DNA of 64,000 bases from Selaginella moellendorffii (lineage: Eukaryota; Plantae; Lycopodiophyta): positions 242,995 to 306,994 of the forward strand of contig NW_003314328.1 in the NCBI RefSeq assembly GCF_000143415.4, written 5' to 3'. Position numbers and translations under genes: made by a program. Every line of letters starts with the position of its first letter. The stretch's first letter is position 1. Positions 1 through 64,000 of the stretch are shown piece by piece. The notes beneath the pieces were generated by a model. It ran no database searches, was not told the DNA's origin, and saw nothing but the letters and a program-made list of their open reading frames with translations.

Positions 1-1645
1 GACGTAACTCGGCCTATGCCTTTAGTTCGATTATGGAAAAATTTTTCCTTGTTGGCCTAGTAATCTTTGTTCATTAATCCCCATGGTTTGTTGATAAAGT
101 TTATAGAATGGGGCAAGAAAAATGTAGGTGTTACTTTCAGAGTATTTGTCCTTTCTTTTCCTTTTCCTTTAAGTTTTGCATTGCCTAGAGATAATTTCTA
201 TAGGCCATACCAACAAGATTTTGAGGGAAGGTCTACTTTAGAGAAAGAAATATTTGTCCAATGTATTCCTTGATTTCTTTCTTTGGAATTTCTTTATCAA
301 AGAAAGCACTTAGATATATAAGGGTTTTTCTAGCATAAAGACGAATCTTTCCCAAGGGATATATATTTTCCCTTTATTCTAAATAAACAGATCCATGTTT
401 AAGCTTATCAGGAAAGACTACTCTTTCTATCCAATTCCATTGACCTAGCTCTATAAGGAGATAGAAAAGTTTAGAAATAAGATTCTGAGTGATCTTAATA
501 TCCCCTCCATCTATTTTGAAAGTTAATTTTATAGAATCCCATAATTGAATAACTAATTTGCCTTCTTGTGGTTTTACAAAGTTTGATATCACTTTGTAGA
601 ATTTTTCTAGACCTCTATCCTTCATTTAGTTGGACACCCTATTTGTGCANNNNNNNNNNNNNNNNNNNNNNNNNNNNNNNNNNNNNNNNNNNNNNNNNNN
701 NNNNNNNNNNNNNNNNNNNNNNNNNNNNNNNNNNNNNNNNNNNNNNNNNATGAATTTCTACGAGGGCTTCATTGAAGAGCTTATCCATATTTTTGTACCC
801 TAAGATATAGATAATATTTATGTTTATATCTTCATGGTACTTTCTTAAATGGTTTGAATTTACTATTACAGTATCATCCTGTTTAAAGTGTGCACTTCAA
901 CTGTTCCTGGAGCTAATATTTTAGACAAAATGAATGGACCATCCCATTTTATCTCAAATTTATTTCTAAGAGCATTTATTTTGTCTTGATACCAAAAGAC
1001 TTTATCTCTTGGTTTAAACTTACAAGAGATTTTCAATTGTCTATTATGTCTAGCCTTTCTAGCATTTTGAATTACATGCAGGGTTTAAAATGTTATAAGC
1101 TTAAACTCGTCTAAGTTTTCTATTTTGGTAAATCTTTGCTTAAAAGCTTCTTTTTCGTCTAAGCCATTTTTAATTACAATATGCAAAGAGAGAATTATAA
1201 ATTCCATAGGTGTTACAGCTTCCTAACCATAAGTAAGATGAAATGGTGTCATGCATGTAGATACTTTATATATAGTTTTCTAAGCCCACAAAGTATTTAG
1301 GATTTTCTCATCCCAGTCTTTTTGATTATCCTTTACAATCTCTTTTAAGATATTTTTAAGCATTTTGTTAATAGATTCAACTTGACCATTCCCTTGAGGG
1401 TAATATAGTATAGACTTTTTGTGCTTAAGAATAAATTCTCGTATACAAATTTCTATTATTTCATTGATAAAATGAATGTCTCTATCTATGACGATCTCCT
1501 TAGGAAAACTAAATTTTACAATGATATTTTCATAAAGAAATTTTGCAATGTTAGCAACTAAGACTTGTTTCATAGGCATAGCTTCTGCCCATTTAGTCAT
1601 ATAATCAATAGCGACTAAAATATAATTTTTCTTTTTACTACTTGT
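1..1645 (-). mobile_element. Decayed Ty3/gypsy element: integrase core/C-terminus (~880-1645) and downstream region
   Basis: Minus-strand translation YILVAIDYMTKWAEAMP...EIVIDRDIHF...YYPQGNGQVESINK...DWDEKI is an rve integrase core with stops; interrupted by gaps. Confidence 0.85.
650..749. other. Assembly gap (100 N)
   Basis: Run of N. Confidence 1.
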
Positions 1646-1745
1646 NNNNNNNNNNNNNNNNNNNNNNNNNNNNNNNNNNNNNNNNNNNNNNNNNNNNNNN
1701 NNNNNNNNNNNNNNNNNNNNNNNNNNNNNNNNNNNNNNNNNNNNN
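1646..1745. other. Assembly gap (100 N)
   Basis: Run of N. Confidence 1.
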
Positions 1746-1824
1746 AGGCCGCGTTCTAGCCGCGGCATTCTAAGACCCTCTTTAAGGCATTGTTTAATAC
1801 TTAAAAATGTGTCTTGACAACCTA

Positions 1825-3692
1825 TTACCATTCTTGCAATTGTTATTATGCTAATTGCAATTTGATAGGAAATGCTTTATTTTAACTAGTATAGGCAAAA
1901 TAAATATTTGGGTTGTAAGGGAACCTAAATCACTGTCAAAGGTTAAAGGTTGTAAATTTAGTTCTTCTTCCTCTCATGGGGAATCACTCCAATTTTGTGT
2001 TCCACTACTCTTAGTTGAAACAAAGTCATTTCCTATGTGCCGATGCTGTTAAGGAAGAGTAATATATAGATTCACGTATTCTGGATGACTATCATAATCG
2101 TTTTGGGATTTCTGACCTCCTCTTCATTAAGGTATACTAAATATGCTTTCAGCTCGCTCTCTTTAAAAAATTTCTTTAGCTTGGTTGAGCAATGATTTAA
2201 TCTATTCTATTATCATATATCCATCCTTTTCTGGAATTAAAGGAGAGGACCCATAATTGTATATTCAGTAATACACAGAAGCAACAATCAACCTTAATCA
2301 AGCAAATGGGCAAAAAAAGAATCTTTCCTCTATACTCCCAAAAATAAAGCCAAAGACCAGTACTATGACAATGATGTCAAAAAGTTTGGCATATTTGATG
2401 AGCAGACAAAGTTTTTCCTTAAAGATTTCTCCATAAAAACAAACCTAAGAGAAAATTATAACGAGTTACAAAAGTTTTATCAAGGAAAATTTGAGTTAAT
2501 TGAAGAATATACAACTCAATTCAACAAATGTTATAAGCATTGTAAAGACTTAGTGTCAGATAAAATGCACTTACACTTATATATATAGGGCCTCAAGAAA
2601 ATTTATAGTAAATATGCCATAAAAAAAGCTCATGTAGATTTCAATGACTTAAAAAAAACCATATTTGCCTACTAAGATTTCATAAAACAATGTAACATTG
2701 TAAATATAGTCAAGTCATACAAAAGGACAACTCCTATAAATATATGCAAACCAATCTCAAATAAGGGAATTTGGGGTGCCAAATGCAATAATGAAGGCCA
2801 TAGCAAGGAAAAATACAAACTTTAGTTGATCAAATGCCAATTTTGTGAAAACAAAAAAGGGGGGCATTAGTTAAAGAGTGTAGAACCTTATTTAAACAAC
2901 TAAGAGGCCAATATGCAACTTGAGTTAATTAAACAACATGTAGGCAAAACTATCCACTTGATAATAGAAGTTATCATAGGAAGAACGATTACAATGATAA
3001 TCAAAATGCCAAACATGAATACCCATATGCTGAAAGGTGAGATGACTATTGGGATTATCTACCTACAAGTAATTTTCAAAATTATCCACCTAGCCATGAA
3101 GAAAATAGGTTTAAAGACTATAATCAACCTAGAGAATACAATCAGCCAAGAGGCTATAATAGGCTTAAAGATTATGAAAGGCTAAAAAAGTATGATCAAT
3201 TTAAGACTCTACTCGTTATCCTAAGCTATACAATTAAGCTAAATCATCAAGCAAGAATTACAAACCCTCTAACTACACACAACCTGCAGCTAGGTACATT
3301 GAGGTAGAAGGGTCAAATATAAAAGAGCTATTTAGCATCTATGTAATGACTAGAGCCCAACAAATAAAAGTTGAATTTGAAAGCCAAAATGAAGAGTGAT
3401 GATGAAGTAAAAATCATCCCTACCTTTCAATGGTGACAAAAGAAAAAGATTAGTACAGAAATCACTCAACAACTCCATGACTTGCAACTATAAATCGATT
3501 TGGAAAATGATGATTCTAATATAGAAAGTCTTATGCCTTTATAGGCTAATACGAATTTACCACTAGTGCAAAAGAAAAATCTTATACTAAAGCTAGATAG
3601 CAAAAATGAGAAGAAAGTAGTGAAAGGCATTTTAAATGCCAGAATTACACTCACTCTAGACCAATTTCTCACTATAACACCTTACCTTAGAG
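1825..3692 (+). mobile_element. Decayed gag-like region of an LTR retrotransposon (family A, copy 1)
   Basis: 2210-3340 aligns by eye with the reverse complement of 6140-7280; 1825-2205 aligns directly with 7290-7678; stop-riddled gag-like translation; interrupted at 3692 by element B. Confidence 0.65.
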
Positions 3693-6125
3693 TGTAAGGA
3701 ACCAACTCCCCAAGGTGTCAAAGGCTAAAGGATCCCCAAAAGCACGACCAAAATGATAAAGAGTTCATCAAATGATACCGAGTCCAAGATCGAGTTTGAG
3801 ACCAACTCTAAGACCGAGTTCGAAACCGAGTCCGAGATTGAGTTTGACACCGACTCTGAGACCGAGTTCAAGACCAAGTTTGAGATTGAGTTCGAGACCA
3901 AGTCCGAGATCTAAGATCGGGTCCAAGATAGAGTCCAAGATTGAGTACGAGATAGAGTCCGAGGTCGAGTCCGAGATTGAGTTTGGCTAACATGTTGTTG
4001 CTCGTGCAGTGAGTTGCTGAAATCAAGTAGGACCAAGTACGAGTTGGTACAATATATGGAAACCTTGGCGAGGGAACTTAACTAAGGCCAAGGCCGTGGT
4101 GGTCGGATAAATGAAGTAAGCTAGCAAATTGGAAAGGAAAAATTTGTGGCTTACAATTTGGTATCGGAGCTTTTTCCTCAGTTCTAGCGAAGGATAAAAG
4201 TGGATTGCTGGGAGATGGCAAAGAAAAAGCATAAATGAATCAAGGTAGAGACAGAACCTCCCCCAGAGCTAGAGCCTTTGGTCGAACCAGAGGCTATGGA
4301 TGAGGAATCTATATATGAGGAGGACTCTAGTGAAAAAACTTCCAAACAAGAGTCTGGTGGTGAGGTTTGGGCATTTAAGAGTCAATTGGATGTTTTAGAA
4401 GGACAATTGGCATAGACCAATGCTCTACTAAAGACTCTCGTATACAAGCTAAAGCATGATGAGAAGTGAAAGATTGCGGATGTTGGTATCGCAAAAGGCG
4501 TGGACCATTTGGCAAGGACTGAGGCAAAACTAAACAAAGTCAAAGAAACCAAAGTGGAATCAGTCCCTCAAGCAGTTCCCAAGTATAAACCAAAGCCCTC
4601 ACTGGTCTTCAAGGGAGTGAATGACTATAAGGTGGTGGAGGATTAGTTTTACAATATGAAGGATTACTTTCGAGCATTGCAATTACCAAGCTCAGAGAAG
4701 GTCCTATGTGCAAAACCATACTTAGCAAATAATTCAAAGTCTTAGTGGAAAACAATAGAGGCTAACGAAGGACCAGTGGCCACTTGGGAAATAATGAAGG
4801 CAAGGGAATACGCGACTTACGTACCTCCGAATGCTACTTTACACCTAAGGGATGAGCTGAGTAGACTGAAGTAGACCGGAACCATTCAAAAGTACGTGAA
4901 TGCACTTATGCCAAAGAGGATATTTGTCATAGACATGGGTGATATGGATGCATACCATGCCTTCATATCAGGCTTGCAAACCTAGGCTCGCGGCAAGGTG
5001 ATGCCTTGGAACTGATCAACTACAAGAAAGCGTTAGATGCAACTATTAAGATGCATTTTAATGATAACCTGTGAAAGGGGAACATAACGGGGTTGGGGTC
5101 CACATTTAGCAAAGGGGCTAAACCAAGAGGGACATATGGCAAAGTGAAATTCAAAAAGAGTTTCTTTAAGAATGAGTCATCAAGGTTTCGGAAAGGTAGA
5201 TTTGGGGGTTAGCAAGCAAGTACGTGGGGGAGTTAAGTGAAAAGGGACAAACCTATGGATAAAAATGTCAAGTCTGCTAATAGCATGGAAAATAACATAT
5301 GCTTCAACTGCAGTGAAGCGGGACACTTTTCGAGGAAATGTCCCTACTTAAAAAAGGCCAGAGCCAATATGACCATTAAATTAGATGAAATCCAAATTGA
5401 GGTATGTGATCCCGTCCCTAGCTCAAAGTTACTCATTACACGAGTAACTTTAGTAAAGAGTCGTTTGCGACATCTACTAGCCCTCTGAGGGAAGAGGTAT
5501 CTTTGTTAAAATCCTTATTGACACAGGTGCTTCGAATAATTTTGTGACTGCAGACATAGTCCGGCAAGCTGAATTAATGATGCAGCAGCTGGGGGAACCA
5601 AGGGGTATAGAGTTTGTTCAAGGTAGCTAAAGCACCGATGAGGTACTTTGACAAGCAAGAGTCGAAGTAGGGACATAAAAAGTAGATATAGATTTCACCG
5701 TATTAGACATGGTGGGATTTGACATAATCTTCGGGATGAATTGGTTCAATCGGTTCATGGTAGCCCTACATAGACAAGGTAGAAACCTTGTGGTACTGGC
5801 GAATGCTTGAGGAAAATGATCTAGGGTGGAGGCCCAAGATCTAAAGGTAGGGCAATGTAGGGCCAAAGACTCTTGCTTAAACATGGTGTCCACAAAAGGA
5901 CAACTCACTAAAAGAACCAAAGCAGCATTTTTGTGCTTACTCTCGATGAGGAGTGACAAAAAGACGGGAACAAAAGAAGTACCTTTAATGATCCAACAAG
6001 TGTTAGACTAATTCCAAAATACCATGCTGGAGGAGCTACCGGTGGGGTTACCCCCCAAACGATCGATAGAACATAAGATCCATAAGATCGATAACATAAA
6101 ATTCATAAGATCGATAGAACATAAC
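3693..6125 (+). mobile_element. 3'-truncated Ty3/gypsy element B: 5' LTR 3693-4155, PBS 4159-4170, gag with zinc knuckle, protease; ends before RT
   Basis: TGTAAG...TTACA LTR ends; TGGTATCGGAGC initiator-Met PBS; CFNCSEAGHFSRKC knuckle (~5300); LIDTGASNNF protease (~5515); LPPKRSIEHKI just before truncation. Confidence 0.85.
3778..3985 (+). repeat. Degenerate 12-bp tandem array (GAGTCCGAGACC-like) inside the LTR of element B
   Basis: Visible periodicity; translates as repeated RPSS/ESKI units. Confidence 0.8.
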
Positions 6126-6139
6126 ATATGTCATAACAC

Positions 6140-7760
6140 AAATGGTAAGTAGCTCTTCTATATCTGACCATTCTACCTTAATGTGCCTAATTGCAGGTTG
6201 CATATGTTTAGGGGACCTATCATTCTTGCTTTATGATTCAGCTTGATTGTATAGCCTAGGATAACAAATAGAAGTCTTAACTTGATCATAATCTTTTAGC
6301 CTTTCATATTCTCTAGGCCTATAATAACCTCTAGAATGATTATATTCTTTAGGTCAATTATAGTCTGTAAGCCTATTTTCCTCATGGCTAGGTGGATAAT
6401 CTTAAAATTACCCCTACACAGATAATCCCAATGGTCATCTTGCCTTTCAACATATAAGTATTCACGTTTAATATTTTATAATCATTCTTTTTATGATAAC
6501 TTCTGTCATCAAATGGATAACTTTGCTTATATATTGTTTTATCAACTCGGGCTACCTATAAGCCTCCTAGTTATCTAAACAAGATTTTAGACTTCTTAGT
6601 TAAATGCCCCTTTTTTTCACAAATTTGGCACTTAATCAATTGGAGTTTGCATTCTTTCTTGCTATGACCTTCAATTTTGCATGTTTTACACCAAATCCTT
6701 TATTTAATATTAGTTTGCAATTTGTGACTTCTTAGACGATTGGTTTCTTTGTCTATATGAGTCATCTTTTTGTTTGACTTCACCATATTTACCATGTCAT
6801 ATTGTTTTATGAAATCTTGGTAGGCAATCATGGTTTTTTTCAAGTCATTGAAATTTGTATAAACTCTTTTTATTACATGTTCACAATAAAATTTTTTGAG
6901 GCTTTGTATGTATAAACATAGGCATATTTTTTCTGACACTAAGTCTTTACAATGCTTATAACGCTTGTTGAGTTGAGTTATATATTCCTTGATTATCTCA
7001 TATTTTCTTTGATGAAGGTTTTGCAACTCATTAAAGTTTTCTTTTGTATTTGTTTCTATAGAGAAAGTTTTAAGGAAAAAATTTATCTACTCATCAAATA
7101 TGCTAAGCTTTTTGACATCATTATTATAGTATTAATCTTTGGCTTTGTTTTAAGCGTATAGGGGAAAAGATTCTTTTCCTACCTATTTGCTTAATTGAGT
7201 TTGATTTCTTTTGTATATTGCTTAATATGCAATTATGAGTCTTCTCCTTTAATTCCAGAAAATGATAAATATGTGATGACGGTGCTTATTGTTGTTCTTG
7301 CAATTGTTATTGTGCTCATTGTAATTTGACAAGGAATGCTTTGTTTTACAACTAATATAGACAAAACATGTGTTTGGTTTGTAATGGAACTTGGATCACT
7401 ATTAAAGGGTAAAGGTTGTAAATTTAGCTCTTCTTCCTCTTGTGAGGAATCACTACAGTTGTTTTGTGTTCCACTACTCTCAATTGAAGCAAAAGCATTT
7501 TTATATGCCAATGTTGCGAAGGAGGAGTAACGTATGGATTCATGTATTCTGAATGACCATCAAAATCGTATTGGGATTTTTTATTTTTTCTTTGTTGAGG
7601 TGTACTTAATATGCTTTTAGTTCATTCTCTTTCAAGTTTTTTTCTAGCTTGGTTGAGCAATGATTTAGTTTGTTCTGAAAAGAGGATAAGATCGCGAATA
7701 TTACGAGCAAGTGCTCTATAATTTTGTTCTAGATCTTATGAATACTTCTTTTCAAATTGC
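6140..7760 (-). mobile_element. Decayed gag-like region (family A, copy 2, inverted relative to copy 1)
   Basis: Homologous to 1825-3340; ORFs 6700-7026 and 7233-7511 are fragments of it. Confidence 0.65.
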
Positions 7761-7788
7761 CTTCCACTTATCATATTGTGAGGGAAAT

Positions 7789-8468
7789 TATAGTGCATGT
7801 GATCATAGAATAAGATTTGGATATATTGTTACGGTGGATCCTTGGAACCTTAGAGGATAAATGGGGATAAAATAGCTACTAAAGGCTCTCTCATCAAACA
7901 ATTGCCCCTTTTCCAGTTGGTTTAAAGGGAGAGAGATATGGTGCATTACATGTGGTATCGGAGCAAATGGCACAGGTTTTATTCCTATTGATTAGTGGCT
8001 ACTTAAAAATATAATATACCCTTGAGCAAGGTATATTCCTACCCTGAAATTTGAAATTGTACATATTAAGCATCCATGCGTATGTCCTTCCTCTTGTGTG
8101 GAGTATTCATAGATGAAGGTTTTCGCTGTGGGATTGCGGTACGGGATTAGTTCCCTCACATGGAATAGCTAATCTACATAATGAAAGGATTGGTAAATTC
8201 AATGCAAAAATGAAGATGCTAGTTCCCCTTGGTTCAGTAGGGGTTGCTAGTCAATAGTCAATAAGGACATTAACTTTTTTCAATGGGGGGGGGGGGGGGG
8301 GGTGAGTGTAGCGCATGTGATTATAGGATGAGATTTGAATATACTGTCACCGTGGATCCTTGGAACCTTAAGGGATAAGTGGGGATAAAATAGCCATTAA
8401 GGGCTCTCTTATCAAACAATTGCCCCGTTTCCAATTGGTTTAAGTGGAGAGAGATAGAGTGCATTACA
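7789..8468 (+). mobile_element. TRIM-like miniature LTR element: LTRs 7789-7950 and 8307-8468, PBS 7953-7964, G-rich PPT 8285-8306
   Basis: Two 162-bp direct repeats ending GCATTACA; TGGTATCGGAGC after the first; poly-G tract before the second; non-coding ~355-bp interior. Confidence 0.8.
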
Positions 8469-8559
8469 TGTGTTGTGACTATATTGAGCATTTGGATACA
8501 ATAGAAATTTGTTATAACAACACATTTCACAGCACTATTGATTGTTCTTCATAGGAGAT

Positions 8560-10743
8560 GTTGCAAGGAAATGCTTGTGGAGTGCCTCAACAGATTGTTG
8601 TACCAAAACCAATGTTCGAAGTGTTAGTCCCAGCCATTGAGACTTATACGGAGCAACTATGCCAAGGTTGGTCTAGAGCTACTGAAGCGATGGGCAAAGC
8701 TCAGGATAGGTATCGACATGATAAGGATTAGCATTGTTGGGATGTATCTTATCAAGTGGGAAATCAAGTGTGGCTATCTTCCCGGAACTTAAACATTAAT
8801 GGATCTTCATCTTGGAAGCTGTTACCGAGATATGGTGGACTCTATCAAGTGTTGAAACGAATTGGTGATATATCCTATTGGTTGAATCTTCTTGTGGAAA
8901 TGTCCAATATTCATAATGTATTTCATGCCAATCTATTGGCTCCTTACACTATGGATGTTGTGCAATATGGGGAAATTTGTCTGCCACTAGACATTGTGGA
9001 TGGTGAACTAGAATATGAAGTTGAAACTATCTTGGATTCCCAATTTTGAAGACGAGCTCGTGTGATGGAATGTCTAGTTAAGTGGAAAGGTTACCTGACT
9101 TGTGAATCAACTTGGGAACCTCTTAGGAATCTTACACATGCTCATAAGCTTGTCATGGAGTATGAGAATAGTAATAAAGACTAGCTTTTGTAAACTTTGT
9201 AATAAATCTTGCAAATTAATAAAATAATACATTTCTATAAATCAAAGTTTCATCTCTCTCGTTTGTTTGTACTTGGGTCAGTTTTGGCAGGCTAACTTTG
9301 GCACTTCAATGTATGGGTCCAATCCATAACCATGGTTATAATTATTATAGATTGATCACAAGTCCCCACCTCTCTCTCAATGACTTATTTTTTAAAAAGG
9401 GTGTGGTCGTGTAAACAACTTAATCTACCAGTTTATAATAATTGTCTAAATCTTCCTGACGGGTTGATTTCTTGCTCAGGGGAAGTTAGGCCTCTAGCCT
9501 TCTCCCTATGTCCCTATGGGTAGGGATGTATCATTCTTTTGTAAGCCGAGTGGTACTCGGAGCAGCAAGGGTGGCTAACTCCATTAGTTATTTCTTTGTC
9601 ATCGATGGTTGGAGGGTGTCTAAATCTTTGGACATAAAAGGGAGGTAGTTTCATAACTCATTTAAGTCGGTGTGTTTCCCATATAGTGTGCTTTCCGTTA
9701 ACTTTCGGAGTTCTTTCCTTGATAGTTTGTTAAACTCGGGTATGCATTGATGAGGACATCAATTTTCCCCAAAGGGGGGAGAGTGTCGGGAATATGACTT
9801 CGGGGATCGAAAGATACTTGTTGGCCAATCCTTACGGACACTCTTTCGTTACTGCCATGATGGCAAGAGGTCGGTACAATTGGATCCCTTTAGTAGCCCC
9901 TCTTGTGCTAGTGGAGTTAATTTAACATTTCGAGTGTACTTAGACCTAACGAGCATAAGAACAGAATTCCTACATGCTATTAGCTAAGCACTTAGCCTAG
10001 TAAGGAGTTCCCGTTTCGTTATGTCTTGCATTGGCTAGTAACAAGAACCCTTGCATATTGAGACTAGTCCCTCAATATTGCTAAATGATAGTTTACTATG
10101 TTTGCTAAACACCCTTGCTATCATGCCCTTTGTGTTAGTCTCATTTTGGTCCCAAATGCTAATTATGGAAAGTGTCTAGATTTGTTCATTTGGCATATCT
10201 ACAGAATGTAGAGATTATCTTGAACACTATAGTGTTTGTTCCATGTTCAAATTCGCAATTTAGGGACATTCTATATTTAATAATTTTCAAGCTTGTCCTA
10301 GAGACTAACTCCTTGTAATAAAGGAGACTTGGGCTGAAAGCCCAAAGCATGTGTTCCTCAAGGGGGGTGGCTATGGGGAGTTCCAAATATATAGTAGGGA
10401 TAGTGGTTAGAATGCATGTCTAACCACTTGAAACATTAGTTTGGCTCCCACTAGGTTGTATTGCTCCTTGTTCTGCGTCCGGCTTGGGTCTAAACCTAAA
10501 CACCATGCTACTCTAGTTGGTGGGGTACCCTCCTCCTCGCATTAAGCCACCGGTATGCCAAAATTGTGCCAAACACTATCTGACACCATTTTGCGTGTAG
10601 GTGCTGGATACGAGGAGCTGGTGCTCATGGGATTGTACTGGACCCTCATTTCGTAGTGCAATGGGCTTGGAGTTCGGCTCCAAATTCAAGTGCGTTATAG
10701 AAATGTTGTATATCTATTCCCTTATTCGGTATAGATAGTGACA
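8560..10743 (+). mobile_element. 3' remnant of a chromoviral Ty3/gypsy element: integrase C-terminus and chromodomain (to ~9184), PPT 9771-9783, probable 3' LTR 9784-10743
   Basis: KLLPRYGGLYQV...HNVFHANLL...EYEVETILDS, continuing past a stop as CLVKWKGY...STWEP (chromodomain); AAAGGGGGGAGAG followed by TGTC; right end at GTGACA is uncertain. Confidence 0.75.
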
Positions 10744-13499
10744 ATTTTATACATAAAGATTATGCCCTCTAAAGCTTTATAGGTAAGATAAATTGTTGGT
10801 CTATACCTATATATTTCGAAGTCTATTAGTGGTTGCTACTATGTGAAGCTTAATTATTATGCCTCGTTTGTGGAGTGAGTGGTACAAGGCTTTGGTATGC
10901 AATGTATTCCCTTTGTAAATTAGCCTATTAGTTACTCTTAAGAGTAAGTACCAAGCTTTCAAAATGGGGTTGGCTTTCCTTTAGAGACTAAATGTTTAGA
11001 ACATTTCTTATATGAAAGTCTCAAAAATTTCTCGAACAATAAATATTGTTTTTCACAGCATATCTATCTTACTCATATGTGATCCACCTTAAGAGATTTT
11101 TACTCCACAAAATTTTGTTACCTATCAATCTAGATTTGGAATTAATCCAACGTCTATAAGCCTAATTATTACCAAATATATTTCTGCCTATTGCATAAAA
11201 TTGTAGTAATTGTCTAATAGGAAGAATTTTATAAATCCTTTATAGGTTATAATACTCAAGATTTGCATCTAGCTCAAATAAGTAGACTATTTTTCTATCT
11301 AGGAAGAATTCTGATACTTTCTTTTTATATAGGTAACTCCACAAATATAAATCTCACTTACACTCACATTCTTTGACAATAGTAAAGGTACCAGGAGTTA
11401 TAGTTTTGTATATCTTGAGTAGAATTTTGTTAAGTATCTTATTAGGTAATTCATCAAATTGTTTAAACAATTTTGTTAAATCTATCATTCGTTAGCCTAG
11501 CTAGGCACACAAGATATTTTAGTTTTTATTTTCTTATACTTTTACCTAGTGACACAAAGTGCAAATCAACTAACTTCCATCTAGGTCTATAAGCAAAATA
11601 TATCTTCTGATAAATGTGATACATTGTATATAAAGATTCTTCTTTTGTCTACTCTAATTCCCCTATTCAACTTCTATCAGGTCAATGGAGGATTGTTAAT
11701 TCTCAATCTTTCCACCTAGATGTGCAAAAGATCCTTCCCTTTCTTTTCATACCTAGTATGGTTAAGATTAATTCAGTATATGGTCTTTGGCGCGTGATAG
11801 CCAATTCTAGAGTAACTTGCCTACTTCATCTGGTTTATAACCAATTTTGCCTTTACAACTATGAAATTAGAAAGAGTGGCCTATTATTCTTAGCAAATTT
11901 TAAACAAATTGGATCAATACTAAGGGCTAATTTGAATAGGGCATGGAAACCATTCCATGAAATTGCCTAATGGAATCAACACAAGAGTCAAATTGTCTCG
12001 CACATAATAGTTTATTCTAGATCAATTTACTTGTGGAATGATGTTAGATAATTTTTCAAATATGTGATAGTTAATTTATGGAAGACTTTGTTCAAATCTA
12101 GACAAAAATTTCTTTTCAAGGCAAATTTTTCTATAACTTCTTCACTAACTGGTAGTTATAGTTAATACAAGTCTTTTCTTAAGCTTGTATAATACATTTT
12201 TGAGTTTTGCAATGTATTTCAAAAATTCTGGGACTATTTGAAGCGATTTCACCTTTTTAAACAAAACACTTTTCTAATATCTATAAATTTTTTCTAGTTC
12301 TTTAGATATCAAAGTGACGGTAGCAATGTCTCTAAGACTAATGCCTACACTTAATAACAAACTCTACAGCTCTCTATTCTGTGTTTATAGCGTGAAGCCT
12401 CTCGACTACTTCGTCTAGCAAAAACTCAATTAGCACACAGCGTGATCTCTATGTTCCAAATATAAATGGAAATTGAGCTACAACTCTTACTAGAGTATTT
12501 GTATAATTTTGGTTCATGCCCTGTAAAGGGTGTTTCACACTTAAAATAGTAAGTATTTCCTTTAGCAATTGAGTGTGGAAGGTGGATTTTCACACCTATT
12601 CACTTATATATTTGCTTTTTATCTATGCCTCACTTTAAGGGATATAGGGTGCATTTCATGTGATTGCCTTTGATTCTTCTCTATAGGCCTAGATGTGATA
12701 TAAGTGTCTTAAAATTTATAAAAAAATAACACCTTTTACATTGAGTAGTATTTGTAAGCTCTCTATCTATATAAGATGAGCCTTGATTAATTCACTTATA
12801 TGTACTATATGTAGAGTAGTTTGAATGATTAGAGTGGTTTATGTTAATCATTTCCAAATTTTTGACTTATGAGTCTTGCTCGAGTTTTATAAACTCTTGC
12901 AATACACATAGGAGACTTAGACTCAATATAAATCTACTTTTAAACTATATATGAGTAGTAGTCCAAGATAAAGGGCCCTAAATCAAAGCCTTGGGACAGC
13001 ATAATGTTTTAATATTGATTCTGCCTTTGTCAAATCTTTATAAAATTTGGGTAAATAATTCCCTAATTTGTTCTTCACTAAAGTTGACTTTAGCTCTCTT
13101 TAAGTTGGAGTCGAAGACAAAAGTTACAGATGCCCAATTTTTCTTTTTGTATATGCCTAGAAAAATTGTAACATACTGTTGAAAAGTGTGTCCTTTAAAA
13201 ACTTAAATGAGAACTTATTCAGAACAAAAAAATTCTAGAGTAGTTGATTGTGTTTTCCATATCAAACAAACTCTATTCCTTTTTCTTTTGGATTTTTCTC
13301 AAGAAATTATTAGCAAAACAATTTAAACTTGAGTTTCTTAGCAATGTATGCCATACTTCAATTTCAAACTCGTCCCATACTCTATCGCTTTGGTGACAGT
13401 TGAAAAATTATATTTCTTGAGTTATTTGGGCATTAAACCACTATAATCACAAAAAGAACTTTTTCATTTAGTATTCTCTAATCTTGTGGCCTTTGCAAT

Positions 13500-13834
13500 T
13501 GTCATGAATCCCCCAATTCTTGCCACATTCCTAACTCTCGCCGAATTCCTGACCTGCAGACCACATTCCTGACTCTCGAGACACTTCCTGATTCCTGAGT
13601 CTCGAGCCACATTCCTAATGATGATGTGGCGCCTCCTCGACCTCAGCTATATTTAGGCCGTCCTCGATCCAAGAGTGGTGGAGCTTCATCAACCTATAGT
13701 ATATATAGGTTAGCCTTGTTCCATTTCTCCATAATCTGAATCAACGCCAGTCTAAGGCCTTTTCTTTGTTTCCACTAGCTTTTCTCTTTGTCTTTTTGCA
13801 TTTTCCAGTCTTGATCTTGTCAGGGGTCTTGATA
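13500..13834 (+). repeat. 5' LTR (335 bp)
   Basis: Direct repeat of 18066-18426; TATA-like TATATATA at ~13700. Confidence 0.95.
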
Positions 13835-13918
13835 GTTTGATTCAGATTGTGTTTTTTCGTTTTTTGATTCAGCTCGTTTTGATTGTTTGATTACCTTTGC
13901 CTTTTTTTTTCCCCCTGT

Positions 13919-14323
13919 GTCAAGGATTTGTTGCTCACCATGGAGGATCCCAAGGACTTGTCGGATGCCATCAACAAAGCTGTTCGATGTGATAATTGCC
14001 TCTTTGAACGTCGTCATAAAAGTCGCCGCGCCACTGTTTTTCCGTCCCAGACTTAGAAATCCTAGCTTGAGTCTTCGGGGCATACTCCTGAACCTACTGC
14101 TCCAGTTCCGATGGATATTTCTGGTACTCCCTGACTCATTAGAGGGAAGTTGAGTCCTACTGAGAAGAAACGTTAAATATCTCATAATCTTTGCCTCTAT
14201 TGTGCTGATCCTAATCACAAAGCAGCTGTATGTCCCAAGAAGCTTCCTCGACTGCTCGAGTTCACTTTACCTCAAAGTCCACCTCTATTGCAGTCGGGAA
14301 ACGACCCTGTCCAAACAGAGTAG
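13919..14323 (+). pseudogene. gag: gag C-terminal remnant with zinc knuckle
   Basis: VKDLLLTMEDPKDLSDAINKAVRCDN...PVPMDI...CLYCADPNHKAAVC...QSGNDPVQTE*; several internal stops; N-terminal gag missing. Confidence 0.85.
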
Positions 14324-17300
14324 GAGCTGTCTGTTTGGACTCCCCGAATAAAAATCACTTTTCTTCTTTATCAAGCTCCTCACCACCTTTCATCAAAGCC
14401 ACCACCAATTCCCGCAACTTCCGTGTCCTATGTCTCCTTTCTTTCACCGGACAATCAGGACTCAAGGCTCTGGCGTTACTAGACTCGGGTGCAACTTCCT
14501 GCTTCATGGACACGGACTTTGCTGCCCGACATCACGTTCCTCTTTCTCCTACCATATGGGATTTGAGGGTTGAAGGCATCGGCGGGCATTTTGTGTCTCC
14601 ATCTTCTGGACTTAGGGAAACGTTGCCCGTTCGAGTACACATCGGGTCCACCGTCACCGATATCGCCTTCAACATCATCAACAGCAAGTCCTCCTCTGTG
14701 GTGCTCGGTCTTCCTTGGTTCCAACTACATCAGCCTCAGATCTGTTGGAAGGAATTACAGCTCATCTCTCCCACGGCTTCCCCTGCTGTTCATCGAGTCC
14801 GAATCAGGAAATGTTCCCTAAACTCAAATTGGGGTTCTGTTCCTGACTCTATAAAGTTTTCACCCTCTTCTTTTTCCTCTCTTCCATCTTACACTGGACC
14901 GTATCCTCATCTCATCATTCCATTTAGTCGTACGCCTCCTCCTATCTCCACAATCACTATGAAAAAACTCCTTCATGAAGAACCTCTTTTTCTTTTTGCT
15001 TTACATGTTTCTCCTGTCAGTCTTCCTGAGAAGTATCATGATTTTAGGGATGTGTTTGACAAGAAAAAAGCTAGTGTACTGCCTGTTCATCGGCCTTATG
15101 ATTGTCCCATTGATTTACAGGAAGGAGCATCACCTCCGTAGGGGCCTATCTACGGGTTATCCCCATTCGAGCTTAAGGCCCTCAAAGAGTACGTGGATGA
15201 GAACCTTGCCTCGGGCTACATTCAGCATTCGCAATCCCCGGCTGGAGCGCCTGTCTTCTTTGTCAAGAAGAAGGATGGGAGCTTGCAGTTAGTCATTGAC
15301 TACCGAGGTTTGAACAAGGTGACTGATCGGAACCGTTATCCGCTGCCCCTGATCTCGGACCTGTTGGAACGCCTCGGTGGTGCCCGCTTCTTCACCAAGA
15401 TCGACCTCCGTGGAGCATACAACCTGATCCGGATCCGGCCTGGTGATGAATGGAAGACTGCGTTCCGAACTCGCTATGGCCATTTCAAGTACACTGTCAT
15501 GCCATTTGGCTTGACAAATGCTCCAGCAGTTTTCCAACACATGGCGAACGACGTCTTTCGGGAGTTTCTTGATCAGATGGTGATCGTCTACCTCGATGAC
15601 ATCCTCATCTACTCAAAAACTCAGGAGGAGCATGACGAACATGTACGCAAGGTGCTAGCGAAGCTGCGAGAACACGGCCTATACGCAAAGCTTGAGAAAC
15701 GTTCCTTTGATCAGCAGTCTGTGGAGTTCCTTGGGTACATTGTCACTCCTGAGGGTATCACGATGGATCCTGCCAAAGTCAAGACTATTCTCGAATGGGA
15801 GCCTCCACAATCAATGTCAGACGTTCAGGTTTTCCTTGGCTTCGCCAACTTCTACCGCAAATTCATTGATCACTACTCTGACATTGTCCTTCCTCTCACA
15901 CATCTCACTCGCAAGGATGTTCCCTTCTCTTGGTCTGCTGTTGCCCAGCAAGCCTTCGACACACTCAAGGCGGCCTTCAGTTCTGCTCCTATCTTGATCC
16001 ATGCTGATTCCTCACAACCTTTCTTCATCGAGGCTGACGCCTCCGACTTTGCCATTGGTGTTGTGCTGTCTCAACTCGGAGCGGATCACAAACTTCATCC
16101 GGTCGCTTTCCATTCTCGGAAATTCCAGCCTGTGGAGATCAATTACAAAATCCACGACAAGGAGCTCCTTGCCATCGTGGATTCCTTTGGAGAGTGGCAC
16201 CGTTTCTTGGAGGGGGCGAGCCATCAAACAATAGTCTAGACGGATCACAAAAATCTCGAGTACTTTGCCACTTCCCGAGTTTTAAGCCGTCGTCAAGCAA
16301 GGTGGGCACAATTCCTGAGTCGGTTTGACTTTGTTATCAAGTACAGACCTGGAAAGTTTTAAGGCCTTCCTGATGCTCTTTCAAGGCGCTCCTATCTCAG
16401 TCTCAGGCCTGGTAATCCTGCCTTCGATCAATAGGATCAAGTTATCCTCGGTCCTGATCGGCTTCAAGTTATAGCAATTTCCCTGGCCCCTCAGGACTCC
16501 TCCTTGATGGATGCAATCAGAAATGATCTTCAATCCGATGATCTCGCTAGCGACATCTTCCCCCATCTTCAGGCTGGACACCCAGTGACTCCCGACTGCC
16601 GCCGATTTGACGAGTTCGAGTTCTTAGATGGCTTATTGTACCGTGGGGAGCAGCTTTACGTTCCTGAAGGTGATGCTCGAAGGTTGGTCCTGATGGCGTG
16701 CCACGATAGCCCGACTGCTGGTCACTTCGACATTGCGAAAACCTATGAGCTAATTGCACGGGACTTTTGGTGGCCTCACATGGACGACTACATCAAAGCT
16801 TTTGTTACCTCCTGTGACACTTGTGCCCGGAATAAGGTACCTCGCCACCTTCCTTCAGGTTTGCTTCGTTCCCTTCCGGTCCCTTTAGGTCCTTGGGAAT
16901 CCATCTCCATGGATTTCTTGAGTGATCTTTCGAGTTCTGGAGGCTTCAACAGCATTTTAGTCGTGGTGGATCGCTTCACAAAGATGGCGCACTTCTTGCC
17001 ATGTACCAAGGAGTTTTCGGGCGAGGACATGGCAAAACTGGTATTCAGGGAAATTTTCCGACTTCATGGGATTCCTACAGATGTGGTTTCGGATCGGGGG
17101 CCTCAGTTCATCTCTCATTTTTGGCAACAGTTTTTGCAGCTGCTTGGAGTGAAGGCCAACCTCTCTTTGGCATATCATCCTCAAACTGATGGGCAGTCCG
17201 AGCGAACGATTCAGATGTTGGAACAATTCTTGAGGTGCTTCATCAACTATCATCAGGATAACTGGTTCGATATCCTTCCCCTTGCTGAGTTCTCCTATAA

Positions 17301-18054
17301 CAACTCTGTTCACTCCTCTCTTTGAGTTTCCCCCTTCTTTGCGAACTCTGGCCGAAATCCCCGATTCAATCTCTCACTTCCTTCTCCATCTGAATCCTCT
17401 CGTTCAAATCCCCGCTCTGAGGCATTTATCTCCAACCTCCAGGAAATCCACAAATCCATCTCCTTCCACCTCCATCGTGCTCAGGAATCTCATAAAACAT
17501 TTGCCAATGTCCATCGTCAGGATTGTCCCCCTTACAATATCGGGGATAAAGTCTGGCTCCTCAGGCGAAATATCTCCACCACCAGGCCCTGTCCAAAACT
17601 TGATTTCAAACGCCTTGGTCTTTTCCCTATCACTGCCATCATTAATCTTGTGACTTATCACCTTGCACTTCCCTCCTCATGTCAAATTCACCCCGTTTTT
17701 CACTCCTCTCTCCTTGAGCCTTATATTCCCAGTCCTATTCCAAATCAGGTCATTCCTCCGTCTCCACCAGTGCAGCTCGAGGATGGGTCTGAGTACGAGG
17801 TTTAGGACATCCTTGATTCCAAGATTTCACGGTCTAAACTCTACTATCTGGTGGAATGGAAGGGTTACGGACCTGAGGACTGCACTTGAGAACCTGCGGA
17901 CAACCTGATTCATTCTCCTGACCTTGTTCAGGACTTCCACTGCCGCTATCCTTCTCATCCTAGTCCTCATTCTTTTTCTCCATCTCCCATCCCTCGCCAC
18001 TCATCTCATCCTCCTCTTCGTTCTCGTTCACATCCTCGTTCCACTCGTTCTTGA
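14296..18054 (+). pseudogene. pol: pol polyprotein (PR-RT-RH-IN-CHD) with several nonsense codons
   Basis: ORFs 14230-15141, 15193-16239 and 16504-17325 share one frame and are separated only by stop codons. Confidence 0.95.
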
Positions 18055-18065
18055 GGAGGGGGTGC

Positions 18066-18426
18066 TATCAGGAATCCCCTAATTCTTGCCACATTCCTAA
18101 CTCTCGCCGGATTCCTGACCTGCAGACCACATTCCTGACTCTTGAGACACTTCCCTATTCCTGACTCTCGAGACACTTCTCGATTCCTGAGTCACGAGCC
18201 ACATTCCTGATGATGATGTGGCGCCTCCTCGACCTCAGCTATATTTAGGCCGTCCTCGATCCAAGAGTGGTGGAGCTTCATTAACCTATAGTATATATAG
18301 GTTAGCCTTGTTTCATTTCTCCACAATCTGAATCAACGCCAGTCTAAGGCCTTTTCTTTGTTTCCACTAGCTTTTCTCTTTGTCTTTTTGCATTTTCCAG
18401 TCTTGATCTTGTCAAGGGTCTTGACA
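18066..18426 (+). repeat. 3' LTR (361 bp, one extra 26-bp internal unit)
   Basis: Direct repeat of the 5' LTR, ends TGACA. Confidence 0.95.
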
Positions 18427-20299
18427 GCAATCACTAAAGATATTTATTTGTGATTCCTAGTATTGGGCATGTTTGGAATTTATAAACAATTTTCTCTCAA
18501 TTGTTTTTCAAGCTAAAGAGTGACAGTATATCCCATTGTGATTGCCAAAAGTGAGTAATGTTTTTTTTGCCTATACTCGTGTTCTCACCCTTATCTGCAA
18601 AATAGTGACAAATAAACAAAGACAAAAACATACAAGGAGAGAAAAAGAAGAGAAATAAAAAGATTGAGAATAGAATAGAATTCAACCTCAAACCCCAAAT
18701 GTGTAAGCAAAGATAAACATATATCACTCTTTCAATTCTACTTTGCACAAACAATTATACGCGGGAGAAAAGATGATTAATTCAATACAAATTCATATAA
18801 TAGTGTGTTGGGGGTTGTTTTTCAACACGTCTAAGTTTTATTTATATACTACATGATTTTATAACTGTTTCTAACTACTTTTCACCTAGGTTGAGTTTTT
18901 CTTTTTTGGATGCTTAACCTTAGGTATAACTCTATTTAGCCTAAGGTTTTTTCTTTTTCTTTGTCTGGGAAAATATACAACATAAGAAATTTATCTCTTC
19001 ATATTTTATAAATAAACATAAAAATGTTAGTAAATAGTAAATTCAAACAATAAAGTTAATTCTAGTCTAAAATGAGATTATTATAAATTACCTTTATAAT
19101 ATGGAATCTAAATATCTAGTTCCTCAATACAAGAACTCTTAGGAAAATTATGTATTTATATCATTGTAGTTTATAATTTCAATAATTTTGAATATCATTA
19201 AATTTAATTTAAATTTAGATATATAAATTTAAATAAATCAAAGTTATTTATATTTTATTTTGTTGGTATTTATTTTTCAGGCTTTAACACTAATATATAT
19301 CTAGTCTACTCCATCAAGTTAGAATGAATGAGTTTTATTGTTATAATGTACCAATGAACATTAAACTGACACAACTATATTAATTAGAAACTTTTATTGA
19401 ACTAACAAAATGAGGTTTTAATATTAATTTGAAAAAATACCTTTCATATATGAATCATCTATTATTATGCATAATTCTTTATTCACAGGTTAAATAATAT
19501 TATACTAAATTTTTAAATTGATATTTGAGTGATTCTCCTATTATGAACACTACTAAAACTCACTTTTCCAATTAGTTATTTTCAGTAGAAACCTTATTCT
19601 TAAAAAAGAGAAATTTTAAAGATTTTTTTCATATCTCAAATGTTATTGTTTATGAAAATATTTTTATGAAAATATCTAAACTTAAATTTTTTATAGTTTT
19701 TCTTATTTTTAATCAAGCTCTCTTGCAGTCCTTATCTATAGTTAAGTGTGTTAGAAAATATACTAAACCTTTTTATAATATGCTACAATGTTTTTGGAAA
19801 AATGCCTAATGTAGTGATATTAAAAAGGGCTAAAATGATTAAATTTTACTAATTTTATTATGATAAAAATTTATTATTATTATATTTATATTATGATAGT
19901 ATTTGTGATTATCATTAAAATACTTCCAATGTTTTAAATTTTGCTTTTTGAATATTTTTCCTGATTAAATTGCTTTAGATAGGATTTTTGTGGATTAGCC
20001 AGTAGAGGTAGTTATTCACTTAACTATATGAATTTTTCTTATTTTCATGAACTGTCTTTAATTTCAATTTTAAGTTGCAGAATATATGATATTATAAACT
20101 TGCATAGAACCATTGATTGAGGGGTAAAGTGTTAAGAGAATGGCACTCTCGGGAGAGTTGTAGCTCTTAACTTTCGTTCATGAGGGCATGAACTTGTAGT
20201 GAAGTATGGTGGATTGTAAACAATCAAAAAGAATAACTTGAAATATGATCCATGAAATTTAAATATAAAAAAAAATATAACTTATGAACAAGAGTGCAC

Positions 20300-21200
20300 T
20301 TTTTTTTCCAATTAGTTAAAAGTTTTATGATAATTGAGGTTAAACGTCCTTGGATTTGAGTAATACTTAGATTTAAGTAGTACCATCTTGAGAAGTTTAA
20401 ATTCAAGAGCTTATAAAGTGATGTTTATCATTCTTAATCAATGGAAATTAGCTGATAAAACAATTTAAATATTTTGATTTGTTTGATTCATTTAATCATT
20501 TTTATTCCAAATTCATTTTTTCTTGGACTTGCTAGTAGATGTTGTGACTGAGCTGAACAATCTCAATAAGGTATTTCAATATAACTTCAAAAAGTGCATT
20601 GAGGTAATAGCTCATCTTAATACTACCATAGAGAAAGTAAAGTGAAAGTACCTTAATTTACAATTTGATGTTCATTCTCTAGTATTAGCTATTTCTCTTT
20701 AAAGGTCTTGGTGTGGAAAATTAACATATAAAGATAAAGTTAGCCAAAAGATAGTCCAAAAGCTCTACTATGATTTTGTTGTGAATGTGACTAAGAAGAA
20801 GAATACAAGTAGCATTGACTTGAATGAAGAACCACCACAACAAACATAATTGTTACATTTAAAAGACTATTAATGCACTCTAAAGATAGGTTTCCTTAAG
20901 AACATGAAACTCTTTAATGCTTGACTTTATCCTACTAAGAACCTTGCTAATAGAAAGAATTGGTTGGAGAAATTATTGGAACATTCAAAACAAACAAATT
21001 AACTTGGGCATAATGAGTTTGAGGAATTTATTTAGATCTTTCTATGCATTTTGATCAAGAATGGGATGAGTGAAGGTTGGATAATTTGCTCAAGACTAAA
21101 ATTCATTAAAGTTCACATCTAGAGACCATAGATGTTATTATGTTCCTAAATGCAGAGGAGTGAGACTTGGTCAACTAAGACTTAGCATTAAACTTATAGA
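20300..21200 (+). mobile_element. Possible decayed hAT-type transposase remnant
   Basis: Short translation FLDLLVDVVTELNNLNKVFQ (~20520-20580) resembles a hAT transposase segment; otherwise AT-rich and stop-riddled. Confidence 0.3.
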
Positions 21201-21559
21201 TGATAATAAAAGATAGACAAGAGTTAAATGTAAATAAGTTTTTCTTTTACATGAATATTATATCATATGAAACAATTTTTTAATACCTGCTTTTTCTATA
21301 AAAAGAAAATTAAAGAAAAGGTTTTAAGAAAGACCATGAAAATTTATGCCTGACTACACCAATTATTCATGTCCCATACGTAGTGATTAATATTAAATTA
21401 ACAAATAGTGAGAGCTCAAACTTTCATTTAGTATACAATTTTAATTAGCTAAGTTGGACAAAAAACAATCTTTTGCCCTTAATAAACAAGATCATATAGT
21501 TTATAGTAAGCTGAAAAGCGTGTTTTCCATAATCGCTCTTTTCTGGTGAAAGCTCCCTT

Positions 21560-22569
21560 TCAGCTTCTCATACTCCAGCGATGTGACGATGGTGGTGTTG
21601 TGAATCGGGTTGATGTTGGCGGTGAGCTCCAGCGGCTCGACGATGGCGGCGTCTGGTCGGTGACATCCCACTGCCACAGTGGCGTTCTTGGAGACGTCGC
21701 GGTTTGCTGATCCTTGAGCGAGAGCTTGGCCGCCCGTGGCGCTAGATCCTCCGCCTCCGGCTCAATGAATGGCTCGGGTTTCTTCTTTCCCCTGGGCGGT
21801 GGCGTCACGGCCTTGGATCTGGGAGTCGTTCTCACGCTCGGCAGTGGGCTGGATTTGGCGTAGTCGAGGATGTCGATCGGGACGTCTTTGTCCTTGGACA
21901 TCCATCGCCTCAGCCATCGCTCGCCTTCTTCATCCATTCCCTGAAATTCCACCGCGTTGCGAACTACTCGATCCTGAACTTTCTTCGTGCTCTGGAATGG
22001 CGGGTCTAGCTTTCCCTGGATCTTGTGACGCTTCACGCTCGGCTCTTTCAATCTGTGAATGGAACGCGTGGATGAGGAACCCAGGGAGAGGAAGAAACCA
22101 CCATAGAACTGGAAAGATCAGTCGAGTTTTACTTGAATGCCTCCCCTCTCATGAGACCTGTGGACTTGCGTCGCCACATTGATCCTGGCTTTCTGTTCTT
22201 GATGTCGCGCAATCGCGTCAAAAACCAGAGATTGTCCATGTCAATCTGGTGGAATCGATCTGGGATGAAAAATGTTTTGGAATCGATTCCAAGAAATGTT
22301 GTTAAGATCGAAAGATGGAGAGGAGAATCCGAGAGCTAGCCAGGAAGTAGACACTCACTCTGCCAGAGTCGCTCCTTCTTCTGCTCGAGCGCCTTTCTGG
22401 GGCCTTGATCAGGGAGTTGATTGTCCACCGCCGGCTTCATGGAGCGAATCCGGTGGCGATGCCCTTCCATTTGCTTGTCCTCCTCCCACTGCAAGTACTT
22501 CGTCTTCTTCATGAATTTCTTCATGCTAAGCTCCCGGAGGAGCGCCGGGGTCAGCCCCATCGCTCGCAA
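21560..22569 (-). CDS. CFAP97/Hemingway (KIAA1430)-like protein, 3 exons (22569-22359, 22259-22133, 22052-21560), ~277 aa
   Basis: GT-AG junctions give one open frame; KYLQWEEDKQMEGHRHRIRSMKPAVDNQLP...KKERLWQNRFHQIDMDNLWFLTRLRDI resembles CFAP97D1/D2 N-termini as recalled; start codon could be a later ATG. Confidence 0.6.
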
Positions 22570-22901
22570 CAGCCCTAAATTTTCATTTGAAAACTCTCTT
22601 TTAGCGGGCTCTCTCGCCCCTCAATCGGTTTGAATGCCCCTCCTCACATCCGCCACAGACGCGCGATGGATATTTCTCCGGGATGGACGGCTGGGATGGC
22701 GCAGGGCTTTCTTCGATAATTTGCTAGGGTTTAAGCAATTCTTAGGGTTCTTGGCGAAGCGTTCGTCTCGCAGCTCGACGCATTGTGGAAAATGCTGCTC
22801 AGGGCTGGAGCGCGCTGGTCGCGATAGTGGATTCTAGGTGGCAGTCATCCACGGCCTGGCCGGCATGCGGGGGATTTCGCAGCAATCGCGTTGCCTGTGA
22901 G

Positions 22902-25900
22902 ATGTTGCGGGTTTTGAGATTCCATCCGCCGCTGAGGAGCGGGCGGAGGCTAGATGTTGCCGCGAGGAGTAGTAGTAGAGGACAGGAGCAAATTCCCAAC
23001 TGGGAGAGGCTACGGAGGCTTATGCAAGAGAATGACGGTCAGGCGGGGAGTAGTTTTGGCAGCAGCAGCAGCAGCAGCTACTTCCAGAACGATGTGGAGA
23101 CTTTCTCCAATCCACAAAGCTTGCCAAGTCCGAATTTTCCCTCCGGGCAGCAACGCCGGGCATTGCATTCTATGGCATTCAACCGAGCTCAACCTCGCGG
23201 CTACTACGAGTATTCCGAGGATGACGATTTGGACGATAGAAATGGAGGGCCTCCAGCAGAGGTAAGTTTGTGTATGATTTCTCTTTTGCCAAAAGCGTCT
23301 CTCTTTTAGAATCTCCACTATGTCAACTTGGACGAGTGGCGTTTGCGGCTAACAAAATTTTTGAGAAACAAAGAACAAACCGAGATCATATCGAGGGAAG
23401 CTCGGGATCGAAGATATATCGAGCCTTTGACACTTCTCGCCAAAGAAATGGGACTTCATTGGTAATGTATAGCGGTTTCTCCTATTGACTTGAGACGCTT
23501 AGCTTCTTTGTTTGCGCAGCCAAATGTTTGGCAAAGCTGTTGCGATAAGCAAGAAGCCTTTGCCGCATTACAGGCCCGACCTTGACGATAAGCGTCCTCA
23601 AAGAGAGGTGATTTGTAGTTTCCTTTTATTTTGTTCTTGTGATTTAATCTGGCACGATACAGGTCTCGTTCTCCATACTGACGCACAGACGAACGAATGC
23701 ATTGCTTGAGCAACATTTGCGTCTCAAGAGAATGTCAGCTGACACGTCTAGAAGAGCTCTTAGGGGGCCTGAAAGGTCGGCCAGCAGTTATGAAGAAAGC
23801 CCCACAACTACGATGCAGAGGAGCCGCCGGCTTGAAGCAAAAATGAAAGAATGGGAGGTTTGTGCTATGTGATGGTGTTAAACATCTTTTATTGACATTG
23901 ATCTTGTGTAGGAATCCGAAGAGGGTCAAAAAATGATGACTATACGGAGAAACTTGCCTTCTTTCAAAGAGAAAGCCGGGCTACTAGAAGTGATTGCGAA
24001 AAATCAGGTTGGAAGTTCTTTTTGTTGTTAAAGTTTCAAGAAATTCTTCTACAGGTTGTGGTGATTTCAGGAGAAACAGGATGTGGTAAAACAACTCAGC
24101 TTCCACAATATATTCTGGAGGCAGAGATTGAGGCAGGCAGAGGCGGTAGCTGTAACATTATTTGCACGCAACCTCGACGTATTTCAGCTGTTTCAGTGGC
24201 TGAAAGAGTTGCTTCTGAGAGGGGCGAGGTTATAGGCGAAACGGTAATCGAAGTCTGTCTTTTACTGTGTTTCTTGACGCTTTTGAGTTCAGATTGGATA
24301 TCAAGTGCGTTTAGAAGGTATAAGAAGTCGAAATACCCGACTGCTTTTTTGTACAACGGGAATTCTGTTGAGACGCTTGTTGACTGACCCAAGTCTCAAG
24401 GGTGTGACGCATGTGATTGTTGATGAGATACATGAACGGGGCATGAATGAAGGTAAGGTTCTTTATTTCTCAAAACCGTGCTGAGCGTGGTCTTTTTTCT
24501 TTCTCAGATTTTCTTCTTGTTATTCTGAAGGAGCTTCTTCCTCAACGTCCTGACCTGAGGCTGGTGCTCATGAGCGCAACCTTGAACGCGGAGTTGTTTT
24601 CTAAGTACTTTTCTAAAGCACCAACTGCGCACATTCCGGTATTGAACAAAATTCCCGTTAATACTGTTAAATTCTACTAACGTAATTTTCATGCAGGGGT
24701 TCACGTACCCTGTTAAGAGCCACTTTCTGGAAGACGTACTCGATTTGACGGGCTATAGATTAAATCAATTTAATCAAGTTGACGATTATGGCCAAGACAA
24801 GCTGTGGAAAATGCAAAAGCAACTAGCTGCACGCAAAAGAAAGTCGCCTGTGGCCGCACTTGCCGAGGTTATCTGCGTGTGTTTGTATCGTATTTTTTCT
24901 CTAACATTTCGGAAGTTCAGGAGGCGATGGCTAGTCAGGCTTATAACGACAGGAGCGCCGGCACAAGGGAGTCTTTATCTTGCTGGAACTCGGACATTCT
25001 GAACTTCAATTTGATCCAGGCAACATTATTGCACATTTGCAAACAGGCGAGGGAAGGGGCAGTCCTGGTTTTCATGACTGGGTGGGAGGATATTAGTGCT
25101 TTACTGGACAAGCTCAAGCAGGACCCTGTGCTTGGTGACTCGAGAAAAGTTCTCCTTCTGGGATGCCACGGTTCAATGGCCACAGCAGAACAGGCTGGTC
25201 TTGCTTAATTTCTTGGTGGTATTTCGATGTTCGTGTCTAAATGTTTCTTTTTCTTTTTCTGCAGAAACTTATTTTCGAACATCCTCCTCCTGGTGTACGA
25301 AAGATTGTGCTGGCAACTAATATGGCTGAAACGAGTATCACTATCAATGACGTAGTGTTTGTGGTGGACGTGGGGAAAGCCAAGGAGACGTCTTACGACG
25401 CTTTGAATAACACGCCATGTCTTCTTCCTACGTGGATATCAAAAGCGTCTTCGCGGCAGGTATACTCTTGCTTCTCTATGGAAATGCGTTATTCTAACTT
25501 CTGTCTTGCAGCGTCGAGGAAGAGCAGGACGTGTAAAGCCAGGGGAATGTTATCATCTCTATCCCAAGGCCGTTCACGAAGCATTTGCGGAATATCAGCT
25601 GCCGGAGCTTCTTCGAACACCTTTGCATTCTTTATGCTTACAAATCAAGAGTTTGCAGCTTGGAGATGTTGCAATGTTCCTATCAAAGGCTATGCAACCA
25701 CCTGAAAATCTGGCGGTAAATATATAGTGTGTCTCTTGTCGTTTTTGACAAACATTTTTGGCGATGTATTTCAGGTAAAAAATGCGCTTGAATATTTGAC
25801 TACTATTGGAGCTTTGGATGAACAGCAGGAATTGACAGACTTAGGTACGTTGTTAAGCTGTGTCAATTTCAATATATTTTGTGTCACCCTTCCAGGAAGA

Positions 25901-27362
25901 ATACTGGCATTATTGCCAGTCGAGCCTCGACTTGGCAAGATGCTCATAATGGGATCCATCTTCCGCTGCCTAGACCCTGTTCTAACAATTGCTGCCGGTT
26001 TAGCTGCTCGTGATCCTTTCATTATGCCAATGGACAAGAGAAATGTGAGTAAACTTGTGCTCTAAAACTCCGGCGTCTAACATACCATCCAACTTCAACA
26101 GCTAGCAGATCAAGCCAAATACGATTTTGCTGGTCGGGAAGCCAGCGATCATATAGGCCTCGTTCGAGCCTTTGAAGGGTGGGAAGCCGCAATGAGCAAC
26201 CAGGTGGCGTCTTCATATTGTTGGAAGAACTTCCTATCAATGCAAACATTGCTAGGAATGAGTTCTCTCCGGAAGCAATTTATAGGGCTCTTGACAACGG
26301 CAGGGCTTATCACGGATGACCTGGGATTTTTCAACAGGTATAGTCAAGACCCGGTTGTCTTAAGGGCTGTCATCTGCTCGGGTTTGTTCCCTGGAGTTGC
26401 CTCCGTGATGGTAAGTGTGTATTTTCTATTTTCAAAGTTCTCTAAGCTTGTCTATTTGAATGTTTGAGCAGAAAAAACAAAAGTCTGTGTTGTATAAAAC
26501 CATCGAGGATGGCCAAGTTTTGCTTAGTGCTGTAAGTGGGATTTTGTCCTGTTTTTCTACCTCTAACTTGTCATTTTGTTCGTAGAGTTCGGTAAACTCC
26601 AGGGACTTCAATCCTAAAAATCCCTGGCTAATGTACAGCGAGAAGATCAAAATGTCAAGCGTGATGGTCCGTGATTCAACCTGCATTTCAGATTCAACGC
26701 TTTTGCTGTTTGGAGGCAAATTGATCGATGGCCACGCGGTATGCTCTCTTGGATTTTCTTTTACCTTCTTCTCACTTCGATACTGCTGCTAGCCTGGACA
26801 CATTCTTATGCAAGGGAGCTACTTGGAGTTCTTCATGAAAGTAGACGTAGCGAACACTGTCATGAGACTTCGCCAGGAGATGGACAAACTAATCCTCCGA
26901 AAGGTGAGCTCTGTCTCAAACTCGACACTCCTCTCACTTTTCTCTCACTCGCAGCTGGCTAATCCCTCCATGGACATCTACACGGAGAACAAGGAGCTCG
27001 TGGACGCTGCCTTCGAGCTCATGCGAGGGGACGACTGCTCGGGCAGCTTCGTCTTTGGCCGGGCCACCAAAGGCAGCGGCTTCTCCAAAGGCTCGGCGGA
27101 GCTCCAAGACAAAGGCACTCCAGACACCAAAGGAATTCTCCAAACTTTGGTCCAGCGAGCAGGCTTTGCGGTTCCAACGTACCAGACGAGATCGTCGGGG
27201 TCTCAGTTCATATCGTGCGTGGTTGTCCGAGGCAAGAAATTTATTGGCGAGCCCGCCGAGTCGAAGAAGCAAGCCGAGAAGAACGCCGCCGCCATGGCCG
27301 CCGAGTGGCTCACGAGCTTACCAAGGATGCAAGACGTTCTCTCGGCAGGCAAATATTTTTGA
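22902..27362 (+). CDS. DExH-box ATP-dependent RNA helicase (DHX36-like plant DExH group) with C-terminal dsRNA-binding motif; multi-exon
   Basis: [52 protein letters not shown]2/OB region, KKQAEKNAA dsRBM. Confidence 0.95.
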
Positions 27363-27565
27363 CGTGATAGATCCTAGCTATACTAAAAACTATGGAAGCT
27401 CCGCGACTCCATGGACAATAGTTTTCCCATGGACATTAGAGGACAATAGGTTGTCCAGAGAGAATGTAACATATTCTCTTAACGGATATCGCTACTTTTT
27501 AAAACCCTTCTATAAAGCCTTGTTTTGGTGTTCTAAGTTGCGAGCTCTAGGGTTTAATGCAGCGA

Positions 27566-29780
27566 ATGGCGTTGCCGCTGTGGAGCGCTACCGGCAACGC
27601 GCGAATGCCACTGGCGCTGCCTGGCGCGCATCTCCTGGCGGATTATGGCTCCTTGCGCGCTCCTGGCCGAGGTATTTGTGAGGATTGCTCGATTGTTTTG
27701 AGAATGCGGCTTGCGCAGCGTCCAGGAGCTTGAGCATCCTGGCGGCAATAGCGCACGACACCTATGAGGAGCCGAAGAAGTCTTTCGAGGCTCGCGTCAA
27801 GGAGGAGGTGTCTATCGATTTGAATCCGCCGCGCGGGACAAGGGATTTCGCCCCGCCGCTGATGCTGCTGAGGAACTGGCTGTTCTCGCATTTTAAAGAG
27901 GTATGCCAAGCTACACGATAGAATGCTTATTATTTTTTCTTTTTTCTTCTCTCGCGCTTCCAGGTCTCAAGATTATTTGGATTTGAGGAGGTGGACTTTC
28001 CGGTGGTGGAGTCGGAAGCTCTATACATCAGAAAAGCTGGAGAAGAGATTACACAGCAGGTATGAAGCGCTACATTCTTATCTTTTAGCTTTTCCTTGCG
28101 CTCTTTCTGTTGGTTTCAGCTCTATAATTTTGAAGACAAATCTGGGCGCAGACTATGCTTGCGACCAGAAATTACGCCGTCGATAGCAAGGCTTATCATC
28201 CAAAAGGGGTGTGTATCTAACTCTCTTATTTCTCATCTCGTGTTGCAGTTGTGAGGTTGTTTTGCATGAATATAAAGCCGCATGCTGTACTGATATGAAT
28301 GTATGGAGGCAAGTGTTTGTTCTGCTTTTGTGTTTAGCTAGCATTCAGTTCCTGAAGATGAGATTGATGCATTTGACGTCTTCTGCAGGAAATCGCTCGT
28401 TTTCCCTCTGCGATGGTTTACGATTGGCCAGTGCTGGCGTTATGAGAGAATGACGAAGGGAAGAAGAAGAGAACATTATCAATGGAACATGGACATATTT
28501 GGGGTGCCTGGCGTTGAGGTAGAAACTTGTTTTGAATGTTGGAGTTACAGATCGTTGTGCCCGCAGGCAGAAGCTGAACTCCTTGCAGCTATTGTCACTT
28601 TATTCACTAGCATGGGGTTCACCGCAAATGATGTGCGGATACGTGTCTCTAATCGTAAGGTCAGACCCGAGATTTTTTTTTGTTTTTTATCTGACGATAA
28701 ACTGACAGGTGCTCCAAGCTGTTTTAGATCGATATTCTGTTCCACAGGACAAATTCAACAGTGTATGTGTAGTTGTAGATAAGGTAGGGAACTTTTTCTT
28801 TCTTTTTATCCCCCTCTTTCCGAGATCTCTAATAGACTTCATGCAGCACTTTTGTGTCTTCTAGATCAGCAAGATCTCCAAAGAGGAAGTCGACCAACAA
28901 CTCATGGACCTGGGACTCTCTTCCACGGCTATCAATGGAATTAGACATGCTATACTACTTAAAAACCTTGATGATATTCAAGGTAAGAAGTTTGTGTTTT
29001 GTAAAGTTTTTTACATTTCGTTTTCACTCTTGTTTTTTTCGTAACAGAATTAATTGGGTCTTCAAGCGAGGCATTTTTGGAAATGAAGAAGTTGTTTGCT
29101 TTGTCAAAAGCTTATGGCTACGACGAGTGGCTAGTTGTAGATTTGGGAATAGTGCGGGGACTGTCATACTACACGGGTATCGTATTTGAGGTCTGTTCGG
29201 GTTATATTGTTTTCTCTACTGCTTACACCAACTTTCTAGGCATTTGATACGCAAGGGAAATTTCGTGCAATCTGTGGTGGTGGTCGATACGATAAGCTTA
29301 TTTCAAATTTTGGAGGCCCTTCGATACCCGCCTGCGGATTTGGTTTTGGGGATGCAGTTATTGTAGATGTAAGATTTGGCTTCTTGCTAACTTGACAAAG
29401 TAAGTTTTTGTTGCTTTCCAGCTTTTAAACGAATGCAATCTATCGCCAGTTCTCGGACACGAGGTTGACGACGTTGTGTTCGTCTTGGATGAGGAGCTCC
29501 GCTGTCATGCGTGCAACATTGTGTCGCGGCTGCGCTCGGCTGGACGTACTGTTGATATGATTTTAGAAAACAAAAAACTGAAATGGTATGTTTTCCTGTG
29601 TCCTTTCCGGAGTTCTCATGGTTGGTATGCAGGGTATTCAATTATGCATCAAGAATAGATGCAAAACGCATGATTCTCTTGGGCATAAGAGAGTGGGAAG
29701 AGGGAAATGTTCGCGTGAAAGATCTAGTTACGAGAGAGGAGACCGACGTAAAGGTGGCTGAACTGGTAAGAATGTTCTAA
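27566..29780 (+). CDS. Histidyl-tRNA synthetase, organellar (plastid/mitochondrial) type; multi-exon
   Basis: Transit-peptide-like N-terminus; [59 protein letters not shown]; anticodon-binding domain. Confidence 0.95.
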
Positions 29781-29813
29781 TCCTTGTCGAGGCCTAATAC
29801 TTCCATGTTGCAG

Positions 29814-30396
29814 GTGCCAAGAGTTCCCAAAGAGGTTGGTCTATATAGGCCGAAACATCTCAACATTTTTACTCGTTTTGCAGGTGCAGCGTGGTCAGGG
29901 TAAACTCCCTGACAAGGAACGCAATCTTCGTTATTTACATCCCGACGAGGTGAAATTGGTTGATGCCTCTGGAAGATATCCGGAAGAGTATGAAGTAGGA
30001 TTTCCTAGTCGTGGCATTCTGGAGGCTTTTGTGGACGAGTGCAAGCAGAAGCATGCCGAATTCAAACGCAGGCGCCGGGGAGACCCTGCTCCGGGTAAGT
30101 CCCGTCTTCTGAAAATATGCGTACTGAAATTTCCTTGTGCAGGGCACCTTAAGTACGTTCTAAGGGAGATGAACCTTGAAGACGTTGATCTCGAAGATTT
30201 GACAATAGATGACGCCATGAATCTGTGGGTGAAAAACTCGGGCGGTATTATTTGGGAGGATGCATATCAGTTGATACACGATCATAAGCTCTCAATCTCC
30301 CACATACTGGACATGGATGTTTTTAAAGGACAAGGGAAGCTGGCTGCCTTGAAAACAAGACGAGAACCGAACATTCCCAACTATCTTGACGACTAA
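29814..30396 (+). CDS. Three coding-like exons of unknown function (29814-29834, 29884-30094, 30143-30396), possibly a spliced HisRS C-terminal extension
   Basis: Canonical 48-49 nt GT-AG introns keep one frame to TAA at 30396; no room for a separate promoter after the HisRS stop. Confidence 0.55.
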
Positions 30397-30654
30397 ATAC
30401 TGTACGTCTTTCATTGTTTCCTGACCCCGTGAAAAGTTGGCTCTTCGCTCTTTCAGAAACAACGGATGCTGTGAGTTTACGTGATCTTGTACATTGTAGG
30501 CAACGAAATCTGGTAATTGAAGCTTTCTTTGGTGACTTTATCGAGTTTTCATCTACAAACAAGCCTCTCAGGTACCTAGCAAGAAAATAGCCAGCCAGCA
30601 CTTTGCTACAAGCCGGGAAGCTTTGTCAATAATCAACCCTACGACCAACCAGGT

Positions 30655-32271
30655 TCAGCAGCATTTCCAGGCAGACGCAGAAGCTAAGACCTTTCCTTGG
30701 AAACCGAGCAGCAGGCTTCCGTCGTCCTTGACGAGGTCAAATCCCCTGGTCTTGTTATTACCGGCCTTCTCGAAGTTGAACAGGCCGAGCGCAAGCTTCT
30801 CGCACATGTCACTGAGTTTGGAGCAGCACAGGCCGGCGTGACTCATCCACAGGTTCCATTTCTCCAGCCGCTGGTGCTCCAAATTTCCAGCGAGCAGCTC
30901 TTCGACCTCGGGCTTCCATACCAGCTGTTCAACTTTGTCTGCTTCCTTCAGGGAGCATTCCTCTGAAGCAGCAACACACTCTGCCAGTGCCGTGTAGTAG
31001 TCCAAGCCTTCTCGGAAGCGTTCGATGAACGAAGGCTGTGGCTCCATCTCCTGCTCGACAAGCAACACTATCTTCGGGTGGGAAGCTCGGATGGAATCCA
31101 GTGCCTCGGCAACAGGTACCAACTTGTGAAGTCCGAACACAAAGTTGACGACGAGCACCTCGTGCACCTTAAGGCCCATGTCGGACAAGCTCAACGGACT
31201 TCCGGACCGTGTTAGCACGCCACAGAACTCAAACTCCGCGCATCCGGCATTCTTGGGATGGTCCCGAGCCAGCTCTCTCAAGCTCTCCAAGGCGAAGTAG
31301 AGTGCATGCTGGCGGGTGCTGGTCAGAGTTATTCGAATCTTGATCGGCCTGGGGAGCTTCTGCTCGAGGGTGGAGGCTACGAAGGATGACCACTGGCCCC
31401 CGAAGGAAGAGTTCATTGAGGGCGAGTTGGCTGCTTCGGACAGATCGAGGATGTGCACGCATTCCTCGGACTCGATGGCCTCGGCGATGGCCTGGTTGGC
31501 GATGAAGTGTGCACACTTGAGCAGAGTGGAGGTGTCATACAGGCTCTTGCAAGCAGCAATCCGCTCGACGACCTCCGTCGCATCCGTCGAAGCGGGAGCT
31601 GGAGTGGAACTCCGTGCTTTCCTCTTGGACAGCCTCTCCGCGAGGATATCCCTGAAGAGGAGGCCGATTCGATAAGCTGGAGGTTGGAGCTTATGGAACT
31701 GTTGATTCTGATGGTGCTCCTGTTGTTGCAGGAAAACTTGGTGGTGGTGGTGATCATTGAGCCGCGCCAATATCGACTGGGCGAGTTCGTCCTGACCGCT
31801 CTCGCAGGCCTCTGCCGCATGCAGCAACAACCTGCTCGGAAACGCTCCGGAATTCGAGCTTAAGACGTGCTGTTGTAACGGATGCCCCGGTTGGGCATTC
31901 GGTGGAGACAGCCTCGCCACCTTGCTCGACGGGTGTTGAAGCTCCTGCTGCTCTCTCTTGAGGCTCGGCGGCAGCGGCTGCGGCCTCAACAGGACGTGCT
32001 CGTCCACGTATGGTATCCGTGAAGCCTGCCGTTTACCAGCTTGTTGCAACTCTCGCTCCTGCTGCTGCTGGAGGAGTTGCAAAGGGCTGGGACCTGGATT
32101 CTCGACAAACAGCCCGGGGTGGAGAGCCCTTGGTGAAGAAGCTCGCATGAAGCTGGGAGCTTGTCCGAACAAGTTGGGCATGTGCTGCTGGTGCTGCTCA
32201 TCTTGAAGCATTCCAAGTAAGAACGGTTCCCTGTGCTGCTGCTGGTGCTCCAGACCAATCTGAAGATTATG

Positions 32272-32302
<31 letters not shown>

Positions 32303-32829
32303 CACAAGGAATTCATAGCCAGGGGGTCTTGAAACTGCATGGGATGGGGGTGGTGGAACAGAGGAGCTCCCGATGATACCAACGGTAGTGTCCTCCGTGT
32401 AAAGCTCTCGAGATGAGCAAGATGCGGGGGAAGCGAGCTGGTTGACGAGGACGAGGAGAGCTGCTGTTGCTGCTCCTGCTTTACCATCATCATCACCTGC
32501 TGCTGCCATGGTGGAGGAGGCGGAATTACGTTCACATCTGCTGCCCCTGCGGCTGCCGCGGAACCGCTGAAAGGCTCTTCAAACAGCCACCGTATGATAG
32601 ACGGATCAGGTGCTGGAGCTGCTGGTGGTACTCCAGGTGAAGGGCAACTCCCAAGCAACTCGCTCTCAAGCTCTTCCAGCTTTTGCTTCTCGGGGAGCAA
32701 GTGTTGCTGCTGGTGGAGATGGTGGACAAGCAACTCGTCCTGCTGGGCTCCGACCACGTCTTGGAGCAGCCACTGATCGCTCCTGCCTTGGTGCTGCTGA
32801 TGGAGAAGTTCCTGCGGAGGCTGCTGTTG

Positions 32830-32867
<38 letters not shown>

Positions 32868-33684
32868 ATCCACCGTAATTCTCCATCTGGCGAATTCCTT
32901 GGCCAGAGTAGAAGAGCGACAGTCCATAACCACTCGACGCTGCTGCCACGGCCTGCTCCAATTCATCCTGTAGATCCGCCGAGGACGACGACTGCGCAAA
33001 CGAGGAAGATATCTGCTGCTGCTGCCGCTGCTGCTGCTGCTCCTGGTGATGATTCCCTCTGGACTTCACCTTGGCAGCATCGGTGGTGCTATTGTTGCAA
33101 TCCGACGAGGAAGAGGAGGAGGCTCCTGCCTTCTTGGTATTGTTCCGGATGGCCGAGGAGGAAGAGGCCGAGCCGAGCGCGCGAGAATTGTTGGGGCTTG
33201 GGCTGCGAAGATCCAGAACGGAAGTTGGCTCTCCGGCGAATCCACCACCGGCGGTAGTGCTGCTAATCACTCCTGTTGAATCTATCGCTAACAACTGTTG
33301 GTTGTGGTTGTAGTGCTGGTGGTGGTGGTGGAAGTGTTCCCGCTCTGGCAGCTGCTGTCCAGTCCTCGCAGCAGCACCAGCAGCAGTGGCAGTGGCAGTG
33401 GCGACTTCCCAGCTGCTGTTGCTGTTGCTGCCGGTGATATTGTTGCTGCTCAGCGCAGCTTTCAAGGACTTGTTGCTGCTCAAGAACACCGCAGCGTGGC
33501 TGTGGCTATGGCTGCTACCGCTGCTGCTGCTACTGGTGGTGGTGGTGGTGGCGGTGGAGCTCAGGAGCCCATTGAGGCAGATTTGCTCCTCCTGCTGGCA
33601 CCTCTCGTAGAGCTCCTGCTGCTGCTGCTGGTGAAAGACGGGAAACGACGTTCCATGGTGTTGGCCAGAGAGCATTCCATACAT
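30655..33684 (-). CDS. GRAS transcription factor, HAM/SCL6-like, intronless, long Q/S/H-rich N-terminus
   Basis: LLLHAAEA, SILARLN, HFIANQAIAEA, VHILD (VHIID motif), GQWSSF, PFYRE-like segment, terminal SASAW; miR171 site; first in-frame ATG at 33684. Confidence 0.92.
31754..31774 (-). promoter_or_regulatory. miR171 target site in the GRAS coding sequence
   Basis: Plus strand TCATTGAGCCGCGCCAATATC vs miR171 UGAUUGAGCCGCGCCAAUAUC (20/21). Confidence 0.92.
32810..32865 (-). repeat. CAG/CAA polyglutamine tract (others at ~32270-32300 and ~33015-33045)
   Basis: Trinucleotide repeats in the GRAS N-terminus. Confidence 0.9.
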
Positions 33685-34370
33685 CTCAAGCGGCAGCAGC
33701 GCCGGCTCCTCCAGTTCCAGCTCCTCTTCCAAGGTCGGACTCTGGCCTCCTCCCTCTCCTCCTTTTGGACCGTCTCCCTCGCGCGACCATTAATTTTGAT
33801 CTCTGCAGGAGCAGCGAAGGATCAATCCAGATAGATCACGAGAAGAAACAAACACAAAAGTGGAGAAGCGAAGTTCTAGAGGTAAGCACTGTGAGAGATT
33901 GCCTAGCTGCTGGATTGGATTGGATTGGGGAGAGAGAGAGAGAGGGAAAGCTTTTCTAGCTCGCTTTTCTCGCTTGCTTGTTTGCTCACCTCCTTTTTGT
34001 TCTTCGTGCGCTTGTTTTTGTTGTGGGGTGGCCTGCTATACTGCTGCTCTGCTGCTGCTAGAGCTGCTACTGATGTGGTGTTTGTTCTAGCAAATCATCT
34101 GCAGATCCCCGCCCTGTCCGACCGACAACACTCTACGAGGCCGCCTCGCAATCGGACAAGCACCACTCGGCCTCGCCTCTTTGTTTGTTTGTGCGCCACA
34201 ATGAATGCTCGCGGCCTTGAGCAAGACGAACAAAAGCCTCGAGAAGGAGAAGAGAAGATGAAGAAGAATGCGTGCTTTATCTTATATACAAGGGGCGCGC
34301 GCGCGCGCGCCGGGCGATCGCCCACTCAACCAGCAAAGCGGACAAGCGAGCTGGAGGAGGAAGAAAAAAT

Positions 34371-34402
<32 letters not shown>
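34371..34402. repeat. (GA)n microsatellite upstream of the GRAS gene (others at ~33930 and ~46078-46108)
   Basis: Direct reading. Confidence 0.9.
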
Positions 34403-37400
34403 CCTAGTAAACAGGGGAGGAAGGAGGACGAAGCCCAGGAACCCTAACAATCATCTTGGTGGGCATTGTACTTTTGACGTCTTTGACAACGAGGTCAGTG
34501 AAAGCTCTCCCTTCCAAAACTGAAGGCTCGTGCTTTCTCACTTACTATAGCTCCTTCTGAGCAGAGGGTGGCGGCAGGAGAAACTAATTGGCACTGGTTA
34601 ACTCTGAAGTTCAATTTAAACTTTTTGAATTTTATTACCTTTTGTGGTAAATTAGAGGGAAAAGTGAACTGCTGCCCTAAACACTCTTCCTGCTACATAC
34701 TAAAAGTGGGCTGGGCCATACCTAATGCAAATAAAAGATATGTATGTGCTCATGTCTTGGCTTTAGAATTATTAGGTTACAAAAGTTGTATAGAGGGCAG
34801 GTGACCTACCTTTGGCTTCTTCATATTGCTCCATGGTGTTTAAAGAATTATTTTAATTTATTTTTTCAAAGTTTTCCTCTCTTGTTTTGCTTTGATTTTC
34901 TTTTCTGGGGTGTTTTTTTCTTTGTTGTTTGTTGGGGCCCCCTGCTCCCTTGCAAGCAGTAATAGTACCCCTCAGCAAGCTCCAATAATTCATAAAGGAG
35001 AAAAGGAAAACCCTCAAAATGCCCTGGACTGGATCTTACCTTACACAGCAATTGGATTGGATTGGATGCCTCTCCCCTTGTTGATTGTGTGTAATGCCCA
35101 AACAATGCAACTAGTGTCCTAGTGGTGTCCTGTCAAGATGGTCGAGTCTTCGTACATATGTTATATGAAGTGAAAGATCACCATATTATATACGCCAAAG
35201 CTCCCACAAACAAGCCCTGCGTTGGCGTCTGGATATATATTATAATTGTATACTTCCATTCGATGGCCGCAACTTCACACACACACGAAACGAGAAAACC
35301 AGAGATTCGCTCCTTTGTTCTTGCTAAACGGGAACCCTTTGCCCAATTCATCGTCTTGTTGTTCTTTCTTGTCATAGATTTCAACTGTACACGGTAGAAA
35401 AAGCTCCAGTTTGGACACCCATGACCTCATCATCTATAAACCCAGAAAGTATTTCAGATTTGTAGCTCCACAGCAAGCCATGGCAAACAAAACTTTAGCA
35501 GCCGTCATCCTTTGGGCGCTTTGGACTTTCTTTCGTTGTCACCCAACCTGAAAGATCTGACTGACGCCTTAGAAATCGCCATCCCGGGTCCATTTCCTTT
35601 GTCCATCCCGTCCGATTTTTCCCTGTATACCGGTGTACACACATGGATGGCGAGCTCATGGAAAAGGTGGTGGATTTGATCGGTTAACTGTTGATCTCCC
35701 ACTCAAGAAATGTGTGTGTGTGAGAGTCTGTGTTTTCCGGCCTGTCATCTCACATAGCTAACATAGTGTCACAATCGCTGATGCAACTCGCTGTTCTCCC
35801 CCACAAGCATGACATGAACATGAAATGAAGCACACTTTTTTGCTGCTGCTGAGAGCACTGCTGCTGCCGCTGTGCCCCACACAAGCAGCAAGCCCATATC
35901 AGTGTGTCGCTTTCTCACAAATGCCGGAGATGGGGGAGGAAAGATTTGAGATTTCTATCCGGAATCATGAGAACTACTGCCCTTTTGCGACCAAATCGTG
36001 TAGGGTTAGCTGGTTTTCTTGTCTATCATGGAGCAAACCACGCTAGCTTACGAGCTCTAAGAGGCGGTGATCAAACAAAGACGCTCTCTATCTATTCAAC
36101 GAATTACACATGCCCCCAATGGTTTGGAGGCGCACGGAAGCGCACAGGTGATGGATCCACTGGCCGTACGAATCGACGCCATCTTCGCCACCACATGAAA
36201 ATGGAGGGAACTTTCTTCTTCTTTTTCCCTCCTTTCAAATTTTCGAAAAGCTGTGATTATTCGCGGGCATATACCGGTCAGCGTTGGTGGCCCGTGCTCC
36301 CTGGACGTAGAAAAAAAAAAGCGAAGGAAAACATTAAAAATCAAAATGGTGGCAGGGCAGCCCTCGTGCGTGGCTGCCAGTGGTCAGTGCAACAAAATAA
36401 TAATTTCCAGTTCTTTTTTATAATAAAAAAGAAAGCCACGACTTTAGAGCGAAAATGTGGATAGGAAGAAGCACAATTCTAAAAAGAAGGCCCTGCGAGC
36501 TTTTACACCAGTGCTTTATTAGAGACAAGTTCTCTGCGTGGGCGTGGTGTGTGCCGGCCACTCACGAGTCTGTCCTGCCTGAGTACTACTGGTGCTCTGC
36601 TGATTTTAGGGTTCCTCCTTAGAATCCTTCGAATTCCACTTCCAATTCCGGACTCCATGTGGATGGCTGGCCGGACTGGGCTGGCTCTCCACGACATTGG
36701 TATAGTATCTCTTTTGCAGTACAAGGCTCCACACCACGTAACAAAGGCGAGCGCACTCACGAAAAAAAAAGGGGCAGAAGAAAAAAGAAGAGAAGATGAG
36801 GGGTTGGGAGATTGGTGGATTGACAGCTCCCTGCCTTTTTTTTGTTTCGATCTTTTCTAGGGCTTTGATCATGGCATGCGCGCTCTGTTTCTAGGGTTCT
36901 TGTGCCTGTCTCAACTTTCTTTGGTCTTTGGAGTCGCGGTCGCGGTCGTTGTGGTATTTGGAACTTCTCGCGAGTTGTGGCGTTCTTCCTTTTGCTTTTC
37001 AAACTTTGGAGCGAAAATGCTACATACAGGGTGATGTTTTCTTCCATGTTTTTTGATAAAGAAAACAATTATTCTAGAAGTTAGTAGACCTTGAATGCAT
37101 AGCTACACTGTACCCTACAGAAAAACCAGCAACAACCTTGTGTGTACGGGCGGTGGACTTTGAAAAGAAAGAAAAGAAAAATTCAACAGGGAGGAAAGCT
37201 TTTCTTTATTAAAAGTTTTACCAACTATCATGACCGGTTTTTGGGTTGATCAACAACTTTAAAAAGATAAAAGTCTTTTGATGATCCATCTCCGGAGTGA
37301 AGTGTGACCGACAGTGAATGAATAGATTGAGAAGCTTCTGGGTCGATACATGCCCTAAAAGCATCGATTCAAAAAAATCGATAACGCATGAGATGGAAAC

Positions 37401-38089
37401 TGATCAAGCACGACAAGCACTGCAATCCAAACAAAACCAGCAAGCAAACAAGCGAGCAATCAATGAAACAAATCAACAAAACGAAGACAGTAGCAATATA
37501 CAAGTTTACAGAGCAATCCAAAAATCAGGGGTCAATCCTAAACCTCTTGAGAAGCACTGCTACCTTTTTTTGCTCAATGTGGTTCTATAAATCATGACAT
37601 ACAACAAGCTTTGTGTTCCTTTTGTACATTTTTGCTTCAACAAACGCAGCCTGTGTAGCTATATAGTACTTCCATACTACTTCATGTCATAGCGATGTTT
37701 GTGCTCAACGGTTTCTCAGCTTTTCCAGAAACTATCAAATCCGCTGTGGAGAAAAAGGAGGATAAAAATATACAAAACTCTCTCGAGCTGATTCCCTTAC
37801 GTCAAGGTAGGATCCCCAGGATGATGTCACGAAACAAATAGAAGTAGTAGTAGTAGCGATGCTGCTCTCTTCGCCGGCTCGCCACTCATAAAGAAGGAAA
37901 TAAATCGATCCAATCTCTTGTGGGACATGAAAGCCAGATTTTGTTTACAAAAGAAAAGGTGGCAAGCACACGTTGGGATGTGGCCAAAGACAAGCGTTAT
38001 TTTATCCCCGGGTTTGGTTTTTTTGACTTCCACAAACAAGGCAAATGAATGATGAAAGAATTCTCAGTTGTGCGATCGTGGTCGTCACT

Positions 38090-39663
38090 TTAGACCGCCC
38101 GGTTGTCGAATCCCACCCATTGCTTCTTCTCGGCATCGAAGAGATTGCACTGCGTTAGGATGGTGGTCATGAGCGGAAACCCAAACACGGCCTTATTGAG
38201 GTGGCGGTCCCAGTTTTGGAGCAGCGATGCGTGCCCGGCTCGCAAGTTATAACTTGGAATCTTGGTGGAAAGGTGGTGAGGAATGTGGACACTGATGTCG
38301 TGACACAGGAAATCAATCCTGTGAAAACCCAAAGTGAGCCCAAAGTTCGGAGGAAATCCCGAGTTATACATACCATGCAGGGTATTCGCAGTGAACAGTT
38401 CCAGCAAGTTGGGCTCCCACGGCGTTCCACTCGCGGTTCTGCTTGAATGGGATGTGTGGAGCCGTGTGGTGGACGAGGGTGAAAGTGCTCATCCAGAAGT
38501 GGAAGCCCAGCCATGGGAGCAGCCACCACTTGACGAAACCAACGGGCCCTTGGGTCACCAACAGGGGCAGCAAAACCAAAAGCCCGAAAGCGTAGCAAGC
38601 CGCAATGCTCGTCTGAAGAAAACAGGCATTGTCCGTCAACTTTTCTCAAAAGATGGATAGATGTCTAACCTTGACTTTGGCGTGCTCCTGGGGGCGGAAC
38701 TTGTTGAGATCGAAATGCCAGAAGAGCCAGTGTCCGATGGAGGCCATCCACCAGAGAGGACCCATTGTTGCACGCATCATCGCCTGGCCAATCCTGTCCG
38801 CATTGTCAAACTGGTGTGGCCGGAATGGCTGCCATGCCGTGTCCATAATCAGCCTGCACATTCGCAGGGAGAAGAATCACGTTAGCATTGAATGCGGGAG
38901 AACAAACACAGAAAAAGATCCCCAGAGGATCCTGGAAGAAACGCGAGAAGCTTACTTGTTGGTGTGTGCATGGTGAGTGTTGTGCTTGATTCTCCACGGC
39001 TCGAACGGGAAGACGAGTGGAGTCATGACCGCATTGCCGACGATATCATTCACGAGCTGGGATTTGGAGAAGGAGTTATGGCCGCAGTCGTGACCGATGA
39101 CAAAGAGCCCAGTGGCGGCGGTCCCCAAGAACGCGTAGATGAAAGGGTAGAGATACCACGGAGCTACGGTCAGGGCTGCGTATCCCGTGGCCAGAGCCGA
39201 GATCGTGATCGCCACAGTCTTCCATGCCTTGAAATCATCCACTTCGAACACCTGATCACAATTGCAAATAAGTTTCTCTTTGATGATCTTTGTTTACCTC
39301 CTTTGGGAGCGTCTTGACAACATCGTTCAACACCATGCCGGCAGGAACCTTCGGAAGATCAAACAAGAAGTGTCATTAGAAACTTTTCTAGCAATCACTT
39401 ACTGGCTCGCCCATCTGTGTGAATCCCGGAGTCAAGACGATCTCCCTCTCGGCTGCTTGATCGCTGGCGATTACTCCAGCCGTGATCACATTGAGGCAAA
39501 GCCGGAGTCTCGCCTGAAGGACACACACAATGGATTGGAAATACTAAGGTCAATCTACCTGGCGACGAGGAAATGGAACCAAGACTCTCGCCGGAATCGC
39601 ACTGCGTGGCCTGTCGACGCGGATGGAAGCCAGAGCGATGCTGCTGCTACTTGCAGCCGCCAT
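38090..39663 (-). CDS. FAD6: Plastid omega-6 fatty acid desaturase, FAD6-like, copy 1; multi-exon
   Basis: His boxes GHDCGH, HNTHH, HIPHH; WLGFHFWMSTFTLVHHTAPHIPF; transit-peptide-like start MAAASSSS. Confidence 0.93.
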
Positions 39664-40053
39664 AGCGGAAAGAAACCCAATGAGCTCGAGCTGCTGAGTT
39701 CCAATGCCTAGACACCGCTCTTATATAAAGAGCCCCCTCACGCTTCTGACCCAACAATCTTGCATGCATGGATTATGGTTCGATAGTTTATCTTGATCAG
39801 GGGAGAAGAAAAAAACAAGTGTTGCAAGGTTCGAGCACTCACTGACAGTTGAGTTCTTCAGAGAAATGTGCTAGTGTCAGGGAGAATTAACACTGTGGAT
39901 TCATTCCTTAGATTACAACACTTTCTTTTCCTTCCCTGATCAAGATAAACTATCGAGCATGCAAGATTCAGAAGCGCGAGGGGCTCCCTATATAGAGAGC
40001 GGTGTCTATACATTGGAAATCAGCAGCTCGAGCTCATTGGGTTTCTTTCCGCT

Positions 40054-41659
40054 ATGGCGGCTGCAAGTAGCAGCAGCATCGCTCTGGCTTCCATCCGTAT
40101 CAGTGCTATTCCGGCAAGAGGCTTGGTTCCATTTCCTCGTCGCAAGGTACCTTAGTATAGCTCTTCCAATCCAAAGTTTCCCAACTTCTTCAGGCGACAC
40201 TCCGGCTTTGCCTCGATGTGATCACGGCTGGAGCAATCGCCCGCGATCAAGCAGCCGAGAGGAAGGTCGTCATGACTCCGGGATTCACACAGATGGGCGA
40301 GCCAGTAAGTGATTTCAATTGATCATCCAAATTATCAGTTCTAGAAAAGTTTCTAATGATACTTCTTGCTTGATCTTCCGAAGGTTCCTGCCGGCATGGT
40401 GTTGAACGACGTTGTCAAGACGCTCCCAAAGGAGGTAAACAAAGATCATCAAAAACCTTGGAGCTAAAGGTGTGATCAGGTGTTTGAAGTGGATGATTTC
40501 AAGGCATGGAAAACTGTGGCCATCACGGTGTCGGCCCTGGTTACTGGATACGCAGCCCTGGCCGTAGCTCCATGGTATCTCTACCCTTTTATCTACGCGT
40601 TCCTGGGCACCGCCGCCACTGGGCTCTTTGTCATCGGTCACGACTGCGGCCATAACTCCTTCTCCAAATCCCAGCTCGTGAATGATATCGTCGGCAATGC
40701 GGTCATGACTCCACTCGTCTTCCCGTTCGAGCCGTGGAGAATCAAGCACAACACTCACCATGCACACACCAACAAGTAAGCTTCTCGCGTTTCTTCCAGG
40801 ATCCTCTGGGGATCTTTCAAACCTTTGGATCGTTTTCTGTGTTTTTTTCTCCCGCATTCAATGCTAACGTGATTCTTCTCCCTGCGATTGTGCAGGCTGA
40901 TTATGGACACGGCATGGCAGCCATTCCGGCCACACCAGTTTGACAATGCGGACAGGATTGGCCAGGCGATGATGCGTGCAACAATGGGTCCTCTCTGGTG
41001 GATGGCCTCCATCGGACACTGGCTCTTCTGGCATTTCGATCTCAACAAGTTCCGCCCCCAGGAGCATGCCAAAGTCAAGGTAATATTATCTATCTATCAT
41101 CTTTTTTAGAAAGTTGACGGCTTGCCTTCTTCAGACGAGCATTGCGGCTTGCTACGCTTTTGGGTTTTTGGTTTTGCTGCCCCTGTTGGTGACCCAAGGG
41201 CCCGTTGGTTTCGTCAAATGGTGGCTGCTCCCATGGCTGGGCTTCCACTTCTGGATGAGCACCTTCACCCTCGTCCACCACACGGCTCCACACATCCCCT
41301 TCAAGCAGAACCGCGAGTGGAACGCCGTGGGAGCTCAACTTGCTGGAACTGTTCACTGCGAATACCCCGCATGGTACGTAAACACATCCTCATTTCTCGA
41401 GAATCTCCTACAAACTTTGGGTTTTTACCACAGGATCGATTTCCTGTGCCACGACATTAGCGTCCACATTCCTCACCACCTTTCCACCAAGATCCCAAGT
41501 TACAACTTGCGAGCCGGGCACGCATCGCTGCTCCAGAACTGGGACTGCCACCTCAACAAGGCCGTGTTTGGGGTTCCGCTCATGACCACCATCCTGACGC
41601 AATGCAATCTCTTCGACGCAGAGAAGAAGCAATGGGTGGGATTCGACAACCGGGCCTGA
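40054..41659 (+). CDS. FAD6: Plastid omega-6 fatty acid desaturase, FAD6-like, copy 2; multi-exon
   Basis: Same motifs and exon structure as copy 1, opposite orientation. Confidence 0.93.
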
Positions 41660-41926
41660 AAGAGGGTTCTTAAGGGAAGTCCACGATGGCACAAATAAGA
41701 ATTCTTTCATCATTCATTCGCTCGTGTAGTGTTCTCATCACGAATTATTTTATTTTTATTTTCGAGATTTTCATCTGTAAGAACATTTTGATAACAAAAA
41801 GGTTTTTATTCTTCTCATTACAACCATTTTAAACCATTTATTATAAACGCGAAATTGTCCCGTGAGGAAAAATTGGGTCTGAAGTTCAAGAAAAGGAAGA
41901 AAAACGAAGGTGGACGAGCGGCAGGG

Positions 41927-43750
41927 CTACTTTGAACGATAGCAAGCTCTCTTAGCGGCCCGAACAATGTCTTCGATCTAAATCAACCATACACACGATT
42001 GACGAAACGAAAAAGATAGAAGAAGCGATTTTTTTTACCTGAGGAAGCGCCAAGCGTTCCAAGTTCGCAGCGTAAGGCATTGGAATGTCGGCACCGGAAA
42101 TCCTCTCGATTGGAGCATCCAAGTAGTCAAAGGTTTCCTCCTGGACGCTAGCACTGCACAAGAGTTTCACCATGTCGCTCGAGGAAAAGAAACGAGCATC
42201 GCAGACTTACCAGACTTCGGCACAAACGCCGTGCTGTGGCCACCCCTCCTCCACAGCAACGAGACGGTATGTCTTTCTCACTGATGCGTTGATGGTCTCT
42301 CTGTCAAGCGGACGTATGGAGCGAAGATTGATCACTTCCGCCTTGATGCCGTCCTTGGCCAACTCGTCAGCAGCCTAGTAGAAGATCGTATGATTTTAGG
42401 CACGGAAAGACGAAATCAAGGAAATGTCTTACTTTTAGCGCAAAACCAACCATCTTCGAGAAAGCAGTGATCGTTACATCAGTTCCTTCTCGTTCCACCT
42501 ACAGCAGACTCAAAAACATTACTCACTAGAGAAACAGGAAAAAGCTCTACCTTGGCCTTTCCTATCGGTAGAGTGAAGTTTGGATCCCGAACTTGTGAGG
42601 ACACTGGGAAGTTCTCCCCGTACCTACAAAAATAAAACTATATGAGACAAGTCCGAGTTGCATTGTTCCACTTACAGCAACTCGTTTTCCAAAAACACAA
42701 CAGGATCGGGATCCCTGATTGCTGCTTTCAAAAGGCCTCGTGCATCTTCCGCCGAGTATGGAGTCACGACTTTTAGCCCCGGACAGGACCCGTACCATGC
42801 TGCAAAGCACTGAAAGATGAAAATAAAAATGGAGCCAACTCTCGCAGAACAGAGCGCTCACCTGTGAGTGTTGAGCACCAACACCGGCAGCTGCACCATT
42901 GGGACCCCGGAATACAATGGGAACAGCTATTTGCCCTCCGGACATATAGTATGTCTTTGCTGCAGAGTTGATGATGTGATCAATAGCCTAAAATCAACAC
43001 GAACAAGACTTAGAAAAAAACGTAAACGTGATAAGCATCTACCTGCATAGCAAAGTTGAACGTCATGAACTCCACGATAGGCTTGAGGCCTTGAAACGCC
43101 GCTCCAACACCGATGCCAGTAAAACCAGCCTGAGAAGTCCAGTCCATTCATTACGACCTTCGCAACTTGATAAAATCAAAGCACTCACTTCTGTGATAGG
43201 CGTGTCGAGCACCCGGTCAGGTCCGTATTTTTGCAACAATCCTTTTGTGACCTTTAGTCCAGACATTTGTTACCACGTAAGTCTACACAGAGAAGACAAA
43301 GAAAGAGCTCACCTTGTAAGCGCCTTGATACTCTCCAACCTGGACACATTCATTCCCATCAAGGAATGGAAAGAAAAAGCATCGATAAAGGAGAAAGCAT
43401 ACCTCTTCTCCCATCACAAACACTTTAGGATCGGCAGCCATCTCCTCGTCAATGGCGGAGTTGAGCGCATCACGAACAGTCATCTAGTTTAATCAAAGAA
43501 GAAAGCCTCAGTATCAAAGCTTGAAAAAGAAGAAAATTAAGCTGCCCGACCTGATCTCCACTGGCAGCTGCTAGATTCCTGACGCTCATCCATTTTGTCT
43601 GCCGCACCGACCAAACGATAAGAACACCCGAGGAATCGCATAGGAATGCGAGCTGCTGTGCCCTAGTCCTCGCATTGGAAGAGGATTTCTTACCAGGGAT
43701 CTCCGGCAGGGCAAATGACGAGACGACGAGCGCACAATCCCAGGAAACAT
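41927..43750 (-). CDS. Pyruvate dehydrogenase E1 beta subunit, mitochondrial; multi-exon
   Basis: [74 protein letters not shown]. Confidence 0.95.
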
Positions 43751-44011
43751 AGCTCCGCAATCCGCCGATCAAGCGCCGCGCCCGCGATTGGAAGAACAAG
43801 CGCTCCCCTGTGCTCTTCGCTTTACCACATTCCTAATTTCAGGGTTGACAAGGGCATTGTTAGGGATTTGCGTGTTCATCCGATGGGATATTCCATCCAG
43901 CAAAACGGAACATTCCGCTACATCTAGTGACGGAGAATATTCCGTTGGCCGAGGGAATCTTAGGGCTTTGGAAATTATTTAAAAAGGACTTTCTTCCTCC
44001 TCTGGCGAGCG

Positions 44012-45297
44012 ATGGACGAGAGCGTTGTGGTGCGCCGGATCATTCCCGCGGACAACAGTTGCCTCTTCAATGCGGTCGGGTATGGCGCTCGTAGATGAGT
44101 GACGATTCGCGATTTCTAGGGCTCTTGCACTTTGGTCCAGGTACGTGATGGAGCACAACAAGAGCAAATCCTCGGAATTGAGAGAGGTTTGCACAGATCT
44201 AGCCGCTGCTCCGCCGCATTTCGCTGACGCATTGCGATTCTTCCAGGTTATCGCCGCCACTGTGATTAGCGATCCCGAGTCTTACAATGAGGCATTCCTT
44301 GGCAAGCCAAACGGCGACTATTGCCAGTGGATACTTAATCCCGAGAAATGGGGAGGTTTGTAGAGAAAAACTCGCGATTTTTCTTCTTTGTTCTTGCTAG
44401 TTTTTTTTTCTCTTTTGTCGTTGCTTTGTTCTTGGATAGGAGCGATTGAGCTCGTGATTGTTCTTGGTCGTTATTTTTTTCTTTGAAGTTGCTAAAAACT
44501 TTGTTCTTGGATAGGAGTGATTGAGCTCGCGATTGTTCTTACTCGTTATTTTTTTTCTTTGTGGCTAAAAATCTTTATTCCTGGATAGGAGCGATTGAGC
44601 TCGCGATTTTGTCGGCCTATTATAGACGCGAGATAGCTGCATATGATATTCAAACTACACGCTGTGATCTCTATGGCCAGGTACTGAGAAATCGAAAAGA
44701 ATGGAGCTCGTTGCAATGCTCAAAGTGATGATTTTTCTTGTTTCTGCGCAGGATAAAAGCTACCAAGAGCGTGTCATGGTTATCTATGATGGATTGCACT
44801 ATGATGCTCTTGCGGTACGTATTTTTCTCGAGAAAAAAAGAGTGAGATGAGAGGAGCTCGTTTTCAAGACACTGAGAACTACTCTCGCAGTTGGCTCCTT
44901 TTGCGGGTGCTCCTGAAGACGTCGATCAAACAGTTTTCAAGGTGGACGAGTATGGCCACATTGGTCCAGCGGAGCGTTTGGCAGTGAAACTAGTCGAGGA
45001 ATCTCACAGGTTTCTTAAGTTTCACAGTGTAGTTTCGATTGTTTCTCAACCTTGAATCTTATGACTTATAGGAACCGGAAGTTCACAGATACTGCGAGCT
45101 TCACGCTGCGTTGTGGAATTTGCCAAGAAGGCGTGGTGGGACAAAAGGTGCGAGCTCCATTTTTCTCTGCGGCTTGTTCGATCTTCTCGCACAATTTTTC
45201 ACCAGGAACTTACGTGAAGGCTATGTTTCTTTTGGTGTAGGAAGCTGTGGAGCACGCGAAGCTCACCGGGCACACCAATTTCCAGGAGTTTAGATAA
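44012..45297 (+). CDS. OTU1/YOD1-type deubiquitinase with C-terminal C2H2 zinc finger; multi-exon
   Basis: PADNSCLFNAVG (catalytic Cys), WGGAIEL, YDGLHYDAL (His), LRCGICQ...HAKLTGHTNFQE. Confidence 0.95.
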
Positions 45298-45519
45298 CAC
45301 TGTGAAGTTGGAGTGAGAGAACTAGACAACGCTGTTACTATAGCGAGACAAGCTTTGGATCTCTCGTCCTGTTCTACCTTTTGGTGGTTTTTGACGAGAG
45401 ATTACGTGTTGTAATACTACTGCAACGTGCGCCGTTGGATGCGTGACGCGTGTCTCGTGTCGCATCCAACGGCTCTGAACCGCATTTTGCATCGAGCTTG
45501 CCAACCATTATTTCTACCA

Positions 45520-46077
45520 GGCGCTAGGGTTTTAGTGTGGCTCTCTGGCGCGATGGCGCTGTGCTGCGGCGCTGGCGATCTTGCCGATCGTTGGCTGTAA
45601 TGCGGATTCATCGCGGGCGTGCTCTCGTCGGTATTGGATTCTTTCTGACGCTGTCGCTGATCAGGAGCACCCGGATCGGATTATCTGGATGCGATCAAGC
45701 AAAGGATGTAGCAAATGCCGCGAGTGATCGATCGCCAGATAAGTTCTTGCTCCCTCAATCTCTCTAGGATTGCATGGAGTTTAGATTGTTCTTGTGTGTG
45801 ATTGATTGGAATGTGTTTGATTAATCTCCCCCAAATGTTTTTGATTTTTATATTCCTTGCGACTGTCCATCCTTGGCGGGCACATGTCCAGTGTCTTTTC
45901 TGGTCTGCGAATGTTTGAGGAACGATTCCCCTAGCTTGGCTTTGGACAAAAGCCAGCCTTTTCAGATAAGTCGGCTTGAGAGGCAACTAACTATGATGAT
46001 TGTCGATCGATGCGTGCTTTTGCCTTACCTGTATTCTTCTTTTTCTTCGCATTGTTTGCCTCGGTTTGAGCCGAGGC

Positions 46078-46110
<33 letters not shown>

Positions 46111-49100
46111 TTTGCTCGCTCTTGAAACCAAAGCGTCTACATTATATCGTATGCGCATAAAGATGACTGCTGTCGAGTCCTCCTAGTGGCAGTTAAACTG
46201 GGACCAGTTTTAACAACCTTTTGTGGTGGGCTCACGGCAAGCTGGAGCCGCTGGTTGTGGCTCCGTGTGAGATATGCTGCTGCTGATATGTATGTGCTAT
46301 AGGGGCCCGTGCGCACGCTATCCCCTCCCCTTAGAAAAAAGAAGAATGCTTTGGGTCCCGCGCGACATTCTCGTGAGATGGAAAAGGAGTCGTCCCTCCC
46401 TTCCCTCCTCCTCCCCCCAAGTTTTTAAGCCTCTCTCTCCACACTAAATGATTTTTAGTATTGACTATTTGCCTGTGCCTGTGGTTTCTTCTGGCTTGCC
46501 TGTTTCGTTGTCTGGCTTGGGCCTCCCTACCTAGTCTGAGTTCTAGAACTGTTGCATTGCCAGGGTCTAGTTTACTTTCACATCATACCTATGGACATCA
46601 TAGGATGTTTGTACTGTGGTGTTGGGGGCTTCCAGCATGCAGGTCTACGGGGGTGTGCTGCTGTGCTGTGTGCACTGTTGGGGTTTTGTTTGCCTTCTTT
46701 CTAACTGTGAAAGGATACAAATCACTGCACTGGCTTCCCTCCTAGTACCTCACATGCATTTGATCATCATGTGTGGCCTACTAACTCCGTCTTAGCTTAC
46801 ACCCCCTTCTTTCGGCCAATTGTCTCTACCTGCATTACCAGTTGAATCAATGAATGCGTATCAGCTGGTCAGCCAGACGAACCGAGGAAAATTTAAAAAC
46901 TGAGCTCGACACTTGATGTGTCGAATGGATGGGAATGTTTAGGATCCGTCACGACCACACGTTGTGTGCGTGACATGTAAGATATGCGATCAGATATCGC
47001 TCTTGGAAGAGTGTGATCTCCTCTTTCCGTTCGTAGAATTACTAAATAGCGCCTACGGCTACAAGGGGGAAAGCCTCCTTTAATCTCATGCTGATTGTCG
47101 GCATTGCATCCTGACTGTTCTGCAATCTTTGATGTAGATAGCTATCGGCTTACAACCCCGTACTGGCTATAGAGCCAGCTTTGGCTTGTTCTTGGTTGTC
47201 CTTCTTGGTTCTTTAAAGCAATTTGAGTGATTACTATATTCTAGCTCAGAACTCAGAAGTTCATAGCTTCTAATAATAAAATTTGGATGTTTTTTGCAGG
47301 GAAAATCTCACCGCAGTAGCTGGTTCTGCTTGTACTGGTGGCTGCTGATGATGGGAACTGGTGAACAGAAGCGAAGAGATACAAGTAGGTAGGGGCCTCA
47401 ACTCTCACAGCGCTGAAGCAGCTATACTCTGCACCGCAAACTTAATGACAAGTTTGGAACAGCAGGTGTGTATTGGTGCAAGGAAGATGGGATTGGAGTC
47501 GGGAGTGGATGGATGGGATGGGACTGGTAAAGCAGTCTCTGCTCGGGTGTGCCAGAGAAGGCGGAGACTCTCTCATCGCACAAGAGCTGAGATGTGACTC
47601 TTCACTTAGTCCTTGGTAGAGCTGGGAAGGAAAGAAGACCCCTTCATAGAGAGCCTGCCCGTGGTATGTACAGCGATCACATTTTACTCTCTTTGACAAA
47701 GACGATCTGGGGAGAATCTATTTGACTCAGACTAGATACGAACAAATTTTCTAAAGGAAATCGAAATCGGCAGAGAATATGATATGAATGCTACAAGAAA
47801 AGCGGAGGTGAGGTATATAATATTGTTTCATTACGCTTTATTAATGTTTTGTTTTGTTTTTTCTTTCTTGTGTATGCAGTGATTCTGTTAGCAACATTGG
47901 TTTGAGTAGCCAACCGGCCAGCCTGCCTACCACTAGCCAGCCACCGTTGGAAAGAATGCCAAGTTTCGGCTGAAGTACATGCACAAAAATACATGGAACC
48001 AACTCTGGTGTTTGAGAAAGGAAGATGCCTTTTCCGGTTTCCAAAACAACCCCGGAGGGAGCGGAAGCATGGAAGGTGAACAATGCGGAAGCAGCAACGA
48101 ATATAGGGACAAAGGCAACAAAAAACAAGACACATTCCGTGAGATATTACTAGTTTATCGACACCGAGGTAACGCGGACTTACACACAAACTGCAGGGAA
48201 CATCTGGCTGGGGAGCAGACACCAGGCAAGTAAGCAGATTTCCTACTTAAAAAACAGGGAGGGAGAGAGGGGCCCTGATACTTTTCAATTTAAATGCTTA
48301 CAGCCAGCAAAGGTTTCCTGCTATGGGCTTGATGAGAGCCCCTCAAAAGCAGCGGGTCTGTGCAAGTGGTGGCGGTTTCTTCGACTGCAGCACGCTGAGC
48401 TACTCCCAAGGTAGAGTTAACTAAAGTAAGACCCGTGTTGCATTTGCATCATCGTTACAGTAGTGGCTGCGATTCTGCTAACACTCTTTCTAGAAATATG
48501 TTTGTATAAGCAGCTCTCCTAATTTTGTGTGTTTTTTCTTGTCATCTCAGCTGTGCCTCGGTAAGGTCCCTTGTGCACGCCATGGCTGGTACCATCATCA
48601 TGTCGACCATATGGCTTGTCAAGTCGTGCCCGTTTATGCTCCAGTTTGGGCTTCCTTTCTGGCCCAGGCGGGGAGCCACACTTGCCACGGCTCCAGAACT
48701 TTGAAATCAACCAGCAGGAAGGTAAGCTCTCGCTCTGTTTGACTTGCTTTTTGAGCTGGCTTGGCTAATGCATTTTAGGACGCCAATAATGAGTGAGTGT
48801 GGTTGACTGTCTCGCTACTGTGTTGTTTGTGTTCGAAAAGAAGCATTTTGATGGTGGCTCTTCATGCAATTGTTTTTGACTGATTTGATAGATTCGGCTA
48901 TTCTTACGTTCTTGTGGTCTTGGTCTCGGTCTTTTACGGTATTGGCCGCAGTTTTTTTATGATATCTTTGTGATTGTGGGGGATGGCTGATTGGCATTAC
49001 GTCACGGGCAGGATAGAGGCTTGGCTCATTGTCATCGTCTCGAGTCTTGACTTTTTCTTTTCGCCTTGGCTTGCTGCGGGCTGATGCTACTGACTACTTA

Positions 49101-50400
49101 TCCTCGTCACTCTTTCTCTCTCCTGGCAGTAGCATGCTGCGTGTCGAAGCTTTGGATGGCAATAGATCGAGATGTGGAATCGTCTATCGAGTGGTATGAT
49201 ATTATGCTGTTTCGTCGTGATTTTCACTGCTCTTTAGCGTGCGTGGGCTTGTTGGGCTGGTATTTCATGGGCTCTGTGTCGTGTGGCCGACATGCTCGAC
49301 TTACGAGACATGGGGCTCACGTCCGACCACCAGGTACGTGGTTCTCTCTTCTTTTTTTCCATTTGATTTTTATTTCTCACAATTATCCTTAACTTATACT
49401 ATTTCATTGAAAAGCAGGAGTCTGAAATGAATACTTACAGCAGTTTTACTGGAGAAAAGAAGGAAAAGAGGCGAATTTCCTGGTTTTGGAGAATCTAATT
49501 CGGTTGCAGGTGCATCACTTATGTCGCATGAATAATGCAAGGAGAAATCAGGCGAGCACATGAGGTAGGCTCCCACAATCCCCACTACTTGGCGGTTGAC
49601 TCTTGCTTTTTTAGTGCAGATTTTGGAAGTTGACTGGAGGAGCTGGAAAAAAAAACTGGCAAATAGTTTATGGCACAGGAACGATTCAGGTAGGAGCGAA
49701 TGACTTATCTCTGCCTGGTTTTTTTTGGTTTTGATAGCGTATCCTGCCTTCTCTGGTGGTGGTGTAGCTAGCTTGTTGCTGTTCCCTGTTCCCTCCTTGT
49801 CTGTGTGTCCTGCTTCTTTTGGAATGACCCTAGGAACTTTTGAGTTTCCTTGAGAGTCCCTTTACGGTCATCTCAGCGTTCTAGTGAGTGTTCTTCCAGC
49901 CGTGTGAATGAGTGAGTGTGTAAAAGGTGGCTACGCGTCTCTCTTCCTTTTGTATGCTTCTCTTCTTTTTCAAGCAGTGTCCCGGGTTTGTTTTTCTCTC
50001 TCAGTACTTTCAATCTCTTTGTCCGTCCAGGTTCTCCTGATGCTTGATTGTTTCTTGGTGTTACTTACACTTCCACACAGGAGGAGGAGGACCTCGCTGC
50101 TCATCATTTGGCGCCTTAAATGCGAAACACTCTTCTTCGTCTCCCTCGGAAACGAGGCGATGGATCGCGAAGGTTTGGGGATCCGTGTCGCAATTCCTTT
50201 CCTCCCTACAGTGCCCGCTAACATGATGCTGCAGGAGTACACACACCAAAGCCAAAGGTTCTATGCCAGGAAGGAGTTTTGGGACCCATCCCTGTTAAAA
50301 CACCGCGCATTTTCTCCGCGAGCATTTTATTCACTTGGATCACCGACAGGATTGTTCCAACGATCAGACAAACAAAACCGTTTAAGAGCGGCCAAAGTTG
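45520..50400 (+). ncRNA. Putative spliced non-coding transcript (lncRNA or distal pri-miRNA leader)
   Basis: Promoter-like block (AACGG inverted repeat 45431-45473, telobox 45525-45532) followed by several AG...GTA-bounded exon-like segments; no credible ORF. Confidence 0.3.
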
Positions 50401-50980
50401 TGTGTGTGTGTGATTTTGCTTTCTTACTCTAGACAATGTTGTTATTAAACACTATAGAATAAAAGGTGGTGGTGGCGTCACCCATTTGATCCTTGCGCTT
50501 GCTTGCATCATTGCATTCCTCAAACCCCTCAAAACTTCCAGTCAACTTTGGCAATCGCCACCCAGACCTTCCAAGCCTTGGAATCCATCTTTGTTTTGAG
50601 GAGCATGCCACGATTCCACAGTCCAATTTGGATTTTAATTTGGAAGCCAAAGCAGAAAGCCCCCAAATTCCATGCATGATTGCCACTCCCAAACAGGCGA
50701 ATCATTCAAAACCTTTCAGCCTCATAGAGCGAGGTCCACCACCATTGACGCTGGGCCGCGCTCGATCCTCCCCTACATGCCATGATCTACGGATCAATCC
50801 CGTGGAGGGATCTCGCCTTTGGTCGATCGAGCGATCCCATAGGCTCCATTCAATCGCGCTTATCAGAGGTGGCGAGGTTCTTTTAGGTTTTAGGGCTCTC
50901 TTGGGGGTCCCGCCCCGCCAGCGGCGCCGCTCACCGGTGGCGCCGCCGGCGGCGCCGCTGTACAGAGGCACAAGGGCAGT

Positions 50981-50987
50981 CTATAAG
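50981..50987 (+). promoter_or_regulatory. Candidate TATA box of pri-miR159
   Basis: CTATAAG after a GC-rich block and before a long CT-rich leader that runs to the hairpin. Confidence 0.45.
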
Positions 50988-52146
50988 AAGCACAGCCATC
51001 AACCTCATTTCCAGTCACTCACTCATTCGTTTGTTCGTTGGTTCGCTCGTTTTCGCCCGCCCAGAGCTCCGAGCTCCTCTTTCTCCCTTCTTCTCTCTCC
51101 TCTCGCTCTTTTCGATCCACCACAAACTCACACACAAGTCTCTCCCCATTTGTTTCTTCCCCGTTTTTCTGTTTTTTTTTTGGTTTGGGCCTGAGCGCTC
51201 CAGGCTTTCGCGAGGCACTTTTTTTTTTCTTCTTTGGATCGTTCTTGCGGGGGCTGGTTTTGCTGCTCGAGCGAGATCGATTGGTTTTGGATTTGGATTG
51301 CTTGGCTTTGCTTCGAGTGATCCACGCTTGATATCCTTTCATGGTGGAATGCAAATCACTGAGGTACAGGCGTGGATTACCGGCTCGTGCTTACTGAGAG
51401 AGAAAGGATGGGATTGCTTGCCTGATCATTGCGGTTTGTGGGCTTCTCAAGATTGTGGTTTTTTTTCTTTCTTTTTTTTCCTTTCACTTTCGCTGCTGTT
51501 GATGGTTCTGGTGATGTTGTCTCGAGGGAAGACGCTCGCTCTCGCTGGCTGGCTGTTTTGCTGCCTGCGCTGCTTTCACTCACTCTCTCTTTCAATGGGC
51601 TCGCCTTTGTTTGCTTGCTCCTTTTGCTTTTCTGAATCTATCTGTCTGCATCCACCACTTGGTCCATCCCTCGCTTTGGCATTTTGCTTCCTTTGATGTT
51701 TGCCTCTCCAACTGCAGGGCTGCTCGTTTCACTGATCCCCACTCCAGCTTTCATTCTCTCTTTTCAATCGTCGCATACTTCTCGTCCTCCTTCGCTTTCC
51801 ATGGCGTTGTTGAGAGAAAAGCCAGTGTAGTCGTTTCCAAATCGTCCTTGTGCACCCTCCCTGCAAATTCCCGTCCGTGACAGAATCCCAAAGCTCGATT
51901 CTTTCCGCCCGCAGTCATTTCCTCTTCATTTCGCTCATTTACTGCAATTCTTGGGGTTTGAAAGCACGCGTGCGTCGAGAATTCGATCCGAGCCGCGGAG
52001 GACTTGAGAAGCAACGTCAACAATCGGCGCTGGGAGAGGTCTGTGTTTCTTTCCTGCGATGATCTTCCCTGCGCGAGTGACATACACATACGATAGTTTT
52101 GAGAGGCCTCGAGGTTTTGAGCTATGGTGTGTCGGGCTTTGGCTTG

Positions 52147-52416
52147 CAGGGGGAGCTCCCTTCAATTCAACTGAGGTCGGTGCGTCGCTGTTACTCGCTG
52201 CTGACTCATGCATTCGCCTGACATGCCCGCAACCATCATCAGATCGTGATCAGGACACGCCGAAAACATGCCCGTGATCACCTCCGCAACTCTCTGATCT
52301 CGGCGAGGTTGATCACAGAATCCCCCGAGTTTGAGGCATGGCAGCCGTGTGCATGATGCAGGAGCAGGTGCGGCTTCGGCTCTGAACTTCCCTTGGATTG
52401 AAGGGAGCTCCCTTCC
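52147..52416 (+). ncRNA. MIR159: MIR159/319-family precursor; mature 52392-52412, star ~52153-52173
   Basis: Mature CTTGGATTGAAGGGAGCTCCC pairs with GGGAGCTCCCTTCAATTCAA; loop-proximal blocks GCTGCTGACTCATGCA and TGCATGATGCAGGAGC typical of long miR159/319 fold-backs. Confidence 0.95.
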
Positions 52417-53509
52417 AGATTCACAGCATCGTTTTGCAACACTTCTTTGCTATTTGTTTCCTTTTCTTGTTTCGTTTTTTTCTTTTCCTTGAGAAAATAA
52501 ACAGTTTTTGGTTCGTTTCAAGCTCGTTTGAATTCCAGCCATGTCAGTTGTGCAGCTTTGGGACACAGATCCAAGTTGAAAAAGAAGGAAAAATAAGTTT
52601 TATTTTGCATTGCTTGTTTCTCATTCTTCCTATTTTGTGGCCTAGACAATGAAGGAAGAATCTGTGCTGGAGGGGAGTCATTCAATTTGAGGGGCGAACT
52701 ATTCGGGCACAGGTACTTAAATGAGATCGATTTTGGAATTCCTCAGAGCTTACAACAATGCAGGATCTCTCCTACCAGATTTCCCCTCCTGCTTGCTTTT
52801 GTTGTTTTGTTGGGGAGGATTTAACCGCCCGCTCAACAGCTTATACATTTGACTTCACAGAGAGGAGCTCCTTTTCTTTCCTGTGATCCTCGATTTAAAC
52901 AGTTTCTAGCAGAGATTGTCGTTTCCTCCATAATCAATTAGTACAAGCAAAGCAAACCCAAGCAAAGCTTGTTTATCATTTCTCAACATTCCAGCAGTCA
53001 TATATATATATATATATTTCAAGCAAGGTAGCTGATAGTGAGAGCGAGGGGGGATGTTCAGAAGTGTTGCAAGTGACTCAGATTGTAAGAGAGTGAGGAT
53101 CAGAAGAGGTTGATAGATAGATGCTGTTTATGGTTACTAAAGTGTCTTTTGGGGCATGGGTTAGAAGATTGGAAATTACATTACTGGAAATAATAATAGG
53201 AAACTCTTGGCTCCAGCAAGCAAATGGTAAAAAAGAATGAGAAAGAGGAGTGTTGCAATGGAAGAGATTGTATAAAAAAAGCAAAAGCCTGGAACACACC
53301 TGTAGAAGTAGAAATGAAGGGTGGAAAAAGAGATGGAGGCAAACTGCCCACAGCCCATACCCCATGTCAGAAGTGCAGGGACATTCTTTTCAGGGCTTGT
53401 CCATTGGAGGAACAAACCCTGGAAAACCATAGCTATTTGAATTTGATATCTTTAAACTTTCAAACTATTAGGGCACACTCTGTTCTAGGTTTAGGGCTCT
53501 TGGACAGGA

Positions 53510-56500
53510 ATGGGCGAGGCGGAGGAGACGCTGCCGGAGCCGCGGCGCTGGGCTCCGCCGCCTATTCCGATCTGCGCAGCGGCGGATCGCAGCAGCTTGC
53601 TGCTGGAGTGGCCGAAATACGTCGATTTCGCTGATGGATTCGAGTACTGCTTGGAGCTGGGGTTGAAGAGGGCGCTGAGGAGCGATCTGCACGGGCGGAG
53701 GCCCGGGAAGAAGAATGCGGGGATGGGAAGAGATCTCGGAGCGCCCGAGCTGATCGAGTTTGCCGTGGCCTGGTCGGAGCATTTCCCGCAGGGGATTTTC
53801 ACCTCATCCGCGGCTGGGTATGCGGTGAATTTCGACTGTCTTGAGTGGAAGACGATCTATCGTGGCTCGGAGAACTCAAGCAAGGTATTCGAGCTTGTTT
53901 TTTTCTTCTTCTTCACGCGGTTGCTGGTGTGATATATGTGCATTTTGTTTTTCTTGGTTGGATTCCACGAAGAACAGGTTGAGGATTTGATACCCGGGAT
54001 GGGATACGTTTTCCGGCTTTGCGTCATGCTTCCGGATTCATGTTCGAACGAAGCACCACCACCTCTTTCCTCGGACCAAATCATGTTTTTTACAATCCCA
54101 TGCGCGCCATGCCCGCCGGAGTGCCCGCTACTCGTGGATCGTGGAAGAACTTCGCTTAAGGTTTGTTTCTTCTCGTTTTTTCCTTTTGTAAGCTGGATGA
54201 TTCTTTTTTTTTTCTCTATAGTTGAAGTGGTCGCCACCCTCGATTACCGGCGGAATGGCGATACGTGAATACATCGCTGAGATGAAGCGTCCAGGCGGCG
54301 ATTTTGAGAACGTCTACAGTGGTGGCACAAATCTCACGGTTAAAGTGACTCGGCTTGTCCCGGGAACCAGCTATATCTTTCGTGTGCAGGTAGACATTTT
54401 CTATTTGTCTACGTTCTCATTTTCTCGTTTTCCTCACTCCAGGCTTTGAGCTGCCTAGGCTGGAGTGGCCTCAGTAAAGAAGTGACATATGTCACAGCTT
54501 CGTCTGTTCCTGCTGCACCCACGCCTCCTAGTCTCTTGAGCTCGTCTCGAAACTCCATATCCCTTTGCTGGGAGGTATTGCCAGATTTCTATTTAGACTT
54601 TTCTGAGCTTCGTTCTGTCACTTCGAAATACAGGAACCAGACAATCATGGCTCACCAGTATCCTCTTATACTCTTGAGGCTGACGATGGTAAACGGCAAC
54701 TTTCATACATATGTATATGATATTTTATGATGCAGGACTCGACGGGCCGTTTTCCGTTGTTTACAGTGGCGAGGAACGAAGGTTTGACATTTTTTCAGGA
54801 TGATTTGCCATTTATTAATACTTTTATCTCTTAGTTGTGAAGTTGGTAACCTGAGGAGTGGAACCAGCTATAAGTTCAGAGTTCTTGCTCACAATGGCAT
54901 TGGGAAAGGTGCATTTAGCGCGTCTGCGAGGTTTTCAACATCGCACTCACCTCCATCTGCGCCTCGGTCACTTAGCATTCTTGGCAAGACATCAACCTCT
55001 GGAGTCATCGGCTGGAGCCCACCTGATTACAACGGTGGAAGCTCTATAACCGGGTTTGTCATACACAGTACTTTACTAATAAAACAAATCTCATGCGGTT
55101 TCATTCAGGTATGAACTGGAGTTCAAGCTGAAGGCGTCTGGCAGCTGCTGGACTCAAGCATATAGCGGTCAATCGAGCACGTGCAACCTCATTGGTCTTC
55201 GTCCTGGTACGCATAAGATGGCATTTGTAATCGACAAGCTGAGTCGTTCGTGCAGGATGTCAATATCATGTGCAGGTAAGAGCAAAGAATAACGAGGGAT
55301 GTGGAGATTTTTCTCAAGAAGGTATTCAGATTCTCTTATGAAGTAATAACGCCGTTCTTAGTTCGTTTGTGTATGCAGCTTCTTTTATGACTTCTCCTGG
55401 CCTGTCAGAAGCTCCCTCGTCTCCGGTGTTTTCAGAAATACGAAGTACATCGCTGAAAGTTTCCTGGGACCGTCCCAACCACGACGGTGGCTCAGCTATT
55501 CTCGGATATCGTTTAGAGGTAATGTTACACTTCTATCAACAGATTTTAATTTTTCGTCTTAGATGCTAATTGCAGAAACAAGCGACTCTTTGTGTGTATA
55601 TCGAGGGGATGAGCTTTCTGTTGGCGTAGACAAGCTTATTCCCGGGCAGAAATACATTTTTAAAGTACAGGCTTTGAACAAAGCTGGTTCTAGCGGTTGG
55701 AGCGGTATGGTAGTTGTCTGCAGCTGGCTTTGACTGATTTTTTGTTGTGTAGGCCCGAGTGAAGTTTGGACAAAAGCAGCTGTTCCGGATGCCCCTGAAA
55801 CTCCAACTATTGTCAATGTATCATCTACCACCGTTTCTCTACGGTAACTGAGATTCTCGCTTTAAACGAGTTCTATGACACACAAGTGACGTTGCAGGTG
55901 GATCTCGCCAAAGCCAAACGGTAGTTGCATACTATCTTACCGTCTTCAAATGGCCAATCTAGGATATGATGCAACAAACCGGCAGAATGAGATGTTTCGT
56001 TTTTATTCATCTGGAACTGATCGTTACATTGCTGGGGAGGAAAATGTGAGGTACAGATAATCTCGTAAGGTTGTTTTCGCTTATATAAGTTTAGACGCAG
56101 GAAACACAGACTGAAGATAATGACCAGGAACGTCACGCTGTTCAATCTGTGTACGATGGTCCTGCTCTTGCGTATACATTGAAGAACCTTCAGCCATGGA
56201 CTTCATATGCTTTCTGCTTGCAGGTTGTGTGCCTTCTCGATTCTTTACATTCATATCTCGTGGCTTGCCAGGCCTTGAATTCGGTTGGAGAAAGCGTTTG
56301 CAGCAAGATCATCCTCTCTAAGACATCTCCGTCTTGTCCTTCGCCACCGTCTCTTGTCATTAGTGAAACATCAACCGATACTGTGTCGCTACAATGGGAG
56401 GTATCAAATTGTTGCTATTGAAAATTTATCGGGCTCATTAGTTTAACGATTTTTGCAGCTTCCACAGCGAGACAATGGTGCTAGCGTGATTTCTTTTGGC

Positions 56501-57772
56501 CTTCACATGAAAAAAAAACCCGAAGCCTTCAAGAACAATCCAAGACATAACAAAACGCATATAGAGGACACTACGGACGAGTGGACTGAAGTATACAAAG
56601 GGGCATTGCTCAAGTAAGCAATTATTTTATGTTTTACTTCATCTAAAAAGCTTGCTGCAGTTACGCGTTACCGTCGCTACTGCCTGGGCATTCATACATG
56701 TTCCGGCTCGTAGCCTACAATGTGTATGGCCCTTCTGGACCAAGCTTTGTGACTGCCTCCACACTTGCAGCGTGTCCTCTTCCTCCATCCCCGCCAACAT
56801 TTTCTGGAATATCACCAACAAGTGTCCGTGTCAGGTGGGCTGCCCCTACTTGCGACAATGGAGCACCGATCTTGAGGTTGGTGTTGTTGATCTTTCAAAG
56901 ACCTTACTTTTTATTCGACCTTTCTGCAGATACAGGCTTCTCATGGATCATTCTAAGTCTGGTCATATGCATAAGGTTTGAATCGTCTTTTTTTTCTCTC
57001 TTAACTGTCTACATGTATTGATTGCAAATCTATCTTTTCAAGGTGTACGAGGGGGATTCGACGTCTTACAAAGTTGTAAAGCTCGTACCTGGGAGATCTT
57101 ATCAGGTGGCTGTCCAGGTAAAAAGACCCAAACAGATATTCTCGGTTTTTGCTCAACAGCTTTGTCTAGGCTATCAACTCTGCCGGTGCGAGCCATCTGA
57201 GCGACTTGTCTTCGGTTACTCTCCCAGCTCAGATCGTTCTTCCCGCACTGGACGCACCACAGCTGGCTCGTTCCAATGATTTCCTTTCCGTATCGTGGAC
57301 GCATCTGGATCAGCGAGAGGTCGTCTCTTACACACTCCAGATGGAGTCAGCGCCTGGCAAGTTACTCCAAGTTTACGAGGGCTCCACTCCAAGGTACGTC
57401 CATTAATGTTCTCGGGACAAGGAAGTAGACTGCACACTTAATTGTTTCTTTTTTGATTTTTTCTACTGTAGGTTCATGCTTGATATCAACAACAGTAATA
57501 AGAGCTGCAAGTTTCGAGTGCGCGCCAACGGGGGTGGTCTGGAAGTTTGCTCCGGCCCCTGGAGCCCATTCTCGACATGGACTCCTCCACCCGTGTCCAA
57601 ACAGAAACCAAAGGATGTGAAGCGATCCAGCTCGATCACGACAATGGATTTCATACGAGGTATGCATCAAAGACTCGCAGATCCATGGAGTGTCAAGCAG
57701 CGAAGGATGATTGCGCTAATCGGGACTTTGCTTACACTAACTCTGGCCTTGTTCACGAACACTCGCGATTGA
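53510..57772 (+). CDS. Multi-FN3 (about nine fibronectin type III repeats) protein with C-terminal transmembrane anchor; many exons
   Basis: Repeated P-x-x-P...W-x-x-P-x-x-x-GG...Y-x-L...L-x-PG-x-x-Y-x-F-R-V-x-A-x-N-x-x-G units; C-terminus RRMIALIGTLLTLTLALFTNTRD*; junction near 55980-56100 not resolved. Confidence 0.85.
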
Positions 57773-59233
57773 TTCTCAGGTACGTGGCCTTGGACAAGTC
57801 AAACAGGGGAGGAAAAATCTAACCTTTCAAAGCCACTGTCTCGCAGGAGTTTCGGTCAAGTTTGGTTGGCCTCGCCTCACATGGTGTGTTTCTAAGATCA
57901 AGAAGATCACGCGTACGTAACTCCATGCATGCGTACGGAGGCCGCCAAGCAAGCCTTTGCGAATTGATTGCGGTGACGCGGAATCGCCGACCAGAGACCT
58001 GCCACGTAGCACTCGCTCGCTCGCCCATTCCGCGGCGGAAAACGTCACCGCCCAGCCAACCACCACGCTCTCGACTTTCCACATCGGAATGTGGCCCCGG
58101 TGCGCATTCAATGAAGCCTCACATCTATCTATCCCGGAAGTACAGTTGGGTGGTGGTTCCCGGTTCAAATCCGATATATTCCCAAGCCATACCCGCCACA
58201 TCAGCGTGACACGTGCCAACGTCAGCAAAGCGCGTTCTTCTAAAAGACGAGACCCCTTCCTCTTTTTTTTTTTCAAGTTTTACCACAAGGAAGGTTCTGT
58301 TTTGAGTCTTTGGATTCGTTTCCTCCAAGAAAAAAAAGAGAGAAGATACGAATGGAAGATCACGTAGGTTGTGATCAATCAAGGTCTTAAGACATTAACA
58401 ATTACCATTTTTTACTTTTTTCCTGTTTAGACCGAGAAGAGCGAAGCTTCTGTGTGTAGATTTTGACCAGCCGCTGCTTTTCCAAGTGAATCGCTATCGC
58501 ATTGATTGCACGAGTGAGGAAAAAATTACCACCGCCTTGAACAAGTGAAAACCAGCCCCATCAAAAGATCAAAATCAATCAAGGTAACCCAAGTTGGTGC
58601 AACCAAAAACAAAATGCCGGCTATTAGGGCAAATTCACCCAAGACACGTGGAGCAATATGGACTGTGCATGCAGACGTAGTTACTGCCAGATGCCAGTCA
58701 TATATTCCGCATATTCCACTGTGCCCGGTCGCTTTTATTTTTTTACTTTTTTCCGACAGCAGCAGCGCGACCGGATCGTTTTCCACCTACCAGATTCCGC
58801 CGGTTGCGGCGTACGGACACGAGGGGAGCTAGCGTACGGTAGCCGCCGTCAACGGTGTGGATCTACGGTTCCATTCACACGGTCTCAAATCCAGCTAAAA
58901 AATCTTCCTTGGGCCGAAAAATACTTGCCTCTTCCTATTACACAATCTCTTCTAGACCATCGCCCACCGATCCCCAGGTGAGCGCTACAGGTTCTCGAGC
59001 GGTCAGAGAATCGCAAATTCCAGGTCTGTCTATCCAAATGCGATAGCGCGCGATGATCTCACGAGCGAATCCCCGAGGATAAAGATATATAATTCGATTC
59101 GAGGCCGAGAGAGCTTGATGCGAGCGGAGAGGAAGATCCTTGAGAGGGGACGAGAGAATTCACGCCTGTGAATGATTCCAGGAGCTCGGATTCCTCCTGT
59201 GCTGCTTCGTCTCTCCATCTCCAATCGCTGTCA

Positions 59234-60385
59234 ATGGCAACCTGGGAGCCAAAGTTGCCTTCTTCCTTCCACGAGACGTCTCTCTGGTCGCTCAAATCCA
59301 GTGCCGCTAGCGCTACCACCGCCGCTGATCACAACCACCACCACTTCTCTTGGTCTCCTCTAGGTTCCAGCGATTCGCCTACCACCGCCACGATGGCCGA
59401 CAAATCGCTTCTTAGCGCTCTCAACAAAGCTTCGCCTCCATCGCGTCAATTCGCCACCAGCGGTGACAAGCTCGATCAGCCCACAGATTTTCAGCACGAC
59501 GGGGACGCTGGAGCTCACGGCTATGGCAGTGCCACCACGAATTCCTCCACGGCGCCAAACCGGGGCAGCGCCACCATCGCCAACAAGCTCCTCGGTGGGG
59601 CGGGAGCTCTAGGAACAGGATCCGGGAAGGTAACAAAGAAGCGAGCTCGCGCGTCGCGGAAGCCTCCCACCACCGTCCTCGAGGCGGACAGCTCCAACTT
59701 CCGGGCGATGGTGCAGCAGCTCACTGGGATCCCGTCGGTTCCGTTCCTCTCCTCGTCGATGCACCAGCGAAACGGCCTCGAGTTCCTGGATCTCGGCAGG
59801 CCCCCGACGGCCACACGCTCGATCCTGGGCTTCGCAGGTCCACACCACCAGGCGTTGCAGGGACTTCCACCGCTCGACCCCTCGGCTTTGCTCCCAGCTT
59901 TCGGCTCGAGAGCTCACTCCGAGGCCACGGCCGCTGGGTTTGGATCATCGTCGCCATACTTCAAGTACATGTCCGCCGCGGTGGCCGCCAGCGCTGCTCC
60001 TCACGAGCACTCGAGGCAGCAGCAAGCTCCTCCCAGTATGGGGGACTTTCTGAGAACACCGCTGGACGAGCTCGGCCTGGACCAGAATGCGAGCTCGCCA
60101 CTGCTGAGCTCGCTGGATCAGCAGCAGCAACACGAGCAGCAGCGTGTAAATCTTCCCAGGAAATTGGAGAGCTCGGAGCTCTCGTCCATGCCTTCGATGT
60201 GGGAAGGAGGTGGCGATAGCTCGAGTCGAGAGTTGCAGGCGACGAATTGCAAGACCGAGGATGGTGGTCCGGAGCATGGAACTGATGATACCGGCGACCA
60301 GGAGGGATCCAACAGTAGGATGGTTCACATTGTGGATTCGTGGTTGTCCCATGCAGATCAAACCACGGATCACAAGCAGCACTGA
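59234..60385 (+). CDS. VQ-motif protein, intronless
   Basis: KKRARASRKPPTTVLEADSSNFRAMVQQLTG (FxxhVQxhTG); TATA at ~59086; first in-frame ATG at 59234. Confidence 0.93.
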   Translation: MATWEPKLPSSFHETSLWSLKSSAASATTAADHNHHHFSWSPLGSSDSPTTATMADKSLLSALNKASPPSRQFATSGDKLDQPTDFQHDGDAGAHGYGSATTNSSTAPNRGSATIANKLLGGAGALGTGSGKVTKKRARASRKPPTTVLEADSSNFRAMVQQLTGIPSVPFLSSSMHQRNGLEFLDLGRPPTATRSILGFAGPHHQALQGLPPLDPSALLPAFGSRAHSEATAAGFGSSSPYFKYMSAAVAASAAPHEHSRQQQAPPSMGDFLRTPLDELGLDQNASSPLLSSLDQQQQHEQQRVNLPRKLESSELSSMPSMWEGGGDSSSRELQATNCKTEDGGPEHGTDDTGDQEGSNSRMVHIVDSWLSHADQTTDHKQH

Positions 60386-62104
60386 GGAGAGTCTACACAC
60401 TGATATACATCGCTAATAATTTTCGCGGAGCTGTAGAGACACGCACGTTTTTAACTTTAGAAGTTCCAGAGGTTGGGCTGCTTTCACAGATGCGAGCTTC
60501 TCAGCATAACGTTTTACTACAGTAGAGAACAAGGAATTAAAAATATACACCTTTCATGCCTCACTTTCAGGAAGCCCAGAAGAATTACCAAAGAAACAAA
60601 GCGATGAGGAAAATCTCGAAGAAGAGACTAGCAGCCACCCTGACCATGGGAATCAGAAAAAAGTGTATAAAGGCAAATGGAAAGTGGAGAAATCATACCT
60701 CGCAAGCCGGGAGATGGAAAGCAAAATTCCAAGGCACCTGAGAAAAGGTCGATGACATGATAAGAAAACTAGGAGCAGCTTTGCAATGTCTTGTTCGCAC
60801 CATATGTTTGGAGAAAACGTGAGCAACTGCCAAGATGTTTATCTTATGCTTCGTGTGAGATACTTGGAACAAGATTACTAGAAAAGTATGCTAGTCCTGA
60901 GCTTGACTTAGTTTCATCATAGAAACTTCTGGATCGTCAAGTCCTCGCAGGCATCATGTAAGAATGCATTTCAGATTTAATGTTCTTTAAGTCAGAGGAG
61001 ATACAAGCTTACAGGCGTCCTTTTCAAGTGGATCCCACGAAGCGGCAAATCCCCTGAGGCGCTTCCCCTGAGCTCGAGCACGCTACCATAACCAGTGTAA
61101 TCCATCTCCACGCACTCTTTGCCCACATCCATGATAAGCCTTTGCTGCTGAGAGGGATTTGAGAAAAACGGGCAGATCCTTGGCCAAGGGCTGAAGACGC
61201 AATCCTGCCACATATCGTGGCTGGGGCAAGTTGCTGCTGGTCTGGGGATATGGCATGTACTTTCTGCCTCAACAAGCTCTTCTAGTGGCACCAAGCAGCT
61301 CTGGAGTGGAAATGAGTCTGATGTTATTATGTTATTGTGCTATCAGTGCTCAACATGGGGCTATGAAGGATGAGGAGATAATGACAGGATGGCTGCTAGA
61401 AAAAGTTGAAAGTTCCTGCTGGTTAGCACTTTCAGCATTTGCAAAGTTTAAAGCAAATATGAAGTAACATTATAATGCTCAGAGGATTTTGAAACTTTAT
61501 TTCTTCTTATCCTATTAATATTTTAAAGATAAAAAATATTAAGGTTTGAAATATTTTATTTAATGTTGAAAATTTAAATGTCTTTTATGCTGGAATGAAG
61601 TAGAATTTACAGATTAAATCAATAAAAGTTGTCAAAGAAATTCATCATTAAGACACTTAAACACTCTTAAACACCCAAGAAGTAGTGTTTGGTATCATGA
61701 GGGTATTAAATAAAACTATAAGGACTAAATCGTTAAAGAATAATGAATATAAGGTGCTATCCAATGTTTAAAGTGGTAGAAAGTTAAAGATGGGAGAAAT
61801 TAATCTATCCAAAATTAGATAAAGCTAATTTTTTTTTAACAAGGTTAGTAACAGACATACAAAGGATCGTGAGTAGCAACATTAATCCTTGTGTGTGGGA
61901 TTACAAGATGAGTATATCCAGATTGAGGAACCACTCTCAACCTATTGGGTAGATTTATCCTTGCTAAGGTATGGGAGAAAATAAAATGTTATTTTTCTAA
62001 CCTAGAAAAGAATAACCAAAGGGAACATATAATGTGAAAAAGCAAATAATAAAAAGATAGAACTGAATCATAAGAATTGAAGAGCATAGCTAAAGTTGGT
62101 TGTG

Positions 62105-63350
62105 CAAATTGGGAGTGAAGAATCAAATGGGTGTTACTACTTAAAGGTGTTGCTATTGGAAATTATGATGCCATAGACAGTCTAAAGTATGGAATTGTCC
62201 ATATTAGATTATATGGCAATTAAAAAGTTTGCAAAAGAACAGGCATTAGCAAGTTAAGGGATAAAGTCCCTTTAATATTCCCAAAGACAATTCCAGGTAG
62301 GTTAGTACCTAGAAAGACAAGTGTAAATAGTTTATTAGAACATATGAAATCAGAGTGATATAACAAAAACGTGGTCTTGAAGCTTACTATGAGGCAAAAC
62401 TATTAAAGTTAGGGAACTAATTCCCAAATGTGAAAAGAAATGGCTTTGAATGAAAATTGATGGTTAAAGACTTTCATGCTTATACATGAAATCATATTAC
62501 GGTGGTCAAGTGATTTGCTAAGTGAGATTGGCAAGTTGGGGGAGCAAAAGCCTTAGTTGAAGGTGTTAACTTAAAAAAAGGTGGCTCATAAAGCTAAGCA
62601 TGGAAGAGTCTATACATAATCATAGGCTTGTCAAGTGAGAGGATTTGGTAGTTTAGAGGAATTAGATTTTTGAGTTGTGATCCGTAGCATGTATTGGGTA
62701 TAATTTGGTGCACTCGCATGAGGAGTCATGCCAGACATTTGTGGTGATGCCATCCGTAGATGCATATGCAGGTTGGGTTCGAATCCCAACTCTCTAATGC
62801 TTGGGTTCGAATCCCAACTCACTAAGGCATAATGATGGTTTGATAATAAAGGGATATAACTAAATTATAGGAATTAAAGTGTATAATTAAGAGTGGTTAT
62901 GCAAGTTGGGAGTGGAGAATTAAGTGGGTGTTACTACTTAAAGGTGTTGTTATTGGCAACCGTGTTTCCATGAAGAGTCTAAAGTATGGAATTGTCCATA
63001 TTGGATTAAATGGCAATTAGAAAGTTTGTGAAAGAAAACTTTTTAGCAAGTTAAAGGATAGAGTCCCTGTAATATTTCCAAAGATAATTCCAAGTAGGTT
63101 AGTACCTAGAAAGACAAGTATAAATGGTTTATTGGAACATGTGAAATCAAAGTGATATAGCAAAAGCATGGTTTTGAAACTTGCTATGAGGCAAAGCTAT
63201 CAAGGTTAGAGAATTAATTCCTAAATGTGAAAAGAGATGACTTTGAATGAAAGCTGATAGTTAAGGATTTTCACGCTTATGCATAAAACCATGTTATACT
63301 GGTTGGGTGACTTGCTAAGTGAAATTGGCAAGTTAGGGGAACAAAAACCC
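62105..63350 (+). repeat. Diverged ~450-bp direct repeat pair (~62105-62550 and ~62902-63350) in AT-rich TE-like DNA
   Basis: Shared blocks such as GGGTGTTACTACTTAAAGGTGTTG and GTAGGTTAGTACCTAGAAAGACAAGT in both copies. Confidence 0.85.
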
Positions 63351-64000
63351 TCGTGTATGTGACTAATTTTTCTATTCTACTTTAGTCACTTAACCACACC
63401 TCTAACCATTTGAAAGAGTCTCATTCACAACGTCCATAAGTCCGATTTAGGACTTGGGGCTTGTTAGCCCCGAGAATGGCATCCATGCCACTCAACCTTT
63501 GCACTTGGTCTAAGTGCTCCACGTGTCTGATCCCATGACCGACACCCCAAGGTACCACTAACATACCAGCCCATTACGCTAAGGTCATGCCCATTCACCT
63601 TGGTCACACAAGTGGTTCAACACCACCTGCATTGTAGTCCCATCTCTCAAAGACTGAGCCATCCATCCATGAGTAACCATCCTAGATCCACTCCTTAACA
63701 TCCTTAAGATGCTTATGGGGAATAACCTTCCCCAATATCCCTTTTACAATCCCTACCAAGTCTCTTTTCTGTCCATAGCCATGTTCGCCAACACTACCAT
63801 TGGGACAAGGCCCATAGGCCCGACCATTAAATCCCACTGTCCTTTGGGACTTCCTCACCACATGACCGTATCCTTGGTCACTACACCAGAGGACAACTCC
63901 TCTTCCTTTCCATAGTTTGGGACTTTGAGACAACATTTTGGAACACTGTGGCCCTACGCAAGCCTCATGGGTACTTTCCCCACCTTCCGCCTTTGGGTGC

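Follow-up and report, generated by a model that had tools for sequence, protein, structure and literature searches.

Does a land plant possess a counterpart of FNDC3, a family that has been discussed as one of animal proteins, in connection with the adhesion of spermatids, the differentiation of adipocytes and bone, the formation of synapses and the migration of cancer cells, and whose mechanism is poorly defined? The question is raised by a locus of the lycophyte Selaginella moellendorffii that lies in the window analysed here, a stretch of 64,000 nucleotides. In our assessment, the gene is intact and under purifying selection, and it probably represents in plants the FNDC3 family, which includes vertebrate FNDC3A and FNDC3B and Drosophila Miles-to-go (Mtgo). 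The preliminary description of the locus had proposed an FNDC3-like architecture, and this stood as regards nine fibronectin type III (FN3) domains, an anchor at the C-terminus and the lack of any signal-like segment, but not as a novelty: the NCBI RefSeq record of the protein, XP_024515058.1, already bears the name "fibronectin type-III domain-containing protein 3a". The detection was thus preceded by the NCBI pipeline name, FNDC3a, and the novelty lies in the evidence and in the evolutionary context. A collinear plant counterpart would mean that the design of nine domains plus an anchor either predates animals or moved beyond them.

Gene model and domain composition

The coding region consists of 21 exons and 1045 codons, from ATG to stop, and the exons, with the stop codon, sum to 3138 nt. 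Each of the 20 introns has a GT donor and an AG acceptor, and their lengths range over 44-93 nt. The exons were translated singly and each was matched to XP_024515058.1 (1045 aa; hereafter P0001), which was reproduced with every translation at its expected place; P0001 was the query in the subsequent searches. An earlier GenBank model, EFJ13478, departs from the present one in places. Two RefSeq isoforms can be read from the splice sites: X2 lacks aa 622-623, i.e., the first two codons of exon 14, which fits an acceptor 6 nt downstream, while X3 lacks aa 868-871, the final four codons of exon 19, which fits a GT at 57106.

53510..57772, + strand, whole FNDC3-like coding region (exon translations against P0001 = XP_024515058.1)
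53510..53884, + strand, exon 1, aa 1-125, donor GT
53978..54160, + strand, exon 2, aa 126-186, intron position common to Ceratodon
54222..54389, + strand, exon 3, aa 187-242
54443..54574, + strand, exon 4, aa 243-286
54634..54688, + strand, exon 5, matches P0001
54736..54781, + strand, exon 6, matches P0001
54835..55053, + strand, exon 7, matches P0001; region used as query in the PDB search
55109..55206, + strand, exon 8, matches P0001
55256..55321, + strand, exon 9, matches P0001
55379..55518, + strand, exon 10, matches P0001
55563..55704, + strand, exon 11, matches P0001
55753..55843, + strand, exon 12, matches P0001
55898..56045, + strand, exon 13, in frame; 3' part encodes the start of the domain 6 loop; followed by intron 56046-56094
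56095..56223, + strand, exon 14, matches P0001
56272..56400, + strand, exon 15; the preceding intron (phase 0, aa 665) has the sole position common to animal genes
56459..56613, + strand, exon 16, matches P0001
56661..56876, + strand, exon 17, matches P0001
56930..56975, + strand, exon 18, a 46-nt micro-exon
57043..57117, + strand, exon 19, matches P0001
57170..57393, + strand, exon 20, matches P0001
57472..57772, + strand, exon 21, encodes the end of domain 9, linker, membrane helix and stop
53549..54091, + strand, FN3 domain 1 (D1), aa 14-163, intron-spanning and divergent, carrying an insert of some 60 residues; first half pLDDT <50; aligns to animal domain 1
54092..54499, + strand, FN3 domain 2 (D2), aa 164-261, by own profile and AlphaFold2
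54500..54946, + strand, FN3 domain 3 (D3), aa 262-357, top match of human FNDC3A domain 3 (1x5x)
54947..55395, + strand, FN3 domain 4 (D4), aa 358-453, top match of human FNDC3A domain 4 (2crm)
55396..55775, + strand, FN3 domain 5 (D5), aa 454-549, top match of human FNDC3A domain 5 (2crz)
55776..56325, + strand, FN3 domain 6 (D6), aa 550-682, with a disordered low-confidence loop at aa 598-632
56326..56766, + strand, FN3 domain 7 (D7), aa 683-794, with a loop at aa 730-746
56767..57220, + strand, FN3 domain 8 (D8), aa 795-888, by own profile and AlphaFold2
57221..57580, + strand, FN3 domain 9 (D9), aa 889-982, missing in two moss relatives
57692..57760, + strand, C-terminal membrane helix, aa 1020-1042 of 1045 by AlphaFold2 and hydropathy, with three residues after it

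About nine tandem FN3 repeats had been proposed from the reading of the sequence, and nine units were recovered both by a profile of the protein's own D2-D9, with which D1 scored weakly (13.6 bits) and D2-D9 scored 88-119 bits, and by AlphaFold2, D1 being divergent and the remaining eight canonical. The three motifs that had been quoted as examples of the repeats were located at aa 380-397, 477-494 and 818-832. The Pfam fn3 check that had been suggested gave 324 bits for the whole protein, with seven stretches passing, and exon-sized open reading frame pieces of the locus carry fn3 matches as well. In the AlphaFold2 model, D2-D9 showed beta-sandwich strand patterns with block pLDDT values of mostly 80-93, while residues 1-83 had pLDDT <50 and D1 was of low confidence. 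The Pfam family Pur_ac_phosph_N cross-matched the FN3 units. The FN3-type fold of the Selaginella protein is also found in the VIN3/VEL family and in the N-terminal domain of purple acid phosphatases; these have one FN3-like domain each (in a PHD-FN3-VEL arrangement or joined to the phosphatase), without a tandem array or a tail anchor.

Likeness to animal FNDC3, plant relatives and origin

Outside plants, P0001 and the plant profile matched FNDC3a, FNDC3A and Miles-to-go best, with 319-562 bits. Like the Selaginella protein, vertebrate FNDC3A and FNDC3B have nine tandem FN3 domains in collinear order and a single hydrophobic helix at their very C-terminal end; the lengths are similar (1045 aa compared to approximately 1100-1320 aa) and the identity is about 27-29%. 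The same layout was found in Mtgo, the fly FNDC3 orthologue, which was among these top matches (383-389 bits) but differs in its size of 1700-1840 aa and its long low-complexity N-terminal extensions; Mtgo has been linked to the chaperonin subunit CCT3. The FNDC3-like protein of the choanoflagellate Salpingoeca kvevrii (EukProt EP00050_P021962) also has nine FN3 domains and a C-terminal helix; the tree places it outside Metazoa, as it does the plants, and gives it a very long branch (1.78). Among all of the FNDC3 proteins examined, from choanoflagellate to shark and including flies, nine FN3 domains and one extreme C-terminal hydrophobic segment were present in all but one, the exception being a Rhopilema protein without the C-terminal segment. 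A protein of the cryptophyte Hanusia phi (P0131) was considered as a further case of this architecture and rejected, as its FN3 domains number six and a terminal helix is lacking.

One difference lies in front of the array. Vertebrate FNDC3A/B carry an N-terminal proline-rich region with a PPGY/PPxY motif (PMC12907209), which is absent in plants; in Selaginella, only 13 residues precede D1. The cnidarian, mollusc, annelid and choanoflagellate FNDC3 proteins that were checked have a proline-rich N-terminus (11-16%) but no PPxY, and hence the motif defines the vertebrate proteins and not the whole family. On sequence grounds, the proline-rich region is a holozoan feature, found also in S. kvevrii and unlike the plant proteins. 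Because the plants lack this WW/SH3-binding N-terminus, any partners recruited through it would not be conserved. The plant counterpart thereby separates a conserved core, the FN3 rod and its anchor, from the animal-specific proline-rich N-terminus. The juxtamembrane motif differs as well, being PWS..RR in plants and [ST]D.Q.A in animals.

Plant relatives were found only in the moss Ceratodon purpureus (KAG0600368.1) and in one moss-like transcript (P0009/P0120), which was found as intron-free 4.8-kb contigs and is therefore taken to be transcribed. Both share 40-44% identity with the Selaginella protein, are collinear with it from D1 to D8 and have the same C-terminal helix and PWS..RR motif. 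They differ in having eight FN3 domains, without D9, in a much longer D6 loop and in an acidic, glycine-rich N-terminal extension of 125-160 residues (0.6-0.8% proline). It had been proposed that the architecture was kept in seed-free plants; the moss and lycophyte members are consistent with this, but the nine-domain form does not extend to either moss relative. No seed-plant, fern, algal or fungal relative was among the matches from 5.8 billion proteins, EukProt included, and no angiosperm orthologue with this layout, which had been named beforehand as a refuting result, was retrieved; since word-index searches score just 8000 candidates, this absence is suggestive only. The gene appears, as far as the sequences searched indicate, to be missing from seed plants. 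A scan of metagenome contigs with the plant alignment gave 337 pattern matches, none of which was confirmed, and a literature search found no paper on a plant FNDC3.

The preliminary description had called for a phylogeny with the animal proteins. In the resulting tree, the plants formed one clade (support 100) outside a monophyletic Metazoa, which followed the species tree; the tree is unrooted and contains three clades only. Selaginella and Ceratodon have 17 intron positions in common, in the same phase, and therefore the gene was present before the mosses and lycophytes split. The FNDC3 genes of the annelid Capitella and the cnidarian Hydractinia also have 17 positions in common, while only 1 of 20 is common to Selaginella and these animals, so that as an independent test of plant-animal common descent the introns are uninformative or negative. 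Together with the patchy range (holozoans and two land-plant lineages), this makes an old gene transfer possible beside the "ancient" descent that had been proposed.

In such a transfer, an early land plant from which both mosses and lycophytes descend would have received the gene from a holozoan or another FNDC3-bearing eukaryote, with plant introns gained afterwards. The occurrence so far in a choanoflagellate, animals, a moss and a lycophyte fits this history, as do the lack of any alga, fungus, fern or seed plant among the matches and the sharing of introns with animals at about chance level next to the 17 positions kept within each kingdom. However, the plants are not nested in Metazoa, and any donor would have to be pre-metazoan or unsampled; divergent members in other lineages could escape word-index searches; massive intron turnover could have occurred over more than 1 billion years; and an unrooted tree of three clades fits either history. 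We consider the transfer possible but somewhat unlikely. The apparent absence from seed plants and the almost complete lack of shared introns thus turn vertical descent versus ancient transfer into a question that can be answered with existing genomes. A wider scenario combines several steps: FNDC3 would predate animals, as an older eukaryotic tail-anchored FN3 scaffold or through a very old inter-kingdom transfer, would have been kept only in land plants with swimming sperm (mosses and lycophytes), in a spermatid role parallel to that of mouse Fndc3a, and would have been lost with motile sperm in seed plants. Taken as a whole, this scenario is improbable.

The C-terminal helix and the predicted membrane

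Hydrophobic segments were defined by a 19-residue Kyte-Doolittle window (KD19) of at least 1.6, and the sole such window in P0001 spans aa 1025-1043; none is N-terminal. Hydropathy and AlphaFold2 agreed in this respect, and the initial observation was borne out: no signal peptide is obvious, and one helix lies right at the C-terminal end. The plant-conserved PWS..RR motif (aa 1017-1024) precedes the helix. The protein thus has the features of tail-anchored proteins, i.e., no signal-like segment, a single transmembrane domain no farther than about 30 residues from the C-terminus and its bulk on the N-terminal side. Lacking a signal peptide and carrying its anchor at the end, it would be inserted post-translationally, and the whole FN3 array would face the cytosol. 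FNDC3B has been described as an ER-anchored protein with nine FNIII domains and a C-terminal transmembrane segment (PMC12907209), and by analogy the membrane would most likely be that of the ER or another endomembrane, where the array may serve as a long protein-binding rod or scaffold. From the terminal helix and the lack of a signal-like segment, we infer a function as a cytosolic FN3 rod that is tail-anchored to an endomembrane. Transformable mosses would offer a simple system for studying the role of such a rod.

The helix of Selaginella is only moderately hydrophobic (KD19 of 1.72, compared to 2.16-2.45 in the mosses and 2.5-3.3 in animals), and an ER destination is for this reason not assured. 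In plant tail-anchored proteins, moderate hydrophobicity and basic flanks of the kind seen here, KQRR upstream and a short TNTRD tail, can favour organelle outer membranes. The tail anchor could accordingly sit in a plastid or mitochondrial outer membrane, or in some other membrane than the ER, which we regard as unlikely: the moss helices are more hydrophobic and lack the basic tail, and descriptions of the animal relatives place them in the ER or ER/Golgi (PMC12907209, PMC12828876).

Domain collinearity and integrity of the gene

FN3 domains are easily duplicated, and an array of nine with an anchor might have been assembled independently in plants, its likeness to FNDC3 being due to convergence. 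The eight domains of the mosses and the missing proline-rich N-terminus would be in line with this, as would the exon-level PDB search, in which titin, receptor phosphatases and contactins led and no FNDC3 was in the top 60. That search, with the single exon at 54836-55054, was discarded as a basis for a family call because a query of one and a half generic FN3 units is too short to point to a family. An exhaustive HMMER search with the last exon (1.84 billion representatives) returned only its own cluster and six unrelated weak matches, and thus D9 and the tail have no recognisable relative at that level; the ESM Atlas gave generic FN3 clusters only.

FNDC3 and Mtgo ranked above sidekick, PTPRQ, titin fragments and bacterial arrays richer in FN3 domains. 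Within a set of 156 retrieved proteins, animal FNDC3 queries ranked the plant proteins right after animal FNDC3; a database search with a jellyfish FNDC3 did not list the plants, although within that set this query gave them 310-357 bits. Collinearity of the single repeats with those of FNDC3 had been set beforehand as a test of the relationship, and two approaches agreed on it. The hhalign comparison of the plant and animal alignments gave a single collinear match of 779 columns (E 1.4e-81), running from D1 on animal domain 1 onward. The plant domains were also scored against nine animal per-domain HMMs. The uncentred scores were noisy, with a diagonal peak in only some rows; after removal of row and column means, the diagonal averaged +12 bits compared to -0.5 to -3.7 at shifts of 1-2 (z 3.8; 0 of 50,000 permutations as high). 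This signal was kept by D2-D8 alone (5 of 5040 permutations reached it) and was absent in the four control arrays (PTPRQ, sidekick, bacterial and JGI; z -0.4 to 0.7). Matrices of raw domain-to-domain scores, each with one animal protein (z 1.7-2.8), were too noisy, and the per-domain profiles with centring were used instead. Moreover, three of the four single-domain structures of human FNDC3A (d3, d4 and d5) matched the domain of the same number. In view of the diagonal signal, the ranking above larger arrays and the identical domain number and terminal anchor, convergence is already disfavoured and very unlikely.

A pseudogene, contamination or an error of annotation is, as an explanation of the locus, likewise already disfavoured and hardly credible: the low-confidence modelling of residues 1-83 and of three loops and the local differences of the older GenBank model might suggest it, but the reading frame is open through all 21 exons, the intron lengths given above and the neighbouring gene argue against a contaminant or artefact, and the gene structure is kept in a chromosome-level moss assembly. 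The frameshift that had been suspected at 55980-56100 does not exist; this stretch consists of the end of exon 13, the intron and the beginning of exon 14, and encodes the D6 loop. Between the two haplotype copies, there were 0 indel columns in 3138 exon nt and 16 in 1113 intron nt, and dN/dS was 0.47 (p 0.026). In both haplotypes, the downstream neighbour is the same plant-specific VQ-motif gene.

Structure and intactness of the gene

The plus strand at 53510-57772 held no long ORF, and a series of short open pieces was found there, seven of which matched Pfam fn3. Splice sites were set by reading frame, GT/AG and FN3 continuity, giving a model of 21 exons (3138 nt in sum, stop included) with introns of 44-93 nt. 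The exons were translated singly, by reference. The last exon alone, used as query in an exhaustive HMMER search, retrieved a protein of 1045 aa, XP_024515058.1, in which all of the exon translations were located at their predicted positions. The likeness to FNDC3 is prior RefSeq knowledge in the form of an automatic name, "fibronectin type-III domain-containing protein 3a". The frameshift that was suspected near 55980-56100 proved to be absent, as exon 13 ends and exon 14 begins within this stretch, with an intron of 49 nt between them.

The same gene is present on the second haplotype, and comparing the two copies revealed differences at 1.1% of exon sites, with no indel column across the 3138 nt, and at 2.5% of intron sites, where 16 indel columns occur along 1113 nt. 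Replacement changes were below the neutral expectation (dN/dS = 0.47, p 0.026). A gene of the VQ-motif family, which is a plant gene family, lies downstream in both haplotypes; in the other haplotype, a VQ gene of 383 aa is called in the same place. The FNDC3-like gene is neither a pseudogene nor a contaminant. The neighbouring features were as follows:

49908-51696, plus strand: three ORFs upstream of the gene, 174-233 codons, no Pfam match
59168-60385, plus strand: VQ-motif ORF, 405 codons without a stop (Pfam PF05678, E 7e-12), approximately 1.4 kb downstream

A profile derived from the repeats of the protein itself identified nine FN3 domains (D1-D9), of which D1 was weak and D2-D9 strong, and the whole-protein Pfam fn3 score was 324 bits. 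AlphaFold2, which was run on an alignment of 24 sequences, modelled D2-D9 as seven-strand patterns with a pLDDT of mostly 80-93, low-confidence loops within D6 (aa 598-632) and D7 (aa 730-746), and a linker leading into a helix (aa 1020-1042); the first half of D1 (residues 1-83) had a pLDDT below 50. By hydropathy over the protein, there was no signal-like segment, and the sole strongly hydrophobic window, aa 1025-1043, forms a single anchor at the extreme C-terminus. Because the domain profile, fold and hydropathy agree, the preliminary description of an FN3 array with no signal peptide and one C-terminal helix is confirmed, and its FNDC3 interpretation is largely supported by the comparisons with animal proteins.

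Relationship to animal FNDC3

Outside plants, the top matches were an insect FNDC3a, scoring 562 bits against the plant profile, together with a jellyfish protein, Drosophila FNDC3A and Miles-to-go; all of these outranked sidekick, PTPRQ, titin fragments and bacterial arrays having more FN3 units. The jellyfish protein in turn retrieved FNDC3 from cnidarians, a mollusc, an annelid, arthropods, lamprey, shark, fish and the choanoflagellate Salpingoeca kvevrii. Every FNDC3 member examined had nine FN3 hits and carried a single hydrophobic segment at its very C-terminal end, except for a Rhopilema protein that lacked this segment. With animal FNDC3 queries, the plant proteins ranked directly behind the animal FNDC3s within a local set of 156 proteins.

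Profile-profile alignment of plants and animals gave a single collinear match (779 columns, E 1.4e-81) that placed D1 on the first animal domain. Since any pair of FN3 arrays aligns in some register, each plant domain was scored against nine per-domain HMMs that were built from 20 holozoan FNDC3 proteins, with plant sequences excluded. After the row and column means were removed, the Selaginella D1-D9 diagonal averaged +12 bits, compared with -0.5 to -3.7 for shifts of 1 or 2 (z 3.8; none of 50,000 permutations as high). The Ceratodon diagonal reached z 3.2, while control arrays (PTPRQ, sidekick, one bacterial and one JGI) gave z -0.4 to 0.7. For D2-D8 alone, which leaves out the odd terminal domains, the identity order was among the best 5 of 5040 in Selaginella and the best 4 of 5040 in Ceratodon. 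Of the single-domain structures of human FNDC3A, numbered via shark FNDC3A, domains 3, 4 and 5 best matched D3, D4 and D5, respectively, and domain 2 matched D3. The repeat-by-repeat collinearity expected of an FNDC3 protein is present, modest in size but real.

Several features differ. The proline-rich N-terminus with PPGY of FNDC3A/B (PMC12907209) is missing in the plant proteins; non-bilaterian members likewise lack PPxY, yet are proline-rich. The juxtamembrane motifs are also unlike, and the animal helices are more hydrophobic than that of Selaginella.

Since it lacks a signal peptide and its anchor is terminal, the protein would be inserted after translation, which would leave all nine FN3 domains on the cytosolic side in one elongated row that may act as a scaffold for binding other proteins. 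Judging from FNDC3B, this membrane is probably that of the ER or of a related endomembrane compartment; the moderate hydrophobicity of the helix also makes the outer membrane of an organelle possible. A putative link to motile sperm is offered as an idea.

Plant relatives and evolutionary history

The gene belongs, as a plant member, to a known family; an annotation pipeline has labelled it accordingly, and it is unstudied in the literature found, as full-text searches returned no paper on a plant FNDC3. Its significance lies mainly in the question of how it evolved. Word-index searches of 5.8 billion proteins, queried with the Selaginella protein and then the plant alignment, revealed only two plant relatives among the candidates scored: KAG0600368.1 of the moss Ceratodon purpureus (44% identity) and a moss-like protein from two 4.8-kb contigs, which are intron-free and therefore transcripts. 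No fern, seed-plant or algal relatives were among the 8000 candidates with the most words in common that each search scored, which makes absence from these groups suggestive. Selaginella and Ceratodon have 17 intron positions in common, identical in phase, and hence the gene predates the moss-lycophyte split. In both lineages, a PWS..RR motif lies directly ahead of the terminal helix. The mosses have D1-D8 and an acidic N-terminal extension but lack D9, and the Ceratodon gene, in the segment 2287560-2297799 of CM026444.1, has longer introns (114-475 nt) and a much longer D6 than Selaginella (216 versus 133 aa).

In a maximum-likelihood tree of 22 full-length proteins, the three plant proteins formed one clade (support 100) outside Metazoa, which were monophyletic and branched internally in agreement with the species tree. 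This tree samples just three clades (plants, choanoflagellate and animals) and so fits vertical descent and an old transfer alike. Mapping of exons showed that Capitella and Hydractinia have 17 intron positions in common with each other and one with the plant genes, approximately the chance level. Because of this result and the patchy taxonomic range, an ancient transfer, with introns gained afterwards, stays a live, if less likely, alternative. A recent animal-to-plant transfer is rejected because the plants fall outside Metazoa, as is contamination, which is also contradicted by the plant VQ-motif neighbour in both haplotypes.

Further features of the Selaginella gene were also observed. Between strands three and four, D1 carries an insert of approximately 60 residues (window 53660-53840, aa 51-110), which was modelled as disordered and which the moss proteins lack; it is encoded within exon 1, where the sequence is GC-rich (57% over 53500-53999). 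RefSeq isoform X2 differs from X1 by two residues where exon 14 starts (56095-56100) and X3 by four at the end of exon 19 (57106-57117); these differences are exactly what alternative splice sites at distances of 6 and 12 nt would produce, and a GT, the candidate alternative donor of exon 19, is seen at 57106. Phase-0 introns recur at equivalent spots in different FN3 units, namely after the ...FRVQ, ...CLQ or ...AVQ strand in D2, D6 and D8 (exon ends 54389, 56223 and 57117) and after W-E of the second strand in D3 and D7 (54574 and 56400), which suggests either that introns were gained repeatedly at similar sequence or that they were inherited through domain duplication.
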